Shown here: positions 1-64,000 of the stretch, piece after piece
How positions within the stretch are numbered: the stretch's first letter is position 1
Layout: every line of letters starts with the position of its first letter
Translations under genes and position numbers: made by a program
DNA from: Mobula hypostoma
Taxonomy: Eukaryota
DNA: 64,000 bases
NCBI RefSeq assembly: GCF_963921235.1
Contig: NC_086097.1
Location: 153,700,001 to 153,764,000, forward strand
Direction: 5' to 3'
The notes under the pieces: generated by a model
Seen by the model: the letters and a program-made list of their open reading frames with translations, nothing else
Database searches by the model: none
What the model was told of the DNA's origin: nothing

Positions 1-384
1 ATTGGCACTTTAATGCAGTTTGTGGGAGCTTGCTGTGGGCACATTGTTTATGATGTTTCCTACATCATAACAGCAGTAACATGACAATATAATTAACACT
101 TTATAAGGTTATGAAGGGCAAGAATCCTGATGATTAAATGAAAGGGCTTTTTATCTTTCACCATGTTGAAGAATTCTCTTACTAGGCAAGCCTTTTGCAT
201 CATCCAAGCCTAATTGTAATCACCATGCTCTCTGCACAGAAACTTCTTACTCAGAACTTGCCAATTCCCATTAATTTCAACAATTCCTCACTAACTCATG
301 AAAGTAACAATTGACAATGCCTGAGTCTTGTGAGCTGATTTCTAAGTATAGATTAAGCATTTTGGAATGTCAGACAGAAGGGCA

Positions 385-1090
385 GGACATGTAGAGTGAA
401 TGGTAGAGCACTAGGGAATGGTGATCATAAGGGGAATCTTTGGGTTCAATTTTATTGTGTGTGTGTCTGTGTGTGGAGTGTGGCAAAGTAAGTAGATAGG
501 ATGGTAAAGAGGCATTTGGCACGTTTGCCTTCATAGTTCAGGCGTAATTTTCTTAAAAGGTGACAGTTATGTTCCAACTTTATAGAACACTGACTAGACC
601 ACATTTGAAGCATTATGTACAGTTTAAACTAAGTAAGGATGTAGTTGTGCTAGAGAGAATGGAGAGGAGATCCACTAGGATAACTCCTGGATTAGTTATG
701 GAGAGAGATTGGATGGGCTGGATCCAAGGAAATTGAAGGATTTCCTGTTCGAGCTATATAAAATTAGAGGAGGCATATATAGATAGCCAATACCATTTTC
801 CCATAGCAGTGGTATCAAAAACAAGAGGGCATAGGTGAGAGGAAGGAGATTTAAAAGGAAAGTTTCTTTAGAGGATGGTGTTTATCTGAAACTCACCTGC
901 TGAATGTGTTGGTGGTGTCAGATACATCCATTAGGGTTAAAAGATATTTAGAGAAACACTTAAATATGCGAAACATAGAGGGATATAGACCTAGTGCAGG
1001 CAAATGGGAGCAGTGTAGTTGGACAAAAAGGTTGACATTGACGTGTTGGGCTGAAGGGCCTTGTTTTGAGCTGTACAACTCTTAACTCTT
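385..1090 (+). mobile_element. Old, decayed CR1 LINE 3' fragment
   Basis: Frameshifted remnants of the CR1 ORF2 C-terminus (LYRTL.RPHL..., ER..RRSTR) followed by a CR1-type 3' UTR (GGGCTGAAGGGCCTTGTTT). Confidence 0.8.
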
Positions 1091-1350
1091 AAGATTCCCT
1101 GGTGTTTTTGTGTTATGTTTGTACTCCCTTTTACAAGATCACCGTGCAGTTCCACTTGTGTGATGACCATCTAAGATGGTCCTCTTGTTGATCTCTGACA
1201 TAGTATGGTAAGGTTTCTTGCAATAATGCTTAACACTAAGAAGTAAATCCCCACAGCAAGGTAAGTAACCCAAATCAGTGTGAGTCAATCAATGTCAAAA
1301 TATATGTTTGCATAAACTGTAATGCCCAGTATATCCTGTGCATCAATGTT

Positions 1351-1517
1351 ACTCCTGGATTAGTTATGAAGAGAGATTGGATGGGCTGGATCCAAGGAAA
1401 TTGAAGGATTTCCAGTTCGAGCTATATAAAATTAGAGGAGGCATATATAGATAGCCAATACCTTTTTCCCATAGCAGTGGTATCAAAAACAAGAGGACAT
1501 AGGTGAGAGGAAGGAGA
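1351..1517 (+). repeat. 167-bp near-identical direct copy of 683-849
   Basis: Direct comparison: ACTCCTGGATTAGTTATG...GGTGAGAGGAAGGAGA at both sites, with only a handful of substitutions. Confidence 0.9.
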
Positions 1518-1957
1518 CATTGAACAAGTTAGGTCTTTATTCTTTGGAGCGTAGAAGGTTGACGGGGTCTTGATAGAGGTGTTTAAAATTATGAGGGGGA
1601 TTGATAGAGTTGACATGGATAGGCTTTTTCCATTGAGAGTTGGGAAGGTTCAAACAAGAGGACATGAGTTGAGAGTTAAAGGACAAAAGTTTAGGGGTAA
1701 CATGAGGGGGAGCTTCTTTACTCAGAGAGTGGTAGCTTTGTGGAACGAGCTTCCAGCAGAAGTGGTTGAGGCAGGTTCAATGTTGTTGTTTAACGTTAAA
1801 TTGGATAGCTATATGGACAGGAAAGGAATGGAGGGTTATGGGCTGAGTGCAGGTCGGTGGGACTAGGTGAGAGTAAGAGTTCGGCACAGACTAGAAGGGC
1901 TGAGATGGCCTGTTTCCGTGCTGTAATTGTTATATGGTTATATTTATATATGGTTAC
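1518..1957 (+). mobile_element. CR1 LINE 3' end (young subfamily)
   Basis: ORF 1570-1866 (IEVFKIMRGIDRV...TRGHEL...FFTQRVV..WNELP) is the CR1 ORF2 C-terminus, followed by a TATATGGT-type tail. A closely similar copy lies at 38024-38440 (-). Confidence 0.92.
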
Positions 1958-2149
1958 ATCTGGATGCTGATAAAATAACAATCTACATACCTATTTTCAT
2001 GCTATTTCATGTGCATTCTGAGCCATCTTTGCTTCTACCACTCTGAGAAAGGTGGTTTCGTGGTATAAAAGGACAGGATTTGAAATCACAGAAAACTAAA
2101 GGTGAAAGAAGAAAAGTTCTTGTTGCATCGCAGAGATGAAGAATAACAG

Positions 2150-3950
2150 GGAACTGTATTTATGAGACTTTACAACTTACAAGTAATGATTACATTAGAG
2201 CGAAAAGTGCCTTGTCTATATATTTTATCCTGCAGCCCAATGTGATTTCCAGGATGATTGTGTTTCATCATACAAGGCAAGAAAGAAAAGGAGCAAGAGA
2301 TCAATGTTGTATGCATCTGAGGCAAATTGCCACAAATGAGAACTTTCTTATTTTGAACAAAAACTGAAAGCACAAAGCACAGAAGGGTGCACATCAAACT
2401 AACTTCAACGAAAGCCCTTGAATGGGATATCAAACTGACTGAGCTGCTTGAGTTAGCAAGGCCATTGTCACTTTCAGAGAAAAAAATACAGATAATGTAG
2501 AAAGAGGACAAGATGCTGCAGTGAATAGAATCAATGGAGCAGATAAACTTCAGGGTAGAATTTCTTGCTCAAAGCTATAAACTGAGCACTGACCGGCATT
2601 CGGAAGAGAAACAGAACTCAGAGCAGTGCTACCATTGCATTTGCAGCTAGCACCATAAAATAGAATGCCTCCTAAAGGAAAACTGTGAAAGTTGTGCAGA
2701 GAATGCATCTATTTTATTGTTATCATTTACCAAAACTGATGTATCAGAGCTGATTAAAGCTTCTAGTGAATGCAGAAACTAATGTAGAGATCAACACCAG
2801 TTCTGACATTATTGCATCACACTCACAAACACACTTGGTCATAACCAAAAGTGAACAGTTGCAACTTGCAAGCCAATGTATAGGTTAATACCAGTGCATT
2901 TGTTGCAAGTATACACACCTTTTGAAGTTCTTCCCATATTTAATATTTTCAAGTGAAGTTGAAGAATGAAATATTTGATTTGTGATTATGAATACGATGC
3001 CCAAATGATGAAATGCATAAAAGGAACATGTTATCTTGTCAGTATTTGACACATGTTCAGTTATAAAAATAGAAACATTATGGAAACTGTGCCCTTGTGT
3101 GAAAACCACATACATGCTTCAAGAAGCACAGGAAATTCAAGAATGAATTCACAATTGCACTTGAGCTATGAATAATCACCTTCGTCCCATAGTAGCCAAT
3201 GAAGTTTGCTCACAAAGAGCCATTGAGAAACCATGAAAATAGAACAATTGCCTTATTGTTCTATGAAAATATATTTTTTTCAAGAAGATGTTTTCCATGA
3301 ATACATTGAAGGCTGAATGCAAAATACAACAACCGTCTTGTCCATCAATGTGTCACAATTTCAACATTCCAAGAACTGATGCAAAATGTTGAAATTATAC
3401 AAAGGGCCTCAGATGAAAGTCAGTGTTGATTTGGCAGACCTAGACTCTGGTAATTATTTGCTAATACTGTATATATTGAGGACTATAGTAGAACCTCAGC
3501 TGTGGAAGTTGTAACTTCAACATCTGCGGAGTCTACATTTCTTGACTTTGATCATGCCTTTCCACTGTTTGGTGATTTGAAAACAACGTGATTAGAGATT
3601 ATGAACTGATGATCAAAAGTATTAAGTTCAGAAATGTTCAGCTTCCTTAGGTTTCACACATTGCAAAATCATGCCAACACTAAAGAAAGTTGTCTGCAGA
3701 GGATAATCACAGAAGCAAAGACTTTATGTGAAACTGCACATGGAACTACAGAAATATCACCAGGAAAGCTGGAGAATTATATCACACAAAACATGCCCTT
3801 CGAACAACTTCCCACCATCAGTGAATCTGAAACAGGTAACCTCTAGAGTGAAGAGCAAGTTAGTAAAACCATTGAAACAAGATCCAACATACCTAGACAA
3901 TAAAAAAAATCATTATCCATTGTGTGAACAGGAACATTCCTCATAAATGA
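2150..3950 (+). mobile_element. Highly decayed Ty3/Gypsy (K02A2.6-like) gag-pol relic
   Basis: Manual translation: Cys/His knuckle-like segment near 2625-2715, VFDT protease-like motif near 3045, and integrase core VSVDLADLDSGNYLL...EDYSR..AVEVVTSTSA (3419-3530) plus LGFTHCKIMP (~3647). Confidence 0.6.
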
Positions 3951-4274
3951 AAATCTTTGAAGCAAAAGTGATGTAAAGATTATGAAACTCGGAACCTTTC
4001 TTTTATATAGCATGAAGAAAGAAATGCTTGTTTTACTAGTTTCCTCTTATTCTCATGGTTGGTTAATGCATTTCCAGTTTTAGGAACAGCATATGTATTC
4101 CTGCATAAGTCTGAATGTAATTCTGAGCATACCAAGTATTTGGGAATGGCAATAAAGAAAGCAGACATTGTTTGCTTCAAGTTGATATAAATAATCACAG
4201 ATATAAGGATTAGGCAGTCATATTTTATGAGCTGACATGATGAGTGTTTATTGTAAATGGAATTAAATACAGTT

Positions 4275-4725
4275 TTGAGTGGCCCACTACAGGAAGGACA
4301 TAAAAATGATGGGAAATGTGGACTGTAATTTCATTTTGAATTATACTAGTGAAAATGAGTTACAGCTTTGGAAGTGGCCATGAGAAGGCAAGGACTGTTC
4401 ACTGGAGGGAGGAAGATTAAGAGTAACCCTCAAGATTATTAATAGTTACAATAAGATAAATCGTGAAAGATTTGTGGCGAAAATCTACTTTGCGGCGAAG
4501 CTGCAATATTAGATCATAAGTTTAAGACATTTATGAAAAAAAGAGATTTAAAAGGGAGGTTAGTAAAATTTCTCCACATGATTAAATTCCACCATAAATA
4601 GTAAAACTCATAAACTATTTGGAAAGGAAGTGCATAGTGTGTGATAAAGAGCAATATTAAAATTAATGAATTGTGACTGCTGTCTGAAAGTGAGCATTGA
4701 CCTGCATGTTCCTGTGCTGCTGTTT
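4275..4725 (+). mobile_element. Very old CR1 3' fragment
   Basis: CAGTTTTGAGTGGCCCACTACAGGAAGGACAT (QF..PHYRKD-like) followed by degenerate CR1 3' sequence. Confidence 0.5.
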
Positions 4726-4849
4726 GTTAAAAGCTGGCCATTTACTGTGTGAAGGGCCTTGTGGTCTATGAAGACTGTGACATGGTTAAGGAGTCTGCAT
4801 GCTCTATGAGTGCCACAGACAGCAACTGAGATTGTGAATTTTGGGTGTC

Positions 4850-5400
4850 TTACAAAGCAATGTTGCCGTCTTGTCTTTCTCCTGTTATTTTACTTGATAC
4901 TTAACCTGATAAACAAAACATTTGTGAATTTATTGATGTCTTGGTGCTCTACTGGTTGACTGTATCTGTCCCTTATGGAAAGCCAGAGCAAGATCAGAAA
5001 TATCGAAGATGAATGCTTGCTTTTGCTGGAGGGGACCTTGTGACTGAGGTTGTCTGTAGATATCCTGACAGCAAATTCTGTAAGTGATTCAGCAGCAAAC
5101 ATCGGTCCATAAAGACAACTTCCTGGAGACTTGAAAAGGTGTTTCTGTGGATATTTGCAGCAAATCATCTCTAAGAATACACTCGGAACAGCATCTGTTG
5201 ATTCCTACATTATATACATCATTCTAATGACAGCAATTCAGAGCTGGTATCATTTTCTGCACCATAGGTGCTTGTTTATATTGTTTTCTGCTACTGCTTC
5301 TTCAAAGTTATGGCAAGTTGAGGACAACACTTGCTTTCCCTACACTTTCAAGTTACAAAGTGGTACTGCCAAAAGAGCTTTAATTTGGAGCTTACTGTAT
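4850..5400 (-). mobile_element. Possible Gypsy integrase relic
   Basis: Minus-strand translation gives QEVVF/GPMFAAESLTEFA and QTTSVTRSP, resembling the integrase SDNGPQF...F..FA...TSSP region. Multiple frameshifts. Confidence 0.35.
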
Positions 5401-6044
5401 TAATAAATTTTACCACATTTTTTATCTTCCTTATTTGCCATTGTAATAGTTAAGAGATTTAGAAATACACTTTTGCTACTATTTCCCAGCCTCAAATAGT
5501 TTATAAAAGAGTCTGCCAGCAAAGCCCTTGCCACAAGACCAAAGGCTCTGCTTGCTTCCAGTTCTTACAATAGAAATAATTCTTTCAGATGACACAACAG
5601 TTTTGTTATGGAATCGTGACACAAGTACCAGTGGCCGAGACTATTACTTTGGAGACATACATGCAAATTTCATCATGGCAACAATAATTTTGACTAAAAC
5701 CTGCATTGATTGGCTAATAATTCTGTCCAGGCTGTCCTTAGTGTGTGCAAGTACTTCTGCATTCTGTACTATCCTCGACAGCAGACATAATGTGTATTGC
5801 TGTCTGGCTGCCAAGGGAAATGTGCCTTTGAAGTCTGATGCCCTTCATCAATCTGCAGTGCACCCAAGCGGCAGTCTCTGTGTTCAATTGTGTATCAGCC
5901 TGCAAAGGTTAGAGTTTAACATTTCTTTGTTGGAAACCATGCTGATGTTGTACAATTTGCAACTTTGTAAGCTTCACATGAAAGCTGATTGATTGGAGCA
6001 CAATCTGTAACAGTGTTTCAGAAAGGTGATACCCAAATGTGGAG

Positions 6045-6650
6045 TCATAGAAACATAGAAATATAGAAAACCTACAGCACAATACGGGCCCTTCGGCCCA
6101 CAATGCTGCGCCACACATGTACTTACTTTAGAAATTACTTTGGGTTACCCATAGCCCTCTATTTCTCTAAGCTCCAGGTACCTATCAAGGAGTCTCTAGA
6201 AAGACCCTATTGTATCCGTCTACACCACAGTTGCCAGCAGCCCATTCCATGCACCCACCACTCTCTGCGTAAAAAAACTTACCCCTGACATCTCCTCTGT
6301 ACCGACTTCCAAGCACCTCAAAACTGTCCCCTCGCGTGTTAGCCATTTCAGTCCTGGGAAAAAATCTCTTACCATCCACGTGGTCAATGCCTCTCACCAT
6401 TTTATACACCTCCATCAGATCACCTCTCATCCTCCGTCGCTCCAAGGTGAAAAGGCCAAGTTCACTCAACCTATTCTCATAAGGCATTGTCCCCAATCCA
6501 GGCAACATCCTTGTAGATCTCCTCTGCACCCTTTCTATAGTTTCCAAATCCTTCCTGTAGTGAGGTGACCAGAACTGAGCACAGTACTCCAAGTGGGGTC
6601 TGACCAGGGTCCTATATAGCTGTAACATTACCTCTCGGCTCTTGAACGCA
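6045..6650 (-). mobile_element. CR1 LINE 3' fragment
   Basis: ORF 6185-6676: SREVMLQLYRTLVRPHLEYCAQFWSPHYRKD...RGDLMEVYK; (CATAGAAA)n tail at ~6046-6070. Confidence 0.93.
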
Positions 6651-6804
6651 CCTTGGTGTTTGGTACTAATTGTCATAATTTGCCGTCACTCCTTTCAATA
6701 CAATATTTTCAAAGCAATTTTATATGGGCAAGATATCATCTGGCCAATATCATCTACATTGCAGTAAACAGTTTTTAAAGAAAATAATGCGAGGTAATTC
6801 CATT

Positions 6805-7028
6805 CAACACACCAACACACACAAAATGCTGGAGGAACTCAGCAGGCCAGGCAGCATCTGCGGAAAAGTGTACAGTCAATGTTTTGGGCCGAGTGTACAG
6901 CAGGACTCCGCCCGAAGTGTGGACTGTTTACTCTTTTCCATAGATTTTGCCTGGCCTGCTGAGTTCCTCCAGCAGTTTGTGCGTGTTACTTGGATTTCCA
7001 GCATTTGCAGATTTTCTCTTGTTCGTGA
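6805..7028. mobile_element. Short palindromic non-autonomous element related to the Penelope terminal repeat
   Basis: Arms ACACACAAAATGCTGGAGGAACTCAGCAGGCCAGGCA / TGCCTGGCCTGCTGAGTTCCTCCAGCAG. Flanked by a 13-bp direct repeat AGGTAATTCCATT (6792-6804, 7029-7041). Confidence 0.85.
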
Positions 7029-7847
7029 AGGTAATTCCATTGTCCATCTACTCTGACATAAGAATGCAGTATACAGTAGTTGAATGTAAAGGAGGGGAAA
7101 ACAAACAATACTTTTGACTAAAATCTACATAGGTTGGCTAATAATTCTGTCCAGTCTGAGGTTAGTGTGTGCAAATACTTGTACATTCTTACTTAAGGAA
7201 TCTGAAGATTTTTTTTAATTGAAGGTCAAAGTTGAGCTGCTTGGCATGCCATAATCAACCACAAGGCTCTCATAAAAGGAATATTGATGAGAAGCAATAA
7301 TGATTGAAATTTGGTGCTGTGTACCTGGTTTATTCAAGCACATTAAAAACAACAGAATTAGCAAATCCACACCTAGAAAACTTCACACAAATACTTGAAA
7401 GTAAATCTGATGTTTTTAAAAAGTAATCTTGCAAATAATCTTAAATGGCAGAATTATGGAGAAAAATTGATGGGTTAAAGGGTCAGGGGAAGGCAAATTT
7501 CGATTTCCTAATCAATTAAGAGAAGGCTGAGTGGTTAAATACAACCTAATTTTACATGAAAACTAAGCAATAAATTTCAATATGCAGAATCTGTGATTAA
7601 TGTTGAGTTTATTTGGTAACCGAGGTACACCTGTGAATATGAAATTCCAGAAAATGACACTTTCTGAGTTTGTTTGTCTCTCAGTGTTAAAAAAGAGGGA
7701 AATAATTTAAAGAGTCCTATGTTGTGGCACTGTCCGTCATGTGTTTTCAAATGTATACATCATTTCATTACAAGGGCAGGGTCCTGAGCAGTGTTTATCA
7801 AACTTTCCTGTATTAATTCGGTTTCTTAATGTGTGCTCTTTGCAGAA

Positions 7848-8175
7848 AGTGCACAGAGTGTCAGCAGTTAGTGCTGCTACTTCATAGTTGCAGCATCATG
7901 ACTTCAAACGTGTTCTCCAGAGCTTTTTTTTATGAATGTTGTGCATCATCCAGTGACTGCATGGGTTTCTCCCTCATTTCCAAAATGCTTGCTAGTTGGT
8001 AGATTAACTGTGAATCACCCCTTGTGTAGGTGGATTGTAGGAGAGGCAGGGTGGAGTTAGAGGATATGTGAGAGCATAGGACACAAGAAAATCAGTGCAG
8101 GAATGAAATTCATGACATTGCTCTGAAAACTACCATAGAATAAATGGGCTGAATGGTTGCCTCTATGTTGTAAGA
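7848..8175 (+). mobile_element. Decayed tRNA-derived V-SINE-like element
   Basis: tRNA-like head plus degenerate V-domain (GTGACTGCATGGGTTTCTCC...CCCAAA...GGTAGATTAACTG). Confidence 0.5.
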
Positions 8176-9435
8176 AAACTTAAGGAAAACAGAGTTCAGT
8201 GCTTCCAGATAACCAGAAAGGCAGAGCCCTAATCTATCTTGTGAAGAAGAAATGCGGGGGAGAAAATGATAAAAAAACACTGCACTGTGATAAAAAGAAT
8301 GGCCATCTCTGCTGCAGCAAAGGAATTAAATTACTAAAAGAAGGCATTAAGCATTCACCTGCTATCTTGACAAAAAAGCATAATTTACAGGTCATAATGT
8401 CTGCAGCTCCCAGAAAATACCACAGTACATTAGTTCTGATGTTAATTTGCATTATGCATTGAAAATCAAAAAGAAAGTGTGAAGCTCTTTATTGCATTAT
8501 GCTTGTCTTACAAATGTGGCAGCATTAAAATATTGTAAAGCCATCTCAAAAATAGTGTAATTGCCAATGAATAGCTGTCCAGGAATGGACTAAATATGAA
8601 AATTATAGGCAGTAGAATGTAATAGAATAGAAACAGACCGTTTGTTTATTGTGTCAGTGAGAGATATTATTGAGCCTGCTTACATCAGTTTTCAGATGGT
8701 GCACTTCAGCTGTGTTTGGTGGTGATGGGGGGAGGGGGAAATTCTTCATCACACCCCCGGTACTTCAGCAATTATGTTAAATATCTGCCACGCCCCTGAC
8801 CATTAACCTTTTGCCATTGTTTCCAATTTCACTATCAAAGCCCTTTATGATTCTGAACATCTCAATTAAACCTCCCTTTAACCTTCTCAAAATGAATGAA
8901 ATCAACCACACCACCTAGACTCTCCATTACATCATCAGAAACAACATCACGACATCATTTTGCAAATTTAAGGAGAACAGCCTGATTCAAAGATATTGGT
9001 TGCATGTCACATTAGCTTACTGGCCAATTTATCCCTTCTATATTTTCCTTCATTATGAGCCATAATATGTGGAGGTGAATTTAATGTAGCCGAAAGCCTC
9101 ATATCATATCTCAAAAATATAACTTCTATTTAAGTAACATTTCAATATTAATATTTTAATTTGATATCTACAACTAGATGCTTTGCCCTTATACAGAATT
9201 CACATGTAACTGGCAGAAGTGTCCAAGAGCATTGATCTATTTCATAGAATTTTCTCAGAAAGTGCATATTTCACTTTTCAGATGTGTTTTCGTTCATGCA
9301 CTGTCTCCCATCAGCCTGCCCTGAGGCCTTCACATGCATACAACAGGAATTCTGCAGATACTGGAAATTCAAGCAACACACATCAAAGTTGCTGGTGAAT
9401 GCAGCAGGCCAGGCAGCATCTCTAGGAAGAGGTAC

Positions 9436-9471
9436 ATTCGATGTTTCAGGCCGAGACCCTTCGTCAGGACT
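9436..9471 (-). ncRNA. Mutated minimal hammerhead ribozyme motif
   Basis: Minus strand reads AGTC-CTGACGA-AGGGTCTCGGCCT-GAAAC-ATC-GAAT. Core boxes are intact, but the ACGT palindrome and stem I each carry a substitution. Confidence 0.6.
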
Positions 9472-10108
9472 AACTGAAGGAAGAGTTAGTAAGAGATTTG
9501 AAAGTGGGAGGGGGAGAGGGAGATCCAAAATGATAGGAGAAGACAGGAGGGGGAGGGATGGAGCCAAGAGCTGGACAGGTGATTGGCAAAGGGGATATGA
9601 GAGGATCATGGGACAGGGGGTCCGGGGAGAAAGACAAGGGGGGGGGCGGTGAACCAGAGGATGGACAAGAGGTATTGTCAGAGGGACAGAGGGAGAAAAA
9701 GGAGAGTGAGAGAAAGAATGTGTGTATAAAAATAAATAACGGATGGGGTACGAGGGGGAGGTGGGGCATTAGCGGAAGTTAGAGAAGTCAATGTTCATGC
9801 CATCACTTCCGCTAATGCCCTACCTCCCCCTCGTACCCCTTCCGTTATTTATATACACACATTCTTTCTCTCACTCTCCTTTTTCTCCCTCTGTCCCTCT
9901 GACTATACCCCTTGTCCATCCTCTGGGTTCCCCCCCTCCCCCTTTTCCTTCTCCCTGGGCCTCCTGTCCCATGATCCTCTCATATCCCTTTTGCCTATCA
10001 CCTGTCCAGCTCTTGGCTCCATCCCTCCCCCTCCTGTCTTCTCCTATCATTTTGGATCTCCCCCTCCCCCTCCCACTTTCAAATCTCTTACTAACTCTTC
10101 CTACAGTT

Positions 10109-10144
10109 AGTCCTGACGAAGGGTCTCAGCCTGAAACGTCGACT
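10109..10144 (+). ncRNA. Minimal type I hammerhead ribozyme motif
   Basis: AGTC-CTGACGA-AGG(GTCTCAG)CCT-GAAAC-GTC-GACT: CUGANGA and GAAA boxes, stem II AGG/CCT, stem I AGTC/GACT, GUC cleavage triplet. Confidence 0.8.
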
Positions 10145-11499
10145 GTACCTCTTCCTAGAGATGCTGCCTGGCCTGCTACATTCACCAGCAACTTTGCTGT
10201 GTGTTGCCTTCACATGCATGTTTAATTGGTTCCAATTGTGATTCATAAACTTTCTTTTATTTCTCCCATCTCGCCATTACATTGGATAAGACTACTTACA
10301 GCGAAGGTACAAACTGAAAATGTGTTGTTTTAAAATTGAAACATGTAAAACGCTGGAAAAAGATGAAAATCTTGATGTTCTTATGAGGGATTTCACAATC
10401 TTAACAATTTATGTCATTAATGTGTGAAGCTTAAAGGATTCTTTGTCAGCTCGGAGTGATAAATGAATTTGAGTCACATATTTAAACGTTCACACATAGA
10501 ATGCAATGTGGAGTTACTTTTTGAGCAATCTTCAAGTAATCAGTTTAATCATGCAACCAGCATCCTCACCCCAATCTTCCATCAGAATTTCAGTTTCCTA
10601 TGGACGCCAGATTGTTGAGTGTATACTATAAAAGTCCTATGACGGGGACCCCAACACTAAGGAGCTACCACTGCCAACAATGGATGTGATGATGAGACCT
10701 CCAAGCAGCTGGCATTGTTTTAGCAGATCAGCCGTACAGTTTCCAGATCTAATTTTTCTGCCTGCATTTTCTCCTAATGATGTCCCTCTGGTGACATATG
10801 CATACTTTGATAATAAATTTAATTTGAACTTTGAGTCTCTGTCAAGACTTCACTCCCTTTTTTTCTGGGAACTTGACCTCCATTTAGCCTTTATAGTTCA
10901 GGTATCAGGAACGACTTCATCAGAGATTTCCCTGTGGTTGCAATTAATAAGTGAAGGGAGAAGGAAGCAGACAGGGGATTGACAAATCCTAACCAATTGC
11001 TGGCTGTTCATTTCTGACTTGTACTTTATCCGCACCCTGGTGTCCCAATACCATCAGCAGGAAATGTTAACTTAATGGAGCAAGAAAATACAGCAGATGG
11101 AAGAACGAAGTGCGCTCATTGTGGGATTAACTGACACATGGTAAATCTCCAAGCACTATACAGAATTTTTCACCGAAGGCTGCTTTAAATTAAAATGAAG
11201 AAAATTAATAACAATATTGACACAGTGTACATTAGCTTCTAAGTAGACTTGCAGGGGGGAGAGGAGAAAGCTGCTATTTATACTTATATCACAAAAATAA
11301 TTTTTAATGACTTACTTATTAAACCAAGGAGAAATATATGCATTTTGCAAACAAGCATATAGGAAAGCAGGAATGGAATTACAAGATGCTGCAAATTTGG
11401 GCTCTGGATAATACACTTAAAACAATTTCAGCTTAAGCTTCCCTATTCTGATGCATCAAACTGTTTTCTCTAATGGTTATAACGCTGGTAAGGATTGAA

Positions 11500-12900
11500 T
11501 AGAATAGACTTAAACCAATTTCTGTTGTATAAAATGAATTTAGTGCGTGGGAGTGATTTAGCAATCAGTCAGTACAAGGCTGGCTGCAGTGAGAACTTAT
11601 GAGACTCTGCTAATGCCAGAACACCACCCATCCTGAGAATAAGTTAAAAAAATGTGATCAATATTTCCTTCAATATCACATTTTCTCTTTACCACAATAT
11701 TAGCCTTTTCAATGTTGATGTGTTGAAGTGTACATCTGAACCTGAGTCACTATCTCTCCCATCTATTTCTGCATCTTCTTCCAACTTCAATTCCCATTTG
11801 TTCGGCAGAGATATCACAAGCATATGCCCTGGAATTATATTTCTAAGCAATACACATTGACAAATTCCCTGCATGCTTTCAAAAACCTGGTCAAAGACTG
11901 CCATCTCAATTTTATAAATAACTTACTTGTTTATTTCCACTTTTGTGTGTGGTTCCTCCTTGCAAAGCAGCTTGGAATGTTTCTTAAGCTAAAGACTATA
12001 ATAGAAATCTGAAATGTTGACAATGATAGAACATCTGTGATCTTCATTTCTCTGGTCACCCCTACTAGACTAACAAGTTATTGCATCCATTCTAAGTGCA
12101 ACAACAACTCCACCAAAAGCAACAATACAGAGGCATCTTCCAGCCATTTAATGTACCTTTATCCTTGGCATTTTCAAGAAGACTGTCAACCATTGGGCAA
12201 AGTTAAAGGAACTTCTGATAATTTCTTCTTTGCAATTATAAGATCTCAAGGAACATCATGCCCAGAACACCACACCCACAATCTTTTCTGTGTACTTTAT
12301 GATAAAAGTGAATCAAATGCCTAAATGGAATTAATTCTAAGTACTGAATGCCTGCGGCAACACAAAATGGAGTGGCATTGCATCAAATGCCGAGTGTTTT
12401 TTTCTGATCATTGGTCTGGTTTGATGATGAAAGATCTCAATTGACAGATTCATTTGAAAGAAGCAAACTTAAAATAAATTATTTTGACTCTTTATTCATG
12501 CATTAAAAGTAATCAACACTCCACAAGTCTAACTTCAAACACTCACTTTCATATTTCACCAAAGCATCTCAAGTTTCATTTCCAGCACTGATGTGAAGTG
12601 ACTGCCAGCACCGAAATGAACAGATACTGAATATTTCTGACCATCCAGGATCTTCAAACATACCTCAAATTCGATGGCAGCTCTGTGTTGTCAAAGATCA
12701 TCAGGGCAGTCCAGGGAGCCTCAAGTCTACTCTGAGTATGAATTTACCACACAATCCTTGTGCACAAAGAATCTTTTTGGCTAACTCTCCATATTTGAAA
12801 AAGATTAATGTAGACACTCCAGTGCTATGAATAGCAGGTTCAGGAAATGAGTTGAATCTAGGATTTTCCAGCTCATTGGAATGCCAGTTCTGTTTTGCAT
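11500..12900 (-). mobile_element. Probable decayed hAT transposase relic
   Basis: Minus-strand remnants in the expected order: a C-x-R-I...HT-like motif (~12760), ST*N*F resembling TRWNS (~12340), and SRVS*VLTAASLVLTD resembling the SERxFSxAG dimerisation motif (~11590). Many stops. Confidence 0.4.
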
Positions 12901-13129
12901 ATCTATACAAGGGACAAATTTAATTAATTTCATGTTTACTTATCTAATTGCAGGTACTTCTGCACGTTGTCAGCTTTGGTAGAAGTCACTAACATACAGT
13001 GCTTAGAGAGACCTGCTTCTGTTTTTACACTGAGGATTCCATTTATTGGATTGTGGGGTATTTAATTGTGCTAACTGGGATAAACCCAGAGCATATCTAG
13101 CAACTCAAAGTTTGACTGTGGTCCAGTAT

Positions 13130-15875
13130 GAAACATAGAAACATAGAAACATAGAAACATAGAAAATAGGTGCAGGAGTAGGCCATTCGGCCCTTCGAGC
13201 CTGCACCGCCATTTATTATGATCATGGCTGATCATCCAACTCAGAACCCAGCCTTCCCTCCATACCCCCTGACCCCTGTAGCCACAAGGGCCATATCTAA
13301 CTTCCTTTTAAACATAGCTAATGAACTGGCCTCAACAGTTTGCTGTGGCAGAGAATTCCACAGATTCACCACTCTCTGTGTGAAGAAGTTTTTCCTAACC
13401 TCGGTCCTAAAAGGCTTCCCCTCTATCCTCAAACTGTGACCCCTCGTTCTAGACCTCCCCAACATCGGGAACAATCTTCCTGCATCTAGCCTGTCCAATC
13501 CCTTTAGGATCTTATACGTTTCAATCAGATCCCCCCTCAATCTTCTAAATTCCAACGAGTACAAGCCCAGTTCATCCAGTCTTTCTTCATATGAAAGACC
13601 TGCCATCCCAGGAATCAATCTGGTGAACCTTCTTTGTACTCCCTCTATGGCAAAGATGTCTTTCCTCAGATTAGGGGACCAAAACTGCACACAATACTCC
13701 AGGTGTGGTCTCACCAAGGCCTTGTACAACTGCAGTAGTACCTCCCTGCTCCTGTACTCGAATCCTCTCGCTATAAATGCCAGCATACCGTTCGCCTTTT
13801 TCACCGCCTGCTGTACCTGCATGCCCACTTTCAATGACTGGTGTATAATGACACCCAGGTCTCGTTGCACCTCCCCTTTTCCTAATCGGCCACCATTCAG
13901 ATAATAATCTGTTTTCCTATTTTTGCCACCAAAGTGGATAACTTCACATTTATCCACATTAAATTGCATCTGCCATGAGTTTGCCCACTCACCCAACCTA
14001 TCCAAGTCACCCTGCATCCTCTTAGCATCCTCCTCACTGCTAACACTGCCACCCAGCTTCGTGTCATCCGCAAACTTGGAGATGCTGCATTTAATTCCCT
14101 CATCCAAGTCATTAATATATATTGTAAACAACTGGGGTCCCAGCACTGAGCCTTGCGGTACCCCACTAGTCACCGCCTGCCATTCTGAAAAGGTCCCGTT
14201 TATTCCCACTCTTTGCTTCCTGTCTGCTAACCAATTCTCCACCCACACCAATACCTTACCCCCAATACCGTGTGCTTTAAGTTTGCACACTAATCTCCTA
14301 TGTGGGACCTTGTCAAAAGCCTTTTGAAAATCCAAATATACCACATCCACTGGTTCTCCCCTATCCACTCTACTAGTTACATCCTCAAAAAATTCTATGA
14401 GATTCGTCAGACATGATTTTCCTTTCACAAATCCATGCTGACTTTGTCCGATCATTTCACCGCTTTCCAAATGTGCTGTTATCACATCCTTGATAACTGA
14501 CTCCAGCAGTTTCCCCACCACCGACGTTAGGCTAACCGGCCTATAATTCCCCGGTTTCTCTCTCCCTCCTTTTTTAAAAAGTGGGGTTACATTAGCCACC
14601 CTCCAATCCTCAGGAACTAGTCCAGAATCTAACGAGTTTTGAAAAATTATCACTAATGCATCCACTATTTCTTGGGCCACTTCCTTAAGCACTCTGGGAT
14701 GCAGACCATCTGGCCCTGGGGATTTATCTGCCTTCAATCCCTTCAATTTACCTAACACCACTTCCCTACTAACATGTATTTCGCTCAGTTCCTCCATCTC
14801 ACTGGACCCTCTGTCCCTTACTATTTCTGGAAGATTATTTATGTCCTCCTTAGTGAAGACAGAACCAAAGTAATTATTCAATTGGTCTGCCATGTCCTTG
14901 CTCCCCATAATCAATTCACCTGTTTCTGTTTGCAGGGGACCTACATTTGTCTTTATCAGTCTTTTCCTTTTTACATATCTATAAAAGCTTTTACAGTCCG
15001 TTTTTATGTTCTCTGCCAGTTTTCTCTCATAATCTTTTTTCCCCTTCCTAATTAAGCCCTTTGTCCTCCTCTGCTGAACTCTGAATTTCTCCCAGTCCTC
15101 AGGTGAGCCACTTTCTCTGGCTAATTTGTATGCTACTTCTTTGGAATTGATGCTATCCCTAATTTCTCTTGTCAGCCACGGGTGCACTACCTTCCTTGAT
15201 TTATTCTTTTGCCAAACTGGGATGAACAATTGTTGTAGTTCATCCATGCAACCTTTAAATGCCTGCCATTGCATATCCACCGTCAATCCTTGAAGTGTCA
15301 TTTGCCAGTCTATCTTAGCTAATTCATGTCTCATACCTTCAAAGTTACCCCTCTTTAAGTTCAGAACCTTTGTTTCTGAATTAACTACGTCACTCTCCAT
15401 GTTAATGAAGAATTCCACCATATTATGGTCACTCTTACCCAAGGGGCCTCTCACGACAAGATCGCTAATTAACCCTTCCTCATTGCTCAAAACCCAGTCC
15501 AGAATAGCCTGCTCTCTAGTCGGTTCCTCGACATGTTGGTTCAAAAAACCATCCCGCATACATTCCAAGAAATCCTCTTCCTCAGCACCTTTACCAATTT
15601 GGTTCACCCAGTCTACATGTAGATTGAAGTCACCCATTATAACTGCTGTTCCTTTATTGCACACATTTCTAATTTCCTGTTTAATACCATCTCCGACCTC
15701 ACTACTACTGTTAGGTGGCCTGTACACAACTCCCACCAGCGTCTTCTGCCCCTTAGTGTTACGCAGCTCTACCCATATCGATTCCACATCTTCCCGGCTT
15801 ATGTCCTTCCTTTCTATTGCGTTAATCTCTTTTTTAACCAGCAACGCCACCCCACCTCCCCTTCCTTCGTGTCTA
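13130..15875 (-). mobile_element. Young 5'-truncated CR1 LINE
   Basis: (GAAACATA)n tail at ~13130-13165, a 3' UTR, and an uninterrupted ORF2. Confidence 0.97.
13241..15875 (-). CDS. CR1 ORF2: partial APE endonuclease plus complete reverse transcriptase
   Basis: GGGVALLV, GVVYRPP, MGDFN and SDH endonuclease motifs; [39 protein letters not shown] and FADD RT motifs. The first ~16 codons of the track ORF are flanking DNA. Confidence 0.93.
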
Positions 15876-16261
15876 TAAGGTGGTGAACAGTTAAATAGCT
15901 GAATGGGGCAAGTCAATTCCACAAATGAGTCATCCTCATCAATAGCAAAATCTAACCTCTGCTTGAAAAAGACAAGGCTGGAAAATTCACAATCACTCAG
16001 CCAGCGGTATCAAGCATATAATCTATCTCAATCCCCTCCAAAGTTTCCCACCTCCACAAAAAACAATCTACAAACAATATGAGCACTGGCAGAAGCAAAG
16101 ACAAAGGGATCAGACAACATTCCAGCTGCATTACTGAAGAATTGAATTCTGAAATAATTATGCCCTCAGCCAAATTTATCCAACAGTTATACTAGCATTT
16201 AAACTGCAAGGTGAAATGGAGATACCGTTTACAAAATAGCATTACACACCCCAGAATTTCC

Positions 16262-17362
16262 TATTCTGGTATCTGTCCCCCACTTTTCCTTCGCTACATC
16301 GACAACTGCATTGGCGCTGCTTCCTGCACACATGCAGAACTCGCTGACTTTATTAACTTTGCCTCCAACTTTCACCCTGCCCTCAAGTTTACCTGGTCCA
16401 TTTCCAACACCTCCCTCCCCTTTCTAGATCTTTCTGTCTCTGTCTCTGGAGACAGCTTATCCACTGATGTCTACGATAAGCCTACTGACTCTCACAGCTA
16501 TCTGGACTATTCCTCTTCTCACCCTGTCTCTTGCAAAAACGCCATCCCCTTCTTGCAATTCCTCCGTCTCCGCCGCATCTGCTCTCAGCATGAGGCTTTT
16601 CATTCTAGGACGAGGGAGATGTCTTCCTTTTTTAAAGAAAGGGGCTTCCCTTCCTCCACTATCAACTCTGCTCTTAAACACATCTCCCCCATTTCACGTA
16701 CATCTGCTCTCACTCCATCCTCCCGCCACCCCACTAGGAATAGGGTTCCCCTGGTCCTTACCTACCACCCCACCAGCCTCCGGGTCCAACATATTATTCT
16801 CCATAACTTCCGCCACCTCCAACGGGATCCCACCACTCAGCACATCTTTCCCTCCCCCCCTCTCTCTGCATTCCGCAGGGATCGCTCCCTACACAACTCC
16901 CTTGTCCATTCGTCCCCCCCATCCCTCCCCATTGATCTCCCTCCTGGCACTTATCTGTGTAAGCGGAACAAGTGCTACACATGCCCTTACACTTCCTCCC
17001 TTACCACCATTCAGGGTCCCAAACAGTCCTTCCAGGTGAGGCGACACTTCACCTGTGAGTCGACTGGGGTGATATACTGCGTCCGGTGCTCCCGATGTGG
17101 CCTTTTATATATTGGCGAGACCCAACGCAGACTGGGAGACCGCTTTGCTGAACATCTACGCTCTGTCCGCCAGAGAAAGCTGGATCTCCCAATGGCCACA
17201 CATTTTAATTCCACATCCCATTCCCATTCTGACATGTCTATCCACGGCCTCCTCTACTGTAAAGATGAAGCCACACTCAGGTTGGAGGAACAACACCTTA
17301 TATTCCATCTGAGTAGCCTCCAACCTGATGGCATGAACATCGACTTCTCTAACTTCCGCTAA
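16262..17362 (+). CDS. Penelope RT C-terminus/thumb plus GIY-YIG endonuclease (N-truncated)
   Basis: FLRYIDN (YxDD site altered), LPFLDL, KPTDSHSYL, a CxxxxCxxC linker, and GVIYCVRCSRCGLLYIGETQRRLGDRFAEH ... EQHLI ... GMN. Confidence 0.92.
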   Translation, partial: YSGICPPLFLRYIDNCIGAASCTHAELADFINFASNFHPALKFTWSISNTSLPFLDLSVSVSGDSLSTDVYDKPTDSHSYLDYSSSHPVSCKNAIPFLQFLRLRRICSQHEAFHSRTREMSSFFKERGFPSSTINSALKHISPISRTSALTPSSRHPTRNRVPLVLTYHPTSLRVQHIILHNFRHLQRDPTTQHIFPSPPLSAFRRDRSLHNSLVHSSPPSLPIDLPPGTYLCKRNKCYTCPYTSSLTTIQGPKQSFQVRRHFTCESTGVIYCVRCSRCGLLYIGETQRRLGDRFAEHLRSVRQRKLDLPMATHFNSTSHSHSDMSIHGLLYCKDEATLRLEEQHLIFHLSSLQPDGMNIDFSNFR

Positions 17363-17661
17363 GGCCCCACCTCCCCCTCGTACCCCATCTGTTACTTATT
17401 TTTATGCACACATTCTTTCTCTCACTCTCCTTTTTCTCCCTCTGTCCCTCTGAATATACCTCTTGCCCATCCTCTGGGTCCCCCCCCACCTCCTTGTCTT
17501 TCTTCCCGGACCTCCTGTCCCATGATCCTCTCATATCCCTTTTGCCAATCACCTGTCCAGCTCTTGGCTCCATCCCCCCCCCCCCCCTGTCTTCTCCTAT
17601 CATTTTGCATCTCCCCCTCCCCCTCCAACTTTCAAATCCCTTACTCACTCTTCCTTCAGTT

Positions 17662-17697
17662 AGTCCTGACGAAGGGTCTCGGCCTGAAACGTCGACT
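17662..17697 (+). ncRNA. Minimal type I hammerhead ribozyme motif in the Penelope terminal repeat
   Basis: AGTC-CTGACGA-AGG(GTCTCGG)CCT-GAAAC-GTC-GACT; predicted cleavage after 17693. Confidence 0.82.
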
Positions 17698-18037
17698 GCA
17701 CCTCTTGCTACAGATGCTGCCTGGCCTGCTGCGTTCACCAGCAACTTTGATGTCTGTTGTGTGACACACCCCAATATGGCTCAAAATTAAAAAGAAAGCT
17801 GCAGATACTGGAATCTGAAATAATAACAGAAAATCCTGGGAAAAGCATAGTAAACAGGCAGCATCTATAGAAAGATGAATTATAAAAAGAGTGTACCAGA
17901 GGGTGTCTTCTCCCAGATCATCGGCAAAACAGTTAAATTCTTCCTAATTCCAATGTCTCTATATTCCTTTTCAGGGTGGCTGGGGTCCTATCGGGATCTT
18001 TGATCTAATGCGGCACTCAAAACTGTGGTTCTGCACA

Positions 18038-18124
18038 GCACACACAAAATGCTGGAGGAACTCAGCAGGCCAGGCATCATCTATGGAAAAGAGTACAGTC
18101 GATGTTTTGGGCCGAGACCCTTCA
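18038..18124 (-). mobile_element. Half copy of the Penelope-derived short element
   Basis: CACACAAAATGCTGGAGGAACTCAGCAGGCC...CAGTCGATGTTTTGGGCCGAGACCCTTCA, ending inside the hammerhead-like segment. Confidence 0.8.
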
Positions 18125-18129
18125 GTAGT

Positions 18130-21100
18130 TGTCCCAGCAGATTGACCCACCGGTGTATGCTTACTTAAAGGAGGTCGTATGCCGACACAAGCACACAATC
18201 CAGAAGCAGCAGAAAACCATTGGCCACCTGTCCACCACTCTCGTCCGACAGTCCACCTTGGTGCCATAACTCCATGCCAGCCAACGTCTCCCTCTCAGAC
18301 TCAAATGCTTCGACAGATTTCCAGCTTGATGCCGCTACTTCTTCCCCCAGTGTGTCTTCTACTTCGAGCTCCAGCCATCTCTATATTCAGCAGACCAGGT
18401 CAAGGTTGCCTTCCTCATCTCTCTCTTCACTGGGTGAGCTCTGGCCTGGGCCACCAGTAACTGGGGCAATAAAGTCACCGCTGAGATGCGCTGGGTTTTT
18501 GACCATCCAGGAAGTGGAAGGGAGACAGTCGATCTGATAATTAGCCTGCACCAAGGTCCACACTCCGTGCTAGATCACGGGCCTTCGGGAACCTCAAGGT
18601 GGAGTGCAGATGGGATGCAGGAGCACCGCTGGCCCAATATGATCATGTCCTCTTAAAGATGAGCTGTCTACCCACCAACCTTGAAAGCCTCATCACTCTG
18701 GCTCTCTGTTTTAACAAGCTTCCTATGGAATTTCCCTTCAGGTCATCAGCCAGTTCGATTCTCAGAACCTCCTCACCTACACCTGCAGAACCCAGGCAGT
18801 TGTGGAGAGCTTCCTTACTTTAACCCACCCACCTCCCCACCCCCCCACCCCACCACCACCAGGAGCACGAGCATCAGTGGAGAAACAAATTGTGTGCCTA
18901 CTGCAGAGCATCAACTACGAACACATCAAATGCCCACTGAGTCCAGAAAATGGTGCTTCCAGGTCGAGACAAAGAGTCTCCTATCTGACAAGATCTGCCC
19001 TGCCCCTCATTGCAGCCCCACAGCCCATCTCACTCTCTTTATCTCCCTCCATACACTGACAGTTCTACAAGCACAGGGGGCTCTGGTGGATTCCGACACA
19101 ACAGACAATTTTCTGAATCGGAGTTTGTGTGCGCAGCTTGGACTCCCTACTGAACCTACCTCTCACACATTCAACATCACAGCCATTGACAGACGTCCCC
19201 TGGGTCTGGGACAATCAGAGTGTGCACTCAGCCTGTGCACTCGAGCATCCAAAAGCACTGCGAGTCCATCCAATTCTTCCTCACCCAACACTCCTCTCAT
19301 CCTGGATTACTGCTTGCTCTCCACTTACAACCCTCTCTTCACCTGGTCATCTGATGCACTGCTAAGTTGGGGAGGGACCCACCTGCCTGTAAAATCAATT
19401 GACTTTGCCCCATAAATCCATCATGACGGAGGAAACGCTCAACCTCATCAAACTCCCACAGGAATATCACAACTTAGCAATCACCTTCAATAAAAGGAAA
19501 GCCAGCACTCTGGTCACAGACCACACAACTGTGCCATCAACCTCGTCTTGGGCAGCACCCCTCCCCAAGGCCATTTGTCCTCCCTCTCTCCTCCTGAGAC
19601 CCAACCCATGAATGACTAAATCGCCAAAGTGCTACAGCATGACTTCATTCACTCAGCCCAGTCCCCAGCTGGTGCAAGGTTCTTCTTTTTCGAAAAGAAA
19701 GATTGGTGTCTTCATCCCTGCACTGACTACCGTGGAGTCAACAAAAGAACCATTAGGAACTATTACCCTCTCCTGTTGATGGATAGCACTTTCAAACACT
19801 CTATGGGCCAGGTCTTCACCAAACTGGATCTATAGATTGCGCACAATCTGATCTGCATCCACCAGGAGTTTGAGTGGAAGATGGCATTCATAATGCCCAC
19901 TAGCCACTACAGGTACTTGGTGATGCCTTTCGGACTTTCCACAGTCCAGCCATTTCCCAAGACTTCATTAATGAGATCCTGCAAGACATGCTACACAGTT
20001 AAGTTTCCTTCTACCTCGATGATATTGTCACCTCTCCAAAAACCCCCACAACAACATTTATCTTATTCATTCATTTCTCTGGTGTCTCCTTGAAAAACAA
20101 ATCTATGGCAAGTTAGAGAAATGCAAGATCCAGCCTCCCAGTCATTTCCTTCCTAGGTTACATTCTTTCACTGGAAGGCATAATCATTGACCCAGAGAAA
20201 GTGCACGCCATCATTGAATGGCCCTGACTGTGCACTCTCAAACAGCTACAGCGCTTTATGGGCTTCTCCAACTTCGACTCCTGTTTCGTCAGAAGTTACA
20301 GCCAAATCGCCACTCCTCTCACCTCTCTCACCAAGTCACCTACCACACAGATAACCAGGTTTGCTGCCCTGGACCATGTTTTCGAGGATCTCAAGAGACG
20401 CTTTACCACTACTCCCATACTCCACCATCTGAATCCCTCCAGACATTTGTGATAGAGCTGGATGCATCTGACGTGGGTGCTGGGGCCATTCTCTCCCAGT
20501 GAGAAAGGGTCTGGAGGACACACCTATGTGCCTTCTTCTCACACATTCAACCTTACAAAGTGCCATTATGGAGTAAGAGACAGAGAGCTACTCAGTATTA
20601 AATGGTTTTAGAGAAATAAAGGCATTGGCTGACGGGAAACACCAAGCCCATCTTGAACTGAACCTGAATCTGATATCCAAACAATACACCTGGCTTCTCA
20701 ATTCACACCAGAATCACTCGTTCCTCTTCTTCAAGCGATTCAATTTCACCACCTCCTAGTGACTCAGCTCCAGGTACCCTAAGGTGGACACCCTGTCCTG
20801 ACAGTTCAACCCAGATGAAATGAGATCGACCCTCAGCCGATCATTCCACCCTCACTGATCCTTGTCCCAATTGTCTGGGAGGGACCTTTAGAATGAGATC
20901 CGTCAGGCCTTACAGCACAAGCTTGCTCTAGCCACCGTGTATACGTGCACTGAGGCAATCCTGTGGGCCCAATCTTCGCCCCTCTCCGGCCATCCGGGTG
21001 CACGACTGACTCTGGACTTTCTGCGACACTGGTTCTGGTCGCAGATGTACGTTATTTCATCCCTTCCTGCCATCAATGTGCCCAGTCCAATCCCTCCGAT

Positions 21101-21566
21101 CAGTGCCACTCTGGGCTAGCAATCCCTGTTGTTCCCCGTGGAGGAGCCCTGGTTCACTGCTGCCGGAATGCATGGAAGAAAGCCATTCTCCCTGCAAACT
21201 ATGCCTACTGCCACCAGGCCAACTGTCAGTGGCACCCACCCAGACTACTCCATCCTGTAGACTGTGTCTGGCTGCCTGCCTGAGACATCTGCCCCTTTGT
21301 TCTGACTCCTGCAAGCTTTTGCCCAGACTTTATTCCCTCAAGGTCACCCATGGTCTCAATCCTGTCACTTACTGTCCCCAGGTGCTACTGTCAGTCAGGA
21401 TCACGCCTACCTCAAGCCCATTGGCCAAGGACCACTCAACCCACCTACCTGAGCCTGCATCTCTGGAACCTAGGATAGTGGAACGTTGTCAAGTGTAACA
21501 GTTTGCCCATTCTGGATTCACATCATGTGCACAACGTGTGTAGTACCTGGACAATTGGGAAGGATA
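18130..21566 (+). mobile_element. Decayed Ty3/Gypsy chromovirus (Sushi-like) internal region
   Basis: Protease ALVDSDTTDNF; RT SPAGARFFFFEKKD...CTDYRGVNK, FTKLDL, YLVMPFGL; RNase H ELDASDVGAGAILSQ; integrase GHPG and CHQC; chromodomain YLDNWEGY (~21544-21567). Many frameshifts. Confidence 0.9.
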
Positions 21567-22710
21567 CCATAAGACCATAAGACATAGGAACAGAATTAGG
21601 CCATCTGGCCCATGGAGTCTGTTCTGCCATTCAATCATGGCCGATCCTTTTTTTCTCTCTCCTCCTCAACCCCAGTTCATGGCCTTTTCCCTGTAACCTT
21701 TGATGCCATGTCCAATCAAGAACCTATCAATCTCTGCCTTAAATACACCCTGTTACCTGGCTTCCACAGCTGCACCTGGCAACAAATGCCACAAATTCAC
21801 CATCCTTTGGCTAAAGAAATTTCTTTGCATCTCTGTTTTGAAAGGGTGTCCCTCTATCCTGAGGCTGTGCCCTCTTGTCCTAGACTCTCCCACCATGGGA
21901 AACATCCTTTCCACACCTACTCTGTCAACGTTTGAAAGATTTCAATGAGATCCCTCCCCATCCTTCTGAATTCCAGCGAGTACAGAACCAGAGCCATCAA
22001 ACGTTCCTTGTACGATAACCCTTTCATTCCAGGAATCATCCTTGTGAACCTCCTCTGGACCCTCTCAGATAAGGAGGCCCAAAACAGTACACAATAATCA
22101 AGGTAAAGCCTCACCAGTGCCTTATAAAGCCTCAGCATCACATCCTTGCTGTTGTATTTTAGACCTGTTGAAATGAATGCTAACATAGCATTTGCCTTCC
22201 TCCCTCACCACCGACTCGACCTACAAGTTAACCTTTAGGGTGTTCTGCACAAGGGCTCTCGAGTCCCTTTGCATCTCAGCTTTTTGGATTTTCTCCCCGT
22301 TTAGAAAATAGTTTGCACGTTTATTTAAACTTGCCAACAAAGCCATCTATTCCATTATCTAAATCATTTATATACAGCAGAAAAAGCAGTGGTCCCAACA
22401 CCGACCCCTGTGGAAAACCACTAGTCACTGGCAGCCAACCAGAAAAGGATCCTTTTATTCCCACTCACTGCCTCCAACCAATCAGCCAATGCTCTAATCA
22501 TATCAGTAACTTTCCTGTAATACCACAGGCTCTTAACTTGGTAAGCAGCCTCATGTGTGACACCTTGTCAAAGGCTTTCTGAAAATCTAAATTTACAACA
22601 TCCACTACATCCCCCTTTTCTATCCTACTTGTAATCTCCTCTAAGAATTCCAATAGGTTCATCAAGCAGGATTTTCCCTGAAGGAAACCATACTTACTTT
22701 GTCCTATATG
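21566..22710 (-). mobile_element. CR1 LINE fragment with internal deletions
   Basis: (ACCATAAG)n tail; minus-strand KDVMLRLYKALVRL..., G.PQGSVLGP and DFQKAFDKV motifs. Confidence 0.9.
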
Positions 22711-22879
22711 GCCCAGAGGTGAGTTCTTGGCTGCCGTCCAGTTTCACCTTGAATCCATCACTCATCGAGGAGTTCCATTGGACTCATCTGTATTTTCCTG
22801 AGCCATTGGGAACCAGCCGTAGGAGGGGAGGGGATACAGCCAGGCCTGCAGAAGTAAGAAGGTTCCAGAGCACTCCCTC

Positions 22880-23265
22880 AGGAAAGCAGCATCCATCATC
22901 AACAGCCCTCACCATCCAGGCTATGCCGTCTTCTCAGGTTCAGCAATAGTTATTACCCCTTAAACATCAGGCTCTTGAACCAGAGGGGATAACTTCACTC
23001 AACTTACTGGTCCCATCACTGAATTGTTCTTACTGAACTTGAATCACTTTCAAGGACTCTTCATCTCATGTTCTCAATATTTATTGCTTATTTATGTAAT
23101 ATTCTGAGTGATTCTTGTCTCTTTCTTTTTGTATTGCTCGCTTTTTTCACATTTGTTGTTGTCCAGTCTGTTGGGTGTGGTATTTCATTGATCCTGTTGT
23201 GTTTCTTGTATTTCCTGCTGCCTGGAGAAAGAAAGGTATCTCAGTGTTGTACATGGTGACATATA
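22880..23265 (+). mobile_element. Rex1/Babar-type LINE 3' fragment
   Basis: AGGAAAGCAGCATCCATCATCAA (RKAASII), NSYYP..IRLLN and a 3' UTR shared with 29965-30420. Confidence 0.75.
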
Positions 23266-23267
23266 TA

Positions 23268-24650
23268 AGACCATCAGACCAAAAGATAAAGGAGTAGAAT
23301 TAGGCCATTTGTCTCATCACGTCTGATCTGCCATTTCATCATGGCTGATCCATTTTCACTTGCAGCCCCAATCTCCAGCCTTCTCCCCTTTTCCCTTCAC
23401 CATCTAACTAATCAAGAATCTATCAACCTCTGCCTTAACTATACCCAATGACTTGACCTCCACAGCCACCTGCGGCAAATGAATTCCACAGATTCATCAC
23501 TCTCTGGCTAAAGAGATTTCTCCTGTTACAGGAGTCAAACTGGCTCTGTTTTAGGACTCACTCTGGACACTCTGGGGGGCTGTGGTCGAACAAAAGGACC
23601 CTACGAAGAATTCTGGCAATTCTGGACAATGTTTCTTACCTTCTGCATGCTTCCTTGGCTGAACAGAGGAGCACGTTTTGTAATAGACTAAGACAACTGT
23701 GTAGTTCAAACAGCACAATATGAAGTCATTCTTACCCTCGGCCATTAGGCTCTTAGAGAGTCAATCTATAGCTGGGGGAGTGATGAACCCCTCCAGTTAG
23801 GTTGCTTGTGATAACTTATTTTTTTATTCATTCTACTTCTCTTCTAATATCTATATCTGTACACTTGTAATGCTACTGTGACACTGTAATTTACTTTGGG
23901 ATCAATAAAGTATCTATCTATCTATCCCGATCGCCATTCTAAAAGGACACCTCTCTATTCTGAGATTGTGTCCTCTGGTCTTAGACTCCAACACCATAGG
24001 AAACATCTCCATGTCTGAGCTATCAAGGCCTTTCAACATTCAATCAGCTTCAATTAGGTCACCTTTTGTTCTTCTGAATACCAGTGAATACAGGCACAGA
24101 GCAATCAAACAACCTTCATATGACAAGCCTTTCAATCCCAGAATCATTTTTGTTAACCTGCTTTGAACCCATCTCCAATGGCAGCACATCTTTCCTCAGA
24201 TAAGGGGCCAAAACTGCTCATAATACTCCATGTGAGGCCTCAATAGTGCTTTATAAAGACACAGCATTACATCCTTGCTTTCATATTCTAGTACTCTCAA
24301 AATGAACGCTGCCATTGCATTTGTCTTCATCCCCACGGACTCAAACTGCAAATTAACCTTTAGGGAATCCTGCACAAGAACTCCAAAGTTCAGTTGCACC
24401 TCAGATTTTTTTTGAATTTTCTCTCCATTTAGAAAATAGTCTATGCTTTTTATTCTTCTACCAAAGTGCGTAACCATACATTTCCTGACACTGTATTCCA
24501 TCTGCCATTTCTTTGCCCATTCTCCTATTCTGGTCTGTCTAAGTCCTTCTGTAATCTGTCTACTTCCTCAAATCTACCAGCCCTTCCACCAATCTCCATA
24601 TTGCCCACGAAGTGTACCACAAAGCTATCAATTCCATCATCCAGGTCATT
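23268..24650 (-). mobile_element. CR1 LINE fragment interrupted by an insertion at ~23524-23926
   Basis: ORF 24196-24501 (KDVMLCLYKALLRPHMEY) and a CR1 3' UTR at 23268-23523; CR1 sequence resumes at ~23927. Confidence 0.85.
23720..23926 (+). mobile_element. Rex1/Babar-type 3' end nested in CR1
   Basis: SFLPSAIRL, then GGGATCAATAAAG and a (TATC)n tail. Confidence 0.7.
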
Positions 24651-24964
24651 GACTTCAGTAATAAATATGTACTTTGAAAAAAAAATCTATTTTGAACATG
24701 AACTTCGAACCTCCCTGTCTCCATCCACCATTGCAAAAAGAGAAATGGTAAATGTTTCAGGTCTGAACTTTTCATCAAATTTGAGACCGAGGGAAGTTGT
24801 CAGGCCTGCATAGGCAGGCATCTCCCAGTCTCCACTCAGCAAATAGGAGCCACCTGGCACTCGTTTCCAAATCATTGCCTATAGTCTATTTAACCCTAGC
24901 TCTTATCCACAATCTTTTTTCACTTGTTGAACAAGCCAGCCTCATCCAGTTGCTTCCGGCCTTC

Positions 24965-25087
24965 ACAAACAAGAGAAAATCTGCAGATGCTGGAAATCCA
25001 AGCCACACACACAAAATGCTGGAGGAACTCAGCAGGCCAGGCAGCATCTAGGAAAAGAGTACAGTCAATGTTTCAGCCTGAAACGTG
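24965..25087 (-). mobile_element. Penelope-derived short element (one arm)
   Basis: AAGAGAAAATCTGCAGATGCTGGAAATCCAAG...GCTGGAGGAACTCAGCAGGCCAGGCAGCATC. Confidence 0.85.
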
Positions 25088-27359
25088 TTACTTCTGGCAG
25101 TCAGTTGCCTTGTTGTATTCACAGGTTAAGTATCATTTTGTGGCTCATTGTAACTTGTTGTTTTCCAGGTACTAAAGTTATTGCTCACTGCTAAATTGTC
25201 TCTGCTGCTCTGTGCTTGGGTCAAGTCTCCTCTGCATTTCCTGACAGAAGTAAGTCAATCTGGGGAGAATATGGAGGAAGACAATGCATGGACCAAAGGG
25301 GATTCATCTTTGTGTTGTTGGTAATGCAGTAAGTTCTCTATAATGTCCTAGTGATTTTTTTCATCCTGAGAAAGTTGATTTTGTACAGGGGCATCATCGA
25401 TATTCTCAGACTGTGTGGGCACTGTAACTTGATTAGTGGTGGATGTTAGTCTTGGACAAAATTTATAATGTAGTTCTTTAACAATAATATTTTAATTTAA
25501 TCTGTCTCCTTTGAATCAACATTTAAAGAAGAAAAAAAATCAATACCTGCACAGTTTTTACATTGTATGTGTGTGTTGGGGGAGGTGTTGGGTAGGTGGA
25601 AGTTTGGGAAAGGGATTTGTTTTGCTCTTGTTTTATTTTGCTATTTTGTTGCTGCTTGTGTTATTCTGGCGAACATTGTGGGCATGCTATGTTGGTGTGA
25701 GAATGTGTGGCAAAACTTGCAGGCTGCCCCATTACATCCTTGATTGGTTGTCAACCCAAACAACACATTTCACCGTATGTTTCAATGTACTTGTGATAAA
25801 TAAATCTGAATATGTATTTGTAGAAACTGTACAAATGAAAGAGAAAGGAAAAAGTGATGTGACAGGCAAAAAAATGGCCAAACCTGATGCAAACAGACAT
25901 GGAGTAATTTCTGCAAAGGTGTTTTATTCTTTGAGCATTAGCTTAGAGGGTTTGTTGGACCCTGCTGTGACTCGGACAAAAAGTCAGAGTTGTGTGGGAC
26001 ATTAAACCAAAGCTCAAGGTTGCTCGTGTGGAATGTTCTGCAAAGCATCTGTTTGGTTTCTCCAATAGTTCTTTCAATATTGAGAGTCCACTTTATGAAC
26101 ATAGAATGCAGTATACTCAATTGGAAAAAGTTCAGTTGAATTGCTGATCTTCATGGAAAGTCCATTTGAACACCTGGGCTGAGGGAAGGGAAGAGATGAA
26201 AGATGAAAGGACACCTCCTGTCATTGCATGAGCAAGTGCCCTACAAATGGACAGAAGAAAAGTCAAGGAAACACAAAAGGACGTGAATCTTGTTAAAGTT
26301 AGAAATTGAGAAGAATGTTTTGTTGAATATGAAGGCTGATGGTATGGAAGGTGATGGGCAGGGCAAGTCAATTCTTGCTCTATCCAGGAAGAAGATGAGA
26401 ACAAAGATGTGAAATATTAATGAAATGAGGTAAAGAGCTCCGTCCACTATGAGAGAAGGAAATCTATGATTAAAGAAGACATTTCAGAGATAACTTTGTG
26501 GAATATCTCATCATCTGAGTAACTGAACTGAGAGAATGTCACTAACATTCACTAAAACCACAGACTCCCACAACCAAGTACTTTGATTATACTTCCATCC
26601 TGACTCCTGTAATGACCTCATTCCATGCTCTGAGTTCATCCATTTCAAATTCTACAAGTGACCTTCTGTTCAATCACCCCAGCAGTACTACATTTCTCAG
26701 GGAATCACTTTTCCTAGAGTGGGAAGTGAGAATCTGTCACAGATAATTGACAACTAAAAGAAGCATTAACCTGTGCACATTGAACTGGGCTGTAAGTTTC
26801 TGACTTCAAAAACTGCTATCCTTTAGGAATGCATCAGAAATATAAATTACTGTCAGAGTGCTCTTTCTGCCATCACGTTCCAGTATATCAAAATAGATGT
26901 GGTCAGGAAATTGATCCACCAAATAGATTATATGGTGGTGTTGAACATCTCAGCCCAATATTGACCAACATATTCAAAGACCAAGCCAGTGATGATGATG
27001 GCTGACAGTACTGGACACAATGAATATCTTGATTTTCCTGATGTCCAGAGGTAGCACAGGAACGATCCATTCCAGGAATGATTGTTTTGCTGTTCCTATA
27101 AATAGCTCACTGTTGTATCAAGTTATTTTTTAGTGTTGAGGACAGTTCCCAGAGATCTATAGTAGATGGCTCTGTGCCAGCTTATCTTCCCAACTATGAA
27201 TTGGATTTGCACTTTACTGCTGGGGTCTATGACCTAACCGTGGGTGAAATGGAAGAGTTACTTTTTGTATGTGCTCACATACTCACTATGAGTGTGGACC
27301 CTGTACCCTCACATGTTGTGTGTTTGTTAGCTTACCTTGATTGGCTTACTTCATCAAAA

Positions 27360-27725
27360 TATTTATTGAATGGTGAAAGACCTTGACAGAGTGGATATGG
27401 AGAGGATGTTTCTTATGGTGGGAGTGCCTAAGATCAGAGGACATGCCTCAGAATAGAGGGGCATCATCTTAAAATGGAGATGAGGAGGAATTTCTTTTAG
27501 CCAGAGTGTGGTGAATCTGTGGAATTCATTGCCACAGGCAGCTGTGGAGGTCAAGTCTTTATGTTTAAGACAGAGGTTGATTGATTCTTGATTGTTCAGG
27601 GCATGAAGGGATACAAGAGGAAGGCAGGTGATTTGGGGCTGAGGGAAAAATTGATCAGCCATGATAGAGCAGAGAAGACTTGATGGGCCAAATGGTCAAA
27701 TTCTGCTCCTATATTTTATGGCCTT
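27360..27725 (+). mobile_element. CR1 3' end
   Basis: GLDRVDMERMF, RGH.LRI and FF...V.NLWNSLP remnants plus 3' UTR. Confidence 0.85.
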
Positions 27726-29112
27726 ATAAATCCCACCTACTGACCAAGCATTCCACATCACTATTTGAAAGTAAATACATTCTACTGAAAAATCATAATC
27801 TTCTCTTTCCATTGACAGTTTGGAAAATTGTAAGTTCAATATTCAAAAATAATGTATTAATGAAGTACATAGATGTTATCATGTGGGCATTCACATATAA
27901 TACAAAAAAGCAGAATAGAATCAATGAAGTTTTCCCCCATTTCTCACATCAGATTCAGCTTCCATTCTTATCATACATTCCACGTCCAATTTTATAATGT
28001 TTGCATAAAATGTTTCAGTTCTTTATTTTCTAAAAGTAGACATTGACATCAGTATGAAATAGGCAATCTAATAGACCAGTGTTACTAAAATGCATGTTCA
28101 TTTCTCCCTTCAGTTCATTTCAAATGCTGCTGAAAATGCAGTGGCATATTTCAAGGTTCAAAGTAAATTTATCTTCGAAGTACATATGTGTCACCATATG
28201 CAACCCTGAGAGTAATTTTCTTGCGGGCATTCATAACAAATAAAAGAAACACAATTGAATCAATGGAAGACTGCTCCCAACAGAACATCCAGATATATGC
28301 ATCTTTGCTGTCCTGATGTTCCAGGATTCAGGGGAGACCCAATTAAATGGCATCTGCTGTTGACATGTTGTGAAGGTAGCAAATTGGAGTGGAATCAAGT
28401 CACTTCTCAGGCAGGAGTTGGTTTTGTTGTTGCATGAATGAAGTTACTGGAGAAAATTACTGGTAGATACAAAGCAGCTTTTTTATTCGACAAAATTATG
28501 TGCAGTGGCATCATGTGGAGATGCTTTCAGTGGAAAGGTCTCGCTGGCCCAACATGGGGCTCGATATTTTATGTGCCAAACATCAAAGGACAACACAGTA
28601 TTTACAATGAATGGACAATGCTTTCTTTGAAATTACATATAACCTTCACACCTCTCGATTTGCATCCACACCACAGACATCCAAATGAATTTTAATCAGC
28701 ACTGTCTGGTCTGGGATTCACTCCTCTTAGGAACCCATTGGTCAGAGTTGCACTCCAAATTAAATCCATAATGCATACTCAGATGTGAAGAGTGGTAGCC
28801 AAAGTCAATTGCTAAATGTGTATGTCCTAAACCTAAAAATTGCTCTAACAGCTATGTTTTATCACAAACATCTCAAAGTACTTCACTACTGTGGACACAA
28901 GTGCTACTGGATGATAGTCATTGAGGCAGATTTCCACATTCTTAGGCAGTGGGATAATTGCAGCCTGCTTGAAGCAGGTGGGTACCTCAGACTACCGAAG
29001 TGAGTGGTTAAAGATACTGCTGAGCACCCCAGCCAGTTAATCGACTGGGAAGCAACTTGGATCCACTCCAATTTGCCCACCAGAGCAACAGGGGCCTTGT
29101 CATTGGCCCTTC

Positions 29113-29226
29113 TTGGCCCAAACGTCGACTGTACTTTCTTCCATAGCTGATGCCTGGCCTGCAGAGTTCCTGCAGCACTTTGTGTGTATTGTTTGGATTT
29201 CCAGCAGCTGCAGATTTTCTCTTGTT
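29113..29226 (+). mobile_element. Penelope-derived short element (one arm)
   Basis: GGCCCAAACGTCGACTGTAC...GATGCCTGGCCTGCAGAGTTCC...TGGATTTCCAGCAGCTGCAGATTTTCTCTTG. Confidence 0.85.
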
Positions 29227-29234
29227 AGCAATGA

Positions 29235-30425
29235 TGCACATATCAGGATGCTCTTTATTGACATCAGCTTAGCATTCAATACCATAACCCCTCAGAACTT
29301 GTCATTAAGCATCAAGATCTTTGTCTCAATACTTCCTTGTGCAATTGGATCCTCAATTTCCTCACTTGCTGTCCAATCACAATCTCCATCAGCACAAGTG
29401 CACCATGAGGTTGTGTACTAAGCTCTCTGCTCTACTCACTTTACACTTACAAGACTATTGAAACATAGGCTGAATTAAATGTGACAAATCAGCATATAGG
29501 AGGGAGATTGAAAATCTGGCTGAGTGGTGTGATAACACCAACCTCTTATTCAATTGCAGCAAGATCAAGGAGATAATTATTGACTTGAGGAAGAGAAAAA
29601 CAGAGGTTCAGGAGCCAGTCCTTATTGGAGAATCAGTGGTGAAGAGGGTCTGCAACTTTAAATTCTTTGGTGTTATTATTTTGGAGGACATGTCCTGGGC
29701 ACAGCATGCAAGTGTAATTACAAAGAAAGCACGCAGTACCTTTAGTTCCTTAAGAGTTTGCAAAGACTCGGCACGATATCTAAAACTTTGAAAAACTTCT
29801 ACAGGTGAGTAGTGGAAAGTAAATTGACTGGTTGCATCACAGCCCGCTATGGAAACACCAATGCCCTTAAATAGAAAATCCTACAAAATGTAGTGGGTAT
29901 GGCCAAGTCTATCACGGTTAAAGCTCTCCCCATTGTTGAGCACATGTACATGAAACATTGTCGCAGGAAAGCAGCATTGATCAATAGGGAACCCCACCAC
30001 CCAGCACATGCTCTCTTCCTGCTGTTGCCATCAGAAAGAAGGTACAGGAGCCTTAAGACTTAAATAACCAGATTCAGGAACAGTTATTACCCCTCAACCA
30101 TAGCGCTCTTGAACCAAAGGGGATAATTTCAGTCAACTTCACTTGCACCATCATTGAAATGTCCCCATAACCTACAGACTCACGTTTAAGGACTCGTGTT
30201 CTCAGTATTTATTGTTTATTAATATTTCTTTCCTTTTATATTTGCACAGTTTGTTGTCCTTTGCACAGTGGTTGAACTCTCAAGTTGCTGCAGTCTTTCA
30301 TTCATTCTATTGTGGAGTTATTGAGTATTCCCACAAGAAAATGAATCTCAGGGTTGTACATGGTAACATATATGTACTTTGATAATGAGTTTACTTGAAA
30401 CTTTGAGCTTTGAATTTGAACTTTG
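29235..30425 (+). mobile_element. Rex1/Babar-type LINE fragment
   Basis: IRMLFIDISLAFNTI, KEIIIDLRK, FKFFGV, LTGCITA.YGN and NSYYPST motifs; 3' UTR with a TTTGAA-like tail. Confidence 0.85.
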
Positions 30426-31003
30426 GTTCCCTACTACAGTAAGATAGACTGGCAACCTCACAATCTACCTCATCATGATCTTCCACCTTATTGTTTAATT
30501 GCACTATACTTTCTCTGCAGCTGTTACACTTTATTCTGCATTCTGTTATTTTTACCTCTTTCTATCTCAAAGCATGTGCAATGATTTGATCTGTATGAAC
30601 AGTATGCAAGACAAGTTTTCCACTGTACATCACTAAATGTGATTAAAAAATAAATCAATTCCAATTCCAGCTACAAGGTGCTGAACAAGGTTGCCAATGT
30701 TTCCATGTATGTACAATGTACCATGGAGATTAGGATGGAGTAACAAACCCTAGCATGGAATAACTGGCTGGCATTTCTGTAGGCATAACTGGACTTCAGA
30801 AATTTTCAATTGATAATGCATTTTATCTCAATGATAGAACCGCAGATATTTATATAGTTATTTATATTTATGAGCAGACCCAAGCATAAACCAAGGATTA
30901 TTAGAGGGATGACAATTATACAGTAAATTTTTGGCAGCTAATGAAATGCAATGGCTGAGAATATTTGTCTGGAATCCAAAGGGGTTTGACCCAAAATGTC
31001 AAC

Positions 31004-31835
31004 TGTTACGTACCCCGTAACTGGGTTGCCAAACCAGCAGAAATGGACCACTTAGTTGGAGTCTGGATTACTGGAACTAAGAAAGTTTTATTAAAGAAAT
31101 AAGTAACACAGTACTCTAATAGTAAGGATATAAATGCAACAGGTTAGCAATGATAAAACACACATGTACACAGAACTAGGATAATAGGATCAATCAAGTT
31201 CTATCGCAGTCTATGGGTAAAATGATCAGTCTCAAGTGACGCAGAGTTCAGTTCAGTTTACTTCAGTTCGCAGTAATTGCTGTTGTGCCGTTGGGGGGAG
31301 AGAGAGAGAGAGCGAATGATGATATTCAAATCAGATTCAAACAGATCTTTGATATTCCTCGCAGTTAGCTTCCGGGCGAGCCCTTTGTAATGTCTTCTGA
31401 GGTCACCGACTGTGACCCCTCCATTCCGGATACGATCGTTCTTCTGCGGTGAACCTGGCACCCAGGCAAGGGCGGACACACACACCAGGTTCCCGCCGAT
31501 CGTACCTTTTCACCCTGTGCGTCTATGGTCGGTCCTGTGATCAGACCTCCAAAACTCCCACCAACTTGTGGGGGGCACACCGCACTTCCAGGGTCTCGTT
31601 ATCACGTGGTGTCGTGGTGTCTTGCCTCAGCGAACCTGTTCCTTTTATCCTCCTGCTGGGGTATCGCCTATCCATCAAACTTCAAACAGTTCAGGTTCAA
31701 AGCAACCGGTCTGACAATACTCGGAACCGTGTCTCTTTTCGTTAACTCTCTTGTATCTCATATTGGCATTTTGAATGTTTCCCCATTGTCTCTCTTTTCG
31801 GCATCAATCTTCTGATAACTTGGTCTTTTGTCACA
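31004..31835 (-). mobile_element. Solo LTR (Gypsy-like), 832 bp
   Basis: TGTTAC...GTCACA termini, 4-bp TSD CAAC (31000-31003, 31836-31839), and AATAAA on the minus strand near 31090. Confidence 0.85.
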
Positions 31836-33403
31836 CAACATAGATGATGCTTGACCCATTGAATTCCTCCAGCAGAATGTTTGTTGCTGCATATTCCAGT
31901 ATCTGCAGTTCCTTATGTCCGCAATCAATTGCACAGTGTGCTTTGTGAAATTTATACCTTTTGTGCTTAGCATCAAAAAGCAGGGTTGAATTTTTATACA
32001 ATGTCCTGTTGTGACTGAAATGCAAATGTCAATGCACCTCTGAACAAAATTCACCCAAATACATTCCTCACATTTGGATGTGAGAATCAGTGAAAAAATA
32101 AATTGTTGCAGTTCACTCCCAGTTTAATAAGAGGTAGGGAACATAGGTCTATAACCCAAAATATTTTTGAAAGGATTATCTAGGCAGACAACCGATGGAC
32201 TCACTTTCAAGGACTGTATAATTTATGTCCTCTATTATTATCACTTAGTTTTTATTATTTTTATTTTCTCAGCTCAAGCTCCTAAAACCTGAGGTACGGG
32301 CATAGTCAAGCACACTCATTTGTCAATTCCTAGAAACTTTAGGACTGTTCTAGTGGTATTTAGTATTGTGGCTTTCTAAAGATTTACATAGATATTACTG
32401 TGTAGCCCTAATTGTTTAATGCTATTGTGTAGTGTCTTTGGGATGACAACAGTTGTGGATATTACTATCAGAACAATATATACCTTGTTCATGTTTCAAA
32501 GTCTCTCAATCTCCTCTTAATTCAGCATATTTCTGGTGTCTCACTGATTAATTTCTGTGTTCTGTGTGCTTGGAATGGCTGTATCTATTAAATAAGTTGT
32601 TCCTGCTTGTTTATCCTGTATTATTATATTCAAATAGTTCTTATAGATTGTCATATCTGTAATAACTGATCAGTCATAGCATAATATGTTGTATCCTGAC
32701 TCTAAAACTGGATCAGACTTGTATTTATAGTAAGGTGTGATGTCATTTATGAACTTGTATCTTAAATCAAGATCTTGAAGAATGATGTTGGCCACTTGAT
32801 TGTGCCTGTGAAAGTAATCAGATTGTGTTAAACTGTTGCAGTATTCTATAATGCATTGGATTGTTCTAGGTTTTTCTTGGCATTCTCTACATTTATCATA
32901 TTGAATTTGTTGAATTTTTATTTTGCATTTTTGATCATTTTTGTGTTAACCACCTGGTTTTGTATTGCCGCAAGGAACACTTCCATTTCTGGGAGGAGGC
33001 CTCCAACTCTGAGCCAGACATTCGAAGCTTCCTTGTTGAGATCTATCCTGCTCACATGGTGGAGATGTCTTCCATGGAGGTTATGCTCTTCTATTGCTTA
33101 ACTTTTCCTTCTAGAGTGAAAATTTCTTCATTTTTCTGGGTTGTGTTCTCATTTAAGTTTAGTGGTGTGTACTTCTTATCAGAATTACATATGCTCACAT
33201 GAAGTGCTGAATCCCGTTTTCATTGATGAAAATATATCCTTAGAAGTTTTATCTGGCTGTTGTGTACATTGTTAGGTCTGTTAGTTCCCTTCCTTCTTCT
33301 GTCCTAGATAGTGTTAATCTAAGTGTGTTTGTGTGTACATAGTATTTTCTAAAATTTGTCATTTCCTTCATAACTTTTCCAGAGCAGTTTCAAACCAAGG
33401 AAG

Positions 33404-35130
33404 TAGAATCAGAATCAGAATCTGAATCAGAATCAGGTTTATTATCACCTGTGTGAAATTTGTTAGCTTAGCAGCAGCAGTTCAATACAATACATAATAT
33501 AGAACTGACAGACCACTGGAGCAAGGATCCAATCGCAGACCCGGTATTGTGCACACCTGAGGTGCAAATCAAGTTGGCATCAACGTTCAGGCAGAGATCA
33601 AAACATCCAGAAAGATCCAAAAACCAGAATCAGAAAACAGGCAGAGTCGATATTCAGATGGACAGAGTACAGATATAAAAGCTAGAAAAGCTTAGGAAAA
33701 CTTATTGGCACAATCTGGCAACAAACAGGTGAAAACACAAGACTGAAATACACTGAGCAATAAACAGAGGCAGGTGATACATGGAGCACAGTGAGACACA
33801 GGTGTCAGCAATACAGGTAATAATGAGAAACAGGTGAGAGATGGAGTACTCAGTAATACAGGGGCTGGAATAGAGTCGGAGCGGGGACAGGAGCAATGGC
33901 AATACAAAACCACAGACTGACAGCTAGGGGAAAACACAAAAAGACAGAGTTCAACTGGAGATGCTTACAAGAATAGAAGTAAATAAATCAATTACAGTGT
34001 ATGTATATTGAATAGATTAAAAATCATGTAAAAACAAATATATTTAAAAAGTGAGGTAATGTTCACAGGTTCAATATCCATTTAGGAACTGGATGGCAGA
34101 GGGGAAGAAGCTGTTCCTGAATCACTGAGTGTGTGCCTCCAGGCTTCTGTATCTCCTACCTGATGGTAACAATGAGAAAAATGCATGTCCTGGGTGCTGG
34201 GGTTCCTTAATAGTTGATGCTGCCTTTCTGAGACACTGCTCCTTGAAGATGTCCTGAGTACTTTGTAGGCTAGTACTCAAGATGAAGCCGACTAAATTTA
34301 TGACTCTCTGCAACTTCCTTGGTCCTGTGCAGTAGCTCCCCCACCGCCCTCCACCACCACCCGCATACCAGACAGTGATGCAGCCTGTCAGAATGCTCTC
34401 CACAGTACAACTATAGAAGTTTTGGTGTGTCTTTATTGACATACCAAATCTCTTCCAACTTCTAATGAAGTATAATCACTGTCTTGCCTTCTTCATAGCT
34501 GCTTCAATATGTTGGGACCAGGTTAGGTCCTCAGAGATCTTGACACTCAGAAACTTGAAACTGCTCACTCTCTCCACTTCTGATCCGTCTATGAGGATTG
34601 GTATGTGTTCCTTCGTCTTACCCTTCCTGAAGTCCACAATCAGCTCTTTTGTCTTACTGACATTGAGTGCCGGGTTGTTGCTGCAACACCACTCCACTAG
34701 TTGGTATATCTCGCTCCTGAAGCCCTCTTGTTTCGATCTGAGATTCTACCAACAATGGTTGTATCATCAGCAAATTTATAGATGGTGTTTGAGCTCTGCC
34801 TAGCCACACAGTCATGGGTATAGAGAGTAGAGCAGTGGGCTTAGCACACACCCCTGAGGTGCACCAGTGTTGATTGTCAGCGAGGAGGATATGTTATCAC
34901 CAATCCGCACAGATTGTGGTCTTCCAGTTAGGAAGTCGAGGATCCAATTTCAGAAGGAGGTAAAGAGGCCCAGGTTCTGTAACTTATCAATCAAGATTGT
35001 GGGAATGATGGTGTTAGATGCTGAGCTATAGTAGATGAACAGCATCCTGACATAGGTGTTTGTATTGTTCGTATTGTCTACGTCTGTGTGCAGAGTCATT
35101 GAGATTGCATCAGCCGTTGACCTTTTGTGG
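33404..35130 (-). mobile_element. Rex1/Babar-type LINE nested in the R4 element
   Basis: [36 protein letters not shown] and VESILTGCITVWY motifs; (AGAATC)n tail at 33404-33435. Confidence 0.9.
33505..33969 (-). mobile_element. Solo LTR-like insertion in the Rex/Babar 3' UTR
   Basis: Flanked by AGAA on both sides (33501-33504, 33970-33973). The minus strand begins TGTAAG, and repeated CAGGTG boxes resemble fish Gypsy LTRs. The left terminus is imperfect. Confidence 0.65.
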
Positions 35131-36019
35131 TGATTCTGAGATGGTGACAAGGAAGCATCAAATGCCTGGCTCAGAGCTGGAGACCTCTTCCCAAAAGTGG
35201 AAGCATTCCTTGTGGCAATACAGGACCAGCTGGTTAACACAAAGAATACATTAATATGGGTATAGTGAAAGTGTTATTGCCTTTGTTATATTTTTAGTAT
35301 TGAGCTTGTTTGGCAGATTTTCCTTGAAGTAAATTCTGTGGAAAGTTTTCCCTTTATCACACTACTATCTACAGCGTTTGCTCTGCTTGCTGATATCCCA
35401 GGTACTTATGTTTCATACTCATCCATCGGTTGTATTATATCCTGCTGTTCTCTTTTATATTCTATTTGCTCTGTTGCTCCTTTCTTCATGTTTAAGGTTC
35501 TGAACTTATTTAGTTGAAAGTTCATACTTATATCTTTGGTAAATAGTTCTACTATTTCAATTAATTGTTTTAGCTTTACTAATGAAGGAGCATATAATTT
35601 CAGATCATCCATGTATAGAAGGTGTGCCAAGATATAATTTGATTGGTTATTTTTGATTTGATACCCAATTTTTGTCTGATTCTGTAAATTGGGGAACAGT
35701 TTTCTCCTTTAGGTAAGAGATTATTTTTTCCTTCTGTCTCCACTTCAGGCACTTTTTCTGGATTTTTAAGAAAATTGTTGATATGTAGTCTTTGCAGATG
35801 AAGGCCAGGAAAATATTTAAACCAATTAATATTATTATTTGCACAGTTTGTCTTAATTTGTACTTTGGTTGGTTGTCCTTTTGTGTGTAGTTTTTTTTTA
35901 TTGATTTCATTGTATTTCTTTTTATCTACTGTGAATGCCTGCAAGAAAATGAATCAGGGTGACATTTCCATATTTTGATAATACATTTGAGAGTAATAAC
36001 AATTTAATTCTTTGAATAC

Positions 36020-36315
36020 TGGGCACCACTGTAGCATAGCGGTTGTCATGACGCTATTACAGCTCGGGGTGTTCTGGTGTTTGGAGTTCAACACCAGCGC
36101 TGCCTGTGAGGAGTTTGTATGTTCTTAATGTGACCTATGTAGGTTTCCTCCAGGTGCTCCAGTTTCCTCCCACAGGCCAAAGACATGCTGGTTAGTATGT
36201 TAATTGCACACTGTGAATTGTCATGTGATTAGGCTATAGTTAAATAGGTGGGTCGCTCTGCGAATGGGTCTTTAGGCTGATAGGGCCTGTTCCGCATTGT
36301 ATCTCAAAATAAATA
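36020..36315 (+). mobile_element. tRNA-derived V-SINE
   Basis: A/B-box-like head and V-domain GGTTTCCTCCAGGTGCTCCAGTTTCCTCCCACAGGCCAAAGACATG, with a CR1-like 3' tail. Confidence 0.85.
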
Positions 36316-38023
36316 TGTAGTGCAAAATGGGCAATAACAAAGTAGCAATTCACTTCATATCCCCTGAGTTTATGGTTTCCCAAATGAAATCTATGAATAG
36401 ACTCTGTAAATGATCCTTCTGATTCTGTTAAAGTAACATAATAAAATTTATTCATCACAAGAAATCATTATCGGGGTTTTTTTCCATATTTGCAGCAATA
36501 TTTTTGTCAATGCAAATTACTAACCTATCATAAACTTAATACAGGAAATTTAATTAATTAGCTTCAGGAAATTAAGTAAATAAGTACTTTTTATATATTT
36601 TGTGTCAAAAAATGGCAATAAATTCCCTTGAAATTTCACTGCTAAAATCAGTCTTGTACTTTTAGTTCAGCTGTATCTCCGATTCAGATTCCTCTCTAAT
36701 GTTTTCATTATTTTTGAAGAGATAAGCATCCAAACAATTGTAGGTTTGGAAAATGCCATCTCTTAAAAGCAGAACCTGCTCCCAACACTTGCAGTGTTTT
36801 TTTTTCATTTCACCTTTTCAGTGTTGGAGTACTTCTTCATTTTTGATCAGAACAGTTTTCTGAGACTAACTTAGTTGCAAATAAGATGTAAAGAACTAGA
36901 GAATGTGCACTCAAAAATCAAAGCAAAGTAATAATGAGGCAAACAGCAAGAATATTTTAATCTTGAAGTCATGTCACATAAGTCTTCATAAGAAATATTT
37001 AATGTGCTTGAATGCAGTTGTTCTGTGGAAAACAACAGAGGCATCATTTTGAGAGGTCCAATTTTTCTAGTAAGTAGTTCCAGGGTAGAAGTACGTTGAC
37101 ATGTGTTCAATCTTTGCCTGCAATGTTTTATAGACCTCACTGAATATGCAATGTGAAGTTAGATCTAGAAAATAAAAGGAGCAGAATGCTATTACCTGTT
37201 TTTTCATTTTGAAATCTCGTTTTAAAATCTGTTTTATTCATATAATAATGAAATCCTGCATATAGGTTTTATTACTGTGGTATTAACATATTTTATACAG
37301 GCTGAGCAGTTCTCTCTGGCTGCTTCTAGGTCCTTTTGAGTTCCACATATCATGTTCATCTGCTCATCCTTCCAGTAAGATGGTGCGCGTATGTACACAG
37401 CATCCTCTTGGGGCCAAAGAAAGGTACTTTTTCCTTTGTTAAATGGGTTTTTATACATAGTAAGACTATTCTTGACTGCAATAACTATGTGTACAGCAAG
37501 TCTACCATATTGGTGTGCTGTTCATTGTTTGGAGAGGCCGGCCAGGGTGTTGTAAGAGCCAGCCAGCTGTTCTGATTTCGAGAGAGTCAGTCGGGCTGTC
37601 AGGCCACGGAGGTCAAGTGCGGCCGTCTGGCCTGGGGATTCGTATCTGGCCACCAGGCTGCAAGAGAAGCCGGATTGGGTTTGGAAGAGCTGACCTGGGT
37701 GGAGACCGTGCAGCTGTGTACTACTGGGAGACACCAAAGTTGCTGCCCTTGAGTTGGCGTGAAGAAAGCATGCAGTGAAACTGAGTGACAGTCTTGGACC
37801 TTTCTTTTGCGATTGATTGCCACAGGCCTGCTTCCCTTGTTTGGTGGTGAGACAGGCGGCAAGGCAGCAGTGTGCCTCGGTTGTGGCGAGGGCTAAGCTT
37901 CAGTCCTCAAGCTTGCTTGTAGCCTGGCATCTGGGCATGGTTGAGGGTGGCCTCGCCTGTTGGTGCTGCCTTCCACTATTGGATCAGTGGAATTACAAGC
38001 TGGACTGCTGGGAACCATCAATT

Positions 38024-38440
38024 ATAACCATATAACAATTACAGTACAGAAACAGGCCATCTCAGCCCCTCTAGTCCGTGCCGAACTCTTACTCTCACCT
38101 AGTCCCGCTGACTTGCACTCAGCCCATAACCCTCCATTCCTTTCCTGTCCATATAGCTGTCCAATTTAATTTTAAACAACAACATCGAACCTGCCTCAAC
38201 CACTTCTGCTGGAAGCTCGTTCCACACAGCTACCACTCTCTGAGTAAAGAAGTTCCCCCTCATGTTACCCCTAAAGTTTTGCCCTTTAACTCTCAACTCA
38301 TCCTCTTGTTTGAATCTCCCCCACTCTGAATGGAAAAAGCCTATCCACGTCAACTCTATCTATCCCCCTCATTTTAAATACCTCTATCAAGTCCTCCCTC
38401 AACCTTTTACATTTTAAAGAATAAAGACCCAACTTGTTGC
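38024..38440 (-). mobile_element. CR1 3' end, same subfamily as 1518-1957
   Basis: ORF 38099-38353 is nearly identical in translation to ORF 1570-1866. Confidence 0.92.
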
Positions 38441-39694
38441 AGGACTTGGACTAAAACTGTGCTTTGTTACGTGACTATTTTCCTTTTTTTTCTCCCCCTT
38501 TCTCGTTATTTAGAATGCACATGCATATTTTGGCATCATGGCCCCAGAGGAACTCTGTCACGTTGGGCTGTATCCATGTATGGTTTGAATGATGGTTAAA
38601 CTTGATTTGATTTTGAATTGATTTGATTCATGTACTTTATAGATCTAGCTCTGATTAGAATCTTAGAGTCGTGTAGTGCAGAAATGGGTCCTCTCTCCCA
38701 GCAAGTCCAAGCCAACAGTTGTCCCCATTAATACCAATCACATTCAGCTGACTTAGATCCATAACCTTCTATGCTTTGGTGATTCTGGTGCTTGCCTATA
38801 TGATTTTTAAATGTTGTAAGAGTGAATTAAATAACCAAGAAGGCAGAGACACAAGAGACTGCCAATACTGGTATCTGGAGCAGCACACAAAACACTGGAT
38901 GTACTCAATGGAACAGGCTGCATTTATAGAAGAAAATGAACAGTCAACATTTCAATTCAAGACCCTACCAACTAGGGTTCAATTCAAGATCCGAGTAACT
39001 AAGGAGGCATTTGTGTATATGACAAATATTGCTGTAAATTCATTAAGCTGTTTCATTGACTCCCACATAAAGGCAACTTTTGCAATGGTGTTTGAACCTA
39101 TGATCTTAAATGTGTGACTCTTTAAATAAGCTGTTAATGTAAGGGTTTAAAAAAAAAGTTAAATCGGTGCCTTTCAGAGCAGAGTAAAGCTGCTTGGAAC
39201 TAGGCACACGAGAGAATTAAGACATGTTGAAACAGAGGACATTACAAAATCTAATGAGATATTCAAAAATGGCCAGATAAATAAATGCTCTCGGGTCATC
39301 AACTGTTGCCAAACACATCAGAAAAAAGTGCAGAGTTTTTAAAATAAGTTCAACTCTCTGCATGGGATCAACAAACACATACTTGAGGTTAATAAGCAAA
39401 ACCAAAAACAATGCAGAAATGTTCCTCTCACGGATTATTTAGAACTGCCATTCAATAGAAACAGGTGGTAACGATTGCTTCTATATAACATTAGGATTTG
39501 GAATTTACAGGCATAGTTATTTGGTCTGTCAATTCTGGTTGATATTTTCTTGGAAATTTGTTCCTATGAGCCTTAGTTCCCCCTTAGCCCCACCATTTCT
39601 GAGCTAATTCTAAAGATATTTCTAATAGTAATGCAACTAATTCAGCTGATATTGCCATCAGAAATATCTTCAGAATTAACAAGGAAACGTGTTC

Positions 39695-40210
39695 ATAGAA
39701 CATAAAAGATTGATCAATACAGCACAGTACAGACCCTTCTGCACATGATACTGTGCCAAGCTTTTATTCCACTTCAAGGTTAATCGAACACTTCCCTCCT
39801 GCAGTCCTCCATTTTACTTTCGTCCACATGCCTACCTAACTGCTTCTTGTATGTCTCTAACATATCCGCATTCCTGGCAACACGTTCCATGCACCAAAAC
39901 TTCCTGTGCAAAAAAAAAACAACCTCTGACATCCCACTTGTACTTTTCTTCAATCACCTTAAAATCATGCCTCTTACATTACCCATTTCTGCCCTGGGAA
40001 ATGTCTCTGGCTGTCCACTTTATCTATGCCCCTTATCATCTTGTACTTTTCTATCAAGTCACCTTTCATCCTCTTCCTCTCCAAAGAGAAAAGCCTTAAC
40101 TCACTCAAACTATCCTCATAAGGCGTGTTTTCCAATTCATGCAGAACTCTGGCAAATCTCTTCTACGCCCCCTTTAAAGCTGCTTCATCCTTCCTATAAT
40201 GAGGTGCCAA
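39695..40210 (-). mobile_element. Decayed CR1 3' fragment
   Basis: CATAGAAC tail and the same minus-strand layout as 6045-6650. Confidence 0.75.
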
Positions 40211-40414
40211 AGGTTACAGGGAGAAATACAAAGTTCAAAGAAAATTTATTATCAAAGTGCATTTATCTCACCATAAATGAGATTGATTAGAGATTCAAAA
40301 TGGGATTAATTTCCTGCAGGCATTCACAGTAAATGCAAAGAAATACATAGAATCAGTGAAGAATTACACACAAAAAAACAATGTGTAAAAGACCTCAAAA
40401 TGTGCAAATACATG

Positions 40415-40760
40415 AAAACCCTCTTTCCCCGGCATCTCTAGCGATGGGGCTCGTTAGCCCCTCACCAACGGCCACTGGACTCAGTGGTGAGAGAACTACC
40501 TTTCTCAGACCATACGGCTGGGGTCGGTATGACCTGGATCCCACCAAAACGGGGATGCAGGGATGTCTTGCCCACTGGAACCCTGATCTGTGTGAATTCT
40601 ATGTAAATACTGCCCCCATGCAATTAGCCGTCACCAAGAAATAACAGATCATACACGGCATACAATTATTAAGAAAGTATTTTTACAAATGTCACTTTTA
40701 TCAAACAGCTAGTAGGAAAATGAAAAGAAAAAAAATAAAAAGGGCCCTCTACAATTACAA
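40415..40760 (-). mobile_element. Possible LTR fragment
   Basis: GC-richer segment followed by an AT-rich, poly(A)-signal-like block, similar in layout to 31004-31200. No TSD found. Confidence 0.35.
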
Positions 40761-41059
40761 TGATTTTTTTCTTATTCTTGTTTTGCTCATGACTGGGTAG
40801 ATTAATAATGAATTTCTGACAACTACATTGCACTCCTGCTGCATTAGAAAACAAATAGCCATGGACGAAAATTATCTAACATTCCAAAAGTGACTATATG
40901 GTCCCATGCTCTTCAGGCTTGGATAAAATTGGGCGTGGTGGGACTGGGTTGAAGGGACATGACTGGTTGGGTCCTATCATAGGATTGATACAAAACTGTA
41001 GAGCAGATTCCCTGAAGAGATGGCAGAATATCATTTTATTCAAACACATTGGACTGTTT

Positions 41060-42200
41060 TGACAAGGTTCCACATGGGAGGCTGGTCAAGAAGGTTTAGT
41101 CACTCAGCATTCAGAACGAGATGGTAAATTGGATTAGGCATTGACCCTGTGGGAGAAACCGGAGAGTGATAGTAGATGGTTGCCTCTCTGACTGGGGGGC
41201 TGTGACTAGTGGTGTGCCGCAGGGATCGGTGCTGGGTCCTTTGTAGTTTGTCATCTATATCAGTGATCTGGATGATAATTTGGTGAACTGGATTAGCAAA
41301 CTTGCGGATGACATCAAGACTGGGGGTGCAGTGGACAGTGAAGAGGGTTATCATGGCTTCCAGAAGGATCTCCATCACCTGGAAAAAAGGGGTGAAAATG
41401 GCAGATGGAATTTAATACAGAAAAGTGAAGGTTTTGCACATCGGTAGGACCAACTAGGATAAGTCTTGCACAGTGAGCGGTAGGGCACTGAGGAGTGTGG
41501 TGGAACAAAGGGAATGCAGGTACATGATTAGTTGAAAATGGCGCTACAAGTAGATAAGGTCGTAAACAATGCTTTTGGCACATTGACCTTCATAAATCAA
41601 TATACTGAGTACAGGAGCTGGGATGATATGTTGAAGTTGTAGAAGACATTGGCGAGGCCTAATTTGGAGTATTGCATGCAACTTTGGTCACCTACCTATA
41701 AGAAAGATGTAAACAAGGCTGAAAGGTGCAGAGAAAATTTACAAGGATGTTGCTGTGTTTGGAGGACCTGAGCTATGAGGAAGGATTGAATAGGTTAGGA
41801 CTGTATTCTTTAGAACATTGAAGATTGAGAAAGATTTGGTGGAGGTATACAAAATTATGAGGGGTATAGATAGAGTAAATGCAAACAGGCTTTTTCTCCT
41901 GGTTGGGTGAGACTACAACCAGAGGCCACACTTAAGGGTGAAAGGTGCAAAGTTTAAGGGAACATGAGGGGAAATGTTTTCAATCAGAAGGTTGTGAGAG
42001 TGTGAAATGAGCTGCCAGCACAAATGTGCATGTGAGTTTGATTTTAATGTGTGAGAGAAGTTTGGATAGGTAAATGTATCGTCAGAATATGGAGGGCTAT
42101 GGTCCAGGTGCAGGTCAATGGGAGTAGGCAGTTTAAATGGTTTCAGCGTGGACTAGATGAGCTGCAGGGCCTGCTTCTGTGCTGTACAGCTCTATGATTT
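41060..42200 (+). mobile_element. CR1 LINE fragment
   Basis: [25 protein letters not shown] and RPNLEYCMQ.WSP motifs plus 3' UTR; frameshifted. Confidence 0.9.
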
Positions 42201-42239
42201 GCATTTTACCAAGTATAATGTTTTGGACTATACTATGTG

Positions 42240-42512
42240 AGCCATGGTAGATTGGCAGTTTGCTCCAGGTTATTACAGCTTGGGCATTGGAACTTGGAGT
42301 TCAGTTCTGGTGCTGTCTGTAAGGAGCTTGTACCTTCTCCCTGTGAGTGTGTGGGTTTCCTCTGGGTGCATGGTTTCCTTCCACATTTAAAATATGTACT
42401 GTTTCATAAGTTCATTGATCATTCAAAATTGTCCTGTGAATAGGCTAATGTTAAATAGATGGGTTACTGGGTGGCGCGGTTCATTTGATGGCAAGGGCCT
42501 GTTCTGCACTGT
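42240..42512 (+). mobile_element. V-SINE
   Basis: GTGGGTTTCCTCTGGGTGCATGGTTTCCTTCCACA core; similar to 36020-36315. Confidence 0.75.
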
Positions 42513-42619
42513 TTGGACAGGAAGAAAACAAACTAACTTTAGCATTTCATTCTTTCATCATATCTTGTTTTTATCGCAAACTTATTGATAGTGACTGATT
42601 ACCAATGTAAGTCTCAAGA

Positions 42620-43395
42620 TGTACTGTGGAGGGCATTCTAAGTAGTTGCATCACTGTCTGGTATGGAGGGGCCACTGAACAGGATCAGGAAAAAGCTGCA
42701 GAAAGATGTAAACTCTCCCACCTCCATAACTGGCACCAGCCTCCCCAGCATCCATGACACCGTCAAAACACAATGCCTCAAAAAGGGGTCATCCTTCATT
42801 GATCCCCATCACCCTCTTCTGATTACTTCCATTCAAGGAGGAAGTAAGTACAGGAGCCTAAAGACACACACTCAATATTTCAGGAATAGCTTCTTCTCCA
42901 CTATCAATCAGATTTTTGTGTGAACCCATGAACACTTCCTTGGTAATTTTTTCCCTGCTTTTTGCACTACTTATTCAATTCAATTTATTATATTTTTTTG
43001 TGTTGGTGCGTTGCCAAGTAGTTAAGCATTCGTCTAGTGATCTGAAGGTCACTAGTTCAAGCCTCGGCTGAGGCAGCGTGTTGTGTCCTTGAGCAAGACC
43101 GTTAACCACACATTGCTCTGCGACGACACCAGTGCCAATCTGTATGGGTCCTAATGACCTTCCCTTGGACAACATCGGTGGCGTGGAGAGGGGAGACTTG
43201 TAACATGAGCAACTGCTGGTCTTCCATACAACTTTGCACAGGCCTGCGCCCTGGAAACCTTCCAAGGTGCAAATCCATAGTCTCATGAGACTAATGGATG
43301 CCTATTTATTTATTTATATATTTCTTATTATAATTCATAGTTTTTATTATTTATTGTAATGTGCTACTGCTGCAAAACAACAAATTTCATGACAG
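42620..43395 (+). mobile_element. Rex1/Babar 3' fragment hosting a SINE
   Basis: VEGIL.SCITVWYG, KKLQK, YRSLKTHT..FRNSFFSTI motifs. Confidence 0.8.
43003..43312 (+). mobile_element. tRNA-derived CORE-type SINE
   Basis: tRNA-like head (TGCCAAGTAGTTAAG...AGTTCAAGCC), CORE-like GTGTCCTTGAGCAAGACCGTTAACC and a (TATT)n tail. Confidence 0.75.
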
Positions 43396-43559
43396 ATAAC
43401 CATCACGTTTCTTCCTTTGGGAGTGAAGTGAGAAATGTTTTAATGTTGGTGAATGTGTGGATTTTGGGGCAATTGGAGGTGTACCAAAAAAAAAGATTAA
43501 TGCAAGTACTTTGAAAGTTTTCACCCCTTCAACCTATCGTATTTTATCATCGCCATATG

Positions 43560-45154
43560 CATTCAGTGACTACTTTATTAAGTACAGGGGTGGAACCCAT
43601 TGTGGTCTTTTGCTGCTCTAGCCCATCCACTTCAAGGTTCAATGTGTTGTGCATTCAGAGATGCTCGTCTGCACACTACTGTTGTAGCCCATGTTATTTG
43701 AGTTACAGTCACCTTCCTGTCTGGCCATTCTCCTCTGATCTCTCTTGTGAACAAAGTGTTTTAACCTACAGCACTTCCATTTGATAGATATTTTTATTTG
43801 GACCATACTCTGTAAACTCTAAAGACTGTTGTGTGTGAAATTACGACACAAAGGTTGGTGGTGTTGTGGATAGTAAAGAGGATTGTCAAAGATTGCAGAG
43901 AGACATTGATAGGATGCAGAAGTGGGCTGAGAAATGGCAGATGGAGTTCAACCCAGAGAGTGTGAGGTGGTACACTTTGGAAGACAAACTCCAAGGCAGA
44001 GTACAAAGTAAATGGCAGGATTCTTGGTAGTGTGGAGGAGCAGAGGGATCATGGGGTACATGTCCACAGATCCCTGAAAGTTGCCTCACAGGTGGATAGG
44101 GTAGTTAAGAAAGCTTATGGGGTGTTAGCTTTCATAAGTCGAGGGATAGAGTTTAAGAGTCGCGATGTAATGATGCAGCTCTATAAAACTCTGGTTAGGC
44201 CACACTTGGAGTTCTGTGTCCAGTTCTGGTCACCTCACTATAGGAAGGATGTGGAAGCATTGGAAAGGGTACAAAGGAGATTTACCAGGTTACTGCCTGG
44301 TTTAGAAAGTATGCATTATAATCAGAGATTAAGGGAGCTAGGGCTTTACTCTTTGGAGAGAAGGAGGATGAGAGGAGACATGATAGAGGTGTACAAGATA
44401 ATAAGAGGAATAGATAGAGTGGATAGCCAGCGCCTCTTCCCCAGGGCACCACTGCTCAATACAAGAAAGCATGGCTAGAAGGTAAGGGGTGGGAAGTTCA
44501 AGGGGGATATTAGAGGAAGGTTTTTTACTCAGAGTGGTTGGTGCGTGGAATGCACTGCCTGAGTCAGTGGTGGAGGCAGATACACTAGTGAAGTTTAAGA
44601 GACTACTAGACAGGTATATGGAGGAATCTAAGGTGGGGACTTATATGGGAGGCAGGGTTTGAGGGTCGGCACAACATTGTGAGCCGAAGGGCCTGTGCTG
44701 TGCTGTACTATTCTATGTTCTGTGTAAATTCCCAGGAGATTAGCAGTTTCTGAGATACTCAAACCACTCTGACTGGCACCAATAATCACTCTACAGTCAA
44801 AGTCACTAAGATTATATTTAGACCTTAAGACCATTAGATATAGCAGCAGAATTGGGTCATTCAGCCCATCGAGTCTGTTCTGCCATTCCATCATGGCTGA
44901 TCCCGGATCTCACTCAACCCCATACACCTGCCTTCTCACCATATCATTGATGCCCTGACTGATCAGGGGACGATTAACATCCACCTTAAATAAAATTTCT
45001 TCTCCATTCTGGTGTTTGGTCTGAACAACAATGGAATCTCTTGACCATGTCAGCATGGTCTTATGTATTGAGAAGCTGCCACATGATTGCCAGATTAAAA
45101 ATTTACATTAATTGGCAGGTGTGCAGGTTGACCTAATAAAATGGCCACAGAATG
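43560..45154 (-). mobile_element. Tc1/mariner non-autonomous derivative with nested CR1 copies
   Basis: TIRs CATTCAGTGACTACTTTATTAAGT / ACCTAATAAAATGGCCACAGAATG followed by TA. Tc1 HTH remnant LSDFDCRVIIGASQSGLSISETANLLG (44730-44815, -). Confidence 0.85.
43843..44720 (+). mobile_element. CR1 3' fragment inserted in Tc1
   Basis: ORF 44032-44478 (LYKTLVRPHLEFCVQFWSPHYRKD) and TTCTATGTTC tail; TGTG(TG/T)AAATT is duplicated at both junctions. Confidence 0.93.
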
Positions 45155-45444
45155 TATTTTAATGACTTAATGAACTTGAAGATCGTATGAAAAATAAAAG
45201 ATGCAAATGAGTTGGGATGGTAGGAGGAAAAAAGGCTAATTGTTTGCTTTTGTCCATGATGTCTATGAAGGTGATCATTTCTGATCTACTGCCTATTTCA
45301 AGATCCATTCCTATATTTTGATTAACAGAAGCTCATTCTCAAAGTTAAATTAAACATTTTTCCCCATTGTGAAGATGATAAAAAGTTCAGATTATGGGTA
45401 TCGACTCAAAATGTCAACTGTCTATTTCCTTCTAAAAAGCCTGT

Positions 45445-45940
45445 CTAATCAGATTCAGATTTGTTATCACTGTCATATCACATGAGATTGGTTGTTTTGC
45501 AGCAGCAGTAAAGTGCAAAGACATAAAAATCTATAAACAACAAAAATAAATATTGCAAATGAAAAGGAATAGTGTCCTAGTGTTCATGGGCCATTCATAA
45601 ATCTGCTGGTCAAGGAGAAGGTGTTCCTGAATCTTTGAGACTGTGAGCATTGTACTTCTTCCCTAATCGTAGAAAAGCGGATATGTCCAGGATGGTGAAG
45701 GTCCCTAATGATCGATGTCACCTGCTTGAGGCACAGCCTCATGAAGATGTCCTTGACGATGGGAAGGATTGTGTCTATGATGGAACAGGCTTTGTCTCTG
45801 ATCCTGTGCAGCCTCTTCCGATCCTGTGTTTTGGAGCTTCGGAATCAGGTATAATATCACTGGCATTTATCCTGAAATACGTTGTTTTGCGGCAGCAGTA
45901 CATTGTAATACATAAAAAAAACTATAAACTACTTTAAGAT
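45445..45940 (-). mobile_element. Rex1/Babar 3' fragments
   Basis: Two CAGATT/GGAATCAGG-type tails and 3' UTR similarity to 33435-34330. Confidence 0.65.
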
Positions 45941-46044
45941 ATATAATATGTGTGTGTATATACATATATATATATAATATTTAAATTATGTAATTATTTT
46001 CTAAATCATTCCTAAAACATTGAGGTATTGCCTTTTGAAGATAA

Positions 46045-46820
46045 TAACATAAGAAATAGGAGCAGGAGTAGGCCATCTGGCCCATTGAGCCTGCCCCACC
46101 ATTCAATAAGATCATGGCTGATCTGTCTGTAAACTCAGCTCCATCTACCTGCCTTTTCTCCATAACCCTTAATTCCCTTACTATGTAAAAACCTATATAA
46201 CTATTTCTTAAATGCAGTATATTTAGTGAAGAAGCCTCAACTGCTTCCCTGGCAGAGAATTACACAGATTCACCACTCTCTGGGGAAAAAGTTTTTCCTC
46301 ATCTGTCCCAAATCTTCTCCCCTGAATCTTGAGGCAATGTCCCCTAGTTGTAGTCTCAGCTACCAATGGAAACAACTTTCCTACTTCTATCTTATCTATT
46401 CCTTTCAAAATTTTGTATGTTTCTATAAGATCCCCTCTCATTCTTCTGAACTCCCGAGAGTACAGTCCCAGGCGACTCAATCTCTCCTCATAGGTCAACC
46501 CCTTCATCCCTGGAATCAACCTGGTGAGCCTCCTCTGCACTGCCTCAAAAGCCAATAGATCCTTCTTTAGGTATGGAGACCAGAACTGCACAGAGTACTC
46601 CAGGTGCGGCCTCACCAGTACCCTGTATAGTTGCAGCATGACCTCCTTGCTCTTGAATTCAATTTCTCTAGCAATGAAGGCCAACGTTCCATTTGCCGCC
46701 TTAATAACCTGTTGTACCTGCAAGCCAACGTTTTGTGATTCAAGCACAAGATTCCCAAGTCCCTCTGCACAACAGCATACTGCAATCTTTCACCATTTAA
46801 ATAATAATCTGCTCTTCTAT
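46045..46820 (-). mobile_element. CR1 3' fragment
   Basis: ORF 46223-46747: KEVMLQLYRVLVRPHLEYSVQFWSP...RGDLIETYKIL. Confidence 0.93.
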
Positions 46821-46829
46821 TATATCTTT

Positions 46830-47730
46830 GATTCTGGGGAGGCTTGTGCCCATGATGGAGCTGGCTGAGTTTGTGACTTCCTGCAGCCTTTTCTGATCCT
46901 CTATAACAAATGATGGTGGAACCAGTTAGTATGCACTCTGTAGAAATTTGTAAGAGTCTTTGGTGACATATCAAATCTTCTCAAAATTTCTAATGAAATA
47001 TAGCTACTATCATGCCTTCTTTGTAATTACATCAATATGCTGGCCCAGGACAGGTCTAAAAAGATTAAGACACCCAGGAACTTAAAAATGATCACTATTT
47101 CCACTGCTGATCCCTCGATGAGGATTGGTGTATGTACCTTCAACTTCCCCTTCCTGAAGTCCACAATCAATTCCTTGGTTATACTGATGTCATTCCAACT
47201 AGCTAATATATCTCACTACTGTATGCCACCTCATCAGCAGGCTATGATGGAACCATAGGTCGTGATGGAACCAGTCAGAATACTCTCCACAATACATCGA
47301 TAGAAATATGCAAGAGTCTTTGGTGACATACCAAATTGCGTGCCTTTTTCATGATTGTATCGATATGTTGCACCCAGGATTAAATGTCTGAGTTGTTGAC
47401 GCCCAGCAGCTTAAAGCAACTTATCTTCTCCATAACTGATCTCTAAATAAAGAATATTGTGTGTTCTTGTGCCTTCCCCTTCCAAATTTCATACAAGGCT
47501 ATGACTTAACCAGTCAGAATGCTCTCCACTGCACATCAGATCTCAAACACCTGGTGTACATTTATTCCTGATTGCTTCAATATGTTGGACCCAGGATGGA
47601 TTCTCTGAGATGCTGATGCCCAGGAACTTAAAGGTTATTCACCTTTCCACTGCTGACCTTCAATGTGTGTTCTCCCAACTTCCCCTTACTGAAGTCCACA
47701 ATCATTAACGTGGTCTTGCTGATGTTGAGT
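46830..47730 (-). mobile_element. Three tandem overlapping Rex1/Babar fragments
   Basis: The ESILTG...FKFLG...VDFRKG region recurs starting at ~46915, ~47265 and ~47505. Confidence 0.7.
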
Positions 47731-47839
47731 GATCTAAGTTTCACCAGATTCCAGGATCTTCAGTCTCTTGTGTTTCTAAAGTAAATTGTAATTTCCATTA
47801 GGCACACGGACATACATTAGAGAGCAGAGTTGTGCAATG

Positions 47840-48130
47840 AATAGAGTCACTTGCTAGTGGCTAGTTCAGCTCTGACCTCAGTTGTTGTCTGTGCAGAGTT
47901 TGCACAATTTCTCTGTGATTGTGTAAATTCCATCTCAGTGCTCTTCACCTCCGAGAGGCTTGTGGAATAGCACATTAAATGGGTTCTGTAAGTTGACCCC
48001 AGTGTGAATCTGAATGATAGAATCTGGGGGAATGGGATGGTGTAGGGAAATCGATGGGATTGTGGGGGGATTAAAATGGGACCAATGTAGGATGGGTGCT
48101 TCATCATCAGCATGGGCTTAGTGATCTCCT
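47840..48130 (+). mobile_element. Decayed V-SINE-like element
   Basis: GTTCAGCTCTGACCTCAG...GTCTGTGCAGAGTTTGCAC...CTCTGTGATTGTG. Confidence 0.55.
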
Positions 48131-48604
48131 TCTCCCCATTCTTAATAGCCTGGCTTTACATATCCTGTGCAGTATCAACATTGTCCCCATGATCATCATA
48201 TTTGTAAGATTGCTTGAGGGCTACATCAGGTTTTCCACTCCTTCTTCATATTCTGTGCTCTCCTCTTCAAGAAGGGAAATGAGACACCTTTGAGAAATGA
48301 TGAGAATGTGAAGAAGTCCACACAGAGATTGATGAGTGCACCTCAGAGATAAATTGCTATTGAAGACTGAAATGCTGGAATAGGCTTGTAAACACAGACT
48401 GAAGGAATGGTAATGATGTACACAGCCAAATCCAGATGAATATCTCATTAGTCTTTTCCTCTCCTGGCGGTCAATGAACTGCTTTAATAGTTGTGTTCAA
48501 AGCCATGCACCTCATACCTCCTGCTGACCTTCGAAAACATCTTCTGCAATGTTTTCTCTGAACATCTACTTATTTCCAAGGAATATTTCTGCTTGTCTTG
48601 TAAC

Positions 48605-49395
48605 AGTGGCGGAGTTAAGATGGCGCCAAATGACTGCCGCTTCAAGCTCATCTGCGGGAACAGTTTAAATTCCTCTCTTTACTGTCTCTTTTTTTACCTT
48701 TTAAAGGTGGTTGGGGTTGTGTCGAGGTCCAGACCTGCAACCACACTCAAACTGCGTTTTTTTTTTATGGAGGATGAATGGAGCTCACTGGCCAACCATT
48801 TTCCAGCGTTCTCCAGATGCAGTTTCGAAGATGGCACCTTCAGGGTGTCACTCTGTGCAACCCTGTGGATGACCGATTTCAGGCTGGTGTTGCTGACTGA
48901 GGCAGCGCGAGAGAAGAAACATCAGGATTTTGCTGTGGTGGATGTACGAATGGAGATCTCTGTCGAGCAATCGCACTCTCTCTCTCCATGGTGAAGAGAT
49001 TTTGCTGCCGTTTCTCAAGTCGGAGAATCTTGGAATAAAAGGCGAGGTGGCAGACTGTATCATTTTAACAGCGACTGTTTGTCTCCCCTTTCACTGTGAA
49101 ATGGGTGACATCTCTCTGTCTGTTGTTAGTGAGAGTGGGAGCTTGTGGCATGTCAAACTATCAGGTAAACAATAGCTCTATCTTTCTTTCGGTGCTTTGC
49201 TATTGCTTAGTGGGTGGTGGGAGGGGGGAGGTTGATGCATTGATGCTTTGCTGCTACTTGTGCAGGAGGGGGAGAGGAGGTAACATTTTTCTGTTCATTC
49301 TTTTGGGGTTCTTTCATTTTTCATGGATGTCTGCGAAGACTAGCCATTTCAGGTTGTGCACTAAATATGTTCTCTGATAATAAATGGAACTATTT
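48605..49395 (+). mobile_element. Non-coding element with an AAGATGGCG 5' end and a Rex/Babar-like 3' tail
   Basis: AAGATGGCG at 48617-48625; the 3' end GGATGTCTGCGAAGACT...TTTCAGGTTG...GATAATAAATGGAAC resembles the Rex/Babar 3' UTRs in this window. Confidence 0.55.
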
Positions 49396-50804
49396 GTTCT
49401 ATTTGTCCTCATAGCTCTTAGCAGTCCATTTAAGGTGCCAAGACTGAATTATAGAACAGTGTTCAAACTTCATTCTCCCTCTTTGTCTCCCAATTCCAAA
49501 CTCATTCAATTTGCTTATTTGGAGAATCCCATTAATTGTCTGTCAAGTCCAGAGATAACATGATAGTACAGACTCTAGTTAATAAAGCAGTTTATAAGTT
49601 CCTTCTGTACTTCCTCTGTTCAACTAGAATTTCTGCTGTACCCATCAAACCGTCTGAGCCCCTGTTCCTTGTATGCCCAGAGCATACTGTTATTTTTTCC
49701 CTTTACTTACCTTATTTACAACATTTTTCAGTGGTATCTGTTGTGCAGTGACTCTTCAACATGCATTGCAGACAATGCAAGATAAGATACTTTGACCTTT
49801 ATTTATATCATATTCATGTTGTTACAGATGCTATCAGCCTTTTTAAGAGGTGAGGAAGCACATGCATGGAAATTCATGTAGGCTAACCCAGTCAATGTGA
49901 AAGACCTTAGATTAGTTAAGTTGTCCAAACTAAAGGACATTATGTTTGCTACTTGGAGGTTCTCTCCGATAGATAATCAAAACACATGTGGAGTGTAGAT
50001 AACTGATATGGCTATATGAATGGAGCCAATGCACAAACATAGGTTAGTATATGGATTACAAAAATGTTTAAAACCATAATTAAAAATCTAGAATAGGATC
50101 CATGCACTATTTTGACGTTACACATATAAAATGAGTAATTCTACTCTTCAATTTAAAAAAAGAAAATCCATTGTAAAGAGAGCACAGAATGCAATTATTT
50201 TGTCTGCTTGATGGATGTGATTATTTAAACATCAGAGCAGTGGGCTTTGAAGCTGTTTGGCATGCTGTAAAATTCGAGCATACATGTTCAGCTTGAAGGT
50301 GACTGGCATTTAAGCACAGGCAGCAGCTGTCACAGACATCATTGCAAGCAGCCCGGGAAAGGTTTCTTAATTTCCCATCCAGCAAAGCTTACCAGATTGA
50401 GGTGGCATCTGCAAAGCCTGCCTTGCCTTTTGTTTCTGCCAGTGTACATGTGTAAGGGATTTTGAGCAGGATAATTACCTTTTCAGATCACCCTGCCTTT
50501 TGAACTGTATCAATGGAATGTTTCAGCTCAGCGACGACTGCTGTTGGGTTCATGAACATGCTGTTCATTTTTTTTCCTTTCATCCCTTTAGCAAAGTTGG
50601 GACATGATTCTCTTCCCTCTCTGGTGGGTTTGCTACATTACAGTTAGTAGTTTAAAGGTCAATAGATACAGAATAATCAGCTGGCACACTTTAACGGATA
50701 AGATAGTAGAAGTGTGCATCCAGTCTATATCTAAAATGGGAAAAAAAAACTGTTTTACAATGTGAGCTTATCATTTGTTTCCAGCGTTGTCTGTTATTTA
50801 GGGT

Positions 50805-51700
50805 TTCTGTCATTCTGATTGGAAGTCTGTGTCCTGCGGTTTCCTGCAGAGAATGGTGTTGGGACCTTTGTTGAATGTTATATACAATATGGATGTGAAT
50901 TTGGGAGGAAAAGTTAATAAGTTTGCAGATGACATGAAAATTTGCGACATTGTGGATAGTGAGGAAAGTTGACCAAGGTTATAGATTGAATGGAAAGTTG
51001 AGAGGAGCTTAGTTAGATGGAAGTTAATATCAACAAGTGCAAAGAAATTTTGGGAAACCAAATATAGAGCAAATGATAGGGTGTGAAAAAGTGTTAATGA
51101 ACAAAGCCAACTTGGGTTTCAAGTCTTCATTTCCCTGAAAGTGGTAATCCAGTTGGATCTGGTGGTGAAGAAGGCATATGACATATTTATCTACATACAT
51201 CAGGACATAGAGTGTAAAGTTACAACTTCACAGAGCACTGTTAAGGCTGCATTTGGAGTATTGTATGCAACTCTGGTAGCCATGCCATAGGAAGGTTGGA
51301 TTTGTACTGGAGAAAGTGCTAAGAGATTCACCGGGATGTAGCCTGGACTGTAAGACTTTCTTTATCACCAAAAATTGGATAGTCTGCATTTCTTTTCTGT
51401 GAAATGAAGAAGGCTATTATGGCAACCAGATAGAAGTATATATGATTTTAAGCTATGGAGTGAGACAGGGTCCCATAATAGTGGTATCAAAAATATAAGG
51501 ACATAAATTCAAGGTGAGAAGAAGAGATTTTGTAAGGGATTTGATGGGAAAGTCTTTTACACAGAACTCACTGCTAGAGGTGGTGATGCAATCAGATACA
51601 ATCATATGGTTTAAGATACATTCAGGTAAAAGTTGGAATGTGAAAGGCTTAGAGATCTAGAAACCTAAGGTGGGCAAATATGATAGGACAGATGGGCAAA
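50805..51700 (+). mobile_element. Old CR1 fragment
   Basis: G.LQRMVLGP, NKFADDMKI and HLEYCMQLW motifs with many stops. Confidence 0.8.
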
Positions 51701-53529
51701 ATGCTGCTCCCAGGTACCCAGGAACATAGTAATAATTTGCAAAAAAAAAAATATGCTTTGCTGTCTGAGATCATTTACTTATTTGAGAATGGAATTGAAT
51801 GAAGAGAGTCATAAAGGGATCAGTATGAATTTCTCAGTATTGTTTTGTAAAATACTTAAGCAAACAGCAATCATGCCACTGAATTTCATGACATTTAGTT
51901 CATGATCCGTGAAACACAAATTTTATTTTGCAACTTTTTCATTATGTACTGTATTAAAAAAAAGTCCATAAGGCACATACTTTTGGCATGCATTTTAAAG
52001 AACCTAAGTAGATTTCTCAATAATCTCAACAGTTAGGATTTCAGCATCCAGTTTAACAATTAGGTAGCAATCTACAATCTTCTTGCTATAGACCTACATG
52101 TCATCATGAGTCTATACTGGTTTGTTCAATTTTGTGCAGTGTCATTAATGGTGAAGCAGCTTACAACACCGCCCAGAGGGACTCCTGCACTGGGATGCTT
52201 TAACTTCAACAACTATAAGGTATTTCTCCAACTACTGGGGGTTTTTTCTTCTCTTTGATACCTATTGTCCCATTCAATCAAGGATATTCATTCTTACCTC
52301 ACCTCTGGAAATCTGGTCTTTGATCTACAGAATATTTGGACCAAAGCTTTTATAAGAAATGGACCCAAGTGGTTCTGGTGAAACACAAGGTGTCCATCAA
52401 TGGACAGGCTGTTGGTAAGAAAGTGAAATTTAATATCGTATGAACAGCACTTCACTATTTTCTTTATTTTGCAATCAGGATATACTGAGGCAATTTTCTA
52501 GTGGTGGCTAGATAATATTTTTTTATTTTAAAAAAAAGCTCTTCCATGGTTTTGCATAAATTTGCTAAATTTTTACCCATCCTTCTGGCTCACAGAATGG
52601 AAGCTATATACCTGGCTTGTGGAATTAAGATTTTGATCTCCATTGAAAAAAGAAGGGGGCTCTTTTGGGGTACATTATCCTTCAAATGTTTAGAAGCGAC
52701 TCTTCTCTTTCAGACCCAGGCACTCACATTTTTATGCTTCTGACTTTGACCAGTTTTACAGGTCAGGAGCATCAACATTTTTCTGACCCTTTAAAACCTC
52801 CCCCACCTGTTCTGTAGTATCAGCATTGCCCCCACCCACCCCCGCCTCCAAAAAGTGGCAAAAGTTTCCTTCTGCTGGAATACCTTAGTTCAAAAACTAC
52901 TTTTTGAAATAAGGTAATATTTCAATAAGTGGAATTGAAATGAAAATGGAAAATGCTGGAAATATGCAACTCAAGCAGAACAAAAGAGAAGGAAACAGAA
53001 TATTTTACATGAATGATCTTTCATCAGATCTGATAGAACAGATAGAAATTTTCTATTCAGGATATCTAACCTCAGACAATATAATCTAAACATTAGAGAC
53101 TGGGTTATTAGAGTTTTCATCAGGTGAAGCCCCTCATCAAAGCTCTTTGTCAAATCTTCAGAAAAAGTTAATAAGATTTTGAGAGTCAATGTCAGTTTAG
53201 AATAGCAGTGAATATCAGAGGTTAGGTCAAATAGAAAAGAAGAAAATCTGATGAATAGATCACTCATTTATCACAAAGACAGTCAGTTGGCCAACCTGCC
53301 TTATAGTTCATTGCATTGTAAATCCAGAACTTGGACTGATAAGAGGTAAACCCTCAAAATCTCTATTATGGTAATTTGGTTAGAAAAAAAATCAATTCAT
53401 TCTGTTTTTTGTACATCATAATATGACTTGATTTCAAGGCATGAATTGTGGATTTTGGAATGGAAGAATACTTAGCAGTCATCTATCAGAAACCTCAGAC
53501 AACAGCAAGATGAACTATACATATAGAGC

Positions 53530-53716
53530 AAACCAGAGAAAATCTGCAGATGCTGGAAATCCAAGCAACGCACACAAAATGCTGGAGGAACTCAGCAGGT
53601 CAGGCAGCATCTATGGAAAAACATCCTGCCGAAGGGTTTCAGCCCAAAAAGTCACCTGTACTTTTTTTCCATAGATGCTGCCAGGCCTGCTGAGTTCCTC
53701 CAGTATTTTGTGTTAC
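53530..53716. mobile_element. Palindromic Penelope-derived short element
   Basis: Two inverted arms around CCTGCCGAAGGGTTTCAGCCCAAAAAGTC, a decayed hammerhead core. Confidence 0.85.
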
Positions 53717-55634
53717 ACATATGGAAACCAAGATTGAGTATGCAGGAAAATTCTACAGCATAGCTTTATTAGTTAAATTACTACAGGTACCTGGGTCTGA
53801 AATATTAATTCAGAGAACTTTGTGGAGCACAGTTGTACAGCTCGTAAAGCTGCTGCTTCACAGCTTCAAGCCTGAATTTGGGTGCTGACTACATGGAGTA
53901 GGCATGTTGTTCTGTAAAAGCATGGAGTTCTGCTGTGTGTTCTGGTTTCTGTTGTACTTCCCAAAGAAATGAGTTTGTAATGTAACTGGACACTGTAAAT
54001 TGCAAATGTGAGTGGTAGGATTTCCAATAAGCAGTTGGGAATTGAGGGAGAATAGGTTTCAGGGAAAATCAGTGGAGAAATATGATAGCTCTATAAGCTA
54101 GTATTGACTCAATTGGCTGAATTGCCTATTCCAAAGAGAAAAATGGAAATATGATCTCTGAGGAATTATTTAACAGTTGAGGGAGTTCCCTGCAAGGTCT
54201 TTCCAGAAATGATGTTTGGAAGCTTGTATATTTGCAGAGAATGGTAAAAATTTGGAAGTTTGGTACGAAAACAAAAATTTATGCTCATCAACTGTTCCTT
54301 CAAAATCTGAGAATGATAGATTATTGTTAAGAGTGCTTCACAAGAGTAAAATTTGAGAACATTGATGTCAAGCCAAGGTAAAGATTAAAATGAAGAGTTA
54401 AAAGTTCAGATAGTTTGGTAGTTTTTAAAGAGACACCTAAAGCAGAGCTGGGAAGACTTAGTTTGCTGTCTAGGTGACTGAAAGCAAGGCGCAAGTATCT
54501 GCATGGGTGAATATTTGAGAAATGCAGAGTTATAGATTGGGAAACTGTTACAGAAATAAGAAGCTGGAAAGCTACAGAAGGAATAGAATTTTGAAATTGA
54601 AGATTTTAAGCTTGTCCTGATTGGGAAGGACTATGAGCTATTGCAGATGAACCAAGGCTGATGTTAATGAATGAGCAGAAATCAATGTGGAAATGGAGAA
54701 GGGGAAGGGCAGTAAACTGAATGAGTTGAAAGAGGGAGGTTGGGAAGGAGCAGGGTGACCAGGGAAAATGTACCTGAAGATGATAAACGCAAAGATATGA
54801 ATTTTAGCATCAAATAAATGGGGTGCTAGTTCTGAAATTACAGCACAAACCTTAAGCAAAATGGAATTTTAATTTGTCTTGTAAAAGCAAGAGTAGGTCA
54901 ATTTGTACTAAAGCTTCCTGTGCCATTGTGTCACAGTTAACCAGCCATCTCCTCTAGTGTACCAGTTCAAAAAACACTCAATACCTGATCATTCAAAAAT
55001 TATAGATTAACAGAGGAGATTCCAGATGTTAGAAACTGGAGCAAAAAGCATACTGCTGAAGGTATTCGACATCTTGGAGGCAAAAGCATAGTTAACATTT
55101 TGTGTCGAGACTTTGCAACAGGAGGAATCAAAATTTATCTAGCTTATTTTTAGTTATCTTCAGTGATCTAGTAACCAGTCTCGTGGGGCAGAGAATTCCA
55201 AATATTCACCATAGTCTGGGAGAAGAAATTCCTGTACACTTCAGTTTTAAAATATCATCTCATTGTCTTTCAATGCCACAATTATTTTAAGATTAGCCCT
55301 TCCTTTAAAGTATCTGAGAGGAGAAGTTCTGATGAGTGTATTAGGCATGTGCATGTTTTATCCCTTTGTATAGCTTTAGGGCTCAGTATTAGTAGCCATT
55401 CTCTTGAAGCAGTTACAAGTCCAACATTAACGATCTGACTGTAAAATCCTGATATTCCATTACAGAGGTTCCCAACACTGCTAGATGCACTATATTTCAC
55501 ATGAGATTTTTAAGTGAGACTGCACTGTTCAACGTAGAAAAAATCTAATTTCATTTTAAAAGAACAGGCGTGTTCTTCTCCAGTCTTTAGAAAATATTTA
55601 TATTTCAGTTAACCTTACAATAGAGGGATAGAGA

Positions 55635-56030
55635 CATAAAATCATAGAGCAATATCACAGAAATCAGATCCTTTGGCCCATCTATTCCATGTTGACCTGT
55701 TTCTCTGCCTAGTCCCTTTGACCCGCACCAGGACTATAGCCCTCCATTCCCTTCTGATCCATGTTCCAATGCAAACTTCTTGTAAATGTTGCATATGAAC
55801 CCACATCAACCACTTCCACTAGCAGCTCGTTCCACACTTCCACCACCCTCTAGTTCTAGAATCATCCAAACTCAGTATCAAAAGCCTGCTTGTATTTACC
55901 TTACCTATACCCTTATAATTTTTTATACCCCTATCAAATCTCCCCTCATTCTCCTATGCTCCAAGAAATAACTTCATAACCTATTTAACCTTCCCTTATA
56001 ACTCAGGTCCTCAATTCCCAGCAATATTAT
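55635..56030 (-). mobile_element. Decayed CR1 3' end
   Basis: Minus-strand LEDLSYK.RLNR and RRMRGDLI.VYKI remnants plus 3' UTR. Confidence 0.75.
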
Positions 56031-57259
56031 GGCAAAAAAAGATATGGCTATATCAGGAATTCCCTGGGGTTTTCCAGTGGAGTTAAATTTGGGAGTTATG
56101 TTCATTGGTTATAAATAGAAGTATTATTGCTGCAGTAATGCTAGGCTTCAAGCTTTAATAATTATTGCAAATGAAAAGAAATTTTAGTTGTGCTCAGGTA
56201 ATGAGAAATCAGGCATGACTATGCACTTTTATATTGCTTATGCCTGGGCACCCAAAGGTAGATCCAGTAAACTGGGAGAGGCAGAGGGAAACATCAGGTA
56301 AAGTCCCAAAAGACTCCCAGAAGTGGTTGTCGGAGGAGATGAGAGCTGCGATCTGCAGAGTCTTAATGTTTTAGGAGAGAGGGAGGAGTGAGGTGCTAAG
56401 GAGTTTGTGTAAATTTGAAGAGCTAAAGAAGGCATAACAGGGTTGGATTTCTAGTGCTAAGGCATTGGAAGTATCTAATTGAAATTCCATTATGACTCAA
56501 ATTTACCCACAAGTGTTCTCTATTACCTGAATTCTAGAAATAAGCAACATTTAGATGCATACCACTGAAAATGTGACTAAATTTCAAGACCTTTGTCTCC
56601 TAGAAACACTTGAAGCCCCCAAAAAAGCAATGACATTTTATTTTTCTTTTTGTTTCATCTCATTTCAGCCCTTCTAACAAAAGGATGGACTTAACTACTG
56701 CTGTTTTCTGTTCTTTGTTCTGACATACAGCGTGAATGTAGGATGTAACAGCTGAGACTAGTGTGCTAGTTTTAAAATGCCTGTCTTGTAGCAGCCCATC
56801 AGCAAACCTATATATTATGTATTTCTCTGCTTTAATTAAATGAACAGCATCTCTATGAGATGATGTCACTTTCTGAATTTACAATTTGCTCACTTCATGC
56901 ATGATTGCAGAGTCCTTCTATAGCACCAGTCACCTTTTCACATCCCTATTTTAATTCAGCATCAGTGTTTGCAGACAGGAGTCTGAATATATTACCAGGA
57001 GAGATCCGAGGGAGGGGAAGAAAAGTAATCATCTTGCAAGCATTCCTCTCAAATGAGTGGATCTGCTCCTGAGCTTGGTCAAGCCAGTGATCCACGGTTA
57101 GATTAAACATAGATTAAGCTGGTAAAAGCCCTGGCTGTCTGCCTCTCTGGAGCAGCATTCTCCACACCTGGGGATTCTTGACTAAGGACCATATAATTTT
57201 TAGTACGTTTGATGTCTTCTTCATTGAGGGGCATAGCAGGGAAAGAGTATATGGGCAAT

Positions 57260-57455
57260 CCAGGTAATACCATTTTGTTGTGCAAGTTGTCCTTTGATTT
57301 CAACATTTAAGAGAAGTTTGCATAAAAACCTGGTATGGAGGGGTATGAAGGGCTATGATCAGGGTGCAGGTTGATGAGAGTCGGCAGAATAATAGTTCGG
57401 CATGGACTAGATGGGCTGAAGGGCCTGCTTCTGTGCTGTAGTGTTCTATGACTCC
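57260..57455 (+). mobile_element. CR1 extreme 3' end
   Basis: GGCATGGACTAGATGGGCTGAAGGGCCTGCTTCTGTGCTGTAGTGTTCTATGACTC. Confidence 0.8.
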
Positions 57456-58188
57456 ACAAGAAGTACTTGTGCAAGTCTTTCTTTCCTGTTAATTAGATTC
57501 CTTTTATAATGAAAGCTCTTGTACATGTTTTATGATTGTGAACTAATGTTATCTGTCCCTATTTTATGGAAAGCTATCTTGCCCACATTCAAATGTATCT
57601 GAAGTTAGTAATTAAACTGATGGAGGAAGTAAAGTAAAACTGATAGTAACGTTTGTGACACACTTTACTTGTTTTTGCCTTCACTTTTGAAGATATGGAA
57701 TTGTTTTTCTCTCCGACTTAACCACTAAAGGCAGATGTGACAAATTAATCAATTGTTATGTGGACACGGCCACATGCTTTTCTGCATGATGTGCGCACAA
57801 AGACACACACCGTTCTGAAATGTGCAGTAAGATCTCATCATCTTAGGTCTGTATTCTTTGCCAGAGTCTGTCTGGATATTTGAAATGAACTGGGCAAGAA
57901 GGAGACCAATCATTCCTGATTTCTTATGCTGCCTGTCACTCATGATAACTATTGAGAGGGATTATGGAATGACTTCAGAAAAAGAGCAAAATTCAAGTAA
58001 AATACCTATATTGACAAAGTTCATTTTCGTGAATCACTGAGATGATTCACCGATATTTTTCACAGAATTGCTCTTGTGTTATTGAGGGGCCCAGAACGAG
58101 ATTCTTATGATGAATAGCTTACTTCAAGATAAAAGTGTCTGTGGTGACTGTCTAAAGCCGAGCTACACAGAAGCTGTTTGGGGAAAAT

Positions 58189-58190
<2 letters not shown>

Positions 58191-58223
<33 letters not shown>
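58191..58223. repeat. (GT)16 microsatellite
   Basis: Read directly. Confidence 0.97.
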
Positions 58224-58226
<3 letters not shown>

Positions 58227-58924
58227 CCAAAAAATATTACTTTCCTGTCACAATCTTTTATACTACTTCAATATTAAGACAACAATAAATGAGTAATAAC
58301 AGTTTCAAATGCTATAATCACCAATGCAACTTTAATATTGCGAATATAGACAGGTAACTTTGCAGAATTACATATTTACAATGACAGCACATCCCAACTA
58401 GCAGAACCTCTATGAATATTCTCTACTGGTGTCTGTTCTAAGAGCCTAAACACCAGATTCCCAAAATATGCCCCTTTTGTTACAGTATTGAAGGATAGTT
58501 GCATGAATATACGACAAACCAGAAAATGAAGTGGAAAAAGATCTGTCCTGCACTATGCCTTAAATGGTGGGGATAGGCCTTTAAAATAATGGGAACATTC
58601 ATCTACTGTCTTCTACTACATAGCCTCAATGGGGCAGAATCAGAATGTCCTATTAAATTCTGTACAAGTTTTATTTTCTGAAGACTGGTTAACATTTTAG
58701 TTAGTACATAATTATCCTATTCTGAATGTCATAACTGTAGAATGATCCCTAACAGTTTCTTCTCTAGTGACCTGCCGCTTGACTGCTTTATCTGCTTTTT
58801 TTTTCATACAAGAGGTAAAGGTAATGAGGTTTGTGTAGCACAGAAAGCCAGAGATACTTGTCTGTTGATATAACATAAAGATTTTAGTTATTATCTTTAA
58901 TTATTTCTAGATGCTGAGATACAT

Positions 58925-59500
58925 TTTTGGATGCACTGGGTCATATCGGTGATACACCCTGGGGTTATCTGGTGTTCTGGGTCCTTCAGCATCAGACACT
59001 TTTGTCCAGATGACCCAGCCAGGGTTGATCAGGCCCTCGATAGGGTTCCAGCAGCACTGGTCTAAGGGTCACACCTCTAGATCCATAGCCATCTTGAGGC
59101 TGACTCAACAGCCTCTGTGACAGTCCTGATGACTCTTTGCAGCCCCCTTTAATACCAAGGAGAAAGTAGGTTCTGCAGAGCGAGTAGCCAGCAAAACCTC
59201 TACACCCTGCCTCAATAGGGTCACATCGTGCCCTCCACCTCTGTCTCTGGCACAACTCTACAGATGCTAGTATTTGGCTTTCTTACATTCAAATGCCTCC
59301 TCAATCTGGTCTTCCCAAGGAACTGTCAGTTCTACCATGACCACCTGCTTTCAAGTTTCTGACAGAATGACTATGTCAGGCCTCAGGGATGATGGTGCAA
59401 TGAAGTCAGTGAACTTTCATTATTTGCCCCAATTGACTATCAGTTGTCAGTCAGACATTGTGGTGAGCCAGAAGCACTGTGTATCATGGAGCCACTGAGT
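58925..59500 (-). mobile_element. Hero-like (R2-group, RLE) non-LTR retrotransposon 3' end
   Basis: LRPDIVILSET*KQVVMVELTVPWEDQIEEAFECKKAKY, PIEAGCRGF and SRWLWI motifs, followed by a short 3' UTR. Confidence 0.85.
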
Positions 59501-59799
59501 CACTCAGCATGGAAACCAGACCTGCAGACCATTGTTCTTGCATTTACAGTCAAGCTCCCATCCACCAAAATCCTACATTAGTCTAGACCAGAAGCAACTG
59601 AAAGTAGCCAATTAATCTCCAAATCATCATTCATGTGGGAGGAAACCAGGGCACCTAGGAGAAAATCACAGTAACAGGAAGAGCATGCAAACTCCACACG
59701 AACAGACATCTGATCAAGATGGCACCTGTGTACAACATTCCTTCAGTCAATATCTTCTGGATATGTCATGAAACCATACATTTCACTTTTTATGTCATT

Positions 59800-60645
59800 T
59801 ACATTTGTTTTTTTTTTGTGTTGAATGTAATCCTGGAACTGTTGGAGACTGTGATTTGCTGTTTGGAAATTGTTTGAGTGTTCCAGCACTCTGCAGTCTC
59901 CAAGAGAACCTCATGGAGGGCAGGCTAAGGGATGGCACGCGAGCCAATGTTTGACTCCACTTTGCCAATTAAGGCTTCCATTGTTCGCTGATAAAGCCAC
60001 AAGGGAGATCGAAACATCATGCGAATGCAAAAGTTTGGAGATCGTTTGGCTTTCCCGATGCTCTTCAGTCTCTGAGAGGATTCCAGGAGACAGAAGCAGC
60101 GTGCACAAATCTCATAGTGGACAGGCTTTGGTACGAGGTGCGAGCTGATGTTTGACTCCATTTCACTGATTAAAGCTTCTATTATGCACCGACTAAAGCG
60201 ACAAAGTAAATTGAAGCATTGTGGCGAGTGTGGAGAGTGAGCGCTGGCTGCCTGCCTTCAGATCACTCTGGTGCACTACCAGAGAGGGAAGAGCCTGCCA
60301 CTATCCCCAGAGATTGTTGTCCAGGTTTTCTGCATTTTGGATGTGGACTTGGACTGTAGACTTTTTTCAGTCTTCTGGTTTTTTTTTTTACATTCTGTGA
60401 TTTTCACCGAATCTTTCTTGTTTTTGTGTGGGGAGGAGGTTTTGGGGGTCAATGTTCCTGTTCTGTTTTGTTTTGTGCAGGAGGAGGGATTTGGGGGTTA
60501 ATGTGTTTGTTCTGTTTTTTTTTTTGGTGTGCTAGGGAGCATTTGGGGGTTGATGATCATGCTGCCTTTCTTTTCTTGGTTTCATGGCTACCCAGAGAAG
60601 TAGAATTTCAGAGTTGTATACTTCAATAATAAATAAATGAACCTT
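59800..60645 (+). mobile_element. Non-coding element with a Rex/Babar-like 3' tail
   Basis: GC-richer body, GT-rich tandem segments, then TTTCAGAGTTGTATAC...AATAAATGAACC; same layout as 48605-49395. Confidence 0.5.
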
Positions 60646-61249
60646 AACAGCTCAAGATTAGCAGGTTCTGGGGCTGTGAGGTTTAGATATTAACCATTCT
60701 GCCACTGTACATATCTCCGGGCTTAGGATTTGCATTAAATATTTTAGTTCAATATATTATACATATTATACAATATATTATAATTTCAGAACCTGTGGTC
60801 CTTTACTGCTGTACTGGTTTTAAATGTTCACTATTCAAAGGACTATATTTTTTCAATCCAAAGTAGAAGCTCACTTATCTATATGGAAATGTATTTGTCA
60901 TAATTTTGTGCATTCTCTTCAACTATTTGTACCTCTTTACATTTTTCTTCCAAACATGTGTTTATGATGATGTGATTTTTGTCATCAGTAACCCAGAGAA
61001 TGTGCTTTCACATCTCACCATTTAGTCAGTAATTAATGAGAATAATACAGGTAGTAACACAGATTCTTATAGTTTGCCTGTTATATAATCTTACCAGTTA
61101 ACATAGCTTCTTGTTTTAAAACACTTTGACCTTGCTAGTTATCTAATCTCTCAGTCATGTTATTGATTTTCCTTCACTTTCAAGTCCTTACATACAAACT
61201 TCAAAAAATTCCGCAAATGGTCTGTCATTTATAGATTTTGTTAATTATC

Positions 61250-61776
61250 ATTTATGAACAGCATAGTACAAGCCCTTTGGCACATGGGGTTGTGCCAACC
61301 TATATAAACATACTCAATGATCAGTCTAACCCTTCCCTCAGACACAACTAATAGTCACTTCTTTGAGATGGCCAACATGCAATCTTTTTCATCAATTTTA
61401 TATATTCTTGAAGATTAATCTCCCAACATTCTCTAGACGAAGAATTCCCAAGATTCAGCACCTCTTGTCAAAAGAAATATCTCTGCACATTGGTTTTTAA
61501 TGACCTGTCCCATATTTTGTAACTATATTGCTCCTTTTTGTGACTTTCCTATTAATAAGACTATCTCAACGTCTACCCTTAGAATTTTTATGTTTGAATA
61601 AGTCATCTTAATTCTTCTAAGTTTCCAAGGAGCACAATCTAAATTCACTGCCTCTCTAGGTAGAAAAACTCTCCCATCCTGTAATTAGCCAGGTGAATCT
61701 GTTTGAGCTGCCTCTGATGTTACTATATCCATTTTTATGGCATGGGGACTAAAACTGTGTACAGTGCTCTGCATGG
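61250..61776 (-). mobile_element. Old CR1 fragment(s), host of the LTR element
   Basis: Minus-strand EHCTQF*SP and RFTWL remnants plus a CR1-type 3' UTR. Confidence 0.6.
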
Positions 61777-62362
61777 TGTAACAACTGTGTAGTCCTATCT
61801 TGTGTGACTGGTCGCCGCACTCTTTATGAGAAAATCAACTTCCATTGTACAGCAAGGCCACCAGTAGCTCTAGGTATCGAAAGGAAGCAGTGATAAAAAA
61901 TACAGACTTCTGGAGATAAGTTTGTTTATAAAAATAGCAATACATGCAAAATATTTACATGAGTAAGAATAATTCAAAATTCCTACATTCTGTTGTGGTA
62001 GGAAACTTTTTGGTCACTGCTCGTCTGTTAAATGTACGGTAGCAAGGGCTGGAGATCTTGCACTGCAGAGCCAAAATTGTTCTCTACTATGAGGGACTTA
62101 AGAGACTCTGCAATGGGGCTAGTTAGAGGAATAACTCTGGCAACTGAAGTTTATTCTTCTAGGAAATCTAGTATTTCTACATCTTTTTTCTGTTCCTGTA
62201 ATGCCATTGCCTAAAATTACATTTGGCATTTTAACAACTTTTTTCTCTATGACATCCATTTTCTTTCAATGTAGGTTTTAATTAAACAAAAGTAAGTTTG
62301 AATAATATTATTTCAGTACTGTGTATACTGATCAGTGTGTTAGTGTTTATCTAATAAACTGC

Positions 62363-62380
62363 CTCCTGGCTGGCTTGCAA
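62363..62380 (-). promoter_or_regulatory. Primer-binding site for tRNA-Arg(ACG)
   Basis: Plus strand CTCCTGGCTGGCTTGCAA matches 16/18 of the vertebrate tRNA-Arg(ACG) 3' end CTCCTGGCTGGCTCGCCA and lies 7 nt from the LTR terminus. Confidence 0.8.
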
Positions 62381-62883
62381 AGTTTTATGTAACACCTGTG
62401 TAGTGCTGGTCTTATCTCGTGTGAGTAGTCGCCACACCCTTTATGAGAAAATCTACTTGCATACTATTACACTAGATACTGATAGATTATCAGAAAGGCT
62501 TGGTATTGAAAGGAGCAGTGAATAGAAAACACACACTTCCAGAGGTAAGTTTGTTTATTAAAATACCAATATATGGAAAATATTTACATGAGTAAGAACA
62601 ATTCAAAATTCCAACATTCTGTTTAGGTTCCAAATCTCAGATATCAATGAAAACCAAATTCCCTTTTAGTTAGAATTGGTGAGATTCATTAGAATAATCT
62701 TTATTACTCCAGTTTCTCCAACTAATTAGATCTAGTGTTATTCCCTATTTAGAGGTTTACTGACTAACCTTTCTTTTTTATTTATCCCTAGTTAGTTAGG
62801 AAAGTAATTGAATTACTACTTTAAGTATTATGGTTAACCTCAGTTTCAGTTCAGGTCAGTATATCTACAAATTCAAATTCAAT

Positions 62884-62890
<7 letters not shown>

Positions 62891-62916
<26 letters not shown>

Positions 62917-62933
62917 GCGCACACACACACACA
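62891..62933. repeat. (AC)n microsatellite, interrupted
   Basis: Read directly. Confidence 0.95.
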
Positions 62934-64000
62934 GTTTCACTCCTTTCACAACAAATTCTCCAACATCACAACTTTTAAACAAAGTAAGTCTCATTCAGTA
63001 ACTTATCAAAGTTTTTGCAAGAATAATCAGTTCATCCAGAAATTCAAATTCAGATCCTTTGAATAAAAAATAAACTTATATATCCAACCATATTAAATCC
63101 TTTACGTCTTGAACTATTCCAGACCCACACTGGTTCTTTAATGTTAGGAGGCTCGCCATCTTGTTTCTTGGTCTGTTGGATGATATGGTGAGTCATCCAC
63201 AGAGTCAATCCACAATACTGTACTTACATTCATAAACTGACCTGCATACAACAGGATTACAATCTGTAAATTCTAACGTGCATTCTATTTTCTATTTCAA
63301 ATTAACTCAATATCACATTGCCATTTCCAAATATTTCTTAGTTACAACACTACTGAATGTATTTCACAAACAAGTTACACACTCAGACCAATAAAAGTGT
63401 TTTAACTCTCAAAATCTCTTGTTATGATTCAACAGAACTAATTCCCAGTTACATGGTAGAAATCTTGTACACTACTTTCTCCCAATATCATCTTGTTTTT
63501 GCTGATGCTTGTTACAGTCGTAGCTTCAATAAATCTTTTATCGATATTGTCTCTCCTCCAGGGGTGTCATCCTGAGGATTTCAGGTAAGTAGGGTAGAGG
63601 TACTAACTACTAATTACACTTTTGTTAGTTTATATATTTAGTTAGTTTCTATAGTTTGCTGCATTTCTGTCGCTTGTCCATGCCTCATTAGCCATGCTCG
63701 CATTGCTTTTTTAAAAAAAATTCAATAAACCTCGTTTTCATCCCTCCAGAGATGGAGCTTACTAACATTACATCTTTGGGTTTAATTAACCTGGATTACA
63801 ATGGTTTCATCAAAACTGTACAATCGTAAAGAAACATCTCTACGTTTAAAAACCAGCTCCTTTGTAATAAAGGGGAAATGTTAATTGTCTTCTTAACCAA
63901 CATCTCTTGAACTGCTATCTCCAGAACTCCTTGGTCATGTATCTCTTTAGATTTCTCCTCCTTAGATGCTACTTAAAAACTATGTCTTTGGCTTTGATTT

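Follow-up and report, generated by a model that had tools for sequence, protein, structure and literature searches.

A Mobula hypostoma Penelope-like element, truncated at its 5' end and likely an inert relic, with a minimal type I hammerhead motif in its 3' terminal repeat

Minimal hammerhead ribozymes (min-HHRs) in the pseudo-LTRs (PLTRs) of metazoan Penelope-like elements (PLEs) were described by Cervera and de la Peña (2014; PMC4209133). According to that account, single min-HHRs do not cleave and dimers of the PLE motif cleave weakly in vitro, so that the statement of an earlier note on the present DNA that motifs of this class are thought to need dimers agrees with the literature. Motifs that lie 2-3.5 kb apart in full elements (Table S1 of the same paper) were proposed as natural partners, the underlying search having been filtered for motif pairs within 50 kb. 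Another system to be considered is PAc, which is a Poseidon-clade PLE from Anolis carolinensis (Frangieh et al., 2024; PMC11167929). Its motif is reported to cut only with protein and to be dispensable for insertion in vitro, no RNA ends having been detected at its site in that study. The in vivo role of PLE hammerheads is still described as an open question in the field (PMC8557442; PMC11167929).

Here we analyze a window of 64,000 nucleotides (contig NC_086097.1 of the ray Mobula hypostoma) in which the earlier note, made from the letters alone, had pointed out such a motif. The single locus matters little, given that the class has been known since 2014 and that this copy looks dead. The family to which it belongs, however, is a ray family of very high abundance that is rich in natural variants, and so is good material for tests of dimer- or protein-assisted cleavage and of a link to splicing.

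The motif and the element that carries it

The features of the element are the following.
16244..16253, no strand: left copy of a 10-bp direct repeat, likely a target-site duplication, 6 nt before the recognizable start of the element
16260..17362, plus strand: 5'-truncated remnant of a Penelope-like ORF (domain match, protein relatives, alignment, contig cover)
17363..17759, plus strand: 3' pseudo-LTR consisting of a pyrimidine-rich linker, the hammerhead motif and a conserved 3' end of about 60 nt (loose contig ends at 17759, copy comparison)
17662..17697, plus strand: minimal type I hammerhead motif (letters, pattern count, stem descriptor, fold)
17764..17773, no strand: right copy of the 10-bp direct repeat, 4 nt past the end of the element

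The motif opens with AGTC (17662-17665), which pairs with GACT (17694-17697) as stem I. The core CTGACGA (CUGACGA in RNA; 17666-17672, with C3 at 17666) is followed by the stem II region AGGGTCTCGGCCT (17673-17685), by GAAA (17686-17689) and by C-G-T-C (17690-17693). The palindrome ACGU (17689-17692) is all that there is of stem III, without a helix III or a loop 3, and the cut is predicted directly after C17, which is C17693. The letters that the earlier note quoted for core, stem I and palindrome are present, within its somewhat wider interval of 17656-17700, and its predicted starts of the 3' product, 17694 here and 10141 in a second copy, are right. Its stem II, in contrast, was read as AGG/CCU, which is likely the wrong register: in the isolated motif the pair probability is 0.95 for GGGU/GCCU (17674-77/17682-85, with a 4-nt loop) and 0.02 for AGG/CCU, and the alignment of relatives also speaks against the latter, which we reject. 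Because stem II starts after the inserted base A17673, with G17674 at position 10.1, the 10.1-11.1 pair at the base of this stem is G·U. Thus, although core and stems are complete, to call the hammerhead "perfect" was slightly generous.

Could such a motif be a chance match to the hammerhead consensus? The fold of the isolated motif is no more stable than those of shuffled sequences (z -0.18), and an Rfam search, of the kind that the earlier note had proposed, returned no hammerhead family among its 19 matches at E<=1 (cmscan, whole window). Against this, the pattern CTGANGAN{8,25}GAAACGT matches twice in the window where 0.03 matches are expected, with 0 of 100 shuffles reaching two, and chance is refuted by the fixed place of the motif behind the ORF in relatives and by the covariation of its stems (see below), so this explanation can practically be dismissed.

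The ORF remnant, stop-free over 1.1 kb, is part of a stop-free frame of 388 aa (16196-17362) that ends 303 nt before the hammerhead core. It consists of the last reverse transcriptase (RT) motif, the thumb, a C-x4-C-xx-C linker that reads CKRNKCYTC, and a GIY-YIG endonuclease (EN), the match to which (E 2.4e-4, 21.8 bits) falls slightly below the 22.6 cut-off. Owing to the 5' truncation, the RT core is mostly absent; longer relatives carry PF00078. The last RT motif reads YIDN, as opposed to YIDD in most of the family, and in run X1 some 95% of the depth supports D at this point (row 16304). The remnant is 92% identical to a predicted protein of Mobula hypostoma; the next-best four protein matches, all from Hypanus, are 73-80% identical, and below these come shark proteins and relatives with 42-58% identity.

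The 3' pseudo-LTR carries no tail extension. Contig cover begins near 16260 and peaks at the 3' end, with loose ends piling up at 17759, which is what would be expected of a family of 5'-truncated copies. Contigs lying on the element number 155,078 and 272,777 in two DNA runs and 19,268 and 12,626 in two putatively RNA runs, the type of the latter being guessed and their contigs carrying no strand, ends or level. A single contig, from a differently species-labelled run, extends from the left flank into the element, which hints weakly at an old insertion. In any case, the element at hand is a non-autonomous remnant. The 8 nt (16254-16261) separating the left direct repeat from the ORF remnant match the start of the family tail sequence, which may be microhomology or chance.

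The motif among relatives of the family

The comparison of relatives involved 87 related loci, namely 80 of the 517 confirmed in metagenomes and 7 from genome assemblies. The 44 in which the ORF end is followed by at least 300 nt were considered evaluable. The core pattern is found on the ORF strand within 300 nt past the ORF in 18 of these 44 loci (the other 26 have no strict core). By comparison, the opposite strand shows it in 1 of 44 loci, and the 300 nt further on show it in 0 of 39. The full stem descriptor is passed by 16 of the 44 evaluable loci and by 19 loci in all, with the motif 92-130 nt past the ORF, and relatives that bear the motif just past the ORF have ORFs 41-49% identical to the remnant. 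In four loci (L017, L045, L047 and L056) core and stems are the same as in the published Acropora digitifera Neptune motif.

Covariation was assessed on the 19 descriptor-passing loci together with the two window copies, which make 20 distinct rows; two loci with the core only, L007 and L031, failed the descriptor and were excluded. Given that the descriptor demands stem pairing, the paired fraction, 84.4% of cells in the 20 distinct motifs against 64.5% after shuffling, is inflated, and the same selection applies to the finding of changes on both sides in 8 of the 9 pairs, with compensatory changes in stem I as well as in stem II. The covariation score is 0.61, as against 0.23 for shuffled and at most 0.12 for slid alignments. 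Both the base inserted between 9 and 10.1 and the ACGU palindrome are invariant in all 21 aligned rows, themselves descriptor-selected. The earlier note had named a lack of conservation or covariation of core and stems across family copies as grounds for giving up its reading; with the core at 18 of 44 loci and a score of 0.61, the opposite is the case. Taken together, the ORF, its domain, the relatives and the covariation uphold the assignment made there to the minimal type I hammerheads of Penelope-like pseudo-LTRs, and the motif is a real feature of the family.

Position 11.1 is the point at which the window copies depart from the rest of the family: it is U in the three long copies, which represent two independent insertions, and C in all 18 distinct relatives and in most of the older relics in the window. 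The U may be the mark of a subfamily or a product of CpG decay. One zebra shark protein (P0008) reads through the motif with Pro, which implies C at 11.1. The search of representative proteins added two Mobula proteins whose reading frame carries no information on this base, and none of the 20 candidates of the read-through protein search revealed it.

Several observations on the loci themselves deserve mention. Six of them (L023, L046, L082, L083, L085 and L086) have CCGACGA for CTGACGA, that is, U4 changed to C, with the rest intact about 90-100 nt past the ORF; this is possibly a core-variant subfamily, four of the six coming from a single assembly. Inverted hammerhead copies lie upstream of the ORF on the minus strand in L003, L017, L062 and L081, and a direct copy (L024:323, plus strand) lies about 3.1 kb upstream of the ORF end; these arrangements resemble full or inverted PLE units. 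The animal-type PLE ORFs of L081-L087 lie in contigs of two bacterial MAGs and most likely represent contamination with host DNA. Scans of metagenome and viral contigs with the DNA pattern gave 0 matches, and a PDB search gave one match at chance level (E 0.022).

Neighboring copies and the prospects of cleavage

The window contains further copies, as well as a splice-like signal next to the motif.
9326..9339, no strand: left copy of the 14-bp target-site duplication of an inverted unit (repeat comparison)
9340..9805, minus strand: inverted arm of the 9340-10206 unit, with a third hammerhead copy and a 34-nt tail at 9340-9373 (self-comparison, copy alignment)
10109..10144, plus strand: twin minimal hammerhead, C3 at 10113 and C17 at 10140 (letters, pattern, copy comparison, descriptor)
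10206..10219, no strand: right copy of the 14-bp duplication (repeat comparison)
17642..17659, plus strand: branch-point-like sequence with a pyrimidine tract and an acceptor-like CAG, immediately 5' of stem I (copy comparison, fold)
18034..18133, minus strand: antisense copy of the family 3' end, an older relic whose sequence is complementary to the region of the 17666 motif (self-comparison, fold)

The intact twin is present where the earlier note placed it, on the plus strand 7.5 kb away, and differs from the 17666 copy in one loop II base. It lies in the plus arm (9805-10206, without a tail) of a separate short insertion, 7,553 bp from the 17666 copy and in unrelated DNA. The earlier note did not include the third copy (9471-9436, minus strand, C3 at 9467), in which the palindrome and one pair of stem I are no longer intact. 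It is located in the inverted arm, and this arm lies 109 nt from the twin. The whole of 9340-10206 is a single unit between the copies of the 14-bp duplication. The unit of the twin is thus flanked by a duplication of its own; the twin and the 17666 copy are separate, independent and decayed insertions. The Rfam matches of miRNA type at 9701-9878, all under gathering scores, correspond to the junction hairpin of the inverted unit and are an artefact of the insertion. Further older relics are found near 6808-6893, 18034-18133, 25017-25084, 29111-29195, 45383 and 53621, and two more small inverted pairs of older family 3' ends occupy 53529-53697 and 6808-7023. Between the two plus-strand hammerhead copies lies a stop-free LINE ORF2 of 922 aa (13244-16009, minus strand; endonuclease and RT), which we take to be of CR1 type.

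The two arms of the inverted unit are identical at 381 of 401 positions and the two plus copies at 369 of 402. At a drift of 4-2.5% per copy, the computed probability that a 17-base core remains intact under neutrality is about 0.5-0.65, so that two intact cores out of three do not call for selection; they are the outcome expected from neutral decay.

How would the motif work in an active element? By analogy with other PLEs, two motifs in one RNA of tandem elements would swap strands, with their ACGU palindromes forming a shared stem III, and the resulting double hammerhead would slowly cleave the RNA behind C17, the element's own protein probably assisting. We infer the same dimer mechanism for the ray family, in which the likely role of the motif in active elements would be protein-assisted or dimeric processing of tandem transcripts.

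The earlier note went further and proposed that a single long plus-strand transcript brings the two copies together as a double hammerhead across 7.5 kb and cuts itself. Both copies are indeed on the plus strand with complete cores, a double-hammerhead pairing can be drawn (-12.8 kcal/mol for the two fragments), and the distance alone is no objection because pairs within 50 kb were allowed in the 2014 work, where the proposed natural partners are 2-3.5 kb apart in full elements (PMC4209133). However, the dimer is less stable than a pair of separate misfolded monomers, at -12.2 kcal/mol each, and than the co-fold minimum of -29.9 (tertiary contacts being unscored), and the duplexes with antisense arms reach -221.9 for the twin and -225.0 and -133.0 kcal/mol for the 17666 copy. 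In the predicted folds, the antisense arm would pair 34 of the 36 bases of the twin motif in any plus-strand RNA that starts upstream of about 9470, and the antisense relic would pair 27 of the 36 bases of the 17666 motif in any such RNA that runs past about 18130. Moreover, the insertions are independent, and two AATAAA and four ATTAAA signals lie between the copies on the plus strand; the required RNA would have to pass the two AATAAA and the antisense LINE at 13244-16009. Transcription from within 9845-10100 leaves the twin a stem II probability of about 0.29, and the proposal stays viable solely for an RNA with its start inside the repeat of the twin and its end before 18034, to which we attach very little credence. 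With separate decayed insertions and antisense arms that pair most of either motif, the meeting and cleavage of both copies in one transcript is unsupported, and in this general form, too, the proposal appears very improbable.

The 17666 copy also seems to be hampered on its own. In none of its four wider natural contexts does stem II exceed a probability of 0.003, since the core is taken up by pairing with the pyrimidine tract upstream of it, and the copy is accordingly predicted to be locally masked. Among the relatives with 60-nt flanks, stem II reaches a probability of at least 0.5 in 12 of 19 and remains below 0.5 in 7 of 19, which, along with the disregard of core tertiary contacts by the folding energies, makes masking a soft argument. 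Another possibility is that the 17666 copy is occasionally cleaved in trans, through a motif on another RNA of the family or through the protein of an active element. Partners may be plentiful, to judge from the 155,078 and 272,777 contigs of the DNA runs and the 19,268 and 12,626 of the putative RNA runs, and protein-assisted cutting is known for the anole PLE (PMC11167929). Nevertheless, such a dimer would be held only by a 4-bp stem III and stems I of 4-5 bp, the copy is predicted to be masked, even cis dimers are reported to cleave poorly (PMC4209133), and the RNA label of the two runs is a guess and their contigs are strandless. All this makes cleavage in trans very unlikely, and we infer that the 17666 copy is inactive.

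A further suggestion comes from the sequence immediately upstream of stem I. A branch-point-like TACTAAC/TACTCAC, a pyrimidine tract and CAG are present in all three long copies (17642-17659, 10089-10106 and the minus arm), the CAG ending at 17659, 2 nt before stem I, and the acceptor-like signal is predicted to pair with the core in a hairpin (17647-17677). This might indicate that in the ray subfamily the hammerhead is gated by splicing, such that removal of a pLTR intron unmasks the ribozyme only in spliced RNA; if true, this would provide a mechanism for the coincidence of intron and helix I reported for the Penelope of Drosophila virilis. In favor of the gate, an RNA starting at the acceptor raises the stem II probability from 0.52 to 0.95 in the twin and from 0.0 to 0.08 in the 17666 copy. 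Against it, the strand is pyrimidine-rich throughout and no more than about 12 nt separate the branch site from the AG; furthermore, a clear donor was not found, none of the 15 joints listed ends at 17660, and an AG in the 10 nt before the core occurs in 0 of the 19 relatives. On balance, the splicing gate is a long shot. Two predicted proteins, P0121 (an STARD3NL isoform of M. hypostoma) and P0122 (uncharacterized, M. birostris), read through the hammerhead region in sense; the match of P0122 has as its first codon the one spanning the acceptor-like CAG, as would fit either splicing at CAG or a truncated insertion, and P0121 matches two residues further upstream.

Overall, the 17666 copy is very probably a PLE truncated at its 5' end, likely of the Neptune clade and likely an inert relic, whose 3' terminal repeat holds a minimal hammerhead.

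Comparison with the known classes

The element has RT followed by a C-terminal GIY-YIG domain in one ORF, as is the rule in EN+ PLEs. The clades Neptune and Nematis are recognized by a CX2-5CxxC linker that joins RT to EN (PMC8557442), and CKRNKCYTC conforms to it. Since the linker is common to both clades, it does not by itself tell them apart; nevertheless, loci with ORFs 41-44% identical to the remnant carry the published A. digitifera Neptune motif, which points indirectly to Neptune, and membership in this clade is likely.

Among non-LTR retrozymes (Li et al., 2026; 10.64898/2026.07.22.740005), type I hammerheads are likewise linked to PLE pLTRs, but the units, as described there, are head-to-tail tandems of a few hundred bases. 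Taking such a retrozyme to require at least two head-to-tail units, each with a hammerhead, we reject this assignment for the window, given that its copies either stand 7,553 bp from each other or are inverted, one of them being joined to an ORF remnant. PAc is closer: it, too, is a PLE whose pLTR contains a minimal hammerhead, and a tail of 30-40 bp is optional in it (PMC11167929). It differs in belonging to Poseidon, a clade without the Cys linker (PMC8557442), in that its ORF begins at stem II and in being an active element, as opposed to the truncated YIDN copy considered here (PMC11167929). The 9340-10206 unit, for its part, agrees with published PLE hallmarks, namely a pLTR, an inverted truncated copy and a one-ended tail of 30-40 bp (PMC8557442).

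The closest match is with the min-HHRs of PMC4209133. Shared with these are type I topology, the CUGANGAH consensus, stem II, GAAA, the palindrome and UH; the absence of helix III and loop 3, the short helix I and the base inserted between 9 and 10.1; and the placement within a truncated PLE, in its 3' repeat; that paper, too, describes second copies that are inverted and close by. The nearest row in the supplement of that paper is Acropora digitifera Neptune. The difference is G10.1·U11.1, where the published motifs usually have G-C; by our own count 8 of the 56 rows in Fig. S3 have G·U, and because of these rows it is an accepted variant and no reason to exclude the motif. In every sequence feature other than this pair, then, the motif belongs to the PLE min-HHR class. 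The linker between ORF and motif is about 300 nt in the 17666 element, whereas it is 92-130 nt in the related loci. Cartilaginous fish are absent from the 56 rows of Fig. S3 in PMC4209133, and literature searches on PLE ribozymes in sharks or elasmobranchs and on the ray family, with most subscription papers outside their scope, returned nothing relevant. What is new here is a case from a ray family of a class that was described in 2014, the features of which are otherwise known.
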